A stretch of DNA of 64,000 bases, from assembly GCA_029976005.1 (NCBI GenBank), contig JARKOQ010000149.1:68400-132399 (forward strand), written 5' to 3'. This document shows positions 1 through 64,000 of this stretch, piece by piece. This stretch comes from Aggregatilineales bacterium (GTDB lineage: Bacteria; Chloroflexota; Anaerolineae; Aggregatilineales; Ch27). The position numbers and the translations under genes were made by a program. Within the stretch, counting starts at the first letter, position 1; every line of letters starts with the position of its first letter. The notes below the pieces were generated by a model. The model saw only the letters and a list, made by a program, of their open reading frames with translations. It made no database searches and was not told the DNA's origin.

Positions 1-1
1 C

Positions 2-289
2 CTCCAGGACGGCCAGGGCGGCGGCGGTGGCGGCGAGACCTACACCGTCCAGATCGCCGACACGCTCGATACCATCGCCCAGGCGTATGACATCGCCATG
101 CTCTCGATCGCCTACGCCAACGACCTGCAAGCCCCCTACCGGATCATGCCCGGCCAGGTGCTCATCATCCCGGCTGACGCCCCGCCCTACGGCGTCATCC
201 CGCCCTTGCCCAATCAAGCCAGCGGCCTCCAGCCCGTCCAACCGGCCAGCGGCGCGGAGGGGCAGAGCAGCGGAGGCAAGAGTGGGTAA
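2..289 (+). CDS. LysM domain protein, C-terminal part (5' end outside window)
   Basis: Frame is open from the window edge to TAA 287-289. Translation ETYTVQIADTLDTIAQAYDIAMLSIAYANDLQAPYRIMPGQVLIIP fits the LysM consensus (YxVxxGDTLxxIA...N.L....I.PGQxLxIP), followed by a Pro/Gln/Ser-rich tail. Confidence 0.7.
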   Translation, partial: LQDGQGGGGGGETYTVQIADTLDTIAQAYDIAMLSIAYANDLQAPYRIMPGQVLIIPADAPPYGVIPPLPNQASGLQPVQPASGAEGQSSGGKSG

Positions 290-341
290 GCCATCCAGGA
301 AGACAGCGCGGCGCTGAAACGCATCCGATCCCGAACGATTC

Positions 342-2243
342 ATGCCTGAGTCCACGCCCAAACCGCGCCGCTGGCTGGTCGTCAAGCTGGCCGACATCGG
401 CGACCTGATCACGATCACCCCGGCCCTGGAACACCTGCGGGAACACGATCTCACAGGTGTGATTCACGTGCTGGCCACCGGGCACAGCGCCGCGATCCTG
501 TGCGAGACCGGCCTGGCCGACGAAGTGATCCTGTTCGACAAGTTTGCTTTCGACCGGCCGGGCGACCTGCTGCGGCCCGCCAACCTCCAGGCCGGGCTGG
601 CCCTGGCGCGCCGCCTGCGCGGCGCGCGCTACGACCACGTCCTGATCCTGCACCACCTGACCACGCGCTTCGGGACGCTCAAATACGCCGGTCTGGCCCT
701 GGCGACCGGCGCGCCTGCCCGCACCGGGCTGGACAACGGGCGAGGCTGGTTCCTGACCGGGCGTTCGGCGGACGAAGGGTTCGGGAGCTATCACGAGGTC
801 AAGTACTGGCTGCGCGTGGTCGATGCCGCGCTGGGGATCGGCGACCGGGCACACAATCCCGCCGATCATCCCCTGCGCGTGGGGATCGCCTCCGCCGACC
901 GGGCCTGGGCGGAAAACCGCCTGCCCGCCGGCGACGGGCCCTGGATCGCCATCCATCCCGGCAGCGGCGGCTATTCGCTGGCCCGCCGCTGGTCGCCCGA
1001 AGGCTTCGCCGCCGTGGCCGACCGGCTGATCGACCAGGGCGCGCGGATCGTACTGGTGGGCGGCCCCGGCGATGATGTCGCCCCCGTGCGCGCGGCCATG
1101 CGCCACCCCCCCCTCGACCTGGCCGGGCAGACCACTCTGGGCCAGTTGGGGGCGCTGCTGGCCCGCTGCGACCTGTTCATCGGAGCCGACAGCGGCGTCA
1201 TGCACCTCGCGGCGGCGGCGGGCACGCGCGTCCTGGCGATCTTTGGGCCGAGCAACGCGGCCGCCTGGGGACCGTGGGCGGCCTCCGAACGGGTGCGCGT
1301 CCTACGCAGCGCCCCGCTGTGCAGTCCGTGCAGCTACGTCTTCGCCGCCGTCGGCCAGCGCGCGGGCTGTCCCGCCCGGACGTGCATGGTTCTGATCACG
1401 CCCGATCAGGTCGTCACGGCCGCGCGGGCGCTGTTGGACGTCCAGCCGCCGCCCGCGCCGCAGGAAGCCTCCCCGCCATCCCCGCGAGCGTGTGTCCGGC
1501 TGCTCGGCGTGCCCCTCGATCCGATCACCTGGGACGACCTGCGCCGGCAGATCGCGGTCTGGGTCGCCGGCGACCGGCCGCGCCAGATTTGCACGGTCAA
1601 CCCGGAATTCGTCATGGTCGCCCAACGCGACATCCACTTCTACGCCATCCTCCAGCGGGCCGACCTGTGCGCCGCCGACGGCATCGGGCTACTGCTCGCC
1701 GCGCGCCTGCGCGGCCAGCCGCTGCCCGACCGGATCACCGGCTCTGACGGGCTGCCCCTAATCACAGGCTGGGCGGCCGAGGCAGGCTGGCGGATTTTCC
1801 TGCTGGGGGCGGCGGAAGGCGTCGCCGCGCGGGCGGCCGACCTGCTGCGGGCGCGCTATCCCGGCGTGCAGATCGTGGGGACCTACGCCGGCTCGCCCGC
1901 CCCGGAGGAAGAAGCGGCCATCGTCGAGCGGATCAATGCCTGCGGCGCGGACATCCTGTTCGTGGCCTACGGCGCGCCCACCCAGGACAAGTGGATCGCG
2001 CGCAACCTGCCCCGGCTGAACGTCAAAGTGGCGATGGGGGTCGGCGGCGCGATCGATTTCGTGACCGGCGCGCAGGTGCGCGCTCCCAAAGGCTGGCAGC
2101 GCCTGGGGCTGGAATGGCTCTACCGCCTGATCCGCGAGCCGTGGCGCTGGAAGCGTATGACCCGCCTGCCGCGCTTCGTGCTGGCCGTTCTGCTGCGCGG
2201 GGAACGCGGCCCGGTGGGAATCGTGGGGCCGCGCCGGGATTAG
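342..2243 (+). CDS. Fused glycosyltransferase: GT9 (heptosyltransferase-like) N-domain + GT26 (WecB/TagA/CpsF) C-domain
   Basis: ATG at 342. N-half motifs RWLVVKLADIGDLITITPALEHLR, IHPGSGG and GADSGVMHLAAAAGTRVLAIFGP are typical of GT9. C-half motifs LLGVPLDPITWDD, CTVNPEFV, FLLGAAEGV, VGGAIDFVTG and LEWLYRLIREPWR are typical of the WecB/TagA/CpsF family. Confidence 0.8.
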   Translation: MPESTPKPRRWLVVKLADIGDLITITPALEHLREHDLTGVIHVLATGHSAAILCETGLADEVILFDKFAFDRPGDLLRPANLQAGLALARRLRGARYDHVLILHHLTTRFGTLKYAGLALATGAPARTGLDNGRGWFLTGRSADEGFGSYHEVKYWLRVVDAALGIGDRAHNPADHPLRVGIASADRAWAENRLPAGDGPWIAIHPGSGGYSLARRWSPEGFAAVADRLIDQGARIVLVGGPGDDVAPVRAAMRHPPLDLAGQTTLGQLGALLARCDLFIGADSGVMHLAAAAGTRVLAIFGPSNAAAWGPWAASERVRVLRSAPLCSPCSYVFAAVGQRAGCPARTCMVLITPDQVVTAARALLDVQPPPAPQEASPPSPRACVRLLGVPLDPITWDDLRRQIAVWVAGDRPRQICTVNPEFVMVAQRDIHFYAILQRADLCAADGIGLLLAARLRGQPLPDRITGSDGLPLITGWAAEAGWRIFLLGAAEGVAARAADLLRARYPGVQIVGTYAGSPAPEEEAAIVERINACGADILFVAYGAPTQDKWIARNLPRLNVKVAMGVGGAIDFVTGAQVRAPKGWQRLGLEWLYRLIREPWRWKRMTRLPRFVLAVLLRGERGPVGIVGPRRD

Positions 2244-2671
2244 CCGCCGGTCTTCTCGCCCATCACCTGGACAACCACCCGGCGTGAGCGGGCGGTATTG
2301 TCGAAGTCCACAAAGAGGATTTGCTGCCAGGTGCCCAGCAGCAGGGCCCGTTCCATGAAGGGCACCGTCAGGGATGGACCCAGCAGCGCGGCGCGGACGT
2401 GGCTGTGCCCGTTGCCATCCCCCCAGCGCAGGTTGTGCTGGTAATGGCGCTCCGGGTCGGCGATCTCGTCGAACAGGCGCCGCAGGTCGCTCAGCGCGCC
2501 GTCCTCGTATTCGATCGTGGTCACGGCGCAGGTCGAGCCGGGACAGAACACCGTGGCGATCCCGCCGTCGAAGCCGCTGTCGCGGACGACCTGGGCCACC
2601 TGGCGGGTAATGTCCACCATGTCGGCGTTGCCGCGAGTCTGAAAGCGCAACGTCGCGGTGTGAATGCCCAT
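2240..2671 (-). CDS. YjbQ/UPF0047 family protein (secondary thiamine-phosphate synthase-like)
   Basis: Internal ATG (cat at 2669-2671) gives 143 aa: MGIHTATLRFQTRGNADMVDIT...HSHVRAALLGPSLTVPF...LLLGTWQQILFVDFD, the YjbQ signature. The upstream part of the 253-aa track ORF is Arg/Ser-rich junk that overlaps rmlC. Confidence 0.85.
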   Translation of the reverse strand: MGIHTATLRFQTRGNADMVDITRQVAQVVRDSGFDGGIATVFCPGSTCAVTTIEYEDGALSDLRRLFDEIADPERHYQHNLRWGDGNGHSHVRAALLGPSLTVPFMERALLLGTWQQILFVDFDNTARSRRVVVQVMGEKTGG

Positions 2672-2693
2672 CGTCTTCCCCCTGGCTGTAAAG

Positions 2694-3248
2694 CTAAAAC
2701 AGATCACCGCTGGCCAGCGTCTCGGCCAGGGAGGGCTGGTGCAGGTCCCGTCCGGACAGGATCGGAGCCGACACCGGCCAGTCAATGCCGATCTGCGGAT
2801 CGTTCCAGGCGATACCGCGCTCATAGGATTTAGCGTAGAAGTCGCTGGTTTTGTACTGGAAGTCCACCGTCTCGCTGAGGACCAGGAACGCGTGCCCGAA
2901 GCCTTTCGGCACCAGGAACATCTGGTGATTGGCCTCGGAGAGCGTAACGGCATTCCACTGCCCGAACGTGGGCGACTCGCGGCGCAGGTCGACCGCCACA
3001 TCGAGGACTTCGCCCTGAGTCACCCACACCAGCTTGTCCTGAGCATAGGGGGGAAGCTGAAAATGAATCCCACGCAGCACCCCCCGCGACGAACGCGAGT
3101 GATTATCCTGCACGAACTCAATATCGATCCCGCCCTGTTCCCGGAAGACGCGCCGATTGTAGCGCTCCAGAAAGAAGCCGCGCTCGTCCGGATGCACGTC
3201 CGGCGTGATCAGCACCAAACCTTGCAGCGATAGGGGTTGAAAGATCAT
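2694..3248 (-). CDS. rfbC: dTDP-4-dehydrorhamnose 3,5-epimerase
   Basis: MIFQPLSLQGLVLITPDVHPDERGFFLERYN...GVLRGIHFQ...QDKLVWVTQGEVLDVAVDLR...FLVPKGFGHAF is a textbook RmlC cupin. Start taken at ATG 3248. Confidence 0.9.
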   Translation of the reverse strand: MIFQPLSLQGLVLITPDVHPDERGFFLERYNRRVFREQGGIDIEFVQDNHSRSSRGVLRGIHFQLPPYAQDKLVWVTQGEVLDVAVDLRRESPTFGQWNAVTLSEANHQMFLVPKGFGHAFLVLSETVDFQYKTSDFYAKSYERGIAWNDPQIGIDWPVSAPILSGRDLHQPSLAETLASGDLF

Positions 3249-3324
3249 GAAAGGGCTTGCCTCTCGGTTGAAATCAGGTCGCAAGCCCCCTCACAATACC
3301 GTCTGCCGGATGGAAAATCAACCC

Positions 3325-4737
3325 TTAGCTCAGCGCCTTCAGCCCTTCCAGGAAGCGCTCGGCCGCCTTGTGCGTGCGCTCCGGCGGCAGGGCATAGCTG
3401 AAGCGAATCCAGTTCGCCCCGGCCTCGCTGAAGTACACTCCTGGCACGACCGCGATCCCGTGCTCCTGGGCCAGGTACTCGCCCAGCCCGGCCGAGTCGG
3501 CGAAACCGCCCGCTTCGATCCAGCGCGTCACGTCCACGAAGGCGTAGTAGCCATCCCCGATCACGTACGTGAAGCCCTGTTCGCCCAGGAAGCGGCGCAG
3601 CCCGGCCCGGCTCTCCGCCGTCGGCCGCACAATCGACTCGCACGCCTCGCCGAAGCCCATCTCGTAGGCGGTGATCGCCACCGCCTGGCTGAAGAAATCC
3701 GGGATCACGCCATGTGAAGCCTGGCTGCTGATGAACTTGATCACGCCCTGATCGGCCAGGACGTGCGCGCTGCGAATATTGCTGGCCCCCAGGCTCTTGG
3801 TCAGGCCGTCCAGCACGATCAGACGCTTGCGCTCCTCCGGCGTGAAAGCCAGCAGCATCTCATTGATGTCGTTGGGCAGGCCGTCCGTCACCCAGTGATA
3901 GATCCAGTCGAAAAGCACGTAGGCCACTCCGGCCTCCAGGGCCGCCTTGGCCAGCGCGATCTGAGCAGTTAGGGGCATGGTGCGCCCGGTCGGGTTGTCG
4001 GGCGAGGTGATGATCAGGCCGCCAATTTTGCGCCCCTGGGCCGCCGCGAAGGCCACGCTCTCGGCCACGCCCTCCGGGGTGATCTTCCAGCCATCGGCGG
4101 GATCGCCCGGCGCGCGCAGCACGTTCATCCCGACCGCGTACGGCCCCCAGTTGTAACTGATCCAGGGTACCGCCGAAGTCAGCAGCGCGTCTCCGACCCG
4201 CCCCGTCCCCAGCCGGATCATGGCCTGGTAAGCCTTGATCAGCCCGTCACGGCCGCCCTGCACCGCCGCCACGTTGTCCGGCCCCCAGCCGGTGGCCGGA
4301 TCGAGCGCCCAGTAGGCCTCGGCGGTGGCCTTCCAGAAGCGCGGCGTGCCGTGCGGCGAATCGTAGGCCGTGCCCTGGGCCTGCTGGAGCCGCAGGGCCG
4401 CTTCCAGGATGTCCCCCGGCACGCCCGGCAGGCTCTCGCCGCCATCGCCCTGGCTGGCGTCGTACGTTTCCGCGTCCGGCCGCCCGACCTTCTGCCTGTA
4501 GGCGGCCAGCCCCTTCTTGATCATGAACATACGCGACGGCGGAATGGTCATCTGCCCGGCCGGATACCCGACCGCCGGGATCAGATGCGCATCGGGAACG
4601 GCAAACACAGGACGATCGCTCACGGTGGGCACTCCCTCTGGTATGCCATTCGGCAGGCTCACAGGCCCGCAAGGAACGGGAATATCAACTGTATCCGCTG
4701 CCCGGACGGAGTCAACGGCGGCTTTTACGATAGCCAT
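3325..4737 (-). CDS. PLP-dependent aminotransferase, class I/II fold (start uncertain)
   Basis: LIITSPDNPTG and the Lys motif LDGLTKSLGASNIRSAH, plus a C-terminal IRFSYA-type motif. Possible starts are TTG 4752, ATG 4737, ATG 4551 and ATG 4530, none with a clear SD. Confidence 0.75.
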   Translation of the reverse strand: MAIVKAAVDSVRAADTVDIPVPCGPVSLPNGIPEGVPTVSDRPVFAVPDAHLIPAVGYPAGQMTIPPSRMFMIKKGLAAYRQKVGRPDAETYDASQGDGGESLPGVPGDILEAALRLQQAQGTAYDSPHGTPRFWKATAEAYWALDPATGWGPDNVAAVQGGRDGLIKAYQAMIRLGTGRVGDALLTSAVPWISYNWGPYAVGMNVLRAPGDPADGWKITPEGVAESVAFAAAQGRKIGGLIITSPDNPTGRTMPLTAQIALAKAALEAGVAYVLFDWIYHWVTDGLPNDINEMLLAFTPEERKRLIVLDGLTKSLGASNIRSAHVLADQGVIKFISSQASHGVIPDFFSQAVAITAYEMGFGEACESIVRPTAESRAGLRRFLGEQGFTYVIGDGYYAFVDVTRWIEAGGFADSAGLGEYLAQEHGIAVVPGVYFSEAGANWIRFSYALPPERTHKAAERFLEGLKALS

Positions 4738-4936
4738 TGTGCACAATAGCAAAGGCGATTTTACTGCCCAATCCGGCCGGATGCATTACAATCACCCTGG
4801 CAGCTTGAGCCACATCTGAAATCCAGACGGACAGGCCGGTCACGGCATCTGTTTCCATCCAGCAGACCGGCCGCTTGCAACGTCTTGGGTTTTGACCAAG
4901 AACCAACCACCGATCACCTTTTTCGAGGAGAATCGC

Positions 4937-5830
4937 ATGACCACCGTCGGTTACATTGGCCTGGGCCTGATGGGCGCGCCGATCGCCCGCAACCTGATGA
5001 AAGCCGGCCACACGCTGGTCGTCCACAACCGCAGCCGCGCCATTGTCGACCAGCTCGTCGCGGAAGGCGCGCGCGCTGCCTTCTCGCCCAGGGAAGTCGC
5101 CGCGCAAGTCGAGATCGTGTTCACCAACCTGCCCGACTCGCCGGATGTCGAACAGGTCGCACTCGGCCCGGATGGAATCATCGAAGGCGCGCACCCCGGC
5201 CTGATCTTCATCGACAACAGCACGATCAAGCCGGAGACAGCCCGCCACATCGCGGCCGAGCTGGCGAAGGCCGGAATCGCGGCCCTGGACGCCCCGGTCA
5301 GCGGTGGGGACGTCGGCGCCAGGGCGGGCACGCTTGCGATCATGGTCGGCGGCGAGGAAGCTGCTTTCCAGACAGCCCTGCCGGTCCTCCAGGCGATGGG
5401 CAAGACCATCACCCACATCGGCGCGAGCGGCGCGGGCCAGGTGACCAAGGCCGCCAACCAGATCATGGTCGTCGCCCAGATGCTCGGCATGGCCGAAGCC
5501 CTGGTGCTCAGCCAGAAGGCCGGGGTCGACCCGGAGCGTGTCGTGCAGGCCATCAGCCGGGGCGCGGCCCAATGCTGGGCGCTGGACACCAAACCCCAGC
5601 GTATCTTCCGCCGCGAGCTGACGCCCGGCTTCAAGGCCCACATGCAGCACAAAGACCTGAACATCGTCCTGGATACCGGGAATGCGTACGGCATCCCCCT
5701 GCCGCTGACGGCCCTGGCCCAGCAGCTTTACCGGGCGATGCTCGCCGCCGGCAACGGCCACCTGGACAACAGCGCGGTCATCACCGTCCTGGAAGCGCTG
5801 GCCGGAGTCACCGTCGGCAAGGCCGAATAA
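4937..5830 (+). CDS. NAD(P)-dependent beta-hydroxyacid dehydrogenase (2-hydroxy-3-oxopropionate / 3-hydroxyisobutyrate reductase family)
   Basis: GAGGAG lies 7 nt before ATG 4937. Rossmann motif VGYIGLGLMGAPIARNL, followed by DAPVSGG and the GAGQVTKAANQ motifs of the family. Confidence 0.85.
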   Translation: MTTVGYIGLGLMGAPIARNLMKAGHTLVVHNRSRAIVDQLVAEGARAAFSPREVAAQVEIVFTNLPDSPDVEQVALGPDGIIEGAHPGLIFIDNSTIKPETARHIAAELAKAGIAALDAPVSGGDVGARAGTLAIMVGGEEAAFQTALPVLQAMGKTITHIGASGAGQVTKAANQIMVVAQMLGMAEALVLSQKAGVDPERVVQAISRGAAQCWALDTKPQRIFRRELTPGFKAHMQHKDLNIVLDTGNAYGIPLPLTALAQQLYRAMLAAGNGHLDNSAVITVLEALAGVTVGKAE

Positions 5831-5950
5831 CAAACGCCATACCGGCGCGATTGTTGGCGTCCGGCATGTTGGTATACAATGAACGCAACATCTGCGCCGC
5901 GGCCTGCACGTGCGGGCTGCGCCATGCCCGGTGAGGATGGAATCAGCGCC

Positions 5951-8029
5951 ATGTCCGAAGATCAAGCTCTCCAGTATCTCCAACAGGGGATCGCGGCCGC
6001 CAAAGCCAAACAGAACGACGAAGCCCGCCGCCTGCTTCAGAACTCGATTCGCCTCAACCCGGCCAATGAAACCGCCTGGCTGTGGTTGAGCAGCGTTGCC
6101 AAGGATCAAAACGAGCGCGTCTTCTGCCTGCGCCAGTTGCTCCAGATCAACCCGAACAACGAGATGGCGATCAAGGGCCTTCAGGCCCTGGGGGTTAGTT
6201 CGGAGCCGGAGAAAGCCGCCGCCCCGCGCAACATCATCCCCCTCCCTCCGGCGGACAAGATCAAGGCGGCGCTTCAGGCGCTCAAACCTATCCTGGAACG
6301 CCTGACCACGACGCAAGACCCCTACGCCGACCTGCTGTGGAAGCACAAGACACGCAACCGCGCCGGGGAGCGCGCCGCGACCCTGCTCACGCTGGCCGTC
6401 CGGAGCATCCCCGTGCTGGCGCTGCTGTGTCTGATCGCCGGGGGCGCTTTCGTCGCCACCCGGCCGGGTGGGATCGCCATGGCCCCCACCTGGACGCCCA
6501 GCCACACCCCCACCCAAACCGCGACGCCCACGCCCGGCTTCACGCCGACGCCCTCGCCCACGCCGCAGCTCACCTATACCCCCAGCCCCACACTGGAACC
6601 GGCGGTCCCGCGCGGCAACCTCTTCTCGGAAATGACGCCGACTCCGGTCTATCCACGCATCAGCAGCGGGCCGCTGCTGCAAGCCGTGGTGCGCATGGAT
6701 CGCCAGGAGTACGCCCAGGTGCTGCCGACCCTGGAAAGCGAGCGCGCCCTGACCTCGTCCAACTTTGACCCGGCCCCCTACTACTACGAGGCGATCGCGC
6801 TGGTCAACACGGGTGATACCGAGCGCGCCCTGCGCACGATGGAAGAGGCCCAGGGCCGGCTGGAAGAACTGCGCGAACTGGATCGCCAGCAGGCTGAGCC
6901 GCTCGTCGAGGCCGGACTGGCTTACGTCTACGCCGCCAGCGGCAACTACACTGCCTCCAATGCGGCCGCCGATCGCGCGCTGGCGGGGGATGCGCGCCTG
7001 CGTATGCCCTACCAGATTCTGGCCCAGAATGCGATGCGGGTGGGCGACCTGCAAGAAGCCGGCGACGTCATCGCGGAAGGGCTGCGCGGCGATCCCGGCG
7101 ACGTCCACCTGTGGATTCTGCGCGGCCGGCTGAACCTGCTGCGCAACCAGCCCGCCGACGCCCAGCAAGATGCCTACGTGGCCCTGAGTATCGATCCCAC
7201 CTCCGAAAGCGCCTACCTGCTGCAAGCCCAGGCGGACATGGCGCGCGGGGACTATGGCCTGGCCGTCCTGCACCTCCAGGGCTATCTGTTCATCTATCCG
7301 GGCAGCATCGACGGCTGGACGCTGCTGGGCGACGCGCGCACCCTGGAAGGCAATTACGACCTCGCCATCGAAGCCTATTCCCAGGCGCTCAACACGGAAG
7401 ACCTGCTGCCGGCCCAGGCCGGTGCCCTGATGCAGCGCGCGGCGCTGTACATGCGGCGCCATCAGTACGGGCTGGCCTCCGAGGATTACAGCGCCGCCCT
7501 GCGCCTGGACGAAGACAATGCCCCGGCACGCGAAGGCCGGGCCATCGCCGCCTATCGCGCCGGGCGCTTCGGGGAAGCGATCGAGGACATCGACGTGCTG
7601 CTGGACGCCATCCCCGGCCGCAACGACCTGCGCCTGCTCAAGGCCCAGGCTCTGGTCGAAGGCGCGAACCCGCGCAACGAATCCGCGTTCGCGGCGGCCA
7701 TGGGCGACGCGCTCGACATCCTGGCCGGCAACTTCCCGGATCAGCTCAACACGGCCGCCCAGCAAGCCACGGCCCTGGAATATCGCGCCCGCGTCCTGTT
7801 CAACCAGGAAGCCTATGGCGACGCGCTGAACGACCTCGACAAAGCGCTCCAGCGCGTCCAGACCGGCTCTCAGCATTACTGGCGGGGGCGCGTCCTGGAA
7901 GCGCGCGGCGAAACGGAAGACGCCCGCCGGGAATACGAATGGGTGCGGCTGTGGGGCCAGGTCTACAACTACCCCTTCCTGGCCGATGCCATCACCCGGC
8001 TGAACGCCCTGACGGCGGCGGAGAGCTAA
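5951..8029 (+). CDS. TPR-repeat protein with one central transmembrane (TM) segment and a Thr/Pro-rich linker
   Basis: N-terminal TPRs (ALQYLQQGIAAAKAKQNDEARRLLQNSIRLNPANETAWLWL), TM segment AVRSIPVLALLCLIAGGAFVA, linker TPSHTPTQTATPTPGFTPTPSPTP, then about 11 TPR-like repeats. Start taken at ATG 5951. Confidence 0.75.
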   Translation: MSEDQALQYLQQGIAAAKAKQNDEARRLLQNSIRLNPANETAWLWLSSVAKDQNERVFCLRQLLQINPNNEMAIKGLQALGVSSEPEKAAAPRNIIPLPPADKIKAALQALKPILERLTTTQDPYADLLWKHKTRNRAGERAATLLTLAVRSIPVLALLCLIAGGAFVATRPGGIAMAPTWTPSHTPTQTATPTPGFTPTPSPTPQLTYTPSPTLEPAVPRGNLFSEMTPTPVYPRISSGPLLQAVVRMDRQEYAQVLPTLESERALTSSNFDPAPYYYEAIALVNTGDTERALRTMEEAQGRLEELRELDRQQAEPLVEAGLAYVYAASGNYTASNAAADRALAGDARLRMPYQILAQNAMRVGDLQEAGDVIAEGLRGDPGDVHLWILRGRLNLLRNQPADAQQDAYVALSIDPTSESAYLLQAQADMARGDYGLAVLHLQGYLFIYPGSIDGWTLLGDARTLEGNYDLAIEAYSQALNTEDLLPAQAGALMQRAALYMRRHQYGLASEDYSAALRLDEDNAPAREGRAIAAYRAGRFGEAIEDIDVLLDAIPGRNDLRLLKAQALVEGANPRNESAFAAAMGDALDILAGNFPDQLNTAAQQATALEYRARVLFNQEAYGDALNDLDKALQRVQTGSQHYWRGRVLEARGETEDARREYEWVRLWGQVYNYPFLADAITRLNALTAAES

Positions 8030-8053
8030 CCGCGCCCGTCCCACATAAAAAGC

Positions 8054-8094
8054 ACACAGGCAGGCGGGAGTCCCCCACCTGCCTGTGTTTTTTC
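8054..8094. terminator. Bidirectional intrinsic terminator between convergent genes
   Basis: ACACAGGCAGG / CCTGCCTGTGT stem (11 bp) with a 13-nt loop. It is followed by TTTTTT on the plus strand and preceded by AAAAA, which reads as a T-tract on the minus strand. Confidence 0.65.
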
Positions 8095-8112
8095 TCCGCA
8101 AGCCAACCCCTT

Positions 8113-9588
8113 CTAGCGCGGGGCGGGCGTCGTCTTGATCCGCTCCAGGGCGTCGGTCACACGCTTGAGGGCGTCGGCGCTCTCCGGCACCTCGCCGTAA
8201 TGGACGCGCACGTAGGCGTCGGTGATGGCGTCGATCTCGGCCTGCACCGCCGGAAAGGCCTGGAGCAGCGTGGCCTGATACTCATACGGCGTCTGCGAGA
8301 CCGGCCGGGGATAGCCCTGTTTGGCGGCCAACCGCGCCATCTGCGCGTAGGCACGCCGGATGGTCAGCGCCGCGAACAGATCGCGCCCCAGGCCAAACTG
8401 GCCGACGGCATGCAGCATCGCGTTCATGGCGTCCAGCCCGCGCTGGAACAGGCCGCGCAGGCCGCCCAGGGCATCGCCCTCCAGGTCTTCGCGCTCCTCG
8501 TCCTGGGGCAGCGCCGCCCGCTGGCGGCGGCCCAGGGTCAGCACGATGATGGCGACCACGATCAGCAGAACCACGATCGTCAGACAGCCGCCCACCCCGC
8601 CAAACAGGTCGAAGAACTGCTGAAGGCGGTTGAACAGGTCTTGCAGCGCCCCGGTCTGCTGCTGGGGAGTCCCCTCGATCACGTTCGAGAACGGGGTGGT
8701 CTGCATGAAGTTGCCCATCAACTGGCCGCCGAAAGCGTTCAGGATGGCTTCCGCGATCGCCTCGATGACCAGGAACAGGGGCGTCATGAGCACCGTGAAC
8801 ACCAGCAGCACAGCGGCGAAAATCGGCTGGAACACCCCGGCAATCGCGTCGGGATCGAGTCCACTCAGACCGGCCGAGATAGCGAAGCCGATCAGGGTCG
8901 TGACCGCCGCCGCCAGGATCATGAAGAACATCCAGCGCGGGCCAAAAGTCACGGCCTGCCCGCCGGTCTCCCGCAGGGAGATCGCGCGGGCCAGGCTGGT
9001 CCCCAGCAGGCCGCAGAAGAAGAAGGGTGAGAGCGAGGCCATGACCGCCCCCTGCGCCTCTGGGACAATCGCCGCCGCCAGGTAGAACAGGATGCCCAAC
9101 CGCATCCCGAAGGCGATCCGGATCGGCGTCGGCATCACGATTCCCAGGCGCAGCCCGCGCCACCACACCAGGCCAAGCAGCGCCAGGATCGGCAGGATGG
9201 GCGGCAGGGTCAGGACTTGCACCGGCTCGACGACGTTCTCGTCGATCACCGGGGCCGTGTCCGGCCCGACCAGGGGGGCCAGCACCGTCCCGGCGGCGAG
9301 CAGTACGGCCAGACCCAGCAGCAGCAAAAACAACGTCTGGCGCAGGTTCTCGTACATGCCACGCGAGTCCAGCAGGCGCACCAGCAGCAGCGCGATCAGC
9401 AGGTTGGCCACTACAAAGGCCAGCAGGCCATACACCGGGATTTGCCGGGCCTGGGGCAGCACGATCGCGAACCAGGGCGCGATCCACAGGGCTTCCATCG
9501 CCCCGGCCAGCAGGTGGGCCGCTTCCTGGCGGGGATCGAGCCGGATGTAGCGAAGCTCCGGATCATGCAGACGGCGAATCAGGTTCAC
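8113..9588 (-). CDS. Polytopic membrane protein with C-terminal DUF4129 domain (TgpA-like, no transglutaminase core seen)
   Basis: GTG 9588 is preceded by GGGAGG and overlaps the upstream stop (GTGA). About 9 hydrophobic helices. C-terminus RRAYAQMARLAAKQGYPRPVSQTPYEYQATLL...AYVRVHYGE matches the DUF4129 pattern (TPxEY...Y..xxYG). Confidence 0.7.
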   Translation of the reverse strand: MNLIRRLHDPELRYIRLDPRQEAAHLLAGAMEALWIAPWFAIVLPQARQIPVYGLLAFVVANLLIALLLVRLLDSRGMYENLRQTLFLLLLGLAVLLAAGTVLAPLVGPDTAPVIDENVVEPVQVLTLPPILPILALLGLVWWRGLRLGIVMPTPIRIAFGMRLGILFYLAAAIVPEAQGAVMASLSPFFFCGLLGTSLARAISLRETGGQAVTFGPRWMFFMILAAAVTTLIGFAISAGLSGLDPDAIAGVFQPIFAAVLLVFTVLMTPLFLVIEAIAEAILNAFGGQLMGNFMQTTPFSNVIEGTPQQQTGALQDLFNRLQQFFDLFGGVGGCLTIVVLLIVVAIIVLTLGRRQRAALPQDEEREDLEGDALGGLRGLFQRGLDAMNAMLHAVGQFGLGRDLFAALTIRRAYAQMARLAAKQGYPRPVSQTPYEYQATLLQAFPAVQAEIDAITDAYVRVHYGEVPESADALKRVTDALERIKTTPAPR

Positions 9589-10958
9589 GACGGCCTCCCA
9601 TCGTGACGCGCCCGCTCCCGCAGGAAGCGCTCGCGCGGAGTCAGATCGACTTCCGCCCCTTCGTCCTCGTCCGGCAGCGGCGGCGGCTCGCTGGCGATGG
9701 GCAGGTGATGGACCAGCACACCGGGGATCAACGGCGGTTCCTGCTTGCCGAGCATGAGCAGCACCAGCCGCCGCCCACTGTCGCGCAGCCGGATCACGGT
9801 CGCCTCGATCTCGTCGTTCATATAGGCGGTCACCAGGACAAGCGTCGCGCCCCACGGCAAATGAGGACTTTCTTCCAGCATGAAGGTGGCGAATCCGGCC
9901 GTGACGATGTAGCTCACCCCGGCCAGGGTTTCCAGAATGCGGGCGAGTTGGTGGCGGCTGCGTCCCGGCAGTACCCGGAAGGGCTGATCGGCGTGGGCCA
10001 GTGTGCCGTTGGCGACCACCCCCACCGCGTAGTGCTGGTCGAAAGCCCAGTAGGCCAGGGACGCCGTCACGCTGACCAGGTATTCCAGCATGTCCGGCCA
10101 GAAGCCGTGCCAGTGTTCTTCATAGGTGCCCACGTTCAGGCACAACACCAGGTTGACGCTGCGCGTCGGCTCGTAGACCTTGGTCTGGAGCGCACCCGTG
10201 CGGGCCGTCGCCTTCCAGTGGACGTGCCGGATATCGTCCTCAGGCCGGTAGTCGCGCGCGCCCATGATCCGGTTGGGGTCCTCGAACAGGCGCTGCTGCC
10301 CGGAAACGTCTCCCAGCGGGTCTTTCATCGGCAGGCCCAGGTCTTCCAGAGGGCGAATCTCCGGGTAGACGATCAGGTAATCCGTGGAAGCCAGCTCGCG
10401 GCCACGCTCGAACAGATTGAACGGGTCGCCGGACAGGCCATAGGCCGGGCCGATCGCGTAGACTCCTCGTTTGCGCGCCAGGATGGGTATCCGCCGCCGC
10501 ACGCGCTGATTCCAGCGCAAGGTGTAGGTGTTGATCAGCACGCCCGCATCCGGCACGGAAGCCGCGTTGAGCCGCGATTCGTCCAGCGGCCCCACCACCA
10601 GCGGCCATTCGTCTTCCACCCGAAGCCAGCCCAGCGGCAGCAGCTTGCGGTTCTCCACCACCACCTGGGCCTCGATCTCCTCGCCGGGAAAGACGCGCCG
10701 GTGTTGGAAGCGGCGCAGGTAGACCACCTTTTGCAGCGCGCGCCGACTCCATAACCAGGACACGCTGACCACGACCAGCATGAAACCTGTAAGGGCCATC
10801 AGCGTGGTATTGCGCAACAGCGCCCCAAGGACAAACAGCAAGACCGCCATGCCCACCCAGCGGTGATCGAGCAGACTGCGCACGGTATCGCCCGCGATCT
10901 GGCGGCGGCCGCTCTGCAACAGCTCGCGCTCTGCCTTTTCGAAGTCAAAAAGAGCCAC
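9585..10958 (-). CDS. DUF58 domain protein
   Basis: GTG start at 10958, 2 nt after the MoxR stop. Two N-terminal TM helices, then the hallmark GARDYRPEDDIRHVHWKATARTGALQTKVYE. Confidence 0.85.
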   Translation of the reverse strand: MALFDFEKAERELLQSGRRQIAGDTVRSLLDHRWVGMAVLLFVLGALLRNTTLMALTGFMLVVVSVSWLWSRRALQKVVYLRRFQHRRVFPGEEIEAQVVVENRKLLPLGWLRVEDEWPLVVGPLDESRLNAASVPDAGVLINTYTLRWNQRVRRRIPILARKRGVYAIGPAYGLSGDPFNLFERGRELASTDYLIVYPEIRPLEDLGLPMKDPLGDVSGQQRLFEDPNRIMGARDYRPEDDIRHVHWKATARTGALQTKVYEPTRSVNLVLCLNVGTYEEHWHGFWPDMLEYLVSVTASLAYWAFDQHYAVGVVANGTLAHADQPFRVLPGRSRHQLARILETLAGVSYIVTAGFATFMLEESPHLPWGATLVLVTAYMNDEIEATVIRLRDSGRRLVLLMLGKQEPPLIPGVLVHHLPIASEPPPLPDEDEGAEVDLTPRERFLRERARHDGRPS

Positions 10959-10960
10959 GG

Positions 10961-11896
10961 TCAGGCTTCCACGGGAACGGGCACGGTATTCACGATATCG
11001 GCCACGATTTCTTCCGGCTTGCGCCCGCGCAGACGCATCTGCGGGCTGAGCATGATCCGGTGGGTCATGACCGCCGGAGCCAGGCGTTTGACATCGTCCG
11101 GCAAGACGAAGTCCCGGCCCTGAATCGCGGCCCAGGCCTGGCTGGAACGGTACAGCGCCAGCGTGGCGCGCGGGCTGGCCCCCAGGTCAACCTCATGATG
11201 CGCGCGGGTCGTCCGGATGACATCCACAATGTAATTGTGGACGCTCTGTTCGACCCGGATCGCGCGCACGTCCCGGATCATCTGCTGCACGGTTTCCGGC
11301 TCGGTCACCGGGGCCAGGGTTTCCATCGGATCATCGGTCCGGAAGCGGGTCAGCAGGTCGCGCTCTTCGTCGAGCGAGGGATAGCCGATGTCGATCCGCA
11401 TCAGGAAGCGGTCGATCTGGGCTTCCGGCAGCGGGAAGGTGCCTTCAAGTTCGATCGGGTTCTGGGTGGCGATCACCAGGAAGGGCCGGGGCAGCTTCTT
11501 GGTCTCCAGATCGACCGTCACCTGGCGCTCCTGCATGGCTTCCAGCAAGGCGCTCTGGGTGCGCGGAGTCGCGCGGTTGATCTCGTCCGCCAGGACAACC
11601 TGGCTCAGAATCGGGCCGGGCCGGTATTCGAATTCCTGGCGCTTCTGGTTGAAGTAGTTGATGCCGGTCACGTCGCTGGGCAGCAGGTCCGGCGTGAACT
11701 GAATCCGGCGGAATTCGCAGCCCAGCGAGGTCGCCAGGGCCTTGGCCAGGGTCGTCTTGCCCGTGCCGGGCACGTCCTCCAGCAGGATATGGCCTTCACT
11801 CAGCACGGCAGCCAGCACGAGGTTGATCACCTCGTCCTTGCCGATGATCACGCGCTGGACGTTCTCCCGAACACGCCGGGCGGTCTCTGCAATCAT
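10961..11896 (-). CDS. MoxR-family AAA+ ATPase
   Basis: ATG 11896 (MIAETARRVRENVQRVIIGKDEV). Walker A LEDVPGTGKT, Walker B VLADEINRA, and sensor/Arg-finger region ATQNPIE. Confidence 0.9.
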   Translation of the reverse strand: MIAETARRVRENVQRVIIGKDEVINLVLAAVLSEGHILLEDVPGTGKTTLAKALATSLGCEFRRIQFTPDLLPSDVTGINYFNQKRQEFEYRPGPILSQVVLADEINRATPRTQSALLEAMQERQVTVDLETKKLPRPFLVIATQNPIELEGTFPLPEAQIDRFLMRIDIGYPSLDEERDLLTRFRTDDPMETLAPVTEPETVQQMIRDVRAIRVEQSVHNYIVDVIRTTRAHHEVDLGASPRATLALYRSSQAWAAIQGRDFVLPDDVKRLAPAVMTHRIMLSPQMRLRGRKPEEIVADIVNTVPVPVEA

Positions 11897-11990
11897 CACC
11901 TTGTCCTTTGGTCGTTCATGAGGGTGATCGAGTTCGTTTTTGAGCGGGCCAAGTATATCCAGTCTCCCAGTGCGGAACAATGCGCCATCA

Positions 11991-12047
11991 AAAAACGATG
12001 GAACCGCCAAAGCGCCAAGAACGCCAGGAAAAATGCGGAGAAAGGCA
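11991..12047 (+). repeat. Dispersed intergenic repeat, copy A (core AACCGCCAAAGCGCCAAGAACGCCA)
   Basis: Hand alignment with the reverse complement of 41583-41642 matches about 50 of 57 positions, with two short indels. The copy contains three CGCCA(A/G) units spaced 8-9 nt apart. Confidence 0.75.
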
Positions 12048-12327
12048 GAATGCAGACGACTCTAAGGTGAAAATCGTCCGCATAGGTTTGAAAAACCCCT
12101 TGTTTCGCGCGCGATCCGCACTTGTTTTTGGCTTCTCGCCTGGCCGCTTGCCGCTTCGACGCTGCCAGCGACTGTGATGAAATGCTTTTGCAGCCGCCCT
12201 CCCGGCCTGCCTGCCGCCGGCCTACACAAATTCCTAACAATCGACCTGTCGCGCGGCAAAACCGCGCTCTTGCATCCGGCCAGCCACTGCCCGCATAATT
12301 AGGGTGATTATCGTGGGGGGAGAAATC

Positions 12328-13458
12328 ATGGCGGAACCACCAACCCAGATCGACTATCGCGCCCTGTTGGATGGCATGGGTGAGGGCGTATTGCTATTCG
12401 ACGCCGACGGAAAGCTCGTGCTGGACAATCTGCCCGCGCGCTCGATCCTGGGTCCTAACCTGATGCACATCCGGACCCGAGGCTGGTCGAGCCTGGCGGA
12501 ACTGCTCGACCAGTCTCGCGCTCAGGACGCGCCCGGCCTCAACCAGCTTCGCGAGCAAGCCCTGCGCTCCCCCAACCCGATTCGCTTTCATACCTTCATG
12601 GGCGGCGTGCATACTCCCGGCTGGATCACCGGCGTCTACAACGCGCGCGGGGCGGTCTTCAGCATGGTCGTCCTGGAGCGCGCCGACTGGCAGCCCCTCA
12701 CCGAGATCATGACCACCTTCCGCAACGAAGCCCGGATGTCAATCTCGGCCACGCGCGGCCACGCCGAGTTGATCAAGCAGATCGTGCTCCAGAACAGCAA
12801 AACGCCAGAAGTGGAACGCCTGGGCAAGCGCGTCCTGGGCTTCACGGACATCATCTCCACCCACATGCTCCGCCTCCAGAACCTGATGAACCTGCTCCAG
12901 CGGCTGGAGCTGCTGCGCACCGGGGCCTTGCCCCGCCTGGTTCGGGAGCAGCGGCGCAAACTGCGCCTGTCCGACTTCCTGGAGGACTTTCTGGAAGAAC
13001 TGGCCGACGAAGCACTCGGCGACCCGGACATGGGCGGCGGCGACTTCCGCGACCGGCTGACCGTCGACGTGCCCGACACGCTGGAAATTCTGGCTTCACC
13101 GGAGCACCTGGGCTATGCCCTGCGCGACCTGCTGCGTAACGCGGCCTGCTACAGTCCGGCCGGATCGCCCATCGATCTGCGCGCCCGGCTGGAGCTGAAT
13201 CGCCAGCACGTCCGGATCGACGTCAACGATCAGGGCTACGGCATTCGCGCCAGCGAGTACGGCCGCGTGTTCGCCCCCTTCCAGCGCGCCCGCCAGCCGC
13301 AGATCATCGGCGTCGACGGCTATGGACTCAGCCTGTATCTGGTGCAGGCCGAAGTGCAGGTCATGGGAGGGCGCATCTGGTTCGAAAGCGTGGAGGGCGC
13401 GGGAAGCACGTTCAGCTTCACCCTGCCCGTCCGGGCCTCAGGGGAAACCCAACTCTAG
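12328..13458 (+). CDS. Cytoplasmic PAS-domain sensor histidine kinase
   Basis: ATG 12328 follows a GGGGGGAG run. PAS-like N-terminus (LLDGMGEGVLLFDADGKLVLDN), candidate phospho-His in SATRGHAELIKQI, and HATPase_c motifs (DQGYGI, GYGLSLYLV, GAGSTFSFTLP). No TM segment. Confidence 0.8.
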   Translation: MAEPPTQIDYRALLDGMGEGVLLFDADGKLVLDNLPARSILGPNLMHIRTRGWSSLAELLDQSRAQDAPGLNQLREQALRSPNPIRFHTFMGGVHTPGWITGVYNARGAVFSMVVLERADWQPLTEIMTTFRNEARMSISATRGHAELIKQIVLQNSKTPEVERLGKRVLGFTDIISTHMLRLQNLMNLLQRLELLRTGALPRLVREQRRKLRLSDFLEDFLEELADEALGDPDMGGGDFRDRLTVDVPDTLEILASPEHLGYALRDLLRNAACYSPAGSPIDLRARLELNRQHVRIDVNDQGYGIRASEYGRVFAPFQRARQPQIIGVDGYGLSLYLVQAEVQVMGGRIWFESVEGAGSTFSFTLPVRASGETQL

Positions 13459-13466
13459 GCAAAAAG

Positions 13467-13493
13467 ACAGCCCCGCTCAAAAAGCGGGGCTGT
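13467..13493 (-). terminator. Intrinsic terminator of metK (also faces the kinase gene)
   Basis: ACAGCCCCGC / GCGGGGCTGT stem (10 bp) with a 7-nt loop. On the minus strand it is followed by TCTTTTTG. Confidence 0.7.
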
Positions 13494-13536
13494 TCGTCGA
13501 ATTCACCTCACACCGCGGCAGGCCACAGGCTTGCTT

Positions 13537-14754
13537 CTACAGGCCGGCTTCCCTGCGGAGCAGGTCGGCCTTGTCGATGCGCTCCCACGGCACATTCAGA
13601 TCGTCGCGGCCGAAGTGGCCGTAAGCGGCCACGGCCCGGTACAGAGGCCGGCGCAGGTCGAGGTCGCGGATGATCGCCGCCGGGCGCAGGTCGAAATACT
13701 TGCGCACCAGCTCCTCGATCTTGGCATCGCTGATCTTGCCCGTGCCAAAGGTTTCCACCGCCAGGCTGGTCGGATGCGCCACGCCGATGGCATAGCTGAC
13801 CTGAAGCTCGACGCGATCCGCCAGACCCGCCGCCACGATGTTCTTGCAGACGTAGCGCGCCATGTACGCCCCGGAGCGGTCCACCTTCGTCGGGTCCTTG
13901 CCGCTGAACGCGCCGCCGCCATGCCGGGCCACACCGCCGTAGGTGTCGACGATGATCTTACGGCCGGTCAGCCCGGCGTCGCCCATCGGGCCGCCGGTCA
14001 CGAAACGGCCGGTCGGGTTGACCAGGATGCGCGTCCGGTCGTCCAACAGCTCACCGGGGACGACCTTGCGGATCACGTGCTCGATGATGTCCGCGCGGAT
14101 CTGATCCTGGGTAACCTCCGGAGCGTGCTGGGTGCTGACGATGATCGTGTCCACGCGCACCGGCTTGCCGTAAGCATACTCGACCGTGACCTGGCTTTTG
14201 CCGTCCGGACGCAGGTATTCCAGCGTGCCGTTCTTGCGGACTTCGGTCAGGCGGCGGGCCAGCTTGTTGGCCAGGCTGCTGGTCAGGGGCATGAATTCCG
14301 GGGTTTCGTTGCAGGCGAACCCGATCATCATGCCCTGGTCGCCCGCGCCAATCGCATCGATCTGGGCATCGGTCATCTCGCCGGTTTTGGCTTCGAGCGC
14401 CTTGTCGACGCCCAGCGCGATGTCCGCGCTCTGTTCCTTGATGGACACGATGACGCCGCATGTCTCCGAGTCAAAACCGTACTTGGCGCGGGTATAGCCG
14501 ATCTCCTCGACCGTCTTGCGCGCCAGGCTGCCGATGTCGACGTAGGTGCTGGTGGTGATCTCGCCCATGACCAGGATCAGGCCGGTGGTCACCGCCGTCT
14601 CGCACGCCACGCGGGCGTCGGGATCATCCTTGATAATGGCGTCGAGGACGGCATCCGAAATCTGGTCGCAGATTTTGTCCGGATGGCCTTCCGTGACGCT
14701 CTCAGACGTAAAGTAATACTTCGGGGACGTCATAAATGTTGTATTGCTGCTCAC
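13537..14754 (-). CDS. metK: S-adenosylmethionine synthetase
   Basis: [51 protein letters not shown] 14754 lies 8 nt after AAGGAG; an alternative ATG is at 14733. Confidence 0.95.
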
Positions 14755-14836
14755 TGAGAAGACTCCTTTAGTTGAACTGTACGGCTATGGCCGGAGCCGG
14801 AGGTTCTTCCGAACCGGCGACTCCTTCGACGAATAC

Positions 14837-14867
14837 GAAAAAATGCCCCCTGATAGACAGGAGGCAT
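14837..14867 (-). terminator. Riboswitch-controlled intrinsic terminator (expression platform)
   Basis: The minus strand reads AUGCCUCCUG-UCUAU-CAGGGGGCAU followed by UUUUUU. The 5' arm can alternatively pair with aptamer segment CAGAGGAGGCAUC, forming an antiterminator. Confidence 0.75.
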
Positions 14868-14890
14868 CTGGAACACGGCGGAATATCCAA

Positions 14891-15002
14891 TCATCTGCCA
14901 GAGGATGCCTCCTCTGCCGGAATTAGCACCTTCCTGGCCGATTGCGACAGGCCAGGGGTTGCCGCGGTTTCGTTGGGCCGGTCCCTCCACCGCTCTGGAT
15001 GA
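14891..15002 (-). promoter_or_regulatory. SAM-I (S-box) riboswitch aptamer upstream of metK
   Basis: The minus strand reads UCAUCCAGAGCGGUGGAGGGACCGGCCCAACGAAACCGCGGCAACC...GGAAGGUGCUAAUUCCGGCAGAGGAGGCAUCCUCUGGCAGAUGA. This matches the conserved S-box cores AGAGxGGUGGAGGGAxxGGCCCxAxGAAxCC..GCAACC and GGUGCUAAxUCC, with P1 closure UCAUC/GAUGA. Confidence 0.9.
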
Positions 15003-15218
15003 CGTATGCAGTTGGCATGCGGTATGGTAGCATGCCAGCCATGCCGTGTCAAGCCAACTCGAATCGGGCCATTCCGAATTGGGAGCAAGGTCATACTCCA
15101 AGTCGGAAATGCCACCCTCGAATCCGGCCAGCGCCGGCTCCCCGCCGGGGAGCGAGCGCGATTGATTTTGACCATATCGGGGGTACACTAGAAGGGGTAG
15201 GCGAGGAGAAAACGTGGC

Positions 15219-15566
15219 ATGGACGAACAGAACAATTCTCAGGATATGCACTGGCTCGACGAGTTTCAATCGCTCGCCAACGACGCGCTGCCCGACGGCT
15301 CGGCCTGCGCCCAGATTCACCCCATCGTGGAAGCCTGGCTGGACGAGCTTCTGGAAGGCGACCCGCCCGACTCACGCGATTCGGTCTGGCAGGCCATGTC
15401 CTGCCTGACCACCGAGGTCATCTACAAGCTCACCCCGGAGAACATCCTCGAAGTCCTCCAGGAGCATTTCGAGGAGGACGAGATCGCGACCTGGCTGGAA
15501 AGCCTGCTGCTGGTCGGGCGCGCCTTTCAGATCGCGCTCGATGAGGGCCGCCTCGACGACCTGTAG
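15219..15566 (+). CDS. Small acidic hypothetical protein (115 aa)
   Basis: GAGGAG lies upstream of ATG 15219. Composition is protein-like (Asp/Glu/Leu-rich, not Arg/Pro-rich). The gene is followed by a strong hairpin terminator. I recognise no family. Confidence 0.55.
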   Translation: MDEQNNSQDMHWLDEFQSLANDALPDGSACAQIHPIVEAWLDELLEGDPPDSRDSVWQAMSCLTTEVIYKLTPENILEVLQEHFEEDEIATWLESLLLVGRAFQIALDEGRLDDL

Positions 15567-15587
15567 CCCCCTCCGCCCGTCCAACAA

Positions 15588-15621
15588 ACAGGGCCGGTCC
15601 AAGCCGGCCCTGTTATCTTTC
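15588..15621. terminator. Intrinsic terminator between convergent genes
   Basis: ACAGGGCCGG / CCGGCCCTGT stem (10 bp) with a 6-nt loop, followed by TATCTTTCT. Confidence 0.65.
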
Positions 15622-15637
15622 TCGCAGGCTCGCCCGC

Positions 15638-16468
15638 CTATTCGTAGCGAATGTCGCCGCGCATCACCTGCTCCAGCCGGAACAGATCGGTGCGCGAAGT
15701 CAGGTCCAGGCTGAGCGGCGTCACGGACACGACCCCGTCCTGGAGGATGGCATAAACGTCCGAATTCGGCTCCGCCCGCGAGGAGTCGGCGGCCAGTTCG
15801 TAGCCGATCTTGCCCACATCGCCCAGGGCGATCCGTTCCGGCCGGGTCGGCCAGAAGACGCGCCGCCGCGACAGGCGCGTCATGCGCCACGGCGTCTGCG
15901 GCGTGGCCTTCATGGGGACGTCGACCTTGATCACGTCTACGTCGTCCGGCAGCCGGCGGCTGGCCAGCAGACGCTCCGCGAACAGCCGCGTGAAATACGC
16001 CGCGGCCGAGAAATCCACGTTCGCGTAGGACATGTGCAGGTCGATCGGGGTTTGCAGGCTCACGGCCAGGGCGCGAATCCCCAGGCTGGCGGCTTCCAGC
16101 GCCGCCCCCACCGTGCCGGAGATCGTCACGCCGTTGCCGGTGTTCTCACCGTAGTTGATCCCGGAGACCACCAGCGACGGCAGCCGGGGCGCCAGCTCCA
16201 ACACACCGTGCTGAACCGTCTGGGCCGGGGTGCCATCCACGGCATAGACCGTGATCTCGGACCCATTCAGCCGCCGCTCGCGCTCGTATATCCGCCCTTC
16301 GCTGGTCACCGGCAGGCTGCGGCCGGTGCCGGACTGCTGCTCGCGCGGGGCGACCACCAGCAGATCGCCCAACCCGTCGAGGGCCTCCACCGCGGCCCAC
16401 AGGCCGGGCGACTCGATCCCATCGTCATTCGTGAACAGAATAATCGGTCGATTCTCGCTCAAACTCAC
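15638..16468 (-). CDS. surE: 5'/3'-nucleotidase SurE
   Basis: ILFTNDDGIESPGLWAAVEAL...VVAPREQQSGTGRSLP...SGINYGEN. Confidence 0.9.
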   Translation of the reverse strand: MSLSENRPIILFTNDDGIESPGLWAAVEALDGLGDLLVVAPREQQSGTGRSLPVTSEGRIYERERRLNGSEITVYAVDGTPAQTVQHGVLELAPRLPSLVVSGINYGENTGNGVTISGTVGAALEAASLGIRALAVSLQTPIDLHMSYANVDFSAAAYFTRLFAERLLASRRLPDDVDVIKVDVPMKATPQTPWRMTRLSRRRVFWPTRPERIALGDVGKIGYELAADSSRAEPNSDVYAILQDGVVSVTPLSLDLTSRTDLFRLEQVMRGDIRYE

Positions 16469-16589
16469 CTCACCGTCTGCCCGTGCAGACTCGTTGCATA
16501 TCGTCTCATGTCCTCACGAGCATAACGCGGAATTGTTAAAAGTCGACCCGAATCCCGTTAAAATTCAGAGAACATAAGTCGCCTGACCA

Positions 16590-16631
16590 ACAAAAAAGGG
16601 CGCTCGCCGGAAAAACCGGACGGACGCCCTT
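16590..16631 (-). terminator. Intrinsic terminator after the GlsB/YeaQ gene
   Basis: The minus strand reads AAGGGCGUCCGUCCGG-UUUUU-CCGGCGAGCGCCCUU followed by UUUUUGUUGG. Confidence 0.7.
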
Positions 16632-16658
16632 CCAGAGTCTCTGGCCTGCGCCGATCGC

Positions 16659-16934
16659 TCACCGGGCAAAATCGGAGTCCAGAACCACCCGCACGCCCAG
16701 CACGAACAGGATCGCGCCGATCGCGGCGATGATGATGTGGCCGCAGATCGCCAGCGGCCCGCTGGGACCGATCCCCAGCAGGTTAAAGACCACGCCGCCG
16801 ACCATGGAGCCGATCAGCCCCAGGGCCAGGTCGCCCACGGGCCCGTATCCCCGCCCGCGAATCAGCCGTCCGGCGAGCGTCCCGGCTACCCCGCCTACGA
16901 TCAGCCACAGAATGCAATTCAGGGGATTCCACAT
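16659..16934 (-). CDS. GlsB/YeaQ/YmgE family (transglycosylase-associated) stress membrane protein
   Basis: 91 aa with three Gly-rich TM helices: ILWLIVGGVAGTLAGRLIRGRGYGPVGDLALGLIGSMVGG. Confidence 0.85.
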   Translation of the reverse strand: MWNPLNCILWLIVGGVAGTLAGRLIRGRGYGPVGDLALGLIGSMVGGVVFNLLGIGPSGPLAICGHIIIAAIGAILFVLGVRVVLDSDFAR

Positions 16935-17009
16935 GACCGTCCATCCTTCCTGTTCAGGCTCAACCCGTCACCCTATCTATACGGATGGACCGGCCAGAAG
17001 TTCCGCGCT

Positions 17010-17858
17010 TCAGTCGGTGGATTTGTCGCGCAGGTACACGAACCAGTACACTGCGGCAACCATCACCACGCCGCCGATGACATTGCCGATCGTGACCGGA
17101 AGCAGGTTATTCACCAGAAAGTTGCCCCAGGTCAGATTGGGCAGGTCGAGGCCCATCTGGGTCATAAACGCCGGATCGAAGTCCTTGATGAACAGGCCCA
17201 GCGGGATGAAGTACATGTTGGCGACACAGTGTTCGAAGCCCGCCGCGACAAAGGCCGTGATCGGGAAAACAATGGCAACAATCTTGTCCGTGGTCGAATG
17301 GGCGCTGTAGGTCAGCCAGACCGCCATGCAGACCAGCGCGTTGCACATGATGCCCAGCGCCAGCGCCTCGACGAAACCCAGGCTGCTCTTGAATGCGGCG
17401 ATGTTGAGCGCAGTCACGCCCACCGCACCGCCGGAAAACGTGTACTGGCGGCAAAAGAACATGATCAACGCGGTGGCGATCGATCCCACGAAGTTGCCCG
17501 TGTAGACGATCAGCCAGTTGCGCAGCAGCCCGCGCGTGCTGACCTTGCCATTGGCCCAGGCCATGACAATCAGGTTGTTGCCGGTGAACAGCTCCGCCCC
17601 GCCCACCACGACCAGGATCAGACCCAGGCAAAAGGCCAGCCCGGCCAGGAGTCGCCCAACCCCATACGGCAGGCCATCCTTGGCCCCGGTCAGCATCACG
17701 GTGGCGAAAATCGCGCCCAGGCTGATAAACGCCCCGGCCAGCACCGCCAGGACGAACATCGTTCTCGCCGGCATAGCCGCCTTCGCCACGCCCACCTTCT
17801 CTGCGTGGCGGGCCATTTCCGCCGGAATCAGTGCATCAATCCGGATTTGTTCGGTCAT
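17010..17858 (-). CDS. Formate/nitrite transporter family channel
   Basis: ATG 17858. Motifs GAELFTGNN and GFEHCVANMYFIP are FNT family signatures. Confidence 0.9.
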   Translation of the reverse strand: MTEQIRIDALIPAEMARHAEKVGVAKAAMPARTMFVLAVLAGAFISLGAIFATVMLTGAKDGLPYGVGRLLAGLAFCLGLILVVVGGAELFTGNNLIVMAWANGKVSTRGLLRNWLIVYTGNFVGSIATALIMFFCRQYTFSGGAVGVTALNIAAFKSSLGFVEALALGIMCNALVCMAVWLTYSAHSTTDKIVAIVFPITAFVAAGFEHCVANMYFIPLGLFIKDFDPAFMTQMGLDLPNLTWGNFLVNNLLPVTIGNVIGGVVMVAAVYWFVYLRDKSTD

Positions 17859-18151
17859 CGACGCGTGTCGCTCCTTCGCCTGGGTCGCCCCTGCGAGCCT
17901 CGCCAACTGGACCTATAGGACATTCTGCTCAGAAATAACTTTCGGAAAATGTGCAATCTGCACCAATGCACCCATTGTAGCAGAGAGCGCCCCAACCGTG
18001 ATCTGACAAACCTCACGGTCTGGCCCGACGCGAAATCCAGAACCGCCCAGGCGTTGGTCGGCCGTCCCGCCGGAGGTACAATCACCCGCCTGAACGGCAG
18101 ACGCCGGGGGAACGCCGCGATGCGCGGCGAGACACGCTCAAAGGTGGCACG

Positions 18152-19156
18152 ATGAAACGCTGGCGCAGCCTGCTGCTGGGTATTCTGCTCAGCGCCCTGT
18201 TCCTGTGGTTTGCCCTGCGCGGGCTTGACTGGTCGCAGGTCGGCGTGGTTCTGCGCGATATTCACTGGGAGGGCCTGGCCCTGGCCGCGGGCATCTGGTC
18301 GCTGGGACTGGCGGCGCGCGCCCTGCGCTGGCGGGCGTTGATGGGCTTCCGCACGCCCTTCCGCCAGACGTTTCACGTCCTCAACATTGGCTTCCTGATC
18401 AACAACACCCTGCCCTTCCGGGTCGGGGAGCTGGCCCGCGCCTATCTGATCGGCCGCGAGGACAACGCCGTTTCCGGCTGGGCCGCTCTGAGCACCATCC
18501 TGGCCGAGCGCCTGCTGGACATGCTGGCCGTCGTGCTGATGCTGGCCGCCGTCCTGCCGGTGCTGGTCGTCGACCCGGCGGCCATCCGTGGCGGGGCGCT
18601 GCTGGGCGGGATCGCCGTCCTGGGATTCTGCACCCTGTTGTTCTTCGCCTTCCGCCCCGGCACAGCGCGCCGCCTGCTGGCCTTCGTGCTGGCGAGAATC
18701 CCCGCCCTGCATCGTCTGAATCCAGAATCCTTGCTGGAGCGCGTCCTGGACGGCCTGCACCCGCTGACCACGGCGAAGGGCCTGTTCGGCACGCTGGCGT
18801 GGACGGCGGTCGCCTGGCTGTGCTCGGCGGCGGGATCGTGGGTCCTGGCGCTGGCCTTCCCAGGCCTGCCCCAGACCCCGGTCATGCGGGCCGCGCTGAC
18901 GCTCTCGGTCGTCGCCGCCTCGTTCAGCATCATCATCCCCTTCACCCTTGCCAGCGTCGGGCCGTTCGAGGCCGCCGCCGTCTTTGCGCTCCTGACGGCC
19001 GGCATCTCCCAGGAAGCCGCCGTCGCCTACGCCCTGATCTGGCATGCCGGAGTCGTGATCACGTACGCCGCGTGGGGAGTCCTGGGTCTGCTGGCGCTGG
19101 GCCTGAATTTCAGCCAGGTCCGGCAGGGCGCGGCCGCGCTCGGCGAGCGGCCCTGA
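18152..19156 (+). CDS. Flippase-like membrane protein (UPF0104 / lysylphosphatidylglycerol-synthase TM-region family)
   Basis: AAGGTGG precedes ATG 18152. MKRWRSLLLGILLSALFLWFALRGLDW...FLINNTLPFRVGELARAYL. About 8 TM helices. Confidence 0.75.
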   Translation: MKRWRSLLLGILLSALFLWFALRGLDWSQVGVVLRDIHWEGLALAAGIWSLGLAARALRWRALMGFRTPFRQTFHVLNIGFLINNTLPFRVGELARAYLIGREDNAVSGWAALSTILAERLLDMLAVVLMLAAVLPVLVVDPAAIRGGALLGGIAVLGFCTLLFFAFRPGTARRLLAFVLARIPALHRLNPESLLERVLDGLHPLTTAKGLFGTLAWTAVAWLCSAAGSWVLALAFPGLPQTPVMRAALTLSVVAASFSIIIPFTLASVGPFEAAAVFALLTAGISQEAAVAYALIWHAGVVITYAAWGVLGLLALGLNFSQVRQGAAALGERP

Positions 19157-19195
19157 ACCGGCGATCGCCACCACTCCATCCAGCGGAACAAAAGC

Positions 19196-19227
19196 GAAGT
19201 CCCTCCCCGCGAACAAGGAGGGACTTC
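19196..19227 (-). terminator. Hairpin terminator between convergent genes
   Basis: GAAGTCCCTCC / GGAGGGACTTC stem (11 bp) with a 10-nt loop. A T-rich run (GCTTTTGTT) follows on the minus strand only. Confidence 0.55.
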
Positions 19228-19267
19228 GGACAGAGTCGGGAACACGGTCTCCGCGAACCCGGAGGAA

Positions 19268-20743
19268 TCAGATCGAGGCCCGCTCGACGGGCGGCTCCGG
19301 GACCCTGTGCCGGACCAGGTAGCTCTCGGTCAGGCCCCACAGCATCACCATGCCAAACGCATAGGCGTAGATGAACGCGAATGGAGCCAGCGACGGGGCA
19401 TTCCGCAGCGCGAGCAGCCCGCCCCCGAACGAATAGATCGCCAGGAAAGCCTCGCCCAGGATCGTCCAGTCGCCGCGCAGAGCGTAGCGCGACTTCTGCC
19501 AGTCGTGCCCGCGAAACTTCGGCGTGCGCTGGAAAACGTTTGGGCCGCCGCGCAAGGCCGACAGCACCGCCAGGGTATTGTTCAGCGCCAACCCGGTGCC
19601 CAGCCCCAGCAGAATCGGGAAGATCATCAACCGGCGCGGCCAGTCGGGATAGAGATAGTGCTGGCTGACCAGGTAAACAATCGGCGCGCCCAGGCTGGCC
19701 AACCCCAGGGGGGCCAGCGCGATCTGGTCCAGGACGTCGAAGTACAGCAGAGGCGGGGTCAGCAGCAGCAGGAGCAGCATGAACGGATGGGCCATGTACT
19801 GGCACAGGTGCGCCGTCCCCATGAGCTTCTGAGCCAGGGTGAAGCGTGGGCTGTGCCATAACTGCCAGGCATGGCGCAGCAGGTTCTGGGTGCTGCCCTT
19901 GGCCCAACGGGCCTGCTGGCGTTTGTAGGCGGCCATCTGGGGCGGAATCTCGGCCGGCACGACCACGTCCGGCAGGTACAGAAAACGCCAGCCCCGGAAC
20001 TGGGCCCGATAGCTCAGGTCGAGGTCTTCCGCCAGCGTGGCAAACGACCAGCCTCCCGCGTCGCGGACACAGGCCGCCCGCCACACGCCGGCCGAGCCGC
20101 TGAAGTTCAGCAGCAGCCCACCCCGGCTGCGCGCCGTCTGCTCGACCACAAAATGACCGTCCAGGCTCAGCGCCTGGGCCCGCACCAGCAAATTCTCGTC
20201 CGCGTTGAGGTGCCCCCAGCGCACCTGAACCATACCCAGGCGCGGCTCCTGGCAGAAGTACGGCACGGTCTTGCGCAGGAAATCCGGCGCGGGCACGAAA
20301 TCGGCATCGAACACGGCCACCAGATCGTCGCCCATCCGCTCCGTCGCGTCGGCCAGCGCGCCGGCTTTGTAGCCGCGCTGCGTCCGGCGCTGGATATGCG
20401 TGATGGATACGCCCATCCGCGTATACTGGGCCACCTTCTGCGCGACCAGATCGGACGTATCGTCGTTCGAATCGTCCAGCACCTGAATGTGCAGCCGGTC
20501 CAGGGGATAGTCCAGCGCGGCAACCGCGTCGATCAGCCGTCCGATGACCTCCCGTTCGTTGAACAGGGGAAGCTGGATCGTCACCGAAGGCAGATTCTCG
20601 TCGCTGACCTCAGGCGGAACGGAAACGCTGCGCTTTTGACGCCACCAGATCGCGAGTAAAACAAACGTGCCCAGGGCGTAGACGGCCAGCGCCAGGGCAC
20701 TCAGGACGTAAGTCCAGATTAGTATGTCCATTATGATAACCAT
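19268..20743 (-). CDS. Family 2 glycosyltransferase, processive-type (D, DxD, QxxRW) with C-terminal TM helices
   Basis: VTIQLPLFNE, VLDDSNDDT, AVFDADF, AEDLDLS and QQARWAKG motifs. Start at ATG 20743 or 20731. Confidence 0.85.
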   Translation of the reverse strand: MVIIMDILIWTYVLSALALAVYALGTFVLLAIWWRQKRSVSVPPEVSDENLPSVTIQLPLFNEREVIGRLIDAVAALDYPLDRLHIQVLDDSNDDTSDLVAQKVAQYTRMGVSITHIQRRTQRGYKAGALADATERMGDDLVAVFDADFVPAPDFLRKTVPYFCQEPRLGMVQVRWGHLNADENLLVRAQALSLDGHFVVEQTARSRGGLLLNFSGSAGVWRAACVRDAGGWSFATLAEDLDLSYRAQFRGWRFLYLPDVVVPAEIPPQMAAYKRQQARWAKGSTQNLLRHAWQLWHSPRFTLAQKLMGTAHLCQYMAHPFMLLLLLLTPPLLYFDVLDQIALAPLGLASLGAPIVYLVSQHYLYPDWPRRLMIFPILLGLGTGLALNNTLAVLSALRGGPNVFQRTPKFRGHDWQKSRYALRGDWTILGEAFLAIYSFGGGLLALRNAPSLAPFAFIYAYAFGMVMLWGLTESYLVRHRVPEPPVERASI

Positions 20744-21275
20744 AAGTTACAAAGCGTAGCCTAATGCGCCTCCAGATGCAAGCGAACGAGGGCGCGGCAG
20801 CGCGCGCCCGTTTACGAATACAACCGCTGCCGGACATCGAAATAAAAACGCTTTCCCGCGAGATGCGGATGCTTGCACGCGGGCAGACATTCAGCCCGCG
20901 CCTGTCCTCGAGGTTGCCAGAAGCGCAGTCGCGCATCCGGGCCTCGGCGTGGCCGGTGTGACATGGCGCCTGGTCAAAAAAGCGAAACACGCCGTTGTTC
21001 TCCCAACCCGCGCGCCACGCTTCAGCCCGCCCGAGGGGCTGCCGGTTCCGCGCCACCGTACAACAACCGCCAGCGGTGGAGAAGTATGCCGCGCGCGATT
21101 GTGGGCCGCACTGACATTCTCCATGATTTCGAGCAACGGACATAATCTATTCTTCAGCCTACCAGATATTACGCATTTTGGAACGACTCCGTTCCCCTCC
21201 GCGAGCCATAAGACACGCCACCCTCCCCAATACAATACAAATGCTGCCTTCTGCACAAAACTGAGTCGGCCGGTC

Positions 21276-21281
21276 TATAAT
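21276..21281 (+). promoter_or_regulatory. Possible -10 box (TATAAT) for the CruF-like gene
   Basis: Exact TATAAT 66 nt upstream of ATG 21347 in a locally AT-richer stretch. The only -35 candidate is weak (TGCACA, 18-nt spacer). Confidence 0.3.
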
Positions 21282-21346
21282 ACTCTCCCATTGCAGTCCT
21301 GGATTGATCCGGCTCGCGCGCCCCTTCTTCCGATAGGAGCCTCGCC

Positions 21347-22213
21347 ATGATTCAACCCGCTTTTCTGGCGTTCGATGTGCTGATGATTGCTTTGTTCGTG
21401 GGCTGCCTGTGGCATGCCGCCCGCCAGAGCCGGGCGCGGGTAGCCGAGCTGATCTTCGGGCTGATCTACGGCGTGCTGCTGGAATGGATGACCCTGCGCC
21501 AGCTTCAGGCCTACGAGTATGGGCAGTTCCTGATCATGTTCGATGGTGCGCCCCTGGCGATCGGGCTGGGCTGGGCCGTCATCATCTACAGCAGCATGGA
21601 GTTCAGCAGCCGCCTTCAGATGCCCGCCCTGGCGCGGCCCTTTCTGGACGGGCTGCTGGCGCTCAACATCGACCTGGCGATGGACACGATCGCCATCCGG
21701 ATGAGGATGTGGACGTGGGGGGTGCTTCCGCTCGATCAGGAATGGTTCGGCGTGCCCTGGGGGAACTTCTGGGCCTGGTTCATCGTGGTGACGTCGTTCT
21801 CGGCCTTCCTGCGCATCTTCCGCGCCGCCAGCAGCTATCGCCTGTGGCGGATTGTCTATGTGCCCTTCGCCTTCATGCTTTCGATTGTCGTGCTGTTCAT
21901 CACCAACCGGCTGTTCGCGGTCGTCCTGCACCCCAACAACCTGGGCTTCGCGGGCATGGCGCTCCTGATTGGCTGCGGACTCGTCATCGTCCTGACCGCG
22001 CGGCCACGGGCCGGGGGCGGACAGCTCGATCCGGTGGTGCTGGCGGTGCCGCTCGTCTTCCACGTCTTCTTCATCGTGTGTGGCCTCTATTTCGGCTTTT
22101 ATGCCCAGCTCCCCATCCTGGCCGTGATCGGCGTGGGCATGGCTCTGATTGGGATGGCGCTCCACCTCTGGCCCTGGTGGGCCAACCGCCGCAAACCGAC
22201 TCCGGTCGCCTGA
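21347..22213 (+). CDS. Polytopic membrane protein, carotenoid-biosynthesis-protein (DUF422/CruF-like) family, tentative
   Basis: AGGAG lies 7 nt before ATG 21347. About 7 TM helices. The LALNIDLAMDTIAIRMRMWTW...WFGVPWGNFWAW pattern resembles PF04240 members. Assignment is from memory of the family only. Confidence 0.5.
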   Translation: MIQPAFLAFDVLMIALFVGCLWHAARQSRARVAELIFGLIYGVLLEWMTLRQLQAYEYGQFLIMFDGAPLAIGLGWAVIIYSSMEFSSRLQMPALARPFLDGLLALNIDLAMDTIAIRMRMWTWGVLPLDQEWFGVPWGNFWAWFIVVTSFSAFLRIFRAASSYRLWRIVYVPFAFMLSIVVLFITNRLFAVVLHPNNLGFAGMALLIGCGLVIVLTARPRAGGGQLDPVVLAVPLVFHVFFIVCGLYFGFYAQLPILAVIGVGMALIGMALHLWPWWANRRKPTPVA

Positions 22214-22217
22214 TCGC

Positions 22218-22241
22218 ACAGGGCGCCTCGCGGCGCCCTGT
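22218..22241. terminator. GC hairpin between convergent genes (no T-tract)
   Basis: ACAGGGCGCC-TCGC-GGCGCCCTGT, a 10-bp perfect stem. Confidence 0.4.
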
Positions 22242-22262
22242 CACAGTCTCCCCAGGCAGCGT

Positions 22263-23429
22263 CTAGCGAGGCGCGAGCCGGGCCTGGGCTGCCTGGAGGG
22301 TCTCCATCTTCTTGCAGAAGGTGAAGCGGGCCAAGCGCTGCCCCAGCGCCCGGCTCCCGGCGCTAAAGAAGGGCGTCGCCGGGATGCAGGCCACCCCCAC
22401 GTCGCGGATCAGGTGCCGGGCGAACTCGAAGTCGTCGCCCTCAAAAATGTCGCTGAAGTCGGCCATGAGGTAAAAAGCGCCCAGCCGGTCGGGCAGCGCC
22501 GGCTTCAGCCCGGCCGCCCGGAGCATCTCCGCCAGCATATCGCGCCGGGGCTGGTAGAACGCGTTCAGCCCATCGAAATAGCTCTGCGGCAGGCGCAGGG
22601 CCTCGGCCACCGCCTGCTGGAGGGGATGGGCCACCGCGTACATGCTGAACTCGTGCAGGCGCTTCATGCCGTCCAGCAAGGCCGCCGTCCCCATCGCCCA
22701 GCCGATCTTGAAGCCCGTCGCGCTGAAGGTCTTGCCCGCGCTGCTGATCGTGATCGTGCGCTCCGCCATGCCGGGCAGTGTGGCCAGCCGGACGTGGGTC
22801 GCGCCGTCATACAACAGGTGCTCGTAGACCTCGTCGCAGATCGCAAGGACGTCCCACTGCTGGCACAGGCGGGCGATCTCGGCCAGCTCCTCCCGGCTGA
22901 AAACCTTGCCGGTGGGATTGTGGGGCGTGTTGAGCAGGATCGCGCGGGTGCGCGGGGTGAAAGCCGCCGCCAGCTCGGCCGGATCGAACGCCCAATCCGG
23001 CGGGCGGAGCGGCACGAAGCGGGCCACGCCCCCGGCCATCTCGATATTGGGCACGTAGGTATCGAAGAATGGCTCGAAGAGAACGACCTCGTCCCCTGGA
23101 TCGATCAGACCCGTGATGGCGAAATACACCGCCAGCGAAGCTCCCCCCAGCACCAGGACGCCCTGATCCGGATCGACCTGATGGCCGTAGAAGCGCCGGG
23201 CGTGCTCGGCGATCCCCTGGCGCAGGGCCTCCGTCCCGGTCGAGGGCGCGTATTGCGTCGTCAGCCCGGATTGCAACGCCGCGACGGCCGCCCCGATCAC
23301 TTCCGGCGGGCCGTCGAAATCCGGCGCGCCCTGGCTAAGGTTGATCGCGCCGTGGGCGCGCGCCAGCGCGTTGATCTCGGCGAATACGCTTGGGCCTACG
23401 TTCTGGACCCGGCTGGCCAAGAGCTTCAT
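22263..23429 (-). CDS. Class I/II aminotransferase (methionine/kynurenine-type)
   Basis: GGGGAG precedes ATG 23429. Motifs INLSQGAPDF, LNTPHNPTG and SAGKTFSATGFKIGW (PLP Lys). Confidence 0.85.
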   Translation of the reverse strand: MKLLASRVQNVGPSVFAEINALARAHGAINLSQGAPDFDGPPEVIGAAVAALQSGLTTQYAPSTGTEALRQGIAEHARRFYGHQVDPDQGVLVLGGASLAVYFAITGLIDPGDEVVLFEPFFDTYVPNIEMAGGVARFVPLRPPDWAFDPAELAAAFTPRTRAILLNTPHNPTGKVFSREELAEIARLCQQWDVLAICDEVYEHLLYDGATHVRLATLPGMAERTITISSAGKTFSATGFKIGWAMGTAALLDGMKRLHEFSMYAVAHPLQQAVAEALRLPQSYFDGLNAFYQPRRDMLAEMLRAAGLKPALPDRLGAFYLMADFSDIFEGDDFEFARHLIRDVGVACIPATPFFSAGSRALGQRLARFTFCKKMETLQAAQARLAPR

Positions 23430-23507
23430 GGTCTCCCCTGCCTTGTGGATGAAAAGCACACCGCTCCGGTCAGGGCCGGAGCGGTATGAAAAACGCCCAG
23501 GATTGTC

Positions 23508-23939
23508 TCACAACTCCGTATCGTCGATGAAGGCGTCCAGCTCGTCGTCGTGGTCGAGATTCTCTTCCCGGAAGCGACGTTTGTAGCGCTGTTTGTAGGC
23601 ATCAACTGCGGGCGCACTGCCGGTTGACGCAGGCGCACCGCCGGATTGAAACTCTCGATCGTACCTCGCCCGAATCTCAGCGACCCGTTGAGATGTGGAC
23701 GAGCGCGACCGAACCCGCGAGCGGACTCGATCCGCGCCCTGATCGCCCAGCAGCCCTTCGTCGCCCAGCGTTTCGTCCTTGCCCCGCAGCGCGCCAAAAA
23801 TGGCGGAGATCAAGTCCCGAACCAGTTCCAGGCGCGTCAATACGTACACCACCCCGATCCCGACGATCAGCAGGCCGCAGAGCACCCCACAGACCAGGGT
23901 CAGTGTCGCAAGCCCGGTTCCCAGAGGCGAGAGGTCCAT
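23508..23939 (-). CDS. Hypothetical membrane-anchored protein
   Basis: One N-terminal TM helix (LATLTLVCGVLCGLLIVGIGVVYVL), then a charged tail. It lies directly downstream of the dehydrogenase gene on the same strand. Confidence 0.5.
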   Translation of the reverse strand: MDLSPLGTGLATLTLVCGVLCGLLIVGIGVVYVLTRLELVRDLISAIFGALRGKDETLGDEGLLGDQGADRVRSRVRSRSSTSQRVAEIRARYDREFQSGGAPASTGSAPAVDAYKQRYKRRFREENLDHDDELDAFIDDTEL

Positions 23940-23961
23940 AGGCGATCCGCTGGCCTCCGCG

Positions 23962-24927
23962 TCAGCCGGCCGGGATGGCGGACGGATTGACGACGTTGTC
24001 GTACTTGTGGTTCAGGAGCGCGTCGCGCACCAGTTCGGCCGCCTGACGGGCCACGGTCAACTGGGCCTCGACCGTACTCGCACCCAGGTGGGGGGTGTGG
24101 ATCACGCCCTTCAGGCCGACCAGCGGGAAGCCCTCGGCGGGCGGCTCGGTCGGATAGACGTCCAGTGCGGCCCCGGCGACCTTGCCGCCGCGAATCGCTT
24201 CCGCCAGCGCCTCGGAGTCGATCAGGCTGCCGCGCGCCGCATTGATGATCCGCACGCCCGTCTTCATTTTCGCCAGGGAAGCCGCGTTGATCATCCCCTT
24301 GGAGGTCTCGTTGGCGGGCGCGTGCAGGGAGATGATGTCGCTCCGCGCGTACAGCTCGTCCAGGGAAACCGGCTCGACGCCACACTCGCGCAGGGACTCC
24401 GCCGTCGCGACCGGATCGAAGCCGATCGTAGTCATCTCGAAGGCCTGGGCGCGCCGGGCCATCGCCTTGCCGATGCGGCCGACGCCGACCAGACCCAGGG
24501 TCTTGCCGCACAGCTCGTTGCCCATGAAGCTCTTGCGATCCCAGCGGCCTTCCAGCATCGACTGGTGCCCGGCGGGAATGTGCCGCACCAGGGCCAGCAT
24601 GAGGCCAAAGGCGTGTTCGGCGGCCGCGATCGTGTTGCCGCCGGGGGTGTTCATCACCACGATGCCGCGCGCCGTCGCGGCGGGCACGTCGATGGTATCC
24701 ACCCCGGCCCCGGCCCGCGCCACCACCTTTAGCCGGGGCGCGGCGGCAATGAAGTCCGCATCGACCTTGGTGGCGCTGCGCACGATGAGCGCGTCGGCAT
24801 CGGCGGCTTCGGCCAGCGCGACGTCGCGGGCAAAAGAGCCGGCTACAATGGTGAACTGCGGTTCGTGCTGAAGAATCTCCAGGCCCACGGAATCAAGATT
24901 ATCGGAAATCAGGATTTTGAAACCCAT
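23962..24927 (-). CDS. D-isomer-specific 2-hydroxyacid dehydrogenase (D-3-phosphoglycerate dehydrogenase-like, no ACT domain)
   Basis: GGGGGAG lies 8 nt before ATG 24927. Motifs GKTLGLVGVGRIGKAMA, NAARGSLID and HTPHLGAST. Confidence 0.85.
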   Translation of the reverse strand: MGFKILISDNLDSVGLEILQHEPQFTIVAGSFARDVALAEAADADALIVRSATKVDADFIAAAPRLKVVARAGAGVDTIDVPAATARGIVVMNTPGGNTIAAAEHAFGLMLALVRHIPAGHQSMLEGRWDRKSFMGNELCGKTLGLVGVGRIGKAMARRAQAFEMTTIGFDPVATAESLRECGVEPVSLDELYARSDIISLHAPANETSKGMINAASLAKMKTGVRIINAARGSLIDSEALAEAIRGGKVAGAALDVYPTEPPAEGFPLVGLKGVIHTPHLGASTVEAQLTVARQAAELVRDALLNHKYDNVVNPSAIPAG

Positions 24928-25006
24928 GACGGCATCTCCCCCCAGGGTAGGAAGAACAAATGGCCCACTGGTAAGTGTAGCGGGCAATCGCGCTCCGTGG
25001 AGATGG

Positions 25007-25492
25007 TTAACTTATCTGAACCCGGATCTCCAAAGCGCCCAAACGCAGCACGTCGCCGCTGACCAGCAAGTGCTGGAAATGGGGCTGCAACCGCCGGCCG
25101 TTCAGAAATGTGCCGTTGGTGCTTTCGAGATCGGCTACGAAGACCGCGCCGCGATCGACTCGCAGGATGGCATGTTGCCGGGAGACGCCCTTCTCACCGC
25201 CCCCGGCCAGAGCCAGATCGATCGCTTCCCGCGCGGCATCGGGAGGAACACAGCGGCCAAGCAGGATGGAAGCCTCACCCTTGACCGAACACTCATACGC
25301 CTGCTGGTCCGCACTGAGGGTAATCGTATGGAGGGGACCGCTGCCCACGCCAGATTTGGTCCGAGGCTGGTTGCTGGACTCGCCCTTGATCTGGAGACGC
25401 CGGGTCAGCATGTCATCCGACTGAAGCGCGCCACAGGTCTGGCAAAGCAACTCGCCTTCCCGGATAGGTGAACCACATTGCGAGCAGTTCAT
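25007..25492 (-). CDS. FHA-domain protein with N-terminal zinc ribbon
   Basis: MNCSQCGSPIREGELLCQTCG (CxxC...CxxC), then LLGRC...VSRQHAIL...DLESTNGTFLNGRRL (FHA core). Confidence 0.85.
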   Translation of the reverse strand: MNCSQCGSPIREGELLCQTCGALQSDDMLTRRLQIKGESSNQPRTKSGVGSGPLHTITLSADQQAYECSVKGEASILLGRCVPPDAAREAIDLALAGGGEKGVSRQHAILRVDRGAVFVADLESTNGTFLNGRRLQPHFQHLLVSGDVLRLGALEIRVQIS

Positions 25493-25543
25493 GTCACCAC
25501 TTGCCTAAGAGTTTAACTAAGCATTTCCTTCAGTCTAACCCAG

Positions 25544-25574
25544 TTCACGAATTATTTCCGGAAAAATTCGTGAA
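25544..25574. promoter_or_regulatory. 31-nt AT-rich near-perfect palindrome (candidate operator or structured RNA)
   Basis: TTCACGAATT-ATTTCCGGAAA-AATTCGTGAA: perfect 10-nt arms with TTTCCGGAAA, itself a palindrome, at the centre. It lies 52-82 nt upstream of the FHA start codon. Confidence 0.4.
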
Positions 25575-25690
25575 TCTTCTGACAATTCCATTGTCACTCC
25601 GGAGGACGCCTCCGACCACCACCCATCAGTACCAATCCACGCGTTCCGCCGCGGGGACGACCGGACAGACTCGCCGGCGTGGCGCCAGGT

Positions 25691-27457
25691 CTATTCGGCC
25701 TGGGTTGGCTCCGGCACCGTCTCGATCTCGCGGCGGAGGGCCTCAAGCTGCGCCGACAGCCCATCCAGGATCTGCACGTCGCGTTCGGCGGCCTGGGCGA
25801 TGACCTCGAACCGGCTGAACACCGGATCAAGAATCTGGTGGCCGTATTGCAGCAGCCGGCTACGCTCGCGCTCCGTCAGCTCGGCCATCGCCTGGCCGTA
25901 ACCGCGCTCGAAAATGTCCATCTGCCCGTTGAAATCCCGCTTGACATCCTGGCGCAGCCGCCGCCAGTAGCTCAAGGCAAAGCCCCCGCCACCCAGAGCA
26001 AACGCCACGCCGCCCACAAACCCTATCATCGCCAGCGGAAAAACCGTGAGCGCGCCCGGCGTGGCGATCCCCAGCAGGGCGGCGATCAGCCCGCCCAAAC
26101 CGACTCCCAGGCTGGTCCCCAACCCGGTCACGTTGGTCTTGAATCGCTCCTGCATGACGTTCAGCATCTGGGTGTTGGAATAGGCCCCCATCTCGACATC
26201 CGCGATGGCGATCGCTTCCTGAAGGGCCTGGCGCTGTTCGGAGTAAACGCCGCCGTCCACCCCGCGCACGTCCTGCTGCAAGATGTCGTCGAGCTGGCTG
26301 AGCCGCCGCACGATGTTTTGCCAGTAGCGGCGGTTGCTATCGACCAGGGCGTTGACATAATCGTTCGAAATGTCGTTGATCTGATCCAGCGCCCGGCCGA
26401 TGACGTGCTCCTCGAACTCGCCGCGCAGCGCCTCGTCGTTGGAAGGCTGGCCGGGCATCCGCACCTTGAAATTCGCGTCGATGAAGCGCATGCCGCGCTG
26501 GCGCACCTCCCCCAGCAAGCGGCCGATCTGGGCCGTACCCGCCGCCAACTGGGCGTCCATCGCCGCCGCGTGAGTCTCCAGTTCCTGTTCGATCTGGGCG
26601 GTCTGATCGCGGTTGCGGCCAATCAGATCCAGGCGGGTCTCCAGCCGCTCGTGGTGCTTCGCCATCTGGCGCTGGGCCAGGTCAAGCTGGGCCCCCAGCT
26701 TCTGGCGGGCGGGCGGCACCTGCTCGAAGGTGGCCCGCAGGTGGGCGCGCACCGCCTCCAGACCGCTGTCCCCCTCCCCCGCCAGGGCGCGTTTGGCCGA
26801 GACCATGAAGATCAGCGGCTTGAGGCCCAGGCGCGTCTCAAGCTGGGACTGGACGAAGCGGCGCACGTCGGCCTGCTCGCGCGGCTCCAGCAGATCGGTC
26901 TGGTTGATGACGACCACGATCTTTTTGCCAAAGTCGCGGATCAGCTCCAGATACAGCCGGTCGGTCTCCCCCAGAGCACGCTTGGCCGACATGACGAAAA
27001 CCACCAGATCGCTGCGATGCAGGAAATTGCGGGCGATCTCCTCGTGCTGGCGGAAAACCGAGCCGGTGCCGGGCGTGTCGACCAGGACGACGCCCGCCCC
27101 GCCCAGGCCGGGGTGCGTCCATTCCCGCACGCCATCGTCGCGCAGCACCGAGCGCCGCGAGACGGCCTCGGCGTAACGAATCAGCTCGATCACCTCGGTA
27201 GTCGGCGTGATGCCGGTCGGCAGCAGGTTATCCTCCAACAGGGCATTGATGAAAGACGATTTGCCCGCGTTGAACTCGCCAACCACGACCACCATGAAGA
27301 ACATGTAGCGCAGGTCGTCGGCTACCTCGCGCAGGCGCTGGCGATCGGCCTCGCCCTCCGGCGAAAGCCCGGCCAGCGCGTCCCCAACCTCGTGCAGCAG
27401 GCGAATCTCCCGCTCGCGCAGATCGGCCAGGGCGCCTTCCAGAACGTGGTCGTTCAT
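25691..27457 (-). CDS. Bacterial dynamin-like GTPase (downstream member of pair)
   Basis: G1 GEFNAGKSSFINALL, G2 TPTT, G3 LVDTPG, G4 INQTD. Hydrophobic hairpin GLIAALLGIATPGALTVFPLAMIGFVGGVAFALGGGGFAL. ATG 27457 overlaps the upstream stop (ATGA) and is preceded by GGAGTGAGG. Confidence 0.85.
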   Translation of the reverse strand: MNDHVLEGALADLREREIRLLHEVGDALAGLSPEGEADRQRLREVADDLRYMFFMVVVVGEFNAGKSSFINALLEDNLLPTGITPTTEVIELIRYAEAVSRRSVLRDDGVREWTHPGLGGAGVVLVDTPGTGSVFRQHEEIARNFLHRSDLVVFVMSAKRALGETDRLYLELIRDFGKKIVVVINQTDLLEPREQADVRRFVQSQLETRLGLKPLIFMVSAKRALAGEGDSGLEAVRAHLRATFEQVPPARQKLGAQLDLAQRQMAKHHERLETRLDLIGRNRDQTAQIEQELETHAAAMDAQLAAGTAQIGRLLGEVRQRGMRFIDANFKVRMPGQPSNDEALRGEFEEHVIGRALDQINDISNDYVNALVDSNRRYWQNIVRRLSQLDDILQQDVRGVDGGVYSEQRQALQEAIAIADVEMGAYSNTQMLNVMQERFKTNVTGLGTSLGVGLGGLIAALLGIATPGALTVFPLAMIGFVGGVAFALGGGGFALSYWRRLRQDVKRDFNGQMDIFERGYGQAMAELTERERSRLLQYGHQILDPVFSRFEVIAQAAERDVQILDGLSAQLEALRREIETVPEPTQAE

Positions 27458-29379
27458 GCCTCACTCCGTTCCCAGAACCCGCCAATCTCCCCCGCGAAGG
27501 CCGCGAACTCCTCCTCCATCCGGCGCAAATCCCCCGCCAACTCGGCCTGCCGGGCCGTCTGCGCGGCGATCAGGCGCGTGAAGGGCGCGGCGACGTCCTG
27601 ACGCATCCGAACGCCGGCGTTGATCTGTTCCGCCGCGGCTTCCCTGACGATCGCCTGATAGCGCTGCCCCAGTTCGAACATCCGCCGGGAAAAGGCCCTG
27701 GCGATCTGGTTGCCTCGGAAGGCCATCAGCGCCACGCCGATCAACATCAGGCCAAGCGCCCCCATCACCAGCAAGATCGGAATGCCCACGTTCGACCAGT
27801 CGACCGCCAGCGTGCCCAGCAGCACGATCGCCACCACCACCGCCAGTTCCCAACCGGCCAGCAGCACCAGGCTGTTGCGCACCGCCTGGTCGAGCCGGCC
27901 CGGCTCGACCTTGCGCGCCTCGCGCTCGACCTCGTCCAGATCGGTCCGAATCCGGCGCAGCGGCTCCCGGTTGTAGCTGACCGGCGGGCGCACCTCGCCG
28001 ATGACTCTGTCCTGCAAGGGCTGCGGCAGGGCCTTGATCGCCTGAGTGGTATGGGCCGCCAGATCGTCGAGGTCCTGCATGTCGCGGCCTTCGATGCGCG
28101 GGCCGAGATCGGCCACGATCTTCGCCAGCTCGTCCAGCGGCCGCATAACCTCGCGCCCGTCGAAAGCGGTCTGGGCGCGCGAGGGGCGGCCAAGCCCGCG
28201 CGCGATCCGGGCCAGTCCCAGCAGTTCGCCCAGGCCCGCCGTGAACTGCCCCAAGGCCCGCGTGGGCTGGAAGAGTTCCCGGATCGCATCCTCGCCGCGC
28301 ATGGAGGCCTCGGCGAAGACCGCCGCCACCTGGCTCATAGATGCCTCCACCAGGGTTTCCTGCTGCTGGCGGGCCACGACAATCTGGGCGTCGATGTTCT
28401 CCTGCACGCTGCGATGGCGATCCAGCGCCTGCTGCTGGAGTTTGACTTCGGCCTGCGCCCTGGTGAGGACGTTCCGGGCGATTTGCAGCGGGGTCTGGAG
28501 CTTCTGGCGCAGCCGTTCCCGATCGTCCAGCGCCCCGACCAGGTACTCCTCGAACGCGGCCATGCCGCTCGCCTGCCAGGCGACGGCATCAGGCGGGTTG
28601 GACCGGCGAGCGGCCAGACCTTGCCGCGCGGACACCAGGAACACATCCGGCTCCGCCCCCAGGTGCAGGCTGGACTGCTCCACGACGAAATCACGAACGG
28701 TCGCGCGCTGCTCGTCATCCAGCAGATCGACCTGGTTGACCACGACCAGCACGTGCTTGCCGTAGGACTTGAGCGTCTCCAGATACTTGAGGTTGCTGGC
28801 GGAAAGGGCCTGCGTTGCCAGCATGACCAGCACCACCCAGTCCGAGCGATGCAGGAAGGAGTCCGTGCGCTCGCTGTGCTGGGCGAAGACCGACTCGAGG
28901 CCGGGGGTATCCACCAGGCTGATCTGGCGCAGCAGGGGCGCGGGGTGGAAGATGGTCTCGACCCCATCCTGAGCGCCCGCCTTCTCGAAGGCGTCCCCGT
29001 GGCGGAGGATCGCCACCTGGCTGGTGGTCGGCACCGGCCCGGTGACGAGCACTTCGTCGCCCAGCAGAGCGTTGATCAGGCTGGACTTCCCTACCCCGAA
29101 CGGCCCGATCAGGGCCAGCAGAAAAGGATGGTCGGAGTGAAAAACGGCGTCCCGCGCCTGGGCTATCGCCGCCGGCTCCAGCCCATCGACTCGCGGCAGG
29201 GTATCCACCAGGCGCAGCAAGGCAGTATTTTCCCGGCGGCGCAGTTCGTCGTACGCGACCAGAATATCCGGAGTGGGTGAAAACAATTTGCCAATCACAC
29301 TCACCACCATGAACCATAAGGCCAGACGCCCAGGATTATACCACCCGGCCGAACCGCGCAGAGACTCTTCAAACTGCAA
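27454..29379 (-). CDS. Bacterial dynamin-like GTPase (upstream member of pair; start uncertain)
   Basis: G1 GPFGVGKSSLINALL, G2 VPTT, G3 LVDTPG, G4 VNQVD. Hydrophobic hairpin near aa 505-560. Start is either TTG 29379 (10 nt after the ferredoxin stop) or ATG 29310. Confidence 0.85.
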   Translation of the reverse strand: MQFEESLRGSAGWYNPGRLALWFMVVSVIGKLFSPTPDILVAYDELRRRENTALLRLVDTLPRVDGLEPAAIAQARDAVFHSDHPFLLALIGPFGVGKSSLINALLGDEVLVTGPVPTTSQVAILRHGDAFEKAGAQDGVETIFHPAPLLRQISLVDTPGLESVFAQHSERTDSFLHRSDWVVLVMLATQALSASNLKYLETLKSYGKHVLVVVNQVDLLDDEQRATVRDFVVEQSSLHLGAEPDVFLVSARQGLAARRSNPPDAVAWQASGMAAFEEYLVGALDDRERLRQKLQTPLQIARNVLTRAQAEVKLQQQALDRHRSVQENIDAQIVVARQQQETLVEASMSQVAAVFAEASMRGEDAIRELFQPTRALGQFTAGLGELLGLARIARGLGRPSRAQTAFDGREVMRPLDELAKIVADLGPRIEGRDMQDLDDLAAHTTQAIKALPQPLQDRVIGEVRPPVSYNREPLRRIRTDLDEVEREARKVEPGRLDQAVRNSLVLLAGWELAVVVAIVLLGTLAVDWSNVGIPILLVMGALGLMLIGVALMAFRGNQIARAFSRRMFELGQRYQAIVREAAAEQINAGVRMRQDVAAPFTRLIAAQTARQAELAGDLRRMEEEFAAFAGEIGGFWERSEA

Positions 29380-29388
29380 GAATGGGGG

Positions 29389-29640
29389 TTACTTTACCCG
29401 GCCGTAATATGCATAGTTGGCGTGAATGTCCGCAAGCAGGAAATCCGGCACCTCAGCCTCCGGCCAGATGGCGTTGTATGGACAGGCAAGCCGGCACAAC
29501 CCGCAGTCGATGCACGCCAGCGGATCAATATAGTAATACGGCCATTCGTCCGGCGGGTTGCCCGCCTGGATGCAGCCAACCGGGCAGACCTCGGCGCACC
29601 CGCCGTGCCGGTTGCACAAGCCGGTGATAACGTGGGTCAT
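29389..29640 (-). CDS. 7Fe-type ([3Fe-4S][4Fe-4S]) ferredoxin-like protein
   Basis: Cys pattern C9-x5-C15-x3-C19P...C43-x2-C46-x2-C49-x3-C53P parallels FdxA-type ferredoxins. The ATG overlaps the upstream stop (ATGA). Confidence 0.85.
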   Translation of the reverse strand: MTHVITGLCNRHGGCAEVCPVGCIQAGNPPDEWPYYYIDPLACIDCGLCRLACPYNAIWPEAEVPDFLLADIHANYAYYGRVK

Positions 29641-31031
29641 CCCCCACCGCCGGCCAGGAAATCACTCAGGGGACGGTTCTGGGGGCCGCTTACCACATGG
29701 CGATCGACCAGTTCGCGCGTCCCCGCCACGTTGAGCTGATTGAACAGGAACGTCAGCCGCTGCTGCCATGTCTCGCGAATGTAGCCGCGCACATCCTCCC
29801 CCAAGGCCCACAACTGCTCCTTGAATGGGCCGAGGGCGCGCTTGCGCTCCCGGTAGTAGAACTGCGCCGCCGATTCGTCCGGCCGCCGGCGGCCGGCGTG
29901 CTGGGCATCCAGGTAGGCATACATCTCGCGCCGCAGGCCGTACGGCAGCGCCGGGTGTTCGAACAAACTGTTCTGGAAGTCCGTGGCGAGATGGATCTCG
30001 GCCGTCTGGCTCTGGATGAACTTGTCGAAGGCGCTCGGCGGCAGGGTACTCGCGCCGTGCTGGACGGACCCGGCCAGGCCATACTCGCGCGCCACCTGGG
30101 AGAGGCGCAGCAGCGCGCCGAAATCGAGCGCGATGCTCGCCACCCGCCCATCCGGCAGGAGCAGCCCGCCCTTGAGCGTGCCCGTCTGAACCGTGACCTT
30201 GCTCAGTCCGGGAACATGCTCGCCCAGGCAGCGCTGGAAGCCCTCCAGAAAAGCGCGCAAATCGGCCTCGGTCGAGTTGGCGCTGGCCTGATCGCCGATC
30301 TCGCCGCCGACGCCAATCGTGATCCCTCCCGGTTGGTGGGCGCGGATGAACGCGGTCAGTTCGGCGGTGAGGGTGTAATTGTCGCGCTGCTGGTGACTCG
30401 CGTTTTTGTGGCCCACCTTGACAAGCGTCGACGCGTCCAGGTCGAAGTGGTAGAAGCCCGCCCGGATAGCCTCGACGATCAAGGCCTGGAGGGCCTTCAG
30501 CTCGGAACCCGCGTCACGGTGGTAGGCGTCCGCGACGATCTTGAAGTGGTCGCCCTGAATGAACACCGGGCCGCGATATCCCACCTGGATCGCCCCGGCC
30601 AGAATGCAGGCTGTGTACTCGGCCGGTTCCTGGGAGGTATAGGCCATCTCGGACCGGGCCAGCTCCAGCACGAAGGCCCCCGCGCGCCGGTTGAGCGCCG
30701 CCCCAAAGACGACCTGGGCCATATCATAGGGCAAGGCGCGCATGTTGAACGCGGGCACGGTGAAGGCCGGTTCCACCTCGCCGCGCCCTCGCGCCCTATA
30801 CAGATCGTGGATCGAAGCGGGGAAAATCTCCAGCCCGGCGGCGATGTGCCAGATCAACCAGCGCGCGGTCGCCCGTTCCGGGTCATGGCCAAAGACGGCC
30901 ACCCGTGTCAGATCGTCCAGGACCGGCCCGCGCAGTGCTTCAATCCGGCTCACGAGCAGCCGGGGGTACTCCTCCAGCAAGGCACTCCCGACCAGCGGAG
31001 CCAGGAGATCATCCAACGCCCTGACCAGCAT
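29637..31031 (-). CDS. Class II ketose/fructose-bisphosphate aldolase family protein (long form)
   Basis: GGAGGAG lies 6 nt before ATG 31031. Motifs FTVPAFN, FIQGDHF (LHLDH-like), FDLDAS, GGEIGD and VQHGASTLP follow the order of PF01116 motifs. Family-level call only. Confidence 0.6.
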   Translation of the reverse strand: MLVRALDDLLAPLVGSALLEEYPRLLVSRIEALRGPVLDDLTRVAVFGHDPERATARWLIWHIAAGLEIFPASIHDLYRARGRGEVEPAFTVPAFNMRALPYDMAQVVFGAALNRRAGAFVLELARSEMAYTSQEPAEYTACILAGAIQVGYRGPVFIQGDHFKIVADAYHRDAGSELKALQALIVEAIRAGFYHFDLDASTLVKVGHKNASHQQRDNYTLTAELTAFIRAHQPGGITIGVGGEIGDQASANSTEADLRAFLEGFQRCLGEHVPGLSKVTVQTGTLKGGLLLPDGRVASIALDFGALLRLSQVAREYGLAGSVQHGASTLPPSAFDKFIQSQTAEIHLATDFQNSLFEHPALPYGLRREMYAYLDAQHAGRRRPDESAAQFYYRERKRALGPFKEQLWALGEDVRGYIRETWQQRLTFLFNQLNVAGTRELVDRHVVSGPQNRPLSDFLAGGGG

Positions 31032-31242
31032 CACGCACTCCTCCAGGCCCGGCCGCTCAAAATGCAACCGGAACACTCGTAATCCTATTCTACTCGATCG
31101 GCGCGCTCATTGAGTATTTTGTACCAAAACCCTTGTTTTTCATGTGGCCTGTTTGTGGTAGTATGTATCTGGCCTCACAGACGATCGTGGTCAGATCACA
31201 CAGAAATTGCGCAGTTTCATATGTGTTCAAGGAGAACCCCCT

Positions 31243-32394
31243 ATGCGTATTGCAGTGTTGACAGGGGGAGGTGACGTTCCAGGCCTCAACCCTGCAATCA
31301 AAGCTATCGTCAATCGCGCGATTGACAACGGCTACGAAGTCCTCGGCATTCGCCGGGGCTGGGCCGGTTTGCTGGAATACAATCTGGAGGACGACCGCGA
31401 CAACTGGCGCTGCGTGATTCCGCTGGACAAGCAGGCCGTTCGCCGCGTCGACCGTTCCGGCGGCACCTTCCTGCACACCTCGCGTACCAATCCGGGCCGT
31501 GTCAAGCCCAAGGACATCCCTGATCTGCTGCGCGAAGAAGGCAAGGAATATACCGACATCCAGGACTTTACGCCGCACGTGCTGAAGGTCATCGAGAAGC
31601 TCGGCATCGACTGCCTGCTCCCGATCGGCGGCGACGACACCCTGAGCTACGGCGAGCGCATGCACAACGAAGGCTGCCGGGTGATCGCCATCCCCAAGAC
31701 GATGGACAACGACGTCTACGGGACGGACTACTGCATCGGCTTCTCGACCGCCGTCACGCGCAGCGTCGAGTTCATCCACAACCTGCGCACGTCCGCCGGC
31801 TCGCACGAGCGGATCGCCGTGGTGGAGCTGTTCGGCCGCAACTCCGGCGAAACCTCGCTGATTTCGGCCTATCTGGCGGGCGTCGATCGCGCCCTGATCT
31901 CCGAAGTCCAGTTTGACGTGGAGAAACTTGCCGAACTCGTCCTCCGTGACAAGCTGGATAACCCCAGCAACTACGCCATGGTGACGGTCTCGGAAGGCGC
32001 TTCTCCGATCGGCGGCATGGTCATGGAGCGCGGCGAAGCCGACGCCTACGGCCACCGCAAGCTGGGCGGCATCGGCGAATGGCTGGGGGAGAAGCTGGAA
32101 GAACTGACCGGCAAGCGCATCCTCTACCAGCAGATCGGCTACCTGATGCGCAGTGGCGTGCCAGACTCGCTCGACCTGATGGTCGCCGCCAACTACGCCC
32201 AGATGGCGATGGGCCTGGTGGAACGCGGCGAGTCGGGCCGGTTGGTCTGTCTGCAACGCGGCGTGTACAGCGACATCCCGATTTCGACCCTGTCCCAGGG
32301 CAAGAAGCGCGTCAACGTGCCCGAACTGTACGACGCCGACCAGTATGTCCCCAAGGTGCGGCATGTCTTCGGCATGCCGATGTTCCTGACCTAG
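31243..32394 (+). CDS. 6-phosphofructokinase, PPi-dependent-type signature
   Basis: AAGGAG lies 8 nt before ATG 31243. Motifs [23 protein letters not shown] (Asp where ATP-PFKs have Gly104), PKTMDND (Lys where ATP-PFKs have Gly124) and MGR-like VELFGRNSG. Confidence 0.9.
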
Positions 32395-32417
32395 ATTTCA
32401 TCCCTGCCACACAGCAA

Positions 32418-32451
32418 AACAGGGGCGGCCTTGGCCGTCCCTGTTGTTTTT
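32418..32451 (+). terminator. Intrinsic terminator after pfk
   Basis: AACAGGGGCGG...CCGTCCCTGTT hairpin followed by GTTTTT. Confidence 0.65.
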
Positions 32452-32467
32452 CCGCCAAACGCCCGGC

Positions 32468-34030
32468 TCAGACCTTCTTGGTGACCTTGAACTGGATCGG
32501 CATGCCCAGCATCAACTGGGTCTGGGCCTGGATGGTCGGGATCGCCAGGATAACGAGCAGCAGGAAGGGCAGCAGCGGGAAGCTGAACACCGTCATCAGC
32601 ACCTCGCGCGCCGTCCAGGGCCGGGGTCGGGGAGGCCGGATGCGCATGTCCAGCAGCCAGAACACGAAGCCCAGGATCGACACGATCGCCAGCGAAATCT
32701 GCAGCAGCAAGAACGGCGCGGTATTCCATTCGGTGAAGAACAGGGTGGGATACAACACCTGCACGACCATCGGCCCCAGGGTCATGATCACCCACCCGGC
32801 CCCGGCCAGGATGATGTCGTGCGCCACCCGAAAGAAGAGCCGCAGCCCGCGCTTGATCTCCATCTCCGGATGCTCGATGATCCGGGCCAGGGCATAACCG
32901 ACTTCCTTCGAGCCCCAGGCGTGACGCAGCGATTGCTGGTAGCGGTTCTTGATGCTGTCCCAGAAGCCGTTGCCGGTGGTCGCCTCTCCGTAGAACGGCA
33001 GGTAGACCCGCTCCAATCGAATCTTCCCGTCGCGCTGAAAGAACGCCTTGATGAACATGTGCCATTCGTCGGCGATCACGTCCGAGTCCCAGTAGCCCAC
33101 GCTGTCCAGCAGGCGCAGACTCAGCGCGTAGGACGACATTGGCAGGGGAAACCAGCCCGGCGCGGAGAGGTAAGCCAGCTCCCAGGCCGAAGAATAGGCG
33201 TGCACCAGGGCGATGGTCGGCGCGACATCCCAGATGTTGCCATGATAGCGAATGGGGGCTTGCCAGAAGCGCCGATAGCGATCCGGCTGGAGGGCGAACA
33301 GGGTCGTCAGACAGGCGAAATGGGCGGGATGCCAGCCCGTGTCGGCGTCCATCGTCGTGACCAGAATATGATCGATGTTGTACCCCTTTTCATCGACCAG
33401 CTTGCGCTTGATCCAGCGCGCCGCCCAGGCTTCGTTGGCGGACTTGCACTGCATCTCTCCAGGCAGTCCTTTGGGGTGAATCGTGAAGTAGATGTGCCGG
33501 AACCGCGTCCGGTATTCGTCACGCAGGTGCTCGGCCACCGGTTGGGCGTTCGGATCGGCGGCTTCCATCGCCAGCACGATCGCCATCTGGCTCGCCGCGT
33601 TCTCCTGGCGCGCCAGCGAATCCAGCGTCCGACACAGAACCTGTACCGGTTCCTTGTAGGCCGCGATGATCACGACATGCAGCACATCCTCCCGGCGCAG
33701 GCTGTCCGGCCCGGCCCGGCGCGCGTATTCCGCCCGCCAGTCGATCCCTTCCCAATGCCGGATACGGCGCAGACCGACGAAATTGGCGGCCGCGCCCACC
33801 GCGAAGCGCAGGGCGGAATAGAAGCCCACGATCGCGGCAATCGTCACCACCAATCGCGGCCGCAGCACGGCCCCGGCCACGGTCAGCAGCAGGGCAATCC
33901 AGGCCAGAAAGCCGGGAATACCATCCAAGATCTGTTCGGGAATGGCCGGAGGTGGCGCGCCTCCCCAGATCGACCGCCCTACGCCAAACTGAACGCTATT
34001 CCGCCGGGTACCACTGGATCGATAAGGCAT
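32468..34030 (-). CDS. Membrane glycosyltransferase, GT2-like (tentative)
   Basis: N- and C-terminal TM helices flank a soluble domain with VVIIAAYKEP (GT-A start), TTMDADT (DxD) and VIADEWHMF. The family call is weak. Confidence 0.5.
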   Translation of the reverse strand: MPYRSSGTRRNSVQFGVGRSIWGGAPPPAIPEQILDGIPGFLAWIALLLTVAGAVLRPRLVVTIAAIVGFYSALRFAVGAAANFVGLRRIRHWEGIDWRAEYARRAGPDSLRREDVLHVVIIAAYKEPVQVLCRTLDSLARQENAASQMAIVLAMEAADPNAQPVAEHLRDEYRTRFRHIYFTIHPKGLPGEMQCKSANEAWAARWIKRKLVDEKGYNIDHILVTTMDADTGWHPAHFACLTTLFALQPDRYRRFWQAPIRYHGNIWDVAPTIALVHAYSSAWELAYLSAPGWFPLPMSSYALSLRLLDSVGYWDSDVIADEWHMFIKAFFQRDGKIRLERVYLPFYGEATTGNGFWDSIKNRYQQSLRHAWGSKEVGYALARIIEHPEMEIKRGLRLFFRVAHDIILAGAGWVIMTLGPMVVQVLYPTLFFTEWNTAPFLLLQISLAIVSILGFVFWLLDMRIRPPRPRPWTAREVLMTVFSFPLLPFLLLVILAIPTIQAQTQLMLGMPIQFKVTKKV

Positions 34031-34142
34031 GCGAAGTTGTCTTCCAGATACAGCGTCGTTGCATCAGCGCAATACGCCCCAAAGCGATGCGCCGCCACAC
34101 GATCACGGCGCTGCTGCTCAGGCAAGGCCCGGCGAGATCGCC

Positions 34143-36818
34143 CTATTCCTGGACGCGCAGAATCAGCCGCGGTTCCACGAACGTCACGTCGTCGATCAGG
34201 CCGTTGTTGTCCTCGGTGGAGAACGCCAGCCGGAACTGGACCGAGCGCGCGCCCGCATCCAGCAGGCCGCGCACCAGTACCGTCACGTCCACCGGTTCGG
34301 CCGGGCAGGTCCGGACTGCGCCAACTACCTGCGCGGAATCCAGCGGCCCGAAGTCGCTGGCGTCGAGCCGGTCGTAGGTCAGGCTTTCGATGGCCAGATC
34401 GCCGAGCGTGACAAACGGCCGTCCGTTGGTCGTGCACTCGCCCGGCAGGAGCGTCGCCCGGCCCAACCCGCCGGACGTTATACCTTCCGGCAGGTCAAAG
34501 GTCAAGAAGGCCTGGTAGAGCGCGTTGCGCACATCATCTCCCGGAAAGAGATCGGGGTACTGGCGGCCCAGTTCGCTCAACGAGCCGCTATTCTCCCGCA
34601 CCAGCACCGCTTCGATCTCGGTCCCGGCCGACCCGGCCCCCGCCAGATCGAGATGGAGCGCAAACGCCCCGCTGGAACTCCCCTGGGCTTCCTGGAAGCG
34701 CGTCGCCACGATGGTATACACGCCGGTCGCGGGCAGCCTGAACCCCAGGATGGCCGAGTCGGTGGCCGAAGCGCCGCCGGTCACCGCGTCGTCATTCGAG
34801 GCAAGCGGGTTGCCGTTTGAGTCAAACAGGTACAGGTAGGTATCCAGTGTATCGGTCAGATTCCTGCGCTGGAGGGTGATGTCGACCGCCTGACCGGCCT
34901 GCCCCGCAAACTCGTATTCCAGGCGCGGCGTCGTATCATCGATGGTGCCTTCGACGGTCGCGCCATAGGTCAGCCTCTCGCGGCCGGCGGCCGGCGTAGG
35001 CAGCGCCTCCGGCTCGATTCGCTCGACGATCAACTCGAACTCGCCCTGGGTCGTGCCCTGCTCCGCCTGGAAGCGCGACACCCGCAGCACATAGACGCCG
35101 CTCGCCTCCAGCTCGAACTGGTCGATATGGGAGTCGGTCGCCACATTGCCGCCCGCCGCATCATCATTCTGCGCCAGAACAGCGCCGTTCAGATCCAGCA
35201 GTTCGAGCGCGGTATCCAGGTCGCCGCCGAGCCGGTTGGCGCGAATGCTGACCCGGTCGCCCTGCCCGCCGTGGAACCCATAGTCCCGGACCGGATGGAC
35301 GTCGTCCAGCATGCCGGTGATCCGGTCGCCGTACAGCAGGACGCGATCCTGCTCCGAGGCCAGGGCCGGATCGTTGCCATCCCGCGTGAGGGTGATCTCG
35401 TAGACGCCCGACGAAGACCCCGCCGCCCCACCCGACCGGCCCGCCAGAAGGGTGTACGATCCGGTGTCCGGCAGTTGGAACTGGCGAATCGCGGCATCTT
35501 CGGGCGGCTCGCCTTCCGCATCGTCGTTAAACGCCAGTCCGCGATTGCCCACCCCCAGCAGCACCAGGCGCGCGTCGAGATCGCCGCTCGTCCGCCGCAT
35601 CGTGATCGTGATCACGTCGTTGCGCGCCCCGAAGAAGGTATAGCGCGTCTCCGGCTGGGCGTCGGTCACCAACCCTCGCGCGGTCGATCCATACGCAATC
35701 GCCGCCCCGCCCGGCCCAGGCAGATCGCTGCCGCGAATCAACAGGGTCAGGGCCAGTTCGTAGGTTCCGCTTGACAAGCCGAACTCGCCCTGGAAGCGCG
35801 TCGCCACGATCGTATAGGTTCCATCCTCCGGCAACGACAGCGCCTCGATCCGGGCGTCGGAGGAGCCGCCGCCGATGTCGTCGTTCTGGGCGACCTCATC
35901 CCCGGCCGCATCCAGCAGGCGCAGCGACGCATCCAGATCGCCCTCAACCCGGCGCAGGTCGACCGTCACCACGTCACCGGCCGCCCCATCGAAGGTGTAG
36001 CGCTGCTCAAAAACGGCATCGTCCAGCCCACCGGTCAGGGTATCGCCATAGGCTACCGCCACAACCTCCGGCGGTGCGGGAGTCGGCGTGATCCCGGCCA
36101 GCGTGACGCTCGCGCCGTCGAACTCGAAGGTGACTTCGTATTGCTGGCCCAGTTCCAGGCTGAACGGCTGCTCCAGCAGGACGGTTTCGCCAAGCTGCAC
36201 GGTCAGCGTCGCCGCCAGCGGCCCGCTATTCCCGCAGGCAGCCTGATAGCGCGCGAACACGGTATAGGTCCCGGTCGGAGCCGTATCGCCCGGCCAGGTG
36301 GCCGCTTCCGAGGCTTCCGGAACGGCCCCGGCGCAGGTCGCATTGGCGTCGCCCAGGAACGTGCCGCCGCTGTCCGCCACGGGCTGGAAGCTGGTCAGCC
36401 GGACACCAGATGGCTCCTGCACGCCCAGGTCGATGTTGCCGGTGGTGGCCCAATGCACCGCGATTGCCAGGGTAGGCGGGACGGCGGTCGCTTCCGGGGT
36501 CTGGGTAGGAGTTGAGGTGGGGGTTTCCGTATCGGTCGGGGTCGCGGTCTCCGTGGCCGTCGGAGTATCCGATGGCACGGGCGTCTCGGTCGCCGTCGCG
36601 GTTTGTGTCAGGGTTGGCGTATCCGATGGAGTCGGCGTCTCGGTCGGCAGCGGCGTGGGCGACGGCCCCTCGGTCGGCGGGATGCGCGTGGGCAGCACCG
36701 CCGCGAGGCGCGGAGTCGGCGTGACCTGGGAAACCGGCCCGCAGGCGGCCAGCAGCCCCATCCCGATCAGGATCATCAGCAGCCCCATCCGCAAGCGCGC
36801 CTGTCCCCTCATGCCCAA
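34143..36818 (-). CDS. Secreted lipoprotein with four tandem PPC (pre-peptidase C-terminal)-like repeats
   Basis: Signal/lipobox LLMILIGMGLLAAC and a Thr/Pro linker. A roughly 110-aa unit occurs four times (YGDTLTG.LDD....YTF.G..GD.V.I...R..GDLD..L.LLD..G..LA.NDD...G...DS.I..F.LP..G.Y.IV..RFQ...G...G.FEL). Confidence 0.75.
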   Translation of the reverse strand: MGMRGQARLRMGLLMILIGMGLLAACGPVSQVTPTPRLAAVLPTRIPPTEGPSPTPLPTETPTPSDTPTLTQTATATETPVPSDTPTATETATPTDTETPTSTPTQTPEATAVPPTLAIAVHWATTGNIDLGVQEPSGVRLTSFQPVADSGGTFLGDANATCAGAVPEASEAATWPGDTAPTGTYTVFARYQAACGNSGPLAATLTVQLGETVLLEQPFSLELGQQYEVTFEFDGASVTLAGITPTPAPPEVVAVAYGDTLTGGLDDAVFEQRYTFDGAAGDVVTVDLRRVEGDLDASLRLLDAAGDEVAQNDDIGGGSSDARIEALSLPEDGTYTIVATRFQGEFGLSSGTYELALTLLIRGSDLPGPGGAAIAYGSTARGLVTDAQPETRYTFFGARNDVITITMRRTSGDLDARLVLLGVGNRGLAFNDDAEGEPPEDAAIRQFQLPDTGSYTLLAGRSGGAAGSSSGVYEITLTRDGNDPALASEQDRVLLYGDRITGMLDDVHPVRDYGFHGGQGDRVSIRANRLGGDLDTALELLDLNGAVLAQNDDAAGGNVATDSHIDQFELEASGVYVLRVSRFQAEQGTTQGEFELIVERIEPEALPTPAAGRERLTYGATVEGTIDDTTPRLEYEFAGQAGQAVDITLQRRNLTDTLDTYLYLFDSNGNPLASNDDAVTGGASATDSAILGFRLPATGVYTIVATRFQEAQGSSSGAFALHLDLAGAGSAGTEIEAVLVRENSGSLSELGRQYPDLFPGDDVRNALYQAFLTFDLPEGITSGGLGRATLLPGECTTNGRPFVTLGDLAIESLTYDRLDASDFGPLDSAQVVGAVRTCPAEPVDVTVLVRGLLDAGARSVQFRLAFSTEDNNGLIDDVTFVEPRLILRVQE

Positions 36819-36872
36819 TCACTCCCTCTACCGATCCGGGTATTCCCCTTGATTGTAGCCTTACCGCCGACT

Positions 36873-37634
36873 CTATGCCGAGTCCGGCCGGAAGGCAATC
36901 AGGCGGTGCGCGTAAGCCTTCCGAAACCGATCCGCAGGGATGATCGCCCCGGCTTGCAGCGCCGCGACCCGGCCCGATGGATTGTGCAGGCGCAGGCTCA
37001 CACAGCGCCCATCCTCCCACGCGAAGCCGTAGACCAGCACCATGTGTCCGCCGTAACGCCGCAGCGGCCCGAACTCCCCCAGCTCCGGCGTGACCGCCGG
37101 CGCGACCAGCCATCCATCCCGGATCAGGCGGCAGATTTCCTCCTGGGGAACATAACCACGCCCCACCGCCCGCAGGCCGTGATCGTGGGCCAGCCGGGCG
37201 ATCGCCGGATAGAACCAGCCTTCGTCCACCAACCGCCCGCGCCCATCGTGGGCGCGGTAGCCGTTATAGGCCAACCCCTGCTGCACCAGCGCCCACAGCG
37301 ACAGCTCGCGGGCCGGGCCGAACGCCTGGATCGCCATCTTGAGGCAAGCCAGGGCGCACACCCGCCGCGCCCAGAAATCGTAGCGATCCGGGTCGGGCGC
37401 GCCAAACCCGGCCCAGGCCGGATCGTCCCGGCCGTGCAGGCCGCCGTGAATGAAGGCGTCGATCAGTTCAGGGCTGGCGAACTGGGGGATGTAGGGCACG
37501 TCGACCGGGGCGCGGTAGTCGCCGTCGGGCAGACCGGCCAGCGCGCGGCGTGCAGTCCGCCGGGCAGGCAGCGCCGCCAGGGGATCGAGGGCACGATGAA
37601 AGAGATTCTTGATCCGCTGGCGGCGTGAAGGCAT
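36873..37634 (-). CDS. Peptidase C39-like (papain-fold) domain protein
   Basis: ATG 37634. Motifs VPYIPQF, Cys in WARRVCALACLKM and His in YGGHMVLVYG, in the order expected for Peptidase_C39_2. Confidence 0.6.
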   Translation of the reverse strand: MPSRRQRIKNLFHRALDPLAALPARRTARRALAGLPDGDYRAPVDVPYIPQFASPELIDAFIHGGLHGRDDPAWAGFGAPDPDRYDFWARRVCALACLKMAIQAFGPARELSLWALVQQGLAYNGYRAHDGRGRLVDEGWFYPAIARLAHDHGLRAVGRGYVPQEEICRLIRDGWLVAPAVTPELGEFGPLRRYGGHMVLVYGFAWEDGRCVSLRLHNPSGRVAALQAGAIIPADRFRKAYAHRLIAFRPDSA

Positions 37635-37654
37635 ACAGGCGATCCGAAGCCGGG

Positions 37655-38845
37655 TTATTTCTTGAGACCCTTGAGGCCCTTCAGCCCGCGCGCGGCTGCG
37701 TGGGCCACCAGCCCGGTCTTGTAGTTGTAGCGAGTCTGGCGCTTCTGGGCATGGGCTTCCAGGGCAAGCCGGATCAACTCGTCCATCAGGGCGCGCGGAG
37801 TCAGCCCTTCCGGCTCCCACAGGTAAATCGCCAGCGAGCCGGGCATGGTGTTGATCTCGTTGACGTAAAACTCGCCGGTCGCCTCGCGCAGCAGGAAGTC
37901 CACCCGCGCGATGCCGCGTCCATCGATCGCCCGGAAGGCGTCGATCGCGGTCTGTTTGATCCGGGCGGTCAGGTCATCGCTCAACGGGGCTGGAATCTGG
38001 CGCTCCGCGCCCTTCATCCCGCCACCCTGGCGCATGTATTTCTCTTCGTAGGTCAGGAATTGCTCGAACGAGATCGGTTTTTCCAGCACCGACGCCCGTA
38101 CCTGGGCATCCATCCCCAGCACCGAGCAGTTGATCTCGCTGCCGCCTTCCACCGCCGGCTCAATCAGCACGCGCCGGTCAAAGTTGAAGGCCACGTCCAG
38201 GTGGTTGCCCAGCATGTCGCGGTCGGTCACGCGGGCGATCCCGATGCTGGAGCCGAGGGTCGCCGGCTTGACGAAAATCGGGTACGCGAATTTCGCCTCG
38301 ATCTGGTTGAGCAGTCCGTCCCGATCGTGCAGCCAGGCCCCGCGCGTCAGGGTCAGCCCGTCCAGCACGGGAATGCCATGCTGGGCCAGGACAGTCTTGG
38401 TCATCGGCTTGTCGATGGCGATGGCCGAGGCCGTGACGCCGCAACCCACGTAGGGCAGGTCGACCAGCTCGCACAGACCTTGCAGGGTGCCATCCTCGCC
38501 GTGCGAGCCGTGCACCACCGGGAAGATCACGTCCAGCTTGCGCAGGCTGTTGCGGCCCACCAGCCCGGAAATCGGCGGGACGATCAGGCCCTTGAACGCC
38601 GTCGAGGAACTCAGCGCGGCTTCCTTGATGCCCAGCATCTCGCCGACTTTGTCGTTTTTGAAGCTACTGATATCGCGCAGTGGATCGCCGACCAGCCAGA
38701 CGCCTTCGCGGTCGATGTACACGGGCACGACCTCGTATTTCTCCGGATCGAGTGCGCGCATAACCTGATGGGCGGACACGATGGACACATCGTGTTCGAC
38801 CGACCGGCTGCCAAACACCACGCCAACTGCCAGTTTTTTGCTCAT
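37655..38845 (-). CDS. ddl: D-alanine--D-alanine ligase
   Basis: VVFGSRSVEHDVS, HGSHGEDGTLQG, ATP-grasp FVKPATLGSSIGI and VNEINTMPG. There is a Lys-rich C-terminal tail KGLKGLKK. Confidence 0.9.
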   Translation of the reverse strand: MSKKLAVGVVFGSRSVEHDVSIVSAHQVMRALDPEKYEVVPVYIDREGVWLVGDPLRDISSFKNDKVGEMLGIKEAALSSSTAFKGLIVPPISGLVGRNSLRKLDVIFPVVHGSHGEDGTLQGLCELVDLPYVGCGVTASAIAIDKPMTKTVLAQHGIPVLDGLTLTRGAWLHDRDGLLNQIEAKFAYPIFVKPATLGSSIGIARVTDRDMLGNHLDVAFNFDRRVLIEPAVEGGSEINCSVLGMDAQVRASVLEKPISFEQFLTYEEKYMRQGGGMKGAERQIPAPLSDDLTARIKQTAIDAFRAIDGRGIARVDFLLREATGEFYVNEINTMPGSLAIYLWEPEGLTPRALMDELIRLALEAHAQKRQTRYNYKTGLVAHAAARGLKGLKGLKK

Positions 38846-38967
38846 GGTCGCTGATTGACTCCCTTGCGAACGCTTCCCCCCAAACCGGCTTCCCAGCCTG
38901 ATTGTCCGCCGGTTGCGTCCGGCGGACTGGTCGGAAGCCGTCCGGCTCCCCGCCGGGCAGTATGCGC

Positions 38968-40590
38968 CTAGAGATAAGTATCCGGCAGATCGTTCAAAAA
39001 CAGAACCGTGTCGCCGCGCTTGCCGTTCTCTTGCAGCCAGGCCACCGACTCGGCATGGGTATCGAAGATGTGCAGGCGATCTTTCTTGAATCCCCTGGCT
39101 GCGATGCCTTCCAGGATCGGCTTGGTCTGCTCGATGCCGACCAGCACGATATCGGTCGCCACCTGGGCCGCCTGCTCGCCCAGCTTGCGGTTTTCCTCCG
39201 CCTGGACCGGCCCCAGTTCGACCATACCGGGGGTGATTAGAATCCGCCGCCCGTTCTTGTGCAGGCTCAGCACGTGCAGGGCGCTGCGCGCCCCGACCGG
39301 GTTGGCGCTGTAGGCGTCATCCAGGATGACGATGCCACTCGGCTGGACCTTGCGCTCCAAGCGGTGCTCGAACGGCTCCAGGCTCGCCACGCGCATGGCG
39401 ATCTCGGCCAGCGAGAGGCCCACCTGCCGGGCCGCGGCCGCGGCCAACAGGATGTTAGATACATTGTGGATGCCATACACCGGAGCGTGGAAATGGCGCT
39501 CTTCCCCGCTGGCGGTGTCCACCACGTCGAAGCTCAGCCCGTCCAGGGTCTCCTGGACATTGCGGGCCAGCAGCCGCGCCCCGGCCAGCTCTTCCCGGCT
39601 GACCAGGATCACGCCCGCCGTCCCGGCCCTGGACGCCATGCCGCGCACCCGCTCATCGTCGCCGTTGAGGATGGCCGTGCCATCCGGCGGCAGCGCCTGG
39701 AGGATTTCTGACTTGGCCTCGACGGTGGCTTCCAGCGTGCCGAAGCGCTCCAGGTGCTGCGGCCCGACCGCCGTCACGAGCGCGATTTGCGGCCGGGTCA
39801 GGGCGCAGATGCGGGCGATCTCGCCCGGCACGTAGGCCCCCATCTCGACCACGAAGTAATCGAGCTGGCGCTCATCCTTGAGCAGGGTGTTGACCGCCAG
39901 CGAGACGCCCATCAGGGTGTTGTAGCTCTTGGGTGTGGCGATGGCGTGGTAGCGCCCGGTGAGCATATGGGTCAGGAAGTGCTTGGTGCTGGTCTTGCCG
40001 AAGCTGCCGGTGATCCCGATCACGGTCGGATCGAGGTCGCGCAGGGTGCGGCGGGCCTTCTCCAGGTAGAAGCGGCGCACCGCCGCCTCCACCGGGATCG
40101 CCGCGACGTTCCCGGCAATCAGGAACAGCGGCGCGACCAGGAACAGGAACAGCCCGGCCAGCGCCGCGAAGAGATCGGCCGCGACCGGCACATCTGGGAT
40201 CGCCAGTTGCGATACCAGCAGCGCCGCCAGGACACTCACTGCGACGAACAGCAGGCCCGTCACCGCCAGCAGCCGCATGGCGCGCGGCGTCCGCACGAAC
40301 GCCTTCTTGACTTCGCGTTCCTTGCCGGGCCAGATCGCGACCAGGGCCGTGCCCACGAACAGGGCCAGCCACAGCCATTCGCTCTGGATCACCCGCAGCA
40401 GCAGAAAACTACCCAGCAGGGCCACCGTCCAGGCGAAAATCGGCCGCCGCCACCCCCAGCGATCGGGGTGGTGAAGCAGCCAGCGCCAGTAGCGCCCATT
40501 CATGTATTCTTCGATCTGGAAGAAGCGCGCCTGCTGGTAGATGCGGACGAGGCCGCCCGCCAGCCAGACCAGTGAGACGATCAGGTGCAT
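38968..40590 (-). CDS. MurF-like Mur ligase with an N-terminal polytopic membrane domain
   Basis: The first ~185 aa contain 4-5 TM helices. Then GITGSFGKTSTK (P-loop), YNTLMGVSL, VVEMGAYVPGEI, VGPQHLERFGTLE and ILDDAYSANP follow in MurF order. Confidence 0.8.
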   Translation of the reverse strand: MHLIVSLVWLAGGLVRIYQQARFFQIEEYMNGRYWRWLLHHPDRWGWRRPIFAWTVALLGSFLLLRVIQSEWLWLALFVGTALVAIWPGKEREVKKAFVRTPRAMRLLAVTGLLFVAVSVLAALLVSQLAIPDVPVAADLFAALAGLFLFLVAPLFLIAGNVAAIPVEAAVRRFYLEKARRTLRDLDPTVIGITGSFGKTSTKHFLTHMLTGRYHAIATPKSYNTLMGVSLAVNTLLKDERQLDYFVVEMGAYVPGEIARICALTRPQIALVTAVGPQHLERFGTLEATVEAKSEILQALPPDGTAILNGDDERVRGMASRAGTAGVILVSREELAGARLLARNVQETLDGLSFDVVDTASGEERHFHAPVYGIHNVSNILLAAAAARQVGLSLAEIAMRVASLEPFEHRLERKVQPSGIVILDDAYSANPVGARSALHVLSLHKNGRRILITPGMVELGPVQAEENRKLGEQAAQVATDIVLVGIEQTKPILEGIAARGFKKDRLHIFDTHAESVAWLQENGKRGDTVLFLNDLPDTYL

Positions 40591-40599
40591 GGGGTGTCT

Positions 40600-41382
40600 T
40601 TATGCTCCCTCGTGGGTCAAAAAATGGGTTACGACCCGCAGATAATCCGCCAGCCGGTCGAGGTAACTGAAGTGCCCTGCCCCAGGATAGACGACAAGCC
40701 CGGCGTCGGGAATCGTCTTTTCGAGCAAGCGGCCCTGTTCCAGGGGCGTGTCCTGATCCTGGTCGCCCCAGATCAGCAATGTCGGGCGGCTGACTCGCGC
40801 CGCGTAGGGCAGCAAATCCTGCTCGATGACCCTGACGAACGTCTCCTGCAACGGGCCGGCATCCAGGTAATCGGTCGAGCCAAGCGCCTCGTAGGTCTTG
40901 CGGCGCAGCGGCTCGTACAGCCGGTTCAGTCCCGGCAGCTTGAAGATCGACTTGCCCGCCTTGACGATGGCGTCGCGCGCCGCGTTGTCCGGCGGCTTCA
41001 CTCCGGCGCTGTCCGCCAGGACCATCTTGTCGATCCGGTCGGGGTGATCCGCGCCCAGGATCAGGCCGATCCGCCCGCCGAACGAATGGCCCAGCAGGTG
41101 CACCCGTTGGAGGCCCAGTTCATCCAGAAAATCGAGCACGAAACGGGCGTATTCCGGCACGCCCCACACGGTGGGCGGCAGCGCCGTCTCGCCAAAGCCG
41201 GGCAGGTCGAGCACGTAGACCCGCAGGCCGCGCGCGGCCAACCCTTCCGCCACCGGCCAGAAGCTGGCGATGCTGCCGCCCCAGCCGTGCAGGGCCAGCA
41301 CATCCGGGCCATCTCCGATCACGGCATAGCTGGTGGACAGGTTTTGAACGGTTGTGTGTTGCCTGGGTGCATCACTCATCAT
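40600..41382 (-). CDS. Alpha/beta-fold hydrolase
   Basis: VLALHGWGGS and the nucleophile elbow LLGHSFGG, with a C-terminal GAGHF. Confidence 0.85.
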   Translation of the reverse strand: MMSDAPRQHTTVQNLSTSYAVIGDGPDVLALHGWGGSIASFWPVAEGLAARGLRVYVLDLPGFGETALPPTVWGVPEYARFVLDFLDELGLQRVHLLGHSFGGRIGLILGADHPDRIDKMVLADSAGVKPPDNAARDAIVKAGKSIFKLPGLNRLYEPLRRKTYEALGSTDYLDAGPLQETFVRVIEQDLLPYAARVSRPTLLIWGDQDQDTPLEQGRLLEKTIPDAGLVVYPGAGHFSYLDRLADYLRVVTHFLTHEGA

Positions 41383-41582
41383 CAGGGTTCCTGAAGGGCG
41401 CGATCCCTTCTGGCGGCCAACGCCGGGCCATTATAGCACACACGCCAGCCCGCTTCGGGAAACGCCCATCCTATCACGCGGAAAAGCATCCCACCGCGGA
41501 GAACGCAGAGGACACGGCGGTAGAAGGATACTTCTCAGGCTCTTCCGCCGCGCTCTCTCCCGGCACAGATTTCCCCATCCTT

Positions 41583-41642
41583 TGCCTTTCTTCGCGTTTC
41601 TCCTTGGCGTTCTTGGCGTTTTGGCGGTTGGTCGTCGTTTTT
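41583..41642 (-). repeat. Dispersed intergenic repeat, copy B (inverted relative to copy A)
   Basis: The reverse complement AAAAACGACGACCAACCGCCAAAACGCCAAGAACGCCAAGGAGAAACGCGAAGAAAGGCA aligns with 11991-12047. Confidence 0.75.
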
Positions 41643-41648
41643 CCTGCC

Positions 41649-42923
41649 CTAACGCTCGATCACCCGGAAACGCGCCCCCAGCGCTTCCAGGCGGGGCAGC
41701 AGGCCGTCGAAGTTCCAGTCGAGCATTTCCGCCCCGTCCATGATCGTCTCGCCCTCGGCGCACAGGGCCGCGCCAAGCAGCCCCAGCCCGGTGCGGATGT
41801 CCGGCGAATCCAGGTAATCGGCGTGGAGGGGCGTCGGCCCGACCACCAGCGCGCGATGTGGATCGGCCAGCACGATCTGCGCCCCGAAGCCCTTGAGCTT
41901 GTCCACGAACAGCAGCCGGTCCTTGAACAGCTTCTCGTGGATCAGGATCGTGCCCTGGGCTTGCGTGGCGATCAATGTCGCGATCCCCACCAGGTCGGAG
42001 GGAAAGCCCGGCCAGGGCGCGGTCTCGATGCTGACGTCGACCTCTTCGTCGCGGCTGGAAATGCTGAAGGTCTCGTGGCGCGGAACGTGGACATGATCGT
42101 CGTCCAGGTCGAGGCGCAGCCCCAGGCGCTCGTACGTCCGGGCGATCAAGCGCAGGTCGGCCGTCTGGACGCCTTCGATGTCGACCCGGCCGCCGGTCAG
42201 CGCAGCCAACGCGGCCACGCTCGCCACCTCGACATGATCCGGCGCGATCGCCTGGGTCGTCCCGCCCAAACCCTGCCGCCCCTGGATGCGCAGCAAATTG
42301 GAGCCGATTCCCTCGATCTGCGCCCCCATCGCCTGGAGCATGAGGAGCAAGTCACGCACGTGCGGCTCCGAGGCCGCGTTGTGGATCACGGTTTCGCCGG
42401 AGTTGGCGGCGGCCAGCATGGCGACCATCGTCGTCGCCGTGACGCTGGTCTGTACCAGGATCAGGTCGCGCTTCTCCCAGGGGACGAGCCGGACTTCCAC
42501 CTCGCCGCTGCTGACCGTCACCCGGCAGCCCAGGTCGCGCAGGGCGGTCAGATGGGGGTACAGGCGGCTGATCGGATAGTCGATTTCCAGGTGGATGTGC
42601 TCGCGCCGGGCCAACAGACCCGCCAGGAAAAGCACCACGCCCACCTTGGCCCCGGTCATCTCCCTGGAGAGCGCGCGCGTCCTGATCGCCGGAGTCGTCA
42701 GGCGGATGGTACGCGGCTCGTCTTCCGGGCGCGACACCTGCGCGCCGAGCAGCTCCGCCACTTCCAGCATCACCTGGACGCTGGCCGAGGCCGGGACGTT
42801 GGTCAGGGTCACGGGCTGGTCGGTCAGAAGGGAGGCGGCGATCAACGCCAGGGCGGCATTGCTGTTGCCGCCGGGCTGGTAGGTTCCCCGCAGGGGCTGC
42901 TTGCCTTGAATCCCGATGCGCAT
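41649..42923 (-). CDS. Enolpyruvyl-transferase family protein, MurA-like but with atypical active-site residues
   Basis: Collinear with MurA over the full length (GGNSNAALALIAASLL, WPGFPSDL, SPDIRTGLGLL). By eye, GGNSNAA replaces GAKNAA (Lys22 position) and LEIDYPISR replaces LPGGCxIGxR (Cys115 loop). Confidence 0.75.
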   Translation of the reverse strand: MRIGIQGKQPLRGTYQPGGNSNAALALIAASLLTDQPVTLTNVPASASVQVMLEVAELLGAQVSRPEDEPRTIRLTTPAIRTRALSREMTGAKVGVVLFLAGLLARREHIHLEIDYPISRLYPHLTALRDLGCRVTVSSGEVEVRLVPWEKRDLILVQTSVTATTMVAMLAAANSGETVIHNAASEPHVRDLLLMLQAMGAQIEGIGSNLLRIQGRQGLGGTTQAIAPDHVEVASVAALAALTGGRVDIEGVQTADLRLIARTYERLGLRLDLDDDHVHVPRHETFSISSRDEEVDVSIETAPWPGFPSDLVGIATLIATQAQGTILIHEKLFKDRLLFVDKLKGFGAQIVLADPHRALVVGPTPLHADYLDSPDIRTGLGLLGAALCAEGETIMDGAEMLDWNFDGLLPRLEALGARFRVIER

Positions 42924-42994
42924 GGACGGCTCCTTCGCGGCAGAGAATCCGGCAGCGCCCGATTATACCAGCCTTCGGCCCACCCCACGCCACG

Positions 42995-43022
42995 AAAAAG
43001 GGCGACCCAATTGGGGCCGCCC
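42995..43022 (-). terminator. Intrinsic terminator after the radical SAM gene
   Basis: The minus strand reads GGGCGGCCCC-AAUU-GGGUCGCCC followed by UUUUUCG. Confidence 0.6.
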
Positions 43023-43033
43023 TCGCCTGTCGA

Positions 43034-44956
43034 TCAACGTGCCGTCAGGGGGATGATCTCCTCCGCCGGCTTGCCGCGCAGGTGTTTGGGCCTGACCGGG
43101 GGACATTCCCAGGCTTCGGCTGGAGTCTGGGAGCGCGCCTCGGAGAACTTGGGCAGGATGCCGCAGGCAAAGCAGCCGTCGCGGCAGTCGTGGCGCGTCT
43201 CGCCCTGCATGGACATCAGGTAGTCCTCCCGCAAGAACTTCTTCTTGACCGCCACGCTGATGTGATCCCAGGGGAAGACTTCGTCCAGCCCGCGCGGGCG
43301 GTGGGTATAGAAGGCGCTGTCCAGCCCGCAGTCGGCGAAAGCCTGCTGCCAGGCTTCCGGGTTGTGGTAGTCCTGCCAGGCATCGAAGCGGCTGCCCAAC
43401 TCCCAGGCGCGCCGGATCACCGCCCCCAGCCGCCGGTCGCCCCGGCTCAGGAACGCTTCCAGCACGGTTTCCTCCGGGCGGTTCCAGCGCAGTTGCAGCC
43501 CGCGCCCGCCCAATTCACGCTTGAGCAGCAGTTGCTTGGCTTTCACGCTGTCCAGCGAATCGAGCGACACCCACTGGAAGGGCGTGTGCGGCTTGGGCAC
43601 GAAGGTGCTCACCCCGACGTTGACGCTGGCCTTGCCGCCGTGCAGCTTGCGCCCCTCGGCCAGCACCGCCTTGCTCAGGTCGGCGATGGCCTGCACGTCT
43701 TCCAGGGTCTCCTCCGGATGGCCGATCATGAAATAAAGCTTGATCGTGCGCCAGCCGCGAGAATAAATCTCGCGCGCGGTGTCGATCACCTGCTGGTGCG
43801 GCACGGCCTTGTTGATGATATTGCGCATCTTCTCGGTGGCCGCTTCCGGGGCCAGGGTGAAGCCGCCCCGCTTGCTGTCTTCCAGGGCATCCAGCAGTTC
43901 GACGCTGGTCGATTCGATGCGCAGGCTGGGCAGGCTGACGCTCAACCCGCTGCCGCCGTAACGGCGCTTGATCTCGGTCACCAGCTCTTTGACAGGGCCA
44001 TAATCCGACGAGGACAGGCTGAGCAGACCGATCTCCTCGAAACCGGTGTGGCGGATGATCTCCTCCACCGCGTCCAGCACCTCGGCGACCGGACGCTCCC
44101 GCACCGGCCGGGTGACCATCCCGGCGTGGCAGAAGCGGCAGCCGCGCGTGCAGCCGCGCATGATCTCGATCGGCGCGCGGTTGTGGACGGTCGCCACGTT
44201 CGGCACCAGGAATTTCGTGAACGGCTTCTCCAGCACCGGCACGATGCGCTTGAGCACGCTGGCCGGCGCTTCGGGCACATTGGGCCGGACGGTCTCGATC
44301 GTGCCATCGGGATGGTAGGTCACGTCGTAGAAGCGAGGCACGTACACCCCATCGAGGCCCGCCAGGGCGCGCAACTGTGCCTCGCGCGGCTGGCCTTTAA
44401 CCGCCTGCACGGCGCGCGCCACCTCGATAATGGCTTCCTCGCCTTCCCCAATCACGAACAGGTCGATGAAATCGGCCATCGGCTCCGGGTTGTAGGCGGC
44501 ATGCCCGCCCGCGATCACCAGCGGGTAGGTCTCATCGCGCTCGGCGGCCCGCAGCGGCATCCCCGCCAGCTCGAGCAGGGTCAGCACGTTGGTGTACAAC
44601 TGCTCGTAGGGCAGCGTGATCGCCAGGATGTCGAACTCGCGCACGGCATGCCGCGATTCCAGGCCGTACAGGGGTATCCCCTCGCGGCGCATCACGGCTT
44701 CCATGTCCACCCAGGGGTTGTAGACGCGCTCGGCCAGCATGTCCGGCTGGCGGTTGATGACACCGTACAGCATCATCAGACCCAGGTTGGACATGCCCAG
44801 GTCATAGATGTCCGGGAAAGCCATGGCGATCCGGAAAGGGACGGTCGCCCAGTCCTTGATCACGCTGTTGTATTCGCCGCCCACGTAGCGGCCCGGCTTC
44901 TCTACGTTCAGCAGCACGCGATCCAGGGTGCGTTCGATCTGTTCTGGAGTCATCAT
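43034..44956 (-). CDS. Radical SAM protein (B12-binding-like N-domain, TIGR03960-type)
   Basis: ATG 44956. Motifs VEKPGRYVGGEYN and the radical SAM cluster RGCTRGCRFCHAG. Confidence 0.85.
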   Translation of the reverse strand: MMTPEQIERTLDRVLLNVEKPGRYVGGEYNSVIKDWATVPFRIAMAFPDIYDLGMSNLGLMMLYGVINRQPDMLAERVYNPWVDMEAVMRREGIPLYGLESRHAVREFDILAITLPYEQLYTNVLTLLELAGMPLRAAERDETYPLVIAGGHAAYNPEPMADFIDLFVIGEGEEAIIEVARAVQAVKGQPREAQLRALAGLDGVYVPRFYDVTYHPDGTIETVRPNVPEAPASVLKRIVPVLEKPFTKFLVPNVATVHNRAPIEIMRGCTRGCRFCHAGMVTRPVRERPVAEVLDAVEEIIRHTGFEEIGLLSLSSSDYGPVKELVTEIKRRYGGSGLSVSLPSLRIESTSVELLDALEDSKRGGFTLAPEAATEKMRNIINKAVPHQQVIDTAREIYSRGWRTIKLYFMIGHPEETLEDVQAIADLSKAVLAEGRKLHGGKASVNVGVSTFVPKPHTPFQWVSLDSLDSVKAKQLLLKRELGGRGLQLRWNRPEETVLEAFLSRGDRRLGAVIRRAWELGSRFDAWQDYHNPEAWQQAFADCGLDSAFYTHRPRGLDEVFPWDHISVAVKKKFLREDYLMSMQGETRHDCRDGCFACGILPKFSEARSQTPAEAWECPPVRPKHLRGKPAEEIIPLTAR

Positions 44957-45162
44957 GGGACGCCACCTGATTTCTCTAACGGCCATCACAATAATTCGGA
45001 TTATAGCGGTCCACACCTGTTCTGTAAACGCGGCGCTTCCTCGGCCGTATGCCAGCTTGGGGGCAATATGACGAAGGAACAGGGTATGGATAGGCACGAA
45101 TGGGCCGGCGCAATCGGGTCAGCTGCATCAATCCAAAAGGAACGGCTTCGCCACACTCTTCT

Positions 45163-45199
45163 ATCCGTGAAAATCCGTGTCTCATCCGTGTCATCCGTG
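45163..45199 (+). repeat. Four phased copies of ATCCGTG
   Basis: Copies start at 45163, 45173, 45184 and 45193 (spacing 10, 11 and 9 nt), in the divergent intergenic region between the radical SAM and nfeD-like genes. Confidence 0.7.
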
Positions 45200-45354
45200 C
45201 CCTATTCCCGCCTTTCCTCGGTTCGGAAGCTATCCCGCGCCGCCCGCACACCCCAATCGCCGCCTATCCCCACGATTTGGGGGGGCGGAAACACCGTTTT
45301 GCCCCGATAATGAGGCTGGGGATGATTCGAAGACTGCTCGGATAGGAACCAACC

Positions 45355-45978
45355 ATGACTCTTGTTGCGGAGTGGAACGCCCTGACCTGCATTTACGCCG
45401 CCGCCTTGCTGATGGGGTTTCTGTACGCCCTGTTCCTGATCTTCTTCCAGGGGGTGGGCCACGCCTTCCACATCGATCTGGACGGCCACCATTTCGACCT
45501 GGGCGGGCATCAGGTCGACCTCGGTCACGCTGGCGGCCATGACCTGCACGCGGAGGGGCACGACAATTCCGAGGCCACCGGCCTGAGCATGCTGGCCATC
45601 AGTGGCTTCGTCACCGCCTTTGGGGCCTTTGGCCTGGCGGCCACCGGTTTGCTGCACGCCGGAGTCCTAGTCAGTCTGGGCCTGGCGATCCTGGGCGGAG
45701 TCGCCGTGGGCGCGGCGGCCCAGCTTCTGTTCATCCGCGTGCTGTCCACCACCACCAGCAGCAACCTGGACCTGAGCGCCCTCAAGGGCAGCCCGGCCCA
45801 GATCATCACCCCCATCCCGGCCGACGGGATGGGCCAGATCGCCTTCGTGCTGCGCGGCCAGCGAGTCACACTGAGCGCACGCTCGTCCAGCGCGACCAGT
45901 CTGCCGCGCGGCACACAGGTCATCATCGACGGCATCCGGGATGGCGTAGCCTACGTCTCCCCTGGTGGGGAGGACTGA
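45355..45978 (+). CDS. NfeD-family membrane protein with a His-rich loop
   Basis: TM helices plus a C-terminal OB-like segment (GSPAQIITPIPADGMGQIAFVLRGQRVTLSARS...VIIDGIRDGVAYVSP). It lies immediately upstream of flotillin, the classical NfeD-SPFH pairing. Confidence 0.75.
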   Translation: MTLVAEWNALTCIYAAALLMGFLYALFLIFFQGVGHAFHIDLDGHHFDLGGHQVDLGHAGGHDLHAEGHDNSEATGLSMLAISGFVTAFGAFGLAATGLLHAGVLVSLGLAILGGVAVGAAAQLLFIRVLSTTTSSNLDLSALKGSPAQIITPIPADGMGQIAFVLRGQRVTLSARSSSATSLPRGTQVIIDGIRDGVAYVSPGGED

Positions 45979-46043
45979 CGCCTCCCTTGAACGAATTCAA
46001 AATCTTTGAATCGGCTGCCATCAACCTAAAAGGAGTGAATACC

Positions 46044-47501
46044 ATGGAAGCCCTGGGTGGAATTGCATTGCTTGTACTGTTCTTCGTGCTGCTCACGGTG
46101 CTGGTGGTCTACCTCAGCCGTATTCGCACCATCGGCCCCAACGAGGTCCTGATCATCTCCGGCCGCAAACGCATCACCGTCAACGCCGTCACCGGCGAGA
46201 AGGAAGAACAGAGCTACCGCGTCGTCAAGGCCGGGCGGGCCTTCATCTGGCCGGTGATCGAGCGCGTGGACGTGCTCTCCCTGGAGCTGTTGACCATCGA
46301 GATCAGCATCGATGACGTCTACACCGCCCAGGGCGTCGCCGTCAGCCTGGATGGCGTGGCCCAGATCAAGATTGCCAGCGACGACGTCAGCATCCGCACC
46401 GCCGCCGAGCGCTTCCTCTCCAAGAGCCGGGCCGAGCTTCAGGAAGTCGCCCATGAGACTCTGGCCGGGCATCTGCGCGCCATCGTCGGCACGCTGACTG
46501 TCGAGGAAATCTACCGCGAGCGCGACAAGTTCGCCCAGAGTGTGCAGTTGGTTTCCGCCGATGACCTCAAGAACATGGGTCTGGCAATCGATAACTTCGT
46601 CATCAAGGACATCCGCGATAGCGAAGGTTATTTGAATGCGCTCGGCCGCCCGCGCATCGCCGACGTGAAACGCCTGGCCGTGATCGCCGAGCAGACCGCT
46701 TCGACCGAAGAAGAAGCCGCCCGGCGCGACTTTGGCGTGAAGAAAGCCGAATACGACCGCGAGGTCGCCCGCCAGCGCGCCGAATCCGACCTGGCCTACA
46801 AGCTCCAGGAAAGCATCACCAACCAGCAGGTGCGCGAGCAGGAAGTCCAGGTGGATGTCGTCTCCAAGCGCAAGCAGATCGAGCTTCAGGAACAGGAAGC
46901 CATGCGCATGGAACGGGAGTTGGAAGCCACCGTCCGCAAACCGGCCGAGGCCGAGCAGTTCCGCATCCAGACCATCGCCAACGCCCAGCGCTTCCAGATC
47001 GAGACGCAGGCGGCCGGTGATGCCGAAGCCATCCGGGCGCGCGGCCTGGCCGAGGCCGAGATCGTCAAGCAGCGCGGTATGGCCGAGGCGGAAGTCGTCC
47101 GGACGCGCGGTCTGGCCGAAGCCGAGGTCGTCCTGAAGCAGGGGTTGGCCGAAGCGGAAGCGATGGAGAAGAAGGCCCTGGCCTGGCAGATGTACAACCA
47201 GGCGGCCATCATCCAGCAGTTGATCGAGGCCATGCCGCGCATCGCTGCCGCCATCGCCGAGCCGCTCTCCAAGACGGAGAAGATCGTGGTCATCAGCAAC
47301 GGGTCGGACGGCGGGGGCGCGGGTGCGTCCAAGGTTTCGGCGGACATTGCCAGCATCATCGCCCAGGTGCCCTCCACCATCGAGGCCCTGACCGGCGTCG
47401 ACCTGATCGAGACGCTCAAGAACCTGCCCGGCGTCCAGACCACGGACGGCGGCAAGGCTGCTCCACGGGCGGAAAGCGGCGACGTCATCGACAACCGCTG
47501 A
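46044..47501 (+). CDS. Flotillin (SPFH/Band 7 family)
   Basis: AAAGGAG lies 8 nt before ATG 46044. N-terminal TM helix, SPFH domain, then Ala/Glu-rich flotillin repeats (RGLAEAEIVKQRGMAEAEVVRTRGLAEAEVV). Confidence 0.9.
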   Translation: MEALGGIALLVLFFVLLTVLVVYLSRIRTIGPNEVLIISGRKRITVNAVTGEKEEQSYRVVKAGRAFIWPVIERVDVLSLELLTIEISIDDVYTAQGVAVSLDGVAQIKIASDDVSIRTAAERFLSKSRAELQEVAHETLAGHLRAIVGTLTVEEIYRERDKFAQSVQLVSADDLKNMGLAIDNFVIKDIRDSEGYLNALGRPRIADVKRLAVIAEQTASTEEEAARRDFGVKKAEYDREVARQRAESDLAYKLQESITNQQVREQEVQVDVVSKRKQIELQEQEAMRMERELEATVRKPAEAEQFRIQTIANAQRFQIETQAAGDAEAIRARGLAEAEIVKQRGMAEAEVVRTRGLAEAEVVLKQGLAEAEAMEKKALAWQMYNQAAIIQQLIEAMPRIAAAIAEPLSKTEKIVVISNGSDGGGAGASKVSADIASIIAQVPSTIEALTGVDLIETLKNLPGVQTTDGGKAAPRAESGDVIDNR

Positions 47502-47525
47502 ACCGGCGGCGGTCGATTGCTTGCA

Positions 47526-47558
47526 GCGGGGATACCACCAGCGTATCCCCGCTTTTTT
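47526..47558 (+). terminator. Intrinsic terminator after flotillin
   Basis: GCGGGGATA-CCACCAGCG-TATCCCCGC followed by TTTTTTG. Confidence 0.8.
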
Positions 47559-47655
47559 GTATCAGAGCGCCGCGGTGCGTTATCGGCAAACCGGGGTCTA
47601 TGGTAGACTTGGAAGTGCCTGGACGCGCCGCAGGCACGTTTTTTGGGGAGGCACC

Positions 47656-48534
47656 ATGCGCCTGAGCACATACTCGATCGCCGCCTATGCACCGGAAGAA
47701 CGGGCCTGGGGCGTCGCGGTCGCCAGCAAGTTCCTGGCCGCCGGAGCCGTGGTGAGTTGGGCGCGCGCCGGTGTTGGCGCGGTCGCCACCCAGGCGTTGG
47801 CACGGGTCAGCTTTGGGCCGGATGGGCTGGCCCTGTTGGCCCAGGGCCGGCGCGCCGCCGCCGTGCTCAACCACCTGCTCGCCAGCGATCCCCATGCCGC
47901 CGATCGCCAGGTCGGAATCGTGGACGCCCACGGCGGTTCGGCCGCCCATACCGGCGCGAACTGCCATGCCTGGGCCGGCCACCGCACCGGGCAAGGCTTC
48001 ACCTGTCAGGGCAACATCCTCACCGGGCCGGAAACCCTGGACGCCATGGCGGACACATTCACGAGCGCTTCCGGCGAGCTGGCCGACCGGCTGGTCGCGG
48101 CCCTGCTGGCCGGGGATACCATCGGCGGCGACCGGCGCGGCAAGCAGGCGGCGGCCGTGCTTGTCGTCCGGCCCAATGGCGGCTACGGCGGCGACACCGA
48201 CCGCTACCTCGACCTGCGCGTCGATGACGACCCCGATCCGGTGCGGCGCTTGAGCGCCCTGGTCGCGCTCCACCATCTCTTCTTTGGGACGGTCGATCCG
48301 GACGACCTGATGCCGATCGGCCCCGACATCGCCCGCGAGCTTCAAACCCTGCTCCGGCGCGAGGGCTACCTGGATCGGGAAGCCTCCGGCGACTGGGACG
48401 AGCCATCCCAAAAGGCCTTCTGGAATCTGGTGAACAATGAAAATCTGGAGGAGCGCTGGGCCATCGACCGCCAGCCCGGCCAGATCGACCGCGTGACTCT
48501 GAACTATCTGCGCCAACGTTTCGATCGGAAGTGA
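47656..48534 (+). CDS. DUF1028 (Ntn-hydrolase-like) protein with C-terminal PG_binding_2-like domain
   Basis: GGGGAGG precedes ATG 47656. MRLSTYSIAAYAPEERAWGVAVASKFLAAGAVVSWARAGVGAVATQA is the DUF1028 N-terminal signature. The tail is REGYLDREASGDWDEPSQKAFWNLV. Confidence 0.85.
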   Translation: MRLSTYSIAAYAPEERAWGVAVASKFLAAGAVVSWARAGVGAVATQALARVSFGPDGLALLAQGRRAAAVLNHLLASDPHAADRQVGIVDAHGGSAAHTGANCHAWAGHRTGQGFTCQGNILTGPETLDAMADTFTSASGELADRLVAALLAGDTIGGDRRGKQAAAVLVVRPNGGYGGDTDRYLDLRVDDDPDPVRRLSALVALHHLFFGTVDPDDLMPIGPDIARELQTLLRREGYLDREASGDWDEPSQKAFWNLVNNENLEERWAIDRQPGQIDRVTLNYLRQRFDRK

Positions 48535-48570
48535 TTGCCCGTCTGTGTGAGCGAAAGTACAATTACAGCC

Positions 48571-49218
48571 ATGTCCGGTCTATTTCAAAAGATAAACACC
48601 CTGCTCAAAGCTCGGATCGACAGCTTCCTGGAAGAAGACCTGCGTCTCTCCCGGCAGCCGGATGAAAACGCGCTTCTGACGGCCGGCCGGCTGGGCAAGG
48701 ATGTCGATCAGGAAGTCGCCGCGCTGCGCCAGCGGATCGAAGAGGCGCTCAACTACGAGGACTCGCTTCAGGAAAAGATCGATGCCCTCCGGCAGGAAGC
48801 CTCCGATCTCGACGGCGAGGCCGATGACGCCCTGCGGGGCGGCCAGGAAGACACGGCTCGGCGCGCCCTGGAGCAAATGCGACGCCTCCAGCAGCAGGCC
48901 CATATGGTGGAAGCCGACCTGGTTCAGCACCGGCGCACGACCGCGGAATTCATCGAGCGCGTGAACGTGCTGGAAGGATTGATCGCCGAAGCCAGACGTA
49001 AAGAAGACACCAGTAGCATGACCGAGCCGCCCGCCGAAACCCTCGATCGCGTCCTGCAAACGGCACGGCAGGACGCCGAAACGCCGGGGCGAGCCGAACC
49101 CGTACGCGTGATTGTGAACCCGCCGCCGCCCGCAGAATCACCATCACCTTCTGCGAATGATGATCTGGCCGCCCGCCGCGCCCGACTGGCCCGGCGCAGC
49201 GCCGAACAAGAGGAGTAA
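48571..49218 (+). CDS. PspA/IM30-like coiled-coil protein (tentative)
   Basis: N-terminus MSGLFQKINTLLKARIDSFLEED resembles the PspA/IM30 amphipathic start (MGLFxR....A..N.LLdkaED). It is followed by about 150 aa of heptad-rich helix. Length is 215 aa. Confidence 0.55.
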   Translation: MSGLFQKINTLLKARIDSFLEEDLRLSRQPDENALLTAGRLGKDVDQEVAALRQRIEEALNYEDSLQEKIDALRQEASDLDGEADDALRGGQEDTARRALEQMRRLQQQAHMVEADLVQHRRTTAEFIERVNVLEGLIAEARRKEDTSSMTEPPAETLDRVLQTARQDAETPGRAEPVRVIVNPPPPAESPSPSANDDLAARRARLARRSAEQEE

Positions 49219-49224
49219 TTCCCG

Positions 49225-49932
49225 ATGCGCCCTTGTGTCCTCACCGTCGATGACGATCTCCATATGCGCACGATGCTGACCGATGCGCTCACCAGCGAAG
49301 GGTATGAGGTGGAACAGGCCAGCTCCGCCAAAATCGCCCTGGCGCTCGTCGAACGGCGTAAACATGATTTGATCATCCTCGATGTCGGCATGCCCGAAAT
49401 GGATGGCGTGACTCTGTGCCGCCGCCTCCGCCAGGACCCGCGCTTCACATCGACTCCGATCCTGTTCCTGACGGCCTATTCCCAGCCGGATGACATCATT
49501 CGCGGCCTGGACGCCGGGGGCGACGACTACACCCTCAAGCCGATCGAGCTGCCCGTCTTCCTGGCCCGGGTTCGCGCCCTGCTGCGCCGCCGCGCGTACG
49601 GGCATGGCGCGGCGGACGACTCGAGCGCGGTGCTGCAAGTCCGCCGGCTCACCCTCAATTCGGATACGTATCAGGTCATGGTGGAGGGACGATCCCCGAT
49701 CCAGCTCACGGCCACCGAGCACCGCCTGCTACGCTACATGATGGAAAACGCGCAGCAGCCGCTTTCGCCCCAGCGCCTGCTGGAAGCAGTCTGGGAATAT
49801 CCCCCCTACACGGGCGACCCGGACCTGGTCCGCGTGCACGTCCGCAATCTGCGCTCCAAGCTGGAGAGCGACACCCGCCAGCCGGAGTTCATCCAGACCG
49901 TGCACGGGGTTGGATACACGCTGACCGGCTAG
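49225..49932 (+). CDS. OmpR-family response regulator
   Basis: REC domain (VDDD, phospho-acceptor LIILDVGMPEMDG, KP) plus a winged-helix domain (LTATEHRLLRYM, RVHVRNLRSKLE, IQTVHGVGY). Confidence 0.9.
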   Translation: MRPCVLTVDDDLHMRTMLTDALTSEGYEVEQASSAKIALALVERRKHDLIILDVGMPEMDGVTLCRRLRQDPRFTSTPILFLTAYSQPDDIIRGLDAGGDDYTLKPIELPVFLARVRALLRRRAYGHGAADDSSAVLQVRRLTLNSDTYQVMVEGRSPIQLTATEHRLLRYMMENAQQPLSPQRLLEAVWEYPPYTGDPDLVRVHVRNLRSKLESDTRQPEFIQTVHGVGYTLTG

Positions 49933-49952
49933 CGAACGAGCGCGACACTTCC

Positions 49953-49974
49953 GGGGGCGAGGCCGCTCGCCCCC
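49953..49974 (+). terminator. GC hairpin after the response regulator (no T-tract)
   Basis: GGGGGCGAG-GCCG-CTCGCCCCC, a 9-bp stem. Confidence 0.4.
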
Positions 49975-50129
49975 ACATTCCCCCATGCTTCACGGACAAA
50001 TCTCTATCATTTCCTCACAAATCGAATCAAAGCCCCGACAGAGTGATATGGTATCATCAACTTAGAGTGAGCCTATCTCTGCGGCATCTGTCATGCTGGC
50101 GTTCAGATAGTGAACCGGGGAATCAAACC

Positions 50130-51107
50130 ATGCGCCGTGTTCTGAAAAACCTGCTCAAAGCCCTGGATGGCGCGCCTTTGCCCGACCCTGCTTCCGGCCG
50201 GAGCCGGCGCGGCCAGAGTCTGGTCGAACTGACCCTGGTCATGCCCATCCTGATCATCATGCTGCTTGGGCTGATCGAAATCGCCTGGCTGGCCAACCAC
50301 TTCCTGATCCTGATGGACGTCTCCCGTTCGGCGGCCCGCTTCGGCGCGCTCAGCGACCCCACGCTGTGGGACGAAGGCGACGAGCGCTACCTGGAGCGGA
50401 TGGACTGCAACGACGTGGATGGCGGATCGTACGTCGACGCGGACAACACCCTCTATCTGCCCATCACGGATTACTCCCACCTGCCCAGCGACTGGTTCGA
50501 GCCAGTCGGGTCGGAATCGGACATCGGCTATTACGATGGCGTCGCCTGCGCGGCGGTCCAGGACCTGGCCCCGCTGGTCTTTGACACCGAGAAGGACGAT
50601 GTTGTCGTCTCGGTCTTTTCGTTCATGTCGGAAGACCTGCACCGCAATGGCAACGTCGGCGTTTATGTCACCGGCCGCTACCCCGCCCACCAGAATGAAT
50701 GCAGCAACGAGACGTACGATCCGTTTGACGTCAACGACAACGGCATCGGCGACGCCACGACCGAAAACGTGGGGCTGATGTACGACGGGATCATCGAAAC
50801 CGGCCCGTTTGACAACTCCGAAAACGTGCGGGGCTACGTGCTGACCGGCCACCATCAGGTTTCCGACGCGCCGGGCTGCATCGGCTCCGAATTCAGCACC
50901 GCTGAAATCGAAGCCATGCTCAACGGGGCGAACAACCTGGAAAACAGCTTCATCCCCAACAACGGCCTGGTCGTCGTGGAGATGTTCTGGCATCACCGCC
51001 AGTTGCTCGGCCTGCGCTTCTTTACGATCATCGGGGATGACTTCGAACTGCACGTCTGGTCCATGTATCCGGTCACGGCCGCCGAACCAACCGCGACGCC
51101 CGGTTAG
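50130..51107 (+). CDS. TadE-like protein (long, 325 aa)
   Basis: RRGQSLVELTLVMPILIIMLLGLIEIAWLANHFLILMDVSRSAARFGA matches the TadE-like N-terminal domain. It is followed by an acidic extracytoplasmic domain. Confidence 0.75.
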   Translation: MRRVLKNLLKALDGAPLPDPASGRSRRGQSLVELTLVMPILIIMLLGLIEIAWLANHFLILMDVSRSAARFGALSDPTLWDEGDERYLERMDCNDVDGGSYVDADNTLYLPITDYSHLPSDWFEPVGSESDIGYYDGVACAAVQDLAPLVFDTEKDDVVVSVFSFMSEDLHRNGNVGVYVTGRYPAHQNECSNETYDPFDVNDNGIGDATTENVGLMYDGIIETGPFDNSENVRGYVLTGHHQVSDAPGCIGSEFSTAEIEAMLNGANNLENSFIPNNGLVVVEMFWHHRQLLGLRFFTIIGDDFELHVWSMYPVTAAEPTATPG

Positions 51108-51122
51108 CACAGGGAACGGTCA

Positions 51123-52889
51123 ATGGCTATGCGCACATTCGCCAAACACCTCAAGCACCGCGTTCTGCACGAGACCCAGGCAGGCCAGGCCATCATCCTG
51201 CTGGCCCTGGCCATGGTCGCCTTGCTCGCTTTCGTCGGCCTCGTGACCGATATCTCGCTTTTGTTCGTGCGGTTCAGCCAACTCCGGCGCGCCATCGACG
51301 CGGCTTCCATTGCGGCGGCCGGGCAGGTCCGCGAGAACCGCGAGTACGCCGACATCGCCCTGGCAGCGCGCCAGTTCATCCGCCTGCACGGCCTGGACCC
51401 TGAGCGCGTGCTGGTCCAGACCTGCGTCACCAATCCCGGCGATCCTGAGCTGTGCACCACCCCGCCCCGCAAACTGGTGCGGGTCCTGGCCCAGATCGAC
51501 TCCCCGACCACCTTCCTGCGGCTGATCGGCTGGCAGAACGTCACCCTGGAGACTTCCGCCGTGGCCGAGACGGCCGCGTTGGATGTGGCCCTGGTGCTTG
51601 ACACCTCGGAATCGATGGCCGACCCAACCACGGCGGCCGACTACACGGCCGTCAATTCCTCCTACGTATTCCGCTCGAACTGCGTGGTCGGCCCCATCAC
51701 CGGAAGACCCAACTACGCCTACTATGAGTGCTGCAACGATCCGGGCAAGGGGACGGTCGCGCTGGATGGCACCATCAGCGACATGGGCAACGGCAGCGAC
51801 ATGGATGGCGACTACAGCGACCTGGTCTGCCAGCCGTTCAAGCAGGTCAAGGACGCGGCCCGCGAATTCGTCGGCCGCCTGGACTTTGTGCGCGGCGACC
51901 GCGTGGTCTTCGTCACGTTCGACCGCAACGCCGCTCCGGTGCTGCCCAACAACCCCAGCGGGCCGGGCACCCTGGACCCATTGATCACGGACGAAGGCGT
52001 GGCCATCCTGACCCTGAACAAGCAGGTCGGCGTGGGGATGAACCACACGGCCCATACCGGCGAACAGGGGCGCTGCATCACCTTCGGCGTTGAGACCATG
52101 TACACCTACAACTGGGCGGCCCCCTGCATGGACACGAACATGGGCGGCGGTGTCCAGGCGGCCACGTCGATCCTGACCGACCCGCGTTACATCCGCCGCA
52201 GCGCCGTGTGGGTCATCATTCTGCTGAGCGACGGCGCGGCCAACGCCACGCCGCCCGCGGTCCAGAGCGATGGCAGCGGGGGGTATGAAAACGTGGTCAG
52301 CGCCTATGGGGAGCACGGGTACTGCCCCTGGTGGACGTTCTGCCGGACCGCCGATGGATTCGCGGAATGCGACAGCATCGACCCCACGGACGAAGAAGGC
52401 ACCCAGCCTTTCTGCTCGGACAATGATCCTGCCTCGCGCCATTTCTGCGTCAACGGCGTGGGCGACATCGCCATCGACGCGCCGGGCTGCGACGTCAGGC
52501 GGTACGATGCCAACGACTACGTGATGGACATGGCGGATATCGCCGGCCTGAACGAAGTCCGCGAAGGGCAGGCAGGCAACTTCATTGCCATGTACACCAT
52601 CGGGTTCGGTACCCCGACCAGTCCGCTCGTGGCCCTGGGTGAAGCCACGCTGCGCTACGTCGCCGATGCCGGCGACAACGGCCTCATCGATAACAACTGG
52701 CAGCAGGACTGCCGTGACGATGGCGTGTGCGGCAACGGCTCCGCCACCAATCTGGGCAGACTGGACGACTGCGAAGGCGCGGCCTACAAAGCGGACTGCG
52801 GCCAGTACTGGTATGCCGACAACCCGGATGACCTCGAGCGCGTTTTTGCCGAGATCGCCAGCCGTCTGTTCACGAGACTGTCGCGGTAG
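51123..52889 (+). CDS. TadG-like (Flp pilus-assembly TadE/G-like) protein with VWA domain
   Basis: The N-terminus QAGQAIILLALAMVALLAFVGLVTDISLLFVRFSQLRRAIDAASIAAA is TadG-like. MIDAS-like motif LDVALVLDTSESM. Confidence 0.75.
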   Translation: MAMRTFAKHLKHRVLHETQAGQAIILLALAMVALLAFVGLVTDISLLFVRFSQLRRAIDAASIAAAGQVRENREYADIALAARQFIRLHGLDPERVLVQTCVTNPGDPELCTTPPRKLVRVLAQIDSPTTFLRLIGWQNVTLETSAVAETAALDVALVLDTSESMADPTTAADYTAVNSSYVFRSNCVVGPITGRPNYAYYECCNDPGKGTVALDGTISDMGNGSDMDGDYSDLVCQPFKQVKDAAREFVGRLDFVRGDRVVFVTFDRNAAPVLPNNPSGPGTLDPLITDEGVAILTLNKQVGVGMNHTAHTGEQGRCITFGVETMYTYNWAAPCMDTNMGGGVQAATSILTDPRYIRRSAVWVIILLSDGAANATPPAVQSDGSGGYENVVSAYGEHGYCPWWTFCRTADGFAECDSIDPTDEEGTQPFCSDNDPASRHFCVNGVGDIAIDAPGCDVRRYDANDYVMDMADIAGLNEVREGQAGNFIAMYTIGFGTPTSPLVALGEATLRYVADAGDNGLIDNNWQQDCRDDGVCGNGSATNLGRLDDCEGAAYKADCGQYWYADNPDDLERVFAEIASRLFTRLSR

Positions 52890-52939
52890 TCTTTCGCCGA
52901 CGAATGTGGTCTGTTCGAATTCATAGAGAGGGCAAGTCT

Positions 52940-55732
52940 ATGGATGCCAAGCTGGAAATTCCTCCCAGCCCCTCATCAACCAGGCGCCGCCGGGGACAGG
53001 CGCTGGCAGAATTTGCGCTCACGCTGCCGATTCTGCTGTTACTACTGTTCGGCATCATCGAGTTCGCCCGGATCTTCCAGGCCTGGGTGACCCTGCAGAA
53101 CGCGGCGCGCACGGCGGCCCGTTATGCCATCACCGGGCAGGTGGAAGCCGCCGAACTGGAAAAAATCGCCGATACCTACGCCATCAGTGTCGGCAACACG
53201 GCGGCGGCGGCCGCGGCCGATACCCGCAACCAGCTCTGTCTGAACGGCGACTATCGCGGGACGCACTCGGCTTTCGGCCCGTACACGCCCGCCGGGTATC
53301 AGGACTACGAGTCGGTCTTCGCCAATCACTGGGACGGCCTCGACTGCGAGCCGGGCAGTGAAGATCACCAGGGTCTGATCAACGACATGGGGCGTATCGG
53401 CTCCATCCGCAACCAGGCGCGCATCGGCGCGGCCGGTCTGGACGTCCGGATGTGGGATGACCAGGCCTACGCCATCGAAGCCGATCCCGGAACCGGCGAC
53501 TTCGTGCGCTGGGCCAATGATACCGTGCCCGGTTGGTTCCACGTCTTCATCTGCTCGTCGCGGCCCACCCTGCGCGAAGGCGACGACGCCACGCCGCGCT
53601 ACACCGCCAATCGTGACAACCTGACCTGCGTCGTTCAGGAATACCGTGGCACGCCGCCTTCCGGCTACACGGACTACCACGACGACGATCAGACCGTCAA
53701 TAACTATCAGAATCTCCAGTGGGACGCCGGCGGCCCCGGCGACGCGGTCGAGATCATCATCACCTTCAACCACCCACTGATCACCCCGCTGGCCCTGCCG
53801 ACCTACGTCCAACTCCAGGCCCGCCGCGTGATGGTCAACGAAGCCTTCCGCTCCTCGCGCGTGGTCAACCTGCCGCCGGCGCTGGCGCGGGCGTCCGCGA
53901 CTCCTTCGGATACGCCGACGGCTTCCGACGTGCCTCCGGCGACCGATACCGCGACGCCGACCGACACCCCGACGGCGACCGCCACGGCGACCCAGACCGG
54001 GACGCCCACCGCCACCGCGACCCCGGACTGCTCGATGCTGTCGATCGTCAGCACCGGCTTCAGCGGGGCCTACTTCCAGGTCAGCATCCGCAACGAGAAC
54101 ATCGCCGCACTCAACCTGGAAGGCGTGCGGCTCGAATGGCCCAAGCACGCGCTGTTCCCGAACATGTACGCCGACCTGATGCAGTGGCAAGGCCAGACGC
54201 ACTGGGATGGCACGGATACCACGCCGCCCACCATCACCGGCGCCGCGCCTGGCCCTGGGACCGACGCGACCTGGATCAGCAGCGCCAACGTGCGTCTGAA
54301 TGGCAACAGCACCGCCAACTGGCAGGTTCGCTTCGCCAACGGCCCGTTCAACATGTCGGCCTACTACAACCGTCCGGACTTCACCGGGTCGACCTGGTAC
54401 TTCAGCAATGGGTGCGTCCTCAGCTACTCGGAGGCGACCCCGACGCCGATACGCGGAACGCCCACCTTCACGCCTACCCCGGTCTGCGGCACCTACAACC
54501 TGCGCTTCGAGGCCTTCTGGCCGCACGGCGTGGTTCAGTTCAGCATCACCAACCCAGGCGGCACGCCGATCCAGATCACCGGTATCGACATGCGCTGGAT
54601 CTATTACTACAGCGGGATGAATCTCGACTTCATCTCCATCGGAGGCACCAACGCCTTCGACCCGGCCACGGTCATCGTCTGGAACGGCAACGACGTGGGG
54701 ACAACCGTCGGGGCGGTAACCAACACGGCGACCGGCACGCTGGGTAGCGAACCGACCTGGCTGATCAACGCCACGGTCAATGTGGGCGACACCGTCTACA
54801 TGTGGCTGGACTACGACGGTACGTCCGAGTCGCTCGATACGGGCTACGGCGCCAAGGACTACGACTTCAACGGCACGCGGATCGCCTTCGACAACGGCTG
54901 CATCATCACGCCGCCCGTCATCAACACGCCCATCCCGCCCCAGTGCGGTGACAGCATCGTTCAGAGTTCGCTCGGCGAGCAGTGCGACGACGGCAACACG
55001 GTCCAGAACGATAGCTGCGACAACAACTGCAAGTTCACCTGCGGCAACAACGTGGTGCTTGCGCCGGAAACCTGCGACGACGGCAACCGGGTCAGCGGCG
55101 ACGGCTGTAACAGCTCGTGCCGCCTTGAGTACTGCGGTGACGGCGCGACCCAGTCGGCCCTCGGCGAGCAGTGCGACGACGGCAACACCAACGACACGGA
55201 TAGCTGCAGCAACACCTGCCGGTACACCTGCGGCAATGGCGTCGTCGCCGGCTCCGAGCAGTGCGACGACGGCAACCGGACCAGCGGCGACGGCTGCAAC
55301 AGCTCGTGCCAGAAGGAATACTGCGGTGACGGCACGATCAACAAGGACTACACCACGGGCGTGGTGGATCAGTGCGACGACGGCAACAAGAACAGCGGCG
55401 ACGGCTGCTCGAGCACCTGCCGCATCGAAGCCCCGGTCTGCGGGAACAGCCGGGTGGAAACGGGCGAGCAGTGCGATCCGCCCAGCAGCGCGAATTACTG
55501 CTCCAGCACCTGCCAGCGTATCCCGTACTGCGGCGACGGCACGGTCAACCAGGCCAGCGAGCAGTGCGAGCCGCCCAATACCTCGACCTGCAATGCGACC
55601 TGCCAGCGTATCATAGCTGCGCCGGTCTGCGGTAACGGCGTGGTGGAAACCGGCGAGGAGTGCGAGCCGCCCAACACCTCGACGTGCAGCTCGACCTGCA
55701 AGATCAGCATCTGCATGGACTGCGGCAGCTAG
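52940..55732 (+). CDS. Giant TadE-like-anchored surface protein with two internal paralogous domains and eight C-terminal Cys-rich repeats
   Basis: GAGAGGG precedes ATG 52940. RRGQALAEFALTLPILLLLLFGIIEFARIFQAWVTLQNAARTAARYA is a TadE-like domain. Thr/Pro linkers are present. The C-terminus carries repeats of the form CGDG....GEQCDDGN...GDGCSS.C. Confidence 0.75.
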   Translation: MDAKLEIPPSPSSTRRRRGQALAEFALTLPILLLLLFGIIEFARIFQAWVTLQNAARTAARYAITGQVEAAELEKIADTYAISVGNTAAAAAADTRNQLCLNGDYRGTHSAFGPYTPAGYQDYESVFANHWDGLDCEPGSEDHQGLINDMGRIGSIRNQARIGAAGLDVRMWDDQAYAIEADPGTGDFVRWANDTVPGWFHVFICSSRPTLREGDDATPRYTANRDNLTCVVQEYRGTPPSGYTDYHDDDQTVNNYQNLQWDAGGPGDAVEIIITFNHPLITPLALPTYVQLQARRVMVNEAFRSSRVVNLPPALARASATPSDTPTASDVPPATDTATPTDTPTATATATQTGTPTATATPDCSMLSIVSTGFSGAYFQVSIRNENIAALNLEGVRLEWPKHALFPNMYADLMQWQGQTHWDGTDTTPPTITGAAPGPGTDATWISSANVRLNGNSTANWQVRFANGPFNMSAYYNRPDFTGSTWYFSNGCVLSYSEATPTPIRGTPTFTPTPVCGTYNLRFEAFWPHGVVQFSITNPGGTPIQITGIDMRWIYYYSGMNLDFISIGGTNAFDPATVIVWNGNDVGTTVGAVTNTATGTLGSEPTWLINATVNVGDTVYMWLDYDGTSESLDTGYGAKDYDFNGTRIAFDNGCIITPPVINTPIPPQCGDSIVQSSLGEQCDDGNTVQNDSCDNNCKFTCGNNVVLAPETCDDGNRVSGDGCNSSCRLEYCGDGATQSALGEQCDDGNTNDTDSCSNTCRYTCGNGVVAGSEQCDDGNRTSGDGCNSSCQKEYCGDGTINKDYTTGVVDQCDDGNKNSGDGCSSTCRIEAPVCGNSRVETGEQCDPPSSANYCSSTCQRIPYCGDGTVNQASEQCEPPNTSTCNATCQRIIAAPVCGNGVVETGEECEPPNTSTCSSTCKISICMDCGS
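54944..55729 (+). repeat. Eight tandem Cys-rich repeats (Myxococcus cysteine-rich repeat / DUF4215-like), coding
   Basis: Units of about 30-38 aa each have 4 Cys, for example CGNGVVAGSEQCDDGNRTSGDGCNSSCQKEY. In the last three units DDGN is replaced by EPPNTSTC. Confidence 0.8.
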
Positions 55733-55762
55733 TCGAGACAGACCTGTCCTGAGCAAGTAAGC

Positions 55763-55797
55763 AAGCGCCCCCGGAGCCTGAGGTTCCGGGGGCGCTT
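55763..55797. terminator. Bidirectional hairpin terminator between convergent genes
   Basis: AAGCGCCCCCGGA-GCCTGAGGT-TCCGGGGGCGCTT, a 13-bp stem. Confidence 0.6.
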
Positions 55798-55828
55798 CGT
55801 TGTCCGTTCGGTGGACGGCGATCGGCGC

Positions 55829-56572
55829 CTACAGCGCGCCGATCCGGCGGAGCTTGGCCCGGACTTCCATCCGCGATTCGCGCATGGCCTCCTCCAGGTA
55901 AGGCAGCGCCAGCCAGCCGTTCATCAACCCAAAGAACGCCCCGGTCACCGTCCGGAACAGCGGCGTCGACTCGCGCACCGGCCACAGGCTGATCGGCGGC
56001 GCGCTGAGGAGCTGGCTCACCCCATCCAGCGCGATCGGCCCCAATCCCAGAAAGGCATACAGTAGCAGGGGCACCGGCCGCAGCCTGCGCCGCACGAAGG
56101 CGAAAAATACGGAAAAGGCCAGCAGCGCGCCATAGGTGGCGATGTCCCGCTCGCACAGCGCGACCTTGTAACCCATCACCTCATTGCCGACAAACGTCCG
56201 GGACAGTTCGATCAGCTCGACCGACCACTGGCTCAGATCGGGCACGTCCTGGAAATACGGGTCGCGGCTGGCATACGTCTCGTACGAAGCCAGCCCATCC
56301 ACCCCGGCAACGGCTCTGGGATAGGCCGCCTGCTCGCCGAACAGGAACCAGGATCGAAAGGCGAACTGGTGGCACAGGGGCGCATACATCGCGTAGATCA
56401 CGCGCGCCGGCCCTTCCGCACCCAGGTGCATCAGCGTGGGGGCGAGAAAAGGCAGTCCCACGAACAGCGCGAAGAAGCCGGTCACCAGCCACAACCAGGT
56501 CTTGCTCAGCCACAATACGGCCCGCTGGGCGCGAATCGCGCGGCGGCGGGCAGCTTCGTCATTGACAGGCAT
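55829..56572 (-). CDS. DUF2085 membrane protein
   Basis: ATG 56572. PLCHQFAFRSWFLFG and ALCERDIATYGALLAF match the DUF2085 Cys/His pattern. Confidence 0.7.
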   Translation of the reverse strand: MPVNDEAARRRAIRAQRAVLWLSKTWLWLVTGFFALFVGLPFLAPTLMHLGAEGPARVIYAMYAPLCHQFAFRSWFLFGEQAAYPRAVAGVDGLASYETYASRDPYFQDVPDLSQWSVELIELSRTFVGNEVMGYKVALCERDIATYGALLAFSVFFAFVRRRLRPVPLLLYAFLGLGPIALDGVSQLLSAPPISLWPVRESTPLFRTVTGAFFGLMNGWLALPYLEEAMRESRMEVRAKLRRIGAL

Positions 56573-56642
56573 GGTTCCTTCCGTATCCAGATCAGGTCCG
56601 GCGACTCCGCGCCGCCCACGGCCAGACTCGCGCATGAACCGC

Positions 56643-58265
56643 TCAACTCGGACTGGCCCCGGTGGGATTGTCCAGAGCAGCCTGCACGTACCTCTCCAGT
56701 TGCTCCGCCGTCAGCACGCCCAGATGGCGGGCCACGATCACACCCTCCCGATTCACGATGAAGGTCGATGGCATGCTGATCACCTGGTAAACGCCCGCCG
56801 TGATCCGCTCGTCGGGATCGAGCACCAGCGGGAAGGTCAGCCCGAACTCCTGGCGGAAGGCGGCCACGCGCCCGGCGGATTCGGCCCGATTCACCCCCAC
56901 GACCAGCACGTCCTGATCGGCATAACGCTCGGCGGCCGCCTGCAAGTCGGGCATCTCGGTCCGGCAGGGACCGCACCAGGTCGCCCAGAAATTGAGCACG
57001 ATCACGCTGCCCCGCGTTTCGCTCAGGGTGAAAGATTGGTTGCCGTCGGTCACGGTCTCGAAATCGGGCGCGATCAGCCCTTCATCCAGCCCGACGGCGG
57101 GCAGATCGGCGGATTCCAGCGGCGCGAGGCTGCCCAGAATGCCCGACGCGGCCGCCTCCCCTCCGGGAGATGCGGGCGCGGCTGCATCGCCCTGCCCCGC
57201 CGGGACGTAGTTCAGGCCCGCGTCCATGCACGCCCCAACCTCGCCCAGACCGATCCGGCCGCTGAACAGCTCCGTCGCGCAATGTTCCAGGTTAATCGAG
57301 AAGTCACCGGCCGAACCAAGCTGGCTGAATTGCTGAAGCTGCCCGGTCAGCACCAGCACTCCGATCACGATCAGGAACAGGCCGCTCACCAGCTCGATCG
57401 TCTTCATGTGGCGCTGCAAGCGGCGCAGCAAGCCCTGCATCCGATCCAGGGCGACGGCAGTCAGCAGGAAAGGCACCCCCAGCCCCAGCGAGTACGCGGT
57501 CAGCAGCAGCCCGGCCTGGCTCAGCGATCCCCCGTTGGCGGCCAGAGTCAGCACCGCGCCATACACCGGGCCGATGCACGGCGTCCACCCGGCGGAAAAG
57601 ACCACGCCCATCAGGGCCGACCCGGCATACCCGGCTTCGCTGCGCGCCTGCATCTGGCGGCGCGTATCGGCATACAGCACCGTTTGCAAGCGAGTCAGAG
57701 TCTTCATCCAGAAATCGCCGGGCCGGGTCAGCGCCCCACCCAGCACCAGCCAGCCTGCGTACAGCCCCACCCCGATCGCGATTGGGATCAGCGTTACCAG
57801 CGACCAGGCCAGCACCAGCCCAACGAGCACTTCGACGGCCAGCGTGATCGCGTAACCTACGCCGTTATTCATCTGGCCGGTCTGGCCCATCACCCAGCCA
57901 ATCACGCGCGGCAGAACGCCCATGACGTGCAACCCGAAGAGCACGATCACAAGGCCGCCCAGGCGGGTCAGGATTTCCTGCACGTCCACCACCGAGCCGC
58001 GCAGGGCCAGCGATCCGGCCGTGGTCAGCAGGCCGAAGGTGACGAAGACAAACGTGAAGCCCAGCACGAAAAAGAGGCCATGGATCAGGGTGTTGAAGCG
58101 ATTCTGGTGCGCGGCGACCGCGCCGCCGCCCGCCGTCGCCGCGACCTGAGTCGTCACCTGCCCGCCCATGTAGCCCACGTAGGCCGGCACCAGTGGCAGC
58201 ACGCAGGGCGAGATAAATGACACCAGCCCGGCGATGAAGGCGATTCCAATCGTGATATCGGCCAT
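56643..58265 (-). CDS. CcdA/DsbD-type thiol-disulfide transporter fused to a TlpA/ResA-like thioredoxin domain
   Basis: N-terminus FIAGLVSFISPCVLPLVPAYVGY and a second GWTPCIGPV (CcdA Cys pair). C-terminus VIVLNFWATWCGPCRTEMPDL (WCGPC). Confidence 0.85.
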   Translation of the reverse strand: MADITIGIAFIAGLVSFISPCVLPLVPAYVGYMGGQVTTQVAATAGGGAVAAHQNRFNTLIHGLFFVLGFTFVFVTFGLLTTAGSLALRGSVVDVQEILTRLGGLVIVLFGLHVMGVLPRVIGWVMGQTGQMNNGVGYAITLAVEVLVGLVLAWSLVTLIPIAIGVGLYAGWLVLGGALTRPGDFWMKTLTRLQTVLYADTRRQMQARSEAGYAGSALMGVVFSAGWTPCIGPVYGAVLTLAANGGSLSQAGLLLTAYSLGLGVPFLLTAVALDRMQGLLRRLQRHMKTIELVSGLFLIVIGVLVLTGQLQQFSQLGSAGDFSINLEHCATELFSGRIGLGEVGACMDAGLNYVPAGQGDAAAPASPGGEAAASGILGSLAPLESADLPAVGLDEGLIAPDFETVTDGNQSFTLSETRGSVIVLNFWATWCGPCRTEMPDLQAAAERYADQDVLVVGVNRAESAGRVAAFRQEFGLTFPLVLDPDERITAGVYQVISMPSTFIVNREGVIVARHLGVLTAEQLERYVQAALDNPTGASPS

Positions 58266-58372
58266 GCCCGCACTCCTCTATCCGCCGGAATCGGTCCGGC
58301 TCCGCGTCCGATCCTTAGACGCCGCACCCCCCGCGATCGTTACCTGACTATCCGCCGAGAGACCGATCCGGC

Positions 58373-59233
58373 TCAGACCACGTCCAGCGGCGCGCCTTCC
58401 GGCAACCAGCCGTACAGCCAGCGCGCCAGCGCGGGATGCACTTCCCAGCCCGCGCCCGTTCCGGCCCGGCCAAACCGGTTGTGCCAGTGCGCGCCATAAA
58501 GACGCACCGGCCCGGCGCGCAAAACCCACGCCGCGCCGGGAGGCAATGCCGCGCCGGAGGGCGCGCGGCCTTCCAGGCGATAGCGGCCCGCTTCCAGCCC
58601 GGCAGGCGGCGCGGCGGGCAGGCGCAGTACAGCCCCCTCGCCTTCGAGCGCGAGGACGATCCCGGCCACCCGGTCGAGGCGCAGGCCGCGCCGGGCGGCC
58701 TCCGCCTGGGGCACCGGGGGGACGTCCACCACCGCCCAGCGATCGGCGGAAGTCCACCCTAGCGGCTCGCTGCCCGGTTGAGGCGCAACGCCCAGCCAGT
58801 CGCCAATCCCAACCAGGCGATCCGAGGCGGCCATTACGCCGCCATACCCGACCCGCCCCACCAGCGGCGCATCCGCCGCGGCCCACGCCCGCAGCGGGGC
58901 GACCGGCGCATTCACGCATACCCAACCACAGCCAACCAGCGGCGCGACCCCGGCCAGGGGAAGCATCGGCTGGGCATCCTCGCGGCGCAGGTAGCCCGCG
59001 CCGGTGGCATACCAGTCCCCGGCCGCTTCGCGGACCCGTACCACGCTATCCGGCCACAAACACCCCACAACCTCGGCCCCGACGGCAGGCTGCCGGTAGA
59101 GGCTGGCGGCGGTCAGGACGCGTGCCTCCACGACCTGCGGCGCGTCCGGCAGGCCCAGATCGATCGGCAGGGTCGAGGCCAGCGCGGCCGCGCCACACCA
59201 GCCCAGAAACGTCCGCCGTGAAATCACGCCCAA
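58373..59233 (-). CDS. Tat-signal exported hypothetical protein
   Basis: SRRTFLGWCGAAALA is a twin-arginine motif. The start is a non-ATG codon (TTG 59233 or GTG 59227). I recognise no catalytic motif. Confidence 0.55.
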   Translation of the reverse strand: MGVISRRTFLGWCGAAALASTLPIDLGLPDAPQVVEARVLTAASLYRQPAVGAEVVGCLWPDSVVRVREAAGDWYATGAGYLRREDAQPMLPLAGVAPLVGCGWVCVNAPVAPLRAWAAADAPLVGRVGYGGVMAASDRLVGIGDWLGVAPQPGSEPLGWTSADRWAVVDVPPVPQAEAARRGLRLDRVAGIVLALEGEGAVLRLPAAPPAGLEAGRYRLEGRAPSGAALPPGAAWVLRAGPVRLYGAHWHNRFGRAGTGAGWEVHPALARWLYGWLPEGAPLDVV

Positions 59234-59341
59234 ACCTGCACCCCGTTCAGCCCTCCCCGATCCTCTACGGATCGACGCGGTCCGGCACGAAAACCGGGGG
59301 ATTACCCCCGGTTCGATCCCCTGGTTTATTGTACTGGCCGA

Positions 59342-59935
59342 TCAGCCTCCGGCAACCAGCCGGTCGAGCGCGGCCTGAAGCTGTTCCTCAGTCTGGTAGC
59401 CGACGAGGCGCTCCACCAGGTTGCCCTCCGCATCCAGCAGGACGATCAGCGGGATGGCGGACACCTCGTAACGGTAAGCCAGATCGCGCGTCGACAGGAG
59501 ATCGACGTTGAGAATATCGAATGTCACCCGGTCTGCATATGCTTCTTCAAGCCGTCGCACGGACGGACGCATCGCGTTGCAAGTACTTCACCACCGGGCC
59601 TGGAACTCGACCAGATGCGGCAGCCCGGTACGCTGGATGGCATACGGCGTCGCGGAAAGGTCCTGGGTCGGGATCAGCCCGGCGATGGCCGTCAGGGTCG
59701 CCAGCGGCCCAGCCACGGGCGGGGCCTCGGTCGGCAGGACAAACACGCTGGGCGGCGGCGTGGCGGTGGCGCTCCCAGGCACGGGCGTCGGCAGCGCGGC
59801 GATCTGCCCGCCCAGCGGCGCGCTCGCCCCAGGCAGGGAGCCAACCACCGTCCTGAGGCCGTCTACCAGCAGGGTACAGGCCCCCGTCGCCAGCGCCAGC
59901 AGCGCCAGGGCCAACAGCAGCAGTGCACGTTTCAT
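59342..59935 (-). CDS. Thioredoxin-fold lipoprotein with in-frame TGA at the first position of the CxxC motif (candidate selenoprotein, otherwise a nonsense pseudogene)
   Basis: ATG 59935 follows GAAAGGGG. Signal/lipobox MKRALLLLALALLALATGAC. Track ORFs 59588..59971 and 59342..59572 are in the same frame, split by a single TGA (59588-59590): LVEFQARW-TGA-STCNAMRPSVRRLEEAY...SAIPLIVLL. Confidence 0.6.
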
Positions 59936-60016
59936 CCACAGCCCCTTTCCCGATCGAGCGTTGCAGGGCAATTGTACCGGCGAGCGCCGTGCGCGACGAA
60001 TGCCAGCGCACCCGGC

Positions 60017-61066
60017 TCAGCCGGAAACCCGCGCCAGGATGACGTGGATCGCGTCAGCCCCTGCGGGATAAGCCCCGGAGTCGGAGCCGGGCATCCGGCT
60101 CTGTACAAAGCCTGTCTCATCCGTTGCGCGCACCGCGATCGAAACGTCGCCGGGCCGGTCGGGAGTCCAGCGGATGTACCACTGCGTCCAGGCGGAACGG
60201 CTCACCACCGGGCGCAGCGTGACCGGCATCCAGGGCCCGCCATCGAGACTGACCTCGACCGCGCGAATGGCCCGATCGCCGGCATAGGCCACCCCTTGCA
60301 GGGCGACCGGCTCCCCCACCCGGACCTGGCTGTGCGAGCGGGGAGTGTCGATCCGCGACCAGGTCTTGACCACGCCGGAAGTCGCCCAGCCATGCGAGGC
60401 GGCCTCCCACGTCCCAACCGGCGCATAATCGACCAGGGTGATGGCCTTCAGCCACTTGGGGGATTGCAGCCCGTACCGGCCGGGATAGACCGCGCGCAGC
60501 GGGTGGCCGTGATCGCGGGGCAGCCGCCCGCCGTTCATCTCATACGCCAGCAGGATTCCGGCCCCGGCCGCCTCGACCAGCGGCAGGCCGAGCGTGTACC
60601 CATCCACCGCCTCGAAGCACAGGTGGGTCGCCTCCGGCCGGACGCCCGTCCGGGCCAGCAGATCGGCCAGCCGGACGCCTCGCCAGGTCGCATTGCCGAT
60701 CTGGTCGCCGCCCGGTGGGTTGCCCATGCACATCAGCGTGCAGGTGTCCAGGGTGCTCGGCAGCGTCCATAACTGGGTGAGCGACAGGAATAGCGGCGTC
60801 TCCACCAGCCCGCCGACCGCCAGCCGCCAGGTGCCCAGGTCGATCTCCGGCGCGGACGCGCCGGGCCGGTAGGTCTGGCAAAAGAACTCGCCGTTGGGGG
60901 TGATCAGGGGCCGCTCGTGCGTGAACGTCACCGCACGCGGGGCCGGCTTCGCCATGGGTCCAAGCGCCTCCACCGCCTTGGGCGGCGAGTCCAAGGCCCC
61001 GGTCAGGGCGCGGAAAAACCCCCGGCGCGAAAAACGAGAAGAGCCGGTCGAATCGGGCATACCCAT
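60017..61066 (-). CDS. Sulfite-oxidase-family molybdopterin oxidoreductase (Tat-exported)
   Basis: Tat motif SRRGFFRAL. Mo-binding domain (CMGNPPGG...WRGVRLADLL...GYTLGLPL...LAYEMNGGRLPRDHGHPLRAVYPGRYG...KWL) plus a C-terminal Ig-like dimerisation domain. Start at ATG 61066 or 61060. Confidence 0.85.
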   Translation of the reverse strand: MGMPDSTGSSRFSRRGFFRALTGALDSPPKAVEALGPMAKPAPRAVTFTHERPLITPNGEFFCQTYRPGASAPEIDLGTWRLAVGGLVETPLFLSLTQLWTLPSTLDTCTLMCMGNPPGGDQIGNATWRGVRLADLLARTGVRPEATHLCFEAVDGYTLGLPLVEAAGAGILLAYEMNGGRLPRDHGHPLRAVYPGRYGLQSPKWLKAITLVDYAPVGTWEAASHGWATSGVVKTWSRIDTPRSHSQVRVGEPVALQGVAYAGDRAIRAVEVSLDGGPWMPVTLRPVVSRSAWTQWYIRWTPDRPGDVSIAVRATDETGFVQSRMPGSDSGAYPAGADAIHVILARVSG

Positions 61067-61094
61067 CCTTCCTGAAGCGCATGGCGAATCGGGA

Positions 61095-61571
61095 TCAGGC
61101 CTGGCGTTCGCGCTGGCGGCGTCTGGCCGCCTCGCGCACCATTGCCACGATCCCCATCAGGCCCTGGCCCTTGCCCATCGAGATATTCCGCCCGAAGATG
61201 GCGAGCACGATGTCGTCGGGAACCTGGGCCACCTGATCCAGCGGCTGGCCGGACAGGGTCTGATCCAGAATAGCCGCCATCGCCATCGCCGACAAGCCCT
61301 GCGGGTTCTCGACGGCGAAATGAAACTTGAGCGTCCCGTCCGGCTGGTCTTCCGACCAGACGTACGCCTCGGATTCGCAGAACGGCACCCGGTGATCGTC
61401 CGGGTAAGGTGGGGCTGCGATCCGGGCGGGCACGGGCTGGAACTGGTCGGCCAGTTCGATCAGATAGGCCGAGCGCTCCTCGCGGTCGGTGAGCAGGCTG
61501 AAATCCTGCAAAACCTGGCTCAACGTTCCGGGAATGTGGGGTGAGTTCACGTATTCATCCTTCCAGGCCAT
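61095..61571 (-). CDS. SufE-family sulfur acceptor protein
   Basis: RSAYLIELADQF, the active-site-type CESEAYVW, and NISMGKGQGLMGI. Confidence 0.8.
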   Translation of the reverse strand: MAWKDEYVNSPHIPGTLSQVLQDFSLLTDREERSAYLIELADQFQPVPARIAAPPYPDDHRVPFCESEAYVWSEDQPDGTLKFHFAVENPQGLSAMAMAAILDQTLSGQPLDQVAQVPDDIVLAIFGRNISMGKGQGLMGIVAMVREAARRRQRERQA

Positions 61572-61648
61572 TGGCAAGCCACACGGCGCGGCGGACGGAC
61601 GCCATCCCGCGCGCCCGCCGCCGCAAATCGACTCTGGATACCTGGGCG

Positions 61649-62512
61649 CTACTTTTCAATCGGGACGCCGACCAGGTTGCCCCACTCCGTCCAACTGCCG
61701 TCGTAGTTGCGCACGGTCTGGAAGCCGAGCAGATAGGTCAGCACGAACCAGGTATGGCTGCTGCGCTCGCCGATCCGGCAGTAGGCCACCGTCGGCCGGG
61801 CCGGGTCCAGCCCGTGTTCCTGCTGGTAGATCGCGCGCAGTTCCTCGGCCGGCTTGAAGGTGCCATCGTCAGGATTGGCCGCCCGCGCCCAGGGGATGTT
61901 GCGCGCACCGGGAATGTGCCCGCCGCGCAGCGCGCCCTCGTTGGGATAGCCCTCCATGTGCGTCCGCTCGCCGCTGTATTCGGCCGGGCTGCGCACATCC
62001 ACAAGCTGGCCCTGGGCCTGAGCATGGGCCAGCACCTGGTCACGGAAGGCCCGGATCCGGCTGTCGTCGCGCGGGTGGGCGCGGTAAGCCGTCGCAGGAT
62101 AGACAGGCTTCTCACGAGTCAATTCGCGGCCCTCCTTTTCCCACTTCAGGCGGCCGCCGTCCATGATCCGGGCGTTGGTATGGCCGAACAACTGGAATAC
62201 CCAGAAGGCATAGCAGGCCCACCAGTTGTTTTTGTCGCCGTAAAAAACAACCGTGGTCGCCGGGGTGATGCCAATCCGCGAGGCCAGGGCCTCGAACCCG
62301 GCCTGATCCAGGTAGTCCCTGCGAACCGGATCGTTCAGGTCAGCCGTCCAGTCTACTTCGACCGCGCCGGGGATGTGCCCCGCCGGATACAGCAGCGGGT
62401 CTTCGTTGGATTCCACGATGCGCACGTCCGGGTCGCCGCGATGCACCGCTACCCACTCGGTCGAAACCAACACGTCAGGCCGCGCGTAACCGCGCTGCGT
62501 GATCTCGGTCAT
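61649..62512 (-). CDS. Thiosulfate/3-mercaptopyruvate sulfurtransferase (tandem rhodanese)
   Basis: AAGGAG lies 8 nt before ATG 62512. Two rhodanese domains with active-site loop [13 protein letters not shown]. Confidence 0.9.
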
Positions 62513-62544
62513 GGCAAGAACTCCTTATTGTCTACAGTCCACCG

Positions 62545-62580
62545 AACAAAAAAGCCGCCTGGAGACCTGTCCGGGCGGCT
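62545..62580 (-). terminator. Intrinsic terminator inside the 5' leader of the rhodanese operon (attenuator or riboswitch expression platform)
   Basis: The minus strand reads AGCCGCCCGG-ACAGGUCU-CCAGGCGGCU (10 bp including one G-U) followed by UUUUUUG. It ends about 33 nt before the start codon, upstream of the AAGGAG SD. Confidence 0.65.
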
Positions 62581-62717
62581 GCGTTCACCGAGCCAATTAC
62601 ATTCCCTGGGTCGACCTAGATCGCCATCCCAACCCGGACCGCATCCATGTCCTCCGGACACAGACAGACGCAGACAAAACAGAAACGGAGGTCGGATCGA
62701 AGGTCACTCATGACCAC

Positions 62718-62745
62718 AGCATAACATGCCCGCGATAAAAGTCAA
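62718..62745 (-). promoter_or_regulatory. Sigma-70-like promoter for the rhodanese operon
   Basis: The minus strand reads TTGACT, then a 16-nt spacer (whose last three nt are TGT), then TATGCT. This gives a good -35 and an extended -10 (TGnTATGCT), in the most AT-rich stretch of the window. Confidence 0.5.
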
Positions 62746-62884
62746 GTTTTTATATCATATTCATCATTTTTATTCCAGAGAGCCTGTATAATAGAGCCTG
62801 GCTGGCCCACGTCTGGCCTGCGATTACCCGTCCGTTTGCCGCCGAACCACGGCAATACCGCCCTCGAGTGTTACAATTACTCGT

Positions 62885-64000
62885 ATGACTACCGCGCACC
62901 GTCCACCTTCCCGCCCCCGCCCCTGGCTCGCGTTGATTCTGTTCGCCATGCTGCTGCTTTTGAGCATGATGGCCTGCAACCTGTCCAGCCCGCCGCCGCC
63001 CACCGTGCCGCCGCGCCTGCCGACCAGCACTCCCCAGGCTCCCCTGGGAATCAGCACCCAGGCGCCGATCGCCCTGCCCACCGGCATCCCGGCCGAGGCC
63101 CCCACCGATCCGGGAATCGATGGGCTGCTGCGCCAGGTCGACCCGGCCCGCCTGATGCAGCATGCCCGGACATTGGCCGAATTCGACACGCGCTACGTGA
63201 ACTCGGCCCAGACCAATTCCGCGCGCGGGATTGGCGCGGCCCGCCAGTACATCCGTGACACGTTCTCCTCCTACAGCGCCCAGGCCCAGGGCCGGATGAC
63301 CGTGTGGGAGCATCCCTTCACCCTGACCTGGGAGGAAAAGGAAACGCTCCAGCACAACATCGTCTGTTCCTTGCAGGGCACGGAAAGCGGCGCGGGCGTG
63401 GTCATCCTGGGCGGGCACTACGACAGCGCGGCTTACGACGTCGACGCCACGATCAACGCCCCCGGCGCGGACGACAACGGCTCCGGCATCGCCGCCATGC
63501 TGGAGATCGCGCGGATCATGAGCCAGACTCCCCAGCGCGCCACGATCATCTTCATCGCCTTCTCGGCGGAAGAGGTCGGGCGCATCGGCAGTATCCGGTT
63601 CATTGACGAATACCTTAAGGAATACGCCATCGACGTGCGCGCCGTGCTGACCCTGGACACGATCGGCAACATCAGCGGGCCGAATAACAGCACCAACGAC
63701 CACCAGATTCGCATCTTCTCGGACGAAGACAATCGCTCGCCCTCGCGCCAGCTCAGCCGGGCCATCCAGCTCGTCGCCAGCACCTACATCCCGGACATGC
63801 AGGTCGTCGTCCAGCCCGCCGGGGATCGGGAAGGCCGCTGGGGCGATCACATGAGCTTCACCTCCCAAGGCTACGCAGCCGTGCGCTTCATCGAGGCGCT
63901 TCAGGACCCGGCCCGCCAGAACAACAGCTACGACACAATCCAATACGTCAATTCCGACTACCTGACTCGCTCCACCCAGGTCGCCCTGGCGACCCTGGCC
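62885..64000 (+). CDS. M28-family aminopeptidase lipoprotein (3' end outside window)
   Basis: Not in the ORF track because no stop falls within the window. ATG 62885. Signal/lipobox LILFAMLLLLSMMAC. Motifs GGHYDS, PGADDNGSG and FSAEEVGRIGS (Zn ligands), then GDHMSF. Confidence 0.85.
   Translation, partial: MTTAHRPPSRPRPWLALILFAMLLLLSMMACNLSSPPPPTVPPRLPTSTPQAPLGISTQAPIALPTGIPAEAPTDPGIDGLLRQVDPARLMQHARTLAEFDTRYVNSAQTNSARGIGAARQYIRDTFSSYSAQAQGRMTVWEHPFTLTWEEKETLQHNIVCSLQGTESGAGVVILGGHYDSAAYDVDATINAPGADDNGSGIAAMLEIARIMSQTPQRATIIFIAFSAEEVGRIGSIRFIDEYLKEYAIDVRAVLTLDTIGNISGPNNSTNDHQIRIFSDEDNRSPSRQLSRAIQLVASTYIPDMQVVVQPAGDREGRWGDHMSFTSQGYAAVRFIEALQDPARQNNSYDTIQYVNSDYLTRSTQVALATLA

Follow-up and report, generated by a model that had tools for sequence, protein, structure and literature searches.

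The gene on the minus strand at 59935..59342 of the 64,000-nt stretch analysed here (taken from contig JARKOQ010000149.1 of an Aggregatilineales bacterium and referred to below as the window) very probably encodes one 197-residue selenoprotein, an exported thioredoxin in which UGA116 would specify selenocysteine (Sec). The in-frame TGA is conserved and translated through, the domain containing it adopts a thioredoxin fold, and a conserved hairpin follows it in the mRNA. As judged from the sequence and its orthologues, UGA116 would be decoded by Sec-tRNA(Sec) delivered by SelB, which would in turn be recruited by the short hairpin 22–39 nt downstream of the UGA. The predicted product consists of a signal peptide ending in a conserved, probably lipid-modified Cys, a flexible tether and a minimal classical thioredoxin domain with Sec as the nucleophilic first residue of its active site (U-S-T-C). 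It may act on the outside of the cytoplasmic membrane, to whose outer face it would be tethered, as a thiol-disulfide (selenenylsulfide) oxidoreductase, and in this organism its reductant would most likely be a CcdA-TlpA electron conduit.

Reading frame, thioredoxin domain and N-terminus

The minus-strand frame, read from the sequence, extends from the ATG at 59935 to the terminator TGA at 59344..59342 and comprises 197 sense codons including Sec116, with a TGA at 59590..59588 as its sole interruption. The initial annotation had described two open reading frames (59588..59971 and 59342..59572, minus strand) that share this frame and are split by the one TGA, and upon re-reading the codon junction was found exactly as described (GLPHLVEFQARW-[TGA]-STCNAMRPSVRRLEEAY). 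The complete coding sequence (59342..59935) is supported by its frame and translation, by matches to PF00085 and PF13098 and by orthologues of the same architecture. Its in-frame TGA stands where a thioredoxin CxxC motif has its first Cys, so that the redox motif would read U116-S-T-C119 (59579..59590, minus strand). A G+C hairpin with a T run behind it, resembling a terminator, is located about 35 nt past the stop codon (59297..59309, minus strand); it was identified by consensus match only, and the number of terminator-like sites in the region was not above that in shuffled sequences.

With Cys substituted at the TGA, the product matched the Pfam models Thioredoxin (PF00085; 57.3 bits, cut-off 23.5, E=1.8e-15) and Thioredoxin_2 (PF13098; 39.9 bits, cut-off 27). 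A sequence search of the PDB matched the domain to thioredoxins with E=2e-14, and the W-C-G-P-C of the Alicyclobacillus thioredoxin (1RQM/1NSW) aligned onto W-[TGA]-S-T-C. The canonical thioredoxin layout with TGA in place of the first Cys, as originally proposed, was borne out by the PF00085 match and this alignment. The thioredoxin-fold domain covers residues 96–197 (59345..59650, minus strand) and comprises a strand, the U-S-T-C motif, a helix, a beta-alpha-beta-beta-alpha unit and the cis-Pro dipeptide I161-P162, which is invariant in the alignment. Structural evidence was obtained from the AlphaFold model of an orthologue (P0001) that is 68% identical to the window protein. In this model, a strand (112–117) leads to residue 121 and a helix (122–138), so that the redox motif sits where the first helix begins, and residues 100–202 show block-mean pLDDT values of 86–98. 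Foldseek searches with the orthologue model returned thioredoxins as top matches, with a TM score (target) of ~0.8 and an rmsd of 1.0–1.5 Å for the best superpositions.

The window protein is related to TrxA by its thioredoxin fold but is not orthologous to it, because its score against the NCBIfam TrxA equivalog TIGR01068 (56.5 bits) falls below the cut-off of 96.8. The ResA and DsbE models gave 26.4 bits (cut-off 170) and 18.8 bits (cut-off 123), respectively, which places the protein outside the TlpA/ResA/CcmG profiles. None of the selenoprotein-specific NCBIfam models passed its cut-off, the best being TsoB (NF045694; 24.5 bits versus 805), and the cut-off of the curated selenoprotein family WAxxUGC (NF041054) was likewise not reached.

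The protein begins with MKRALLLLALALLALATGAC, a signal peptide (59876..59935, minus strand) composed of a positively charged n-region and a hydrophobic core and ending in the putative lipobox residue Cys20. By direct reading, most orthologues carry a lipobox of the form L-[AST]-[GA]-C, in many cases the canonical L-A-G-C, L-S-A-C or L-T-A-C. Cys20 is invariant in the full-length alignment A1, and a divergent orthologue (L036) is without the lipobox Cys. The earlier assignment of a lipoprotein signal is in keeping with the invariance of Cys20 and with the canonical lipobox of many orthologues; set against it, the -3 residue of the window lipobox (A-T-G-A-C) is non-canonical when compared by eye with [LVI][ASTVI][GAS]C. 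Cys20 would be a probable site of lipidation. The signal peptide is followed by a Pro/Ala/Thr-rich tether of ~75–80 residues (59651..59875, minus strand), delimited in alignment A1, that includes the family-specific motif GPLATLTAIAGL. In the searches of this analysis, the tether motif GPLATLTAIAG was seen in the Sec-thioredoxin lipoprotein family only. The equivalent residues 20–100 of the P0001 model have low confidence (pLDDT 46–69).

Conservation of the TGA and translation across it

The codon proposed to be read as Sec (59588..59590, minus strand) is TGA at the identical position in 27 distinct orthologous DNA sequences from Anaerolineae metagenome-assembled genomes and metagenomes (NCBI, JGI, ENA, Logan), whose domains are 53–100% identical at the protein level and whose true terminators vary between TGA, TAA and TAG. 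All five Cys-form loci that were read as DNA (L019, L025/L044, L026/L045, L043) carry TGC instead, and in both forms the column sits in the context W-x-S-x-C-N-A-M. Carriers of the Sec form include the assemblies GCA_964533805.1 and GCA_042583435.1 and the WGS sets CAWKMN01 (with the 1.72-Mb contig CAWKMN010000003.1), DAOTXK01, JAIOAT01, CAZGXI01, CAYMTN01 and CAKZOB01; the Cys form is present in DYGW01, JAXGOK01 and JAHDWP01. Inspection of the homologue column, which had been suggested as a check, thus returned TGA in the Sec forms and TGC in the Cys forms. Since TGA is also the commonest ordinary stop codon in the window (24 of 50 likely genes), the genetic code is not reassigned.

In the 72 codons downstream of the TGA, no further in-frame stop was found in any of the 27 sequences, and neither frameshifts nor other signs of decay were detected among them. 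The mean entropy at codon positions 1, 2 and 3 was 0.67, 0.50 and 1.24 downstream of the TGA, versus 0.51, 0.45 and 1.17 upstream. The five codons between the TGA and the next possible start (S-T/A-C-N-A) do not include a start codon. In alignment A2 (17 sequences), all five of their third positions were variable, as opposed to one of their ten first and second positions; wider sequence sets contained rare additional changes at first or second positions. These five codons are translated, because their variation is almost confined to third positions.

These data bear on two trivial explanations for the interrupted frame, both of which had been raised by the initial annotation. One is a nonsense pseudogene, a decaying gene whose Cys codon (TGC or TGT) had become TGA. 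One base substitution would suffice for this, and databases list the gene as two fragments; yet the same TGA persists in orthologues with as little as 53% identity, purifying selection is undiminished and none of the orthologues is decaying, so that this explanation is excluded for practical purposes and was assigned a minute probability. The other is a single-base sequencing or assembly error, an a priori possibility for any single read-through site. It was discarded with still greater confidence, as the identical sequence of this organism was obtained in four independently assembled runs (SRR23724717, -19, -21 and -22) and 26 other sequences from NCBI, JGI, ENA and Logan carry the same codon.

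A conserved split gene would require termination at the TGA and re-initiation at the ATG 16 nt further on, yielding a 115-residue exported lipoprotein and a 76-residue cytoplasmic thioredoxin fragment. Gene callers predict exactly these two open reading frames in every assembly, and the in-frame ATG (Met122) is invariant. Met122 is nevertheless a structural residue rather than a start, because the unsplit Cys forms have a Met there too. Moreover, the cut would lie inside the active-site motif and delete the nucleophile, the exported first strand would be parted from the remainder of the fold, which lacks a signal peptide, and the start-less codons between TGA and ATG evolve as coding sequence that includes the invariant second Cys. 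In the AlphaFold model of the orthologue, both halves are needed to form one domain. A split gene is therefore very improbable, and a single product translated through the TGA remains the preferred reading.

An exhaustive HMMER census with the N-terminal fragment yielded 18 clusters at 50% identity. The family is restricted to the Anaerolineae. Fifteen clusters end exactly at ...W, two are Cys forms, and one (P0047) has W printed at the position in question. An apparent TGG (Trp) variant, P0001, was rejected, as its DNA has a stop at this codon and the W is an artefact of code-4-type translation; the W in P0047 is probably a translation-table artefact as well. With P0047 counted as Sec, 16 clusters are of the Sec form and 2 of the Cys form, a ratio that speaks further against a pseudogene. 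This Sec majority is the reverse of the pattern usual for thiol-oxidoreductase selenoproteins.

The downstream hairpin and the decoding of UGA116

The SECIS-like hairpin GUCCGUCCGUGCGACGGC (59551..59568, minus strand) consists of the core stem CCGUC/GACGG and the loop CGUGC (59566..59552), closed by a G-C pair across a bulged U. It spans nucleotides 22–39 after the U of the UGA, with a spacing of 26 nt, and overlaps the codons for R-P-S-V-R-R in the first helix of the domain. RNAalifold predicted exactly this helix from 17 orthologues; with 27 sequences, including three outliers, the helix was no longer the consensus. Paired cells made up 86% of the helix versus 26–50% in slid controls (0 of 500 shuffles as high), and the entropy at four-fold sites was 0.33 inside the hairpin versus 1.28 outside (p=0.003). 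Part of this conservation acts at the protein level, because the hairpin lies in conserved codons. True compensatory changes were limited to one or two base pairs: double changes occurred essentially only at pair 39-55, which is G-C in six sequences, C-G in six and unpaired in 15. In the divergent orthologues L013/L033 and L036, other hairpins with a G in the loop occupy almost the same position. Cys forms lack the hairpin (-0.8 to -4.4 kcal/mol, versus -4.3 to -11.6 kcal/mol in Sec forms).

The published bSECIS model specifies an apical loop of 3–9 nt with a G in its first two positions, an upper stem of 4–16 bp, 16–37 nt between the UGA and the loop and a free energy of no more than -7.5 kcal/mol (PMC13188914). 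The hairpin agrees with this geometry, having a 5-nt loop (CGUGC) with G at position 2 followed by U, a 5-bp stem (up to 7 bp in orthologues) and the 26-nt spacing. It resembles the SECIS of the E. coli fdhF type and the bSECIS consensus (PMC13188914, Fig. 2) in being a coding-region hairpin past the UGA with a small loop carrying G-U at positions 2–3, in its 5–7 bp upper stem and spacing, and in the bulged or mismatched base under the stem. Unlike the fdhF-type element, it is very short and has no extended lower stem reaching the UGA. Its energy in the window is -6.7 kcal/mol locally, and the model threshold of -7.5 kcal/mol is reached only when flanking pairs are included (-9.0 to -14.6 kcal/mol when the hairpin is forced within 45–66 nt). 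Within the 66 nt after the UGA, the window hairpin has an ensemble probability of ~0.1–0.15 and is not part of the minimum free energy (MFE) structure; the MFE fold of 59530–59600 also lacks it, and this region folds no better than shuffles (z=+1.68). In several orthologues, by comparison, the hairpin reaches -11 to -11.6 kcal/mol with a probability of at least 0.96. An Rfam gathering search of the window matched a SAM riboswitch only and no SECIS family, and no further copies of the hairpin beyond chance were found in the window. The fold of bacterial SECIS shape noted at 59568–59551 therefore held up in its geometry and conservation, with the qualification that it is weak in the window's own sequence and that covariation is modest. 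It is a real conserved element, energetically marginal in the window sequence.

Taken with the hairpin, the TGA in 27 orthologues, the TGC in Cys forms and purifying selection uphold the original proposal of one 197-codon UxxC protein of thioredoxin fold with Sec at the TGA. The genes required for Sec decoding were sought in the window and in related loci of up to 20.6 kb each (~0.6 Mb in all). No match to selA, selB or selD was found there by tblastn with the E. coli proteins (E<=1e-3), and no tRNA-Sec was detected in the window or 15 loci by ARAGORN or in the window by the Rfam gathering search. A six-frame scan for in-frame TGAs with open coding on both sides did not reveal other selenoprotein genes in the window and loci L001–L045; a conserved 'ALDTR*C' site in L043–L045 was rejected because it lies out of frame in a gene encoded on the opposite strand. 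Sec decoding is known from the class Anaerolineae, and an 8/4 form of tRNA(Sec) is reported for Chloroflexi. SelB is encoded by Anaerolineales single-cell genomes and A. thermophila, some of them with Sec formate dehydrogenases (PMC4959059), and the Chloroflexota include very selenoprotein-rich genomes (PMC13326102).

That the Sec machinery was not found in the regions searched would also fit read-through without Sec, either with Cys inserted at the UGA by a SelB paralogue (selB*) and a tRNA(Cys) that resembles tRNA(Sec) and has a UCA anticodon (selC*), or with Trp inserted by near-cognate suppression. The product would then be a CxxC or WxxC protein without selenium. Precedent is provided by some anaerobes, which harbour selB* and selC* tRNA(Cys) species with opal anticodons; these suppress UGA with Cys in E. 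coli (PMC5389517). The selC* genes have, however, been described from Firmicutes, Thermodesulfobacteria, Nitrospirae and Proteobacteria rather than from Chloroflexi, in every case beside a complete Sec system (PMC5389517). The lineage could, moreover, simply use TGC for Cys, as the Cys forms do. Trp in place of the nucleophile would leave the protein without redox activity, although the xxC and the cis-Pro are strongly constrained, and the W printed for P0001, and probably that for P0047, stems from the translation table used (with the DNA stop shown for P0001). Read-through without Sec is accordingly considered improbable.

Two broader readings of the family were also considered. Sec may be the ancestral, near-obligate state of a lineage-specific, lipid-anchored extracytoplasmic thioredoxin that defines a selenium-dependent CcdA/DsbD branch in Anaerolineae, a proposal we put forward tentatively as a possibility rather than the expected outcome. 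This was nonetheless ranked much likelier than a reading without selenium, in which a tRNA(Cys) that mimics tRNA(Sec) would insert Cys at the conserved UGA in dependence on the hairpin and a SelB-like factor, as a case of SECIS-dependent recoding in the Chloroflexota. The latter is quite improbable; if true, a dedicated 'Cys at UGA' system would exist outside the phyla for which it was proposed (PMC5389517). Decoding of UGA116 as Sec remains by far the favoured reading.

Genomic context, related systems and significance

A CcdA(DsbD_TM)-TlpA fusion with a WCGPC motif, recognised by Pfam and NCBIfam models, is encoded two genes downstream of the selenoprotein gene (56643..58265, minus strand) and represents a candidate source of reducing equivalents. 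The suggestion that it reduces the selenoprotein is plausible, against which stands the narrow distribution of the arrangement: synteny is kept in the window's subclade only, CcdA adjacency is absent in L013, L018, L021, L033, L035 and L037, and three members of the window's own subclade have lost the TlpA domain. Both the partner and the direction of electron flow are predictions for this organism. A rhodanese-SufE-molybdoenzyme...CcdA operon was rejected as universal context, as it is not shared across the family. The downstream TAT-signal protein of 285 residues was rejected as a thiol substrate, its nine orthologues sharing no invariant Cys.

Thioredoxin-fold UxxC proteins are the commonest class of bacterial selenoproteins. 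The selenoprotein gene described here is very probably genuine and adds to this known kind, which is unsurprising and leaves the concept of bacterial selenoproteins unchanged. Thioredoxin selenoproteins (PF00085, UxxC) are an experimentally supported prokaryotic selenoprotein family (PMC13188914), of which seven sequences have already been counted (PMC1794560). The window protein shares with them the classical fold, a proposed Sec that stands in for the nucleophilic, N-terminal Cys of CxxC where the first long helix begins, a SECIS-like hairpin in the coding region just past the UGA and the existence of Cys homologues. In contrast to them, its family has the dipeptide S-T/A (or G-S/T) rather than G-P within the motif, and the protein has a signal peptide that ends in a putative lipobox Cys, followed by a disordered tether of ~75–80 residues, because of which it is predicted to be extracytoplasmic rather than cytosolic. 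Like exported UxxC oxidoreductases of thioredoxin fold, it is predicted to be exported and matches PF13098; the NCBIfam cut-offs and the tether motif would set it apart from these. The CcdA-dependent reductases of the TlpA/ResA/CcmG type, which include the Sec variants 'UGC-containing TlpA family' and 'ResA-like WAxxUGC' (NF041054), place a membrane-tethered thioredoxin fold outside the cytoplasmic membrane, as is predicted for the window protein, and in the window's subclade a CcdA conduit adjoins the gene. The window domain differs from them in being a minimal classical thioredoxin, with TrxA-type proteins of ~105 residues as top matches in Foldseek, in its weak matches to the ResA and DsbE models and in the fact that CcdA adjacency is not kept across its family.

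Every public record inspected either splits the gene into a 'hypothetical protein' of 113–127 residues (for example GAB4575484.1, NPV67502.1 and MFC1959073.1) and a truncated thioredoxin or translates the TGA as Trp. As no NCBIfam selenoprotein model covers the gene, a dedicated model of the family would put right the annotation of dozens of genomes in the Anaerolineae. The alignment of 27 sequences provides a compact candidate SECIS whose loop, CGUGC, hardly varies, and which may serve as a hypothesis for the RNA specificity of Anaerolineae SelB. The finding would place selenocysteine on the outer side of the cell membrane in bacteria of a class that is widespread, largely uncultured and abundant in sludge, sediments and hot springs, and would therefore imply a need for selenium in the extracytoplasmic thiol-redox chemistry of these bacteria.

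Reading frame and protein architecture

The gene was read on the minus strand from an ATG at 59935 to a terminator TGA at 59344..59342, and the frame thus delimited (59935..59342) was broken solely by a TGA at 59590..59588. Read through this codon, the product comprised 197 residues, including ...HLVEFQARW-U-STC-NAMRPSVRRLEEAY..., with the putative selenocysteine (Sec) at position 116. The coordinates and the TGA junction of the initial annotation, which had proposed a UxxC selenoprotein, were reproduced from the window sequence, and the N-terminal MKRALLLLALALLALATGAC was present as claimed. With Cys in place of U, the product scored 57.3 bits against Pfam Thioredoxin (threshold 23.5) and also matched Thioredoxin_2, while its W-U-S-T-C was aligned onto the W-C-G-P-C of solved thioredoxins.

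An AlphaFold model was generated for an orthologous protein, P0001 (68% identical to the window protein), using 30 family sequences as input. The N-terminal helix of the model corresponded to the signal peptide, residues 20-100 were of low confidence, and residues 100-202 formed a confident beta-alpha-beta-alpha-beta-beta-alpha domain (block-mean pLDDT 86-98) with the Sec position directly before its first helix. In a Foldseek search against the PDB, classical thioredoxins ranked first, with TM scores normalised to the target of about 0.8 and an rmsd of 1.0-1.5 Å for the best superpositions. The Cys that closes the signal peptide was invariant across the full-length alignment and lay in a lipobox-like context in most orthologues, which suggests that the window protein, whose putative lipobox carries a non-canonical residue at -3, is a lipoprotein. 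Overall, the protein would consist of an N-terminal anchor (signal or lipid), followed by ~75-80 residues of flexible tether and a minimal U-x-x-C thioredoxin.

Conservation of the TGA codon and translation beyond it

The read-through product served as query for a protein search, which returned 29 relatives; 22 of these were 113-127 residues long and had the same last residue (...EF[QHRK]A[RWGPM]W). Sec-form orthologues were gathered as DNA by exact look-up for relatives, by one metagenome scan and by scanning GTDB species genomes once, giving 27 distinct sequences with protein identities as low as 53% (over the 93 codons compared). All 27 carried TGA at the Sec codon, which bears out the TGA first noted in the window, and their true terminators were a mix of TGA, TAA and TAG. 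The window's own sequence was found to be identical in four separately assembled sequencing runs, so that a base-call error is excluded. A reassigned genetic code was ruled out as well, because TGA is the commonest ordinary stop in the window (24 of 50 likely genes) and also terminates the neighbouring genes for SufE and CcdA-TlpA.

None of the 27 sequences contained a further stop in the 72 codons after the TGA. Mean column entropies at codon positions 1/2/3 were 0.67/0.50/1.24 downstream and 0.51/0.45/1.17 upstream of it, so that the signature of purifying selection is undiminished past the TGA. The five codons leading from the TGA to the next ATG (S-T/A-C-N-A), among them that of the second redox-motif Cys, which is invariant, include no possible start codon; in a 17-sequence alignment, all five third positions were variable, but of the ten positions that are first or second in a codon only one was, and wider sequence sets added no more than rare first- and second-position changes. 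Translation of these five codons requires read-through of the TGA.

Loci of Cys forms that were read as DNA (L019, L025/L044, L026/L045 and L043) had TGC at the Sec codon, and P0004-P0007 and P0048 were identified as Cys forms at the protein level. Inspection of this column in homologues, as recommended in the initial annotation, thus yielded TGA in every Sec-form DNA and TGC in the Cys-form DNAs. The Cys forms P0004-P0007 and those of loci L025, L026 and L043-L045 have an extra C-terminal Cys-rich tail, CPTxTPxxxxCxAC, which is missing from every Sec form. The first helix reads LPxVLR in Cys forms versus RPSVRR in Sec forms. One Cys-form relative recovered among the representatives, P0048 (185 aa; WWCSPCNQMRPSIRRMEAQY), retains a helix of the Sec-form type (RPSxRR) and may have switched from Sec to Cys recently, with a SECIS remnant left behind.

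When the N-terminal fragment specific to the family was searched exhaustively with HMMER against 1.84 billion representatives, 18 clusters at 50% identity were obtained. In 15 of these, the protein ended exactly at the W preceding the Sec codon, two were Cys forms, and the remaining one (P0047) was printed with W-W-S-S-C. A genuine Trp at the Sec codon was rejected as an annotation artefact: P0001 is likewise printed with W, yet its contig has a stop there, and translation of its locus under table 11 differs from the deposited product. The deposited products of locus L046 (174-782; JGI Ga0568854_0525389) and of P0047 show Trp (WWSTC and WWSSC, respectively), and the L046 DNA has a stop at this codon, so that the gene caller evidently applied a table with TGA=Trp. 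Such translation masks the selenoprotein by another route than truncation. With the printed Trp discounted, the cluster counts establish Sec forms as the majority state of the family.

The SECIS-like hairpin

The hairpin string GUCCGUCCGUGCGACGGC of the initial annotation, with a CCGUC/GACGG stem and a CGUGC loop, was found at 59568..59551. In the window's own RNA, this hairpin is marginal: it was not part of the minimum free energy fold of 59530-59600, which was no better than those of shuffles, and it had an energy of -6.7 kcal/mol alone and an ensemble probability of about 0.1-0.15 within the 66 nt that follow the UGA. RNAalifold, applied to 17 orthologues, independently gave the same helix and loop but no longer returned the helix for the set of 27, which includes three outlier orthologues. 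Across the 27 sequences, 86% of the cells of a 7-bp version were paired, compared with 26-50% after sliding of the 3' arm as a control, and none of 500 shuffles reached this value. The pair beneath the core stem was G-C in six sequences, C-G in six and unpaired in 15, and compensatory changes were few. Four-fold-degenerate third positions within the hairpin (S, V, R, R) had a mean entropy of 0.33, versus 1.28 for 18 comparable codons elsewhere in the gene (one-sided Mann-Whitney p=0.003), and a CGA to AGA change in one orthologue left the stem intact, altering a single loop base. Three divergent orthologues had lost the canonical sequence and carried another hairpin at nearly the same distance (UGCGCC-GGUC-GGUGCA in L013 and L033, CAUCCG-UGGAU-CGGAUG in L036), in each case with G within the first two loop positions. 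Nothing comparable was present in the Cys forms (-0.8 to -4.4 kcal/mol).

The published bacterial SECIS model allows 3-9 nt for the loop, 4-16 bp for the stem and 16-37 nt for the spacing, and it places a G in loop position 1-2 (PMC13188914). With a 5-nt loop in which U follows a G at position 2, a stem of 5-7 bp and a spacing of 26 nt, the hairpin lies within this geometry, in keeping with the "general shape" originally ascribed to it; the energy criterion is borderline for the window sequence. The hairpin is regarded as a well-supported but unproven SECIS.

Genomic context and family assignment

Neither selA, selB, selD or tRNA-Sec nor a second selenoprotein gene was seen within the window and about 0.6 Mb of related loci. 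A conserved in-frame TGA in ALDTR*C (reverse strand; L043 4593-5483, L044 14638-15450, L045 13855-15117) was rejected as a second candidate, being a low-complexity, off-frame reading of a conserved gene that is encoded by the other strand. Published work documents the Sec trait for this class: SelB is encoded by Anaerolinea thermophila and, together with formate dehydrogenases of the Sec type, by single-cell genomes of Anaerolineales (PMC4959059), tRNA(Sec) of Chloroflexi is on record (PMC5389517), and there are Chloroflexota genomes with 46-49 selenoprotein genes (PMC13326102).

The gene is the fourth member of a co-directional run encoding a rhodanese, a SufE-like protein, a TAT-signal sulfite-oxidase-family molybdoenzyme, the Sec-thioredoxin, a conserved TAT-signal protein of 285 residues without a Pfam/NCBIfam family (58373-59233, minus strand), a CcdA-TlpA fusion and a DUF2085 protein. 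About ten distinct loci, all belonging to one subclade, shared this order; it was missing from more distant Sec-form loci, where the neighbours included a HypE-like gene or SurE. The HypE-like gene (directly downstream in another Sec-form lineage; L018 9289-10380, L021/L023/L042 10480-11571) encodes a PurM-superfamily protein with a C-terminal PRIC, a relative of SelD but not SelD. Three species with this synteny (L005/L030 11643-12779, L011 and L032) had a CcdA gene without the C-terminal TlpA domain (378 residues versus 540 in the window) and kept the Sec-thioredoxin gene. The proposal of the initial annotation that CcdA-TlpA would reduce the selenoprotein is still the most economical hypothesis for the window organism, on the basis of partial synteny and general knowledge of the CcdA/DsbD pathways. 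An alignment of nine orthologues of the 285-residue protein revealed a pair of SH3b-like repeats and, at the C-terminus, a motif resembling YkuD (L,D-transpeptidase) that lacks the catalytic Cys; as it contained no invariant Cys, this neighbour does not stand out as a substrate. A G+C hairpin followed by a T run, resembling a terminator (59297-59309, minus strand), just past the selenoprotein stop and a weak sigma-70-like match (59328-59355, minus strand) overlapping the gene end suggest that one transcription unit may close with the selenoprotein gene and that the CcdA-TlpA genes may be transcribed separately. Elsewhere in the window, 52904-55732 (plus strand) encodes a protein of 942 residues in which a TadE-like segment at the N-terminus is combined with many Cys-rich CGDG...EQCDDGN repeats of the DUF4215 type; it is conserved beside the cluster in L005 and L009. 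The sole Rfam family found in the window was a SAM (S-box) riboswitch aptamer (14888-15005, minus strand; 85.4 bits, gathering score 44.4).

The initial reading as a Sec protein was supported by the TGA kept in 27 sequences, purifying selection downstream and the conserved hairpin. UGA116 very probably encodes selenocysteine, with the residual doubt stemming mainly from the unseen Sec machinery and the weakness of the hairpin in the window sequence. Bacterial selenoprotein families that are established, or predicted with confidence, already include thioredoxin-fold UxxC proteins, among them Trx (PF00085), thiol:disulfide interchange protein (PF13098), redoxin and TlpA-like forms (PMC1794560; PMC13188914). 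The window protein falls within the Pfam definitions of both PF00085 and PF13098, it scored below the cut-offs of the TrxA equivalog, the ResA/DsbE models and every selenoprotein-specific NCBIfam model, and public records label the gene fragments 'hypothetical protein'. The most fitting description is therefore that of a new, lineage-restricted and probable thioredoxin-fold UxxC selenoprotein rather than a new kind of system. The gene represents a solid annotation correction and provides a useful SECIS data set, and it will come as no surprise to specialists.
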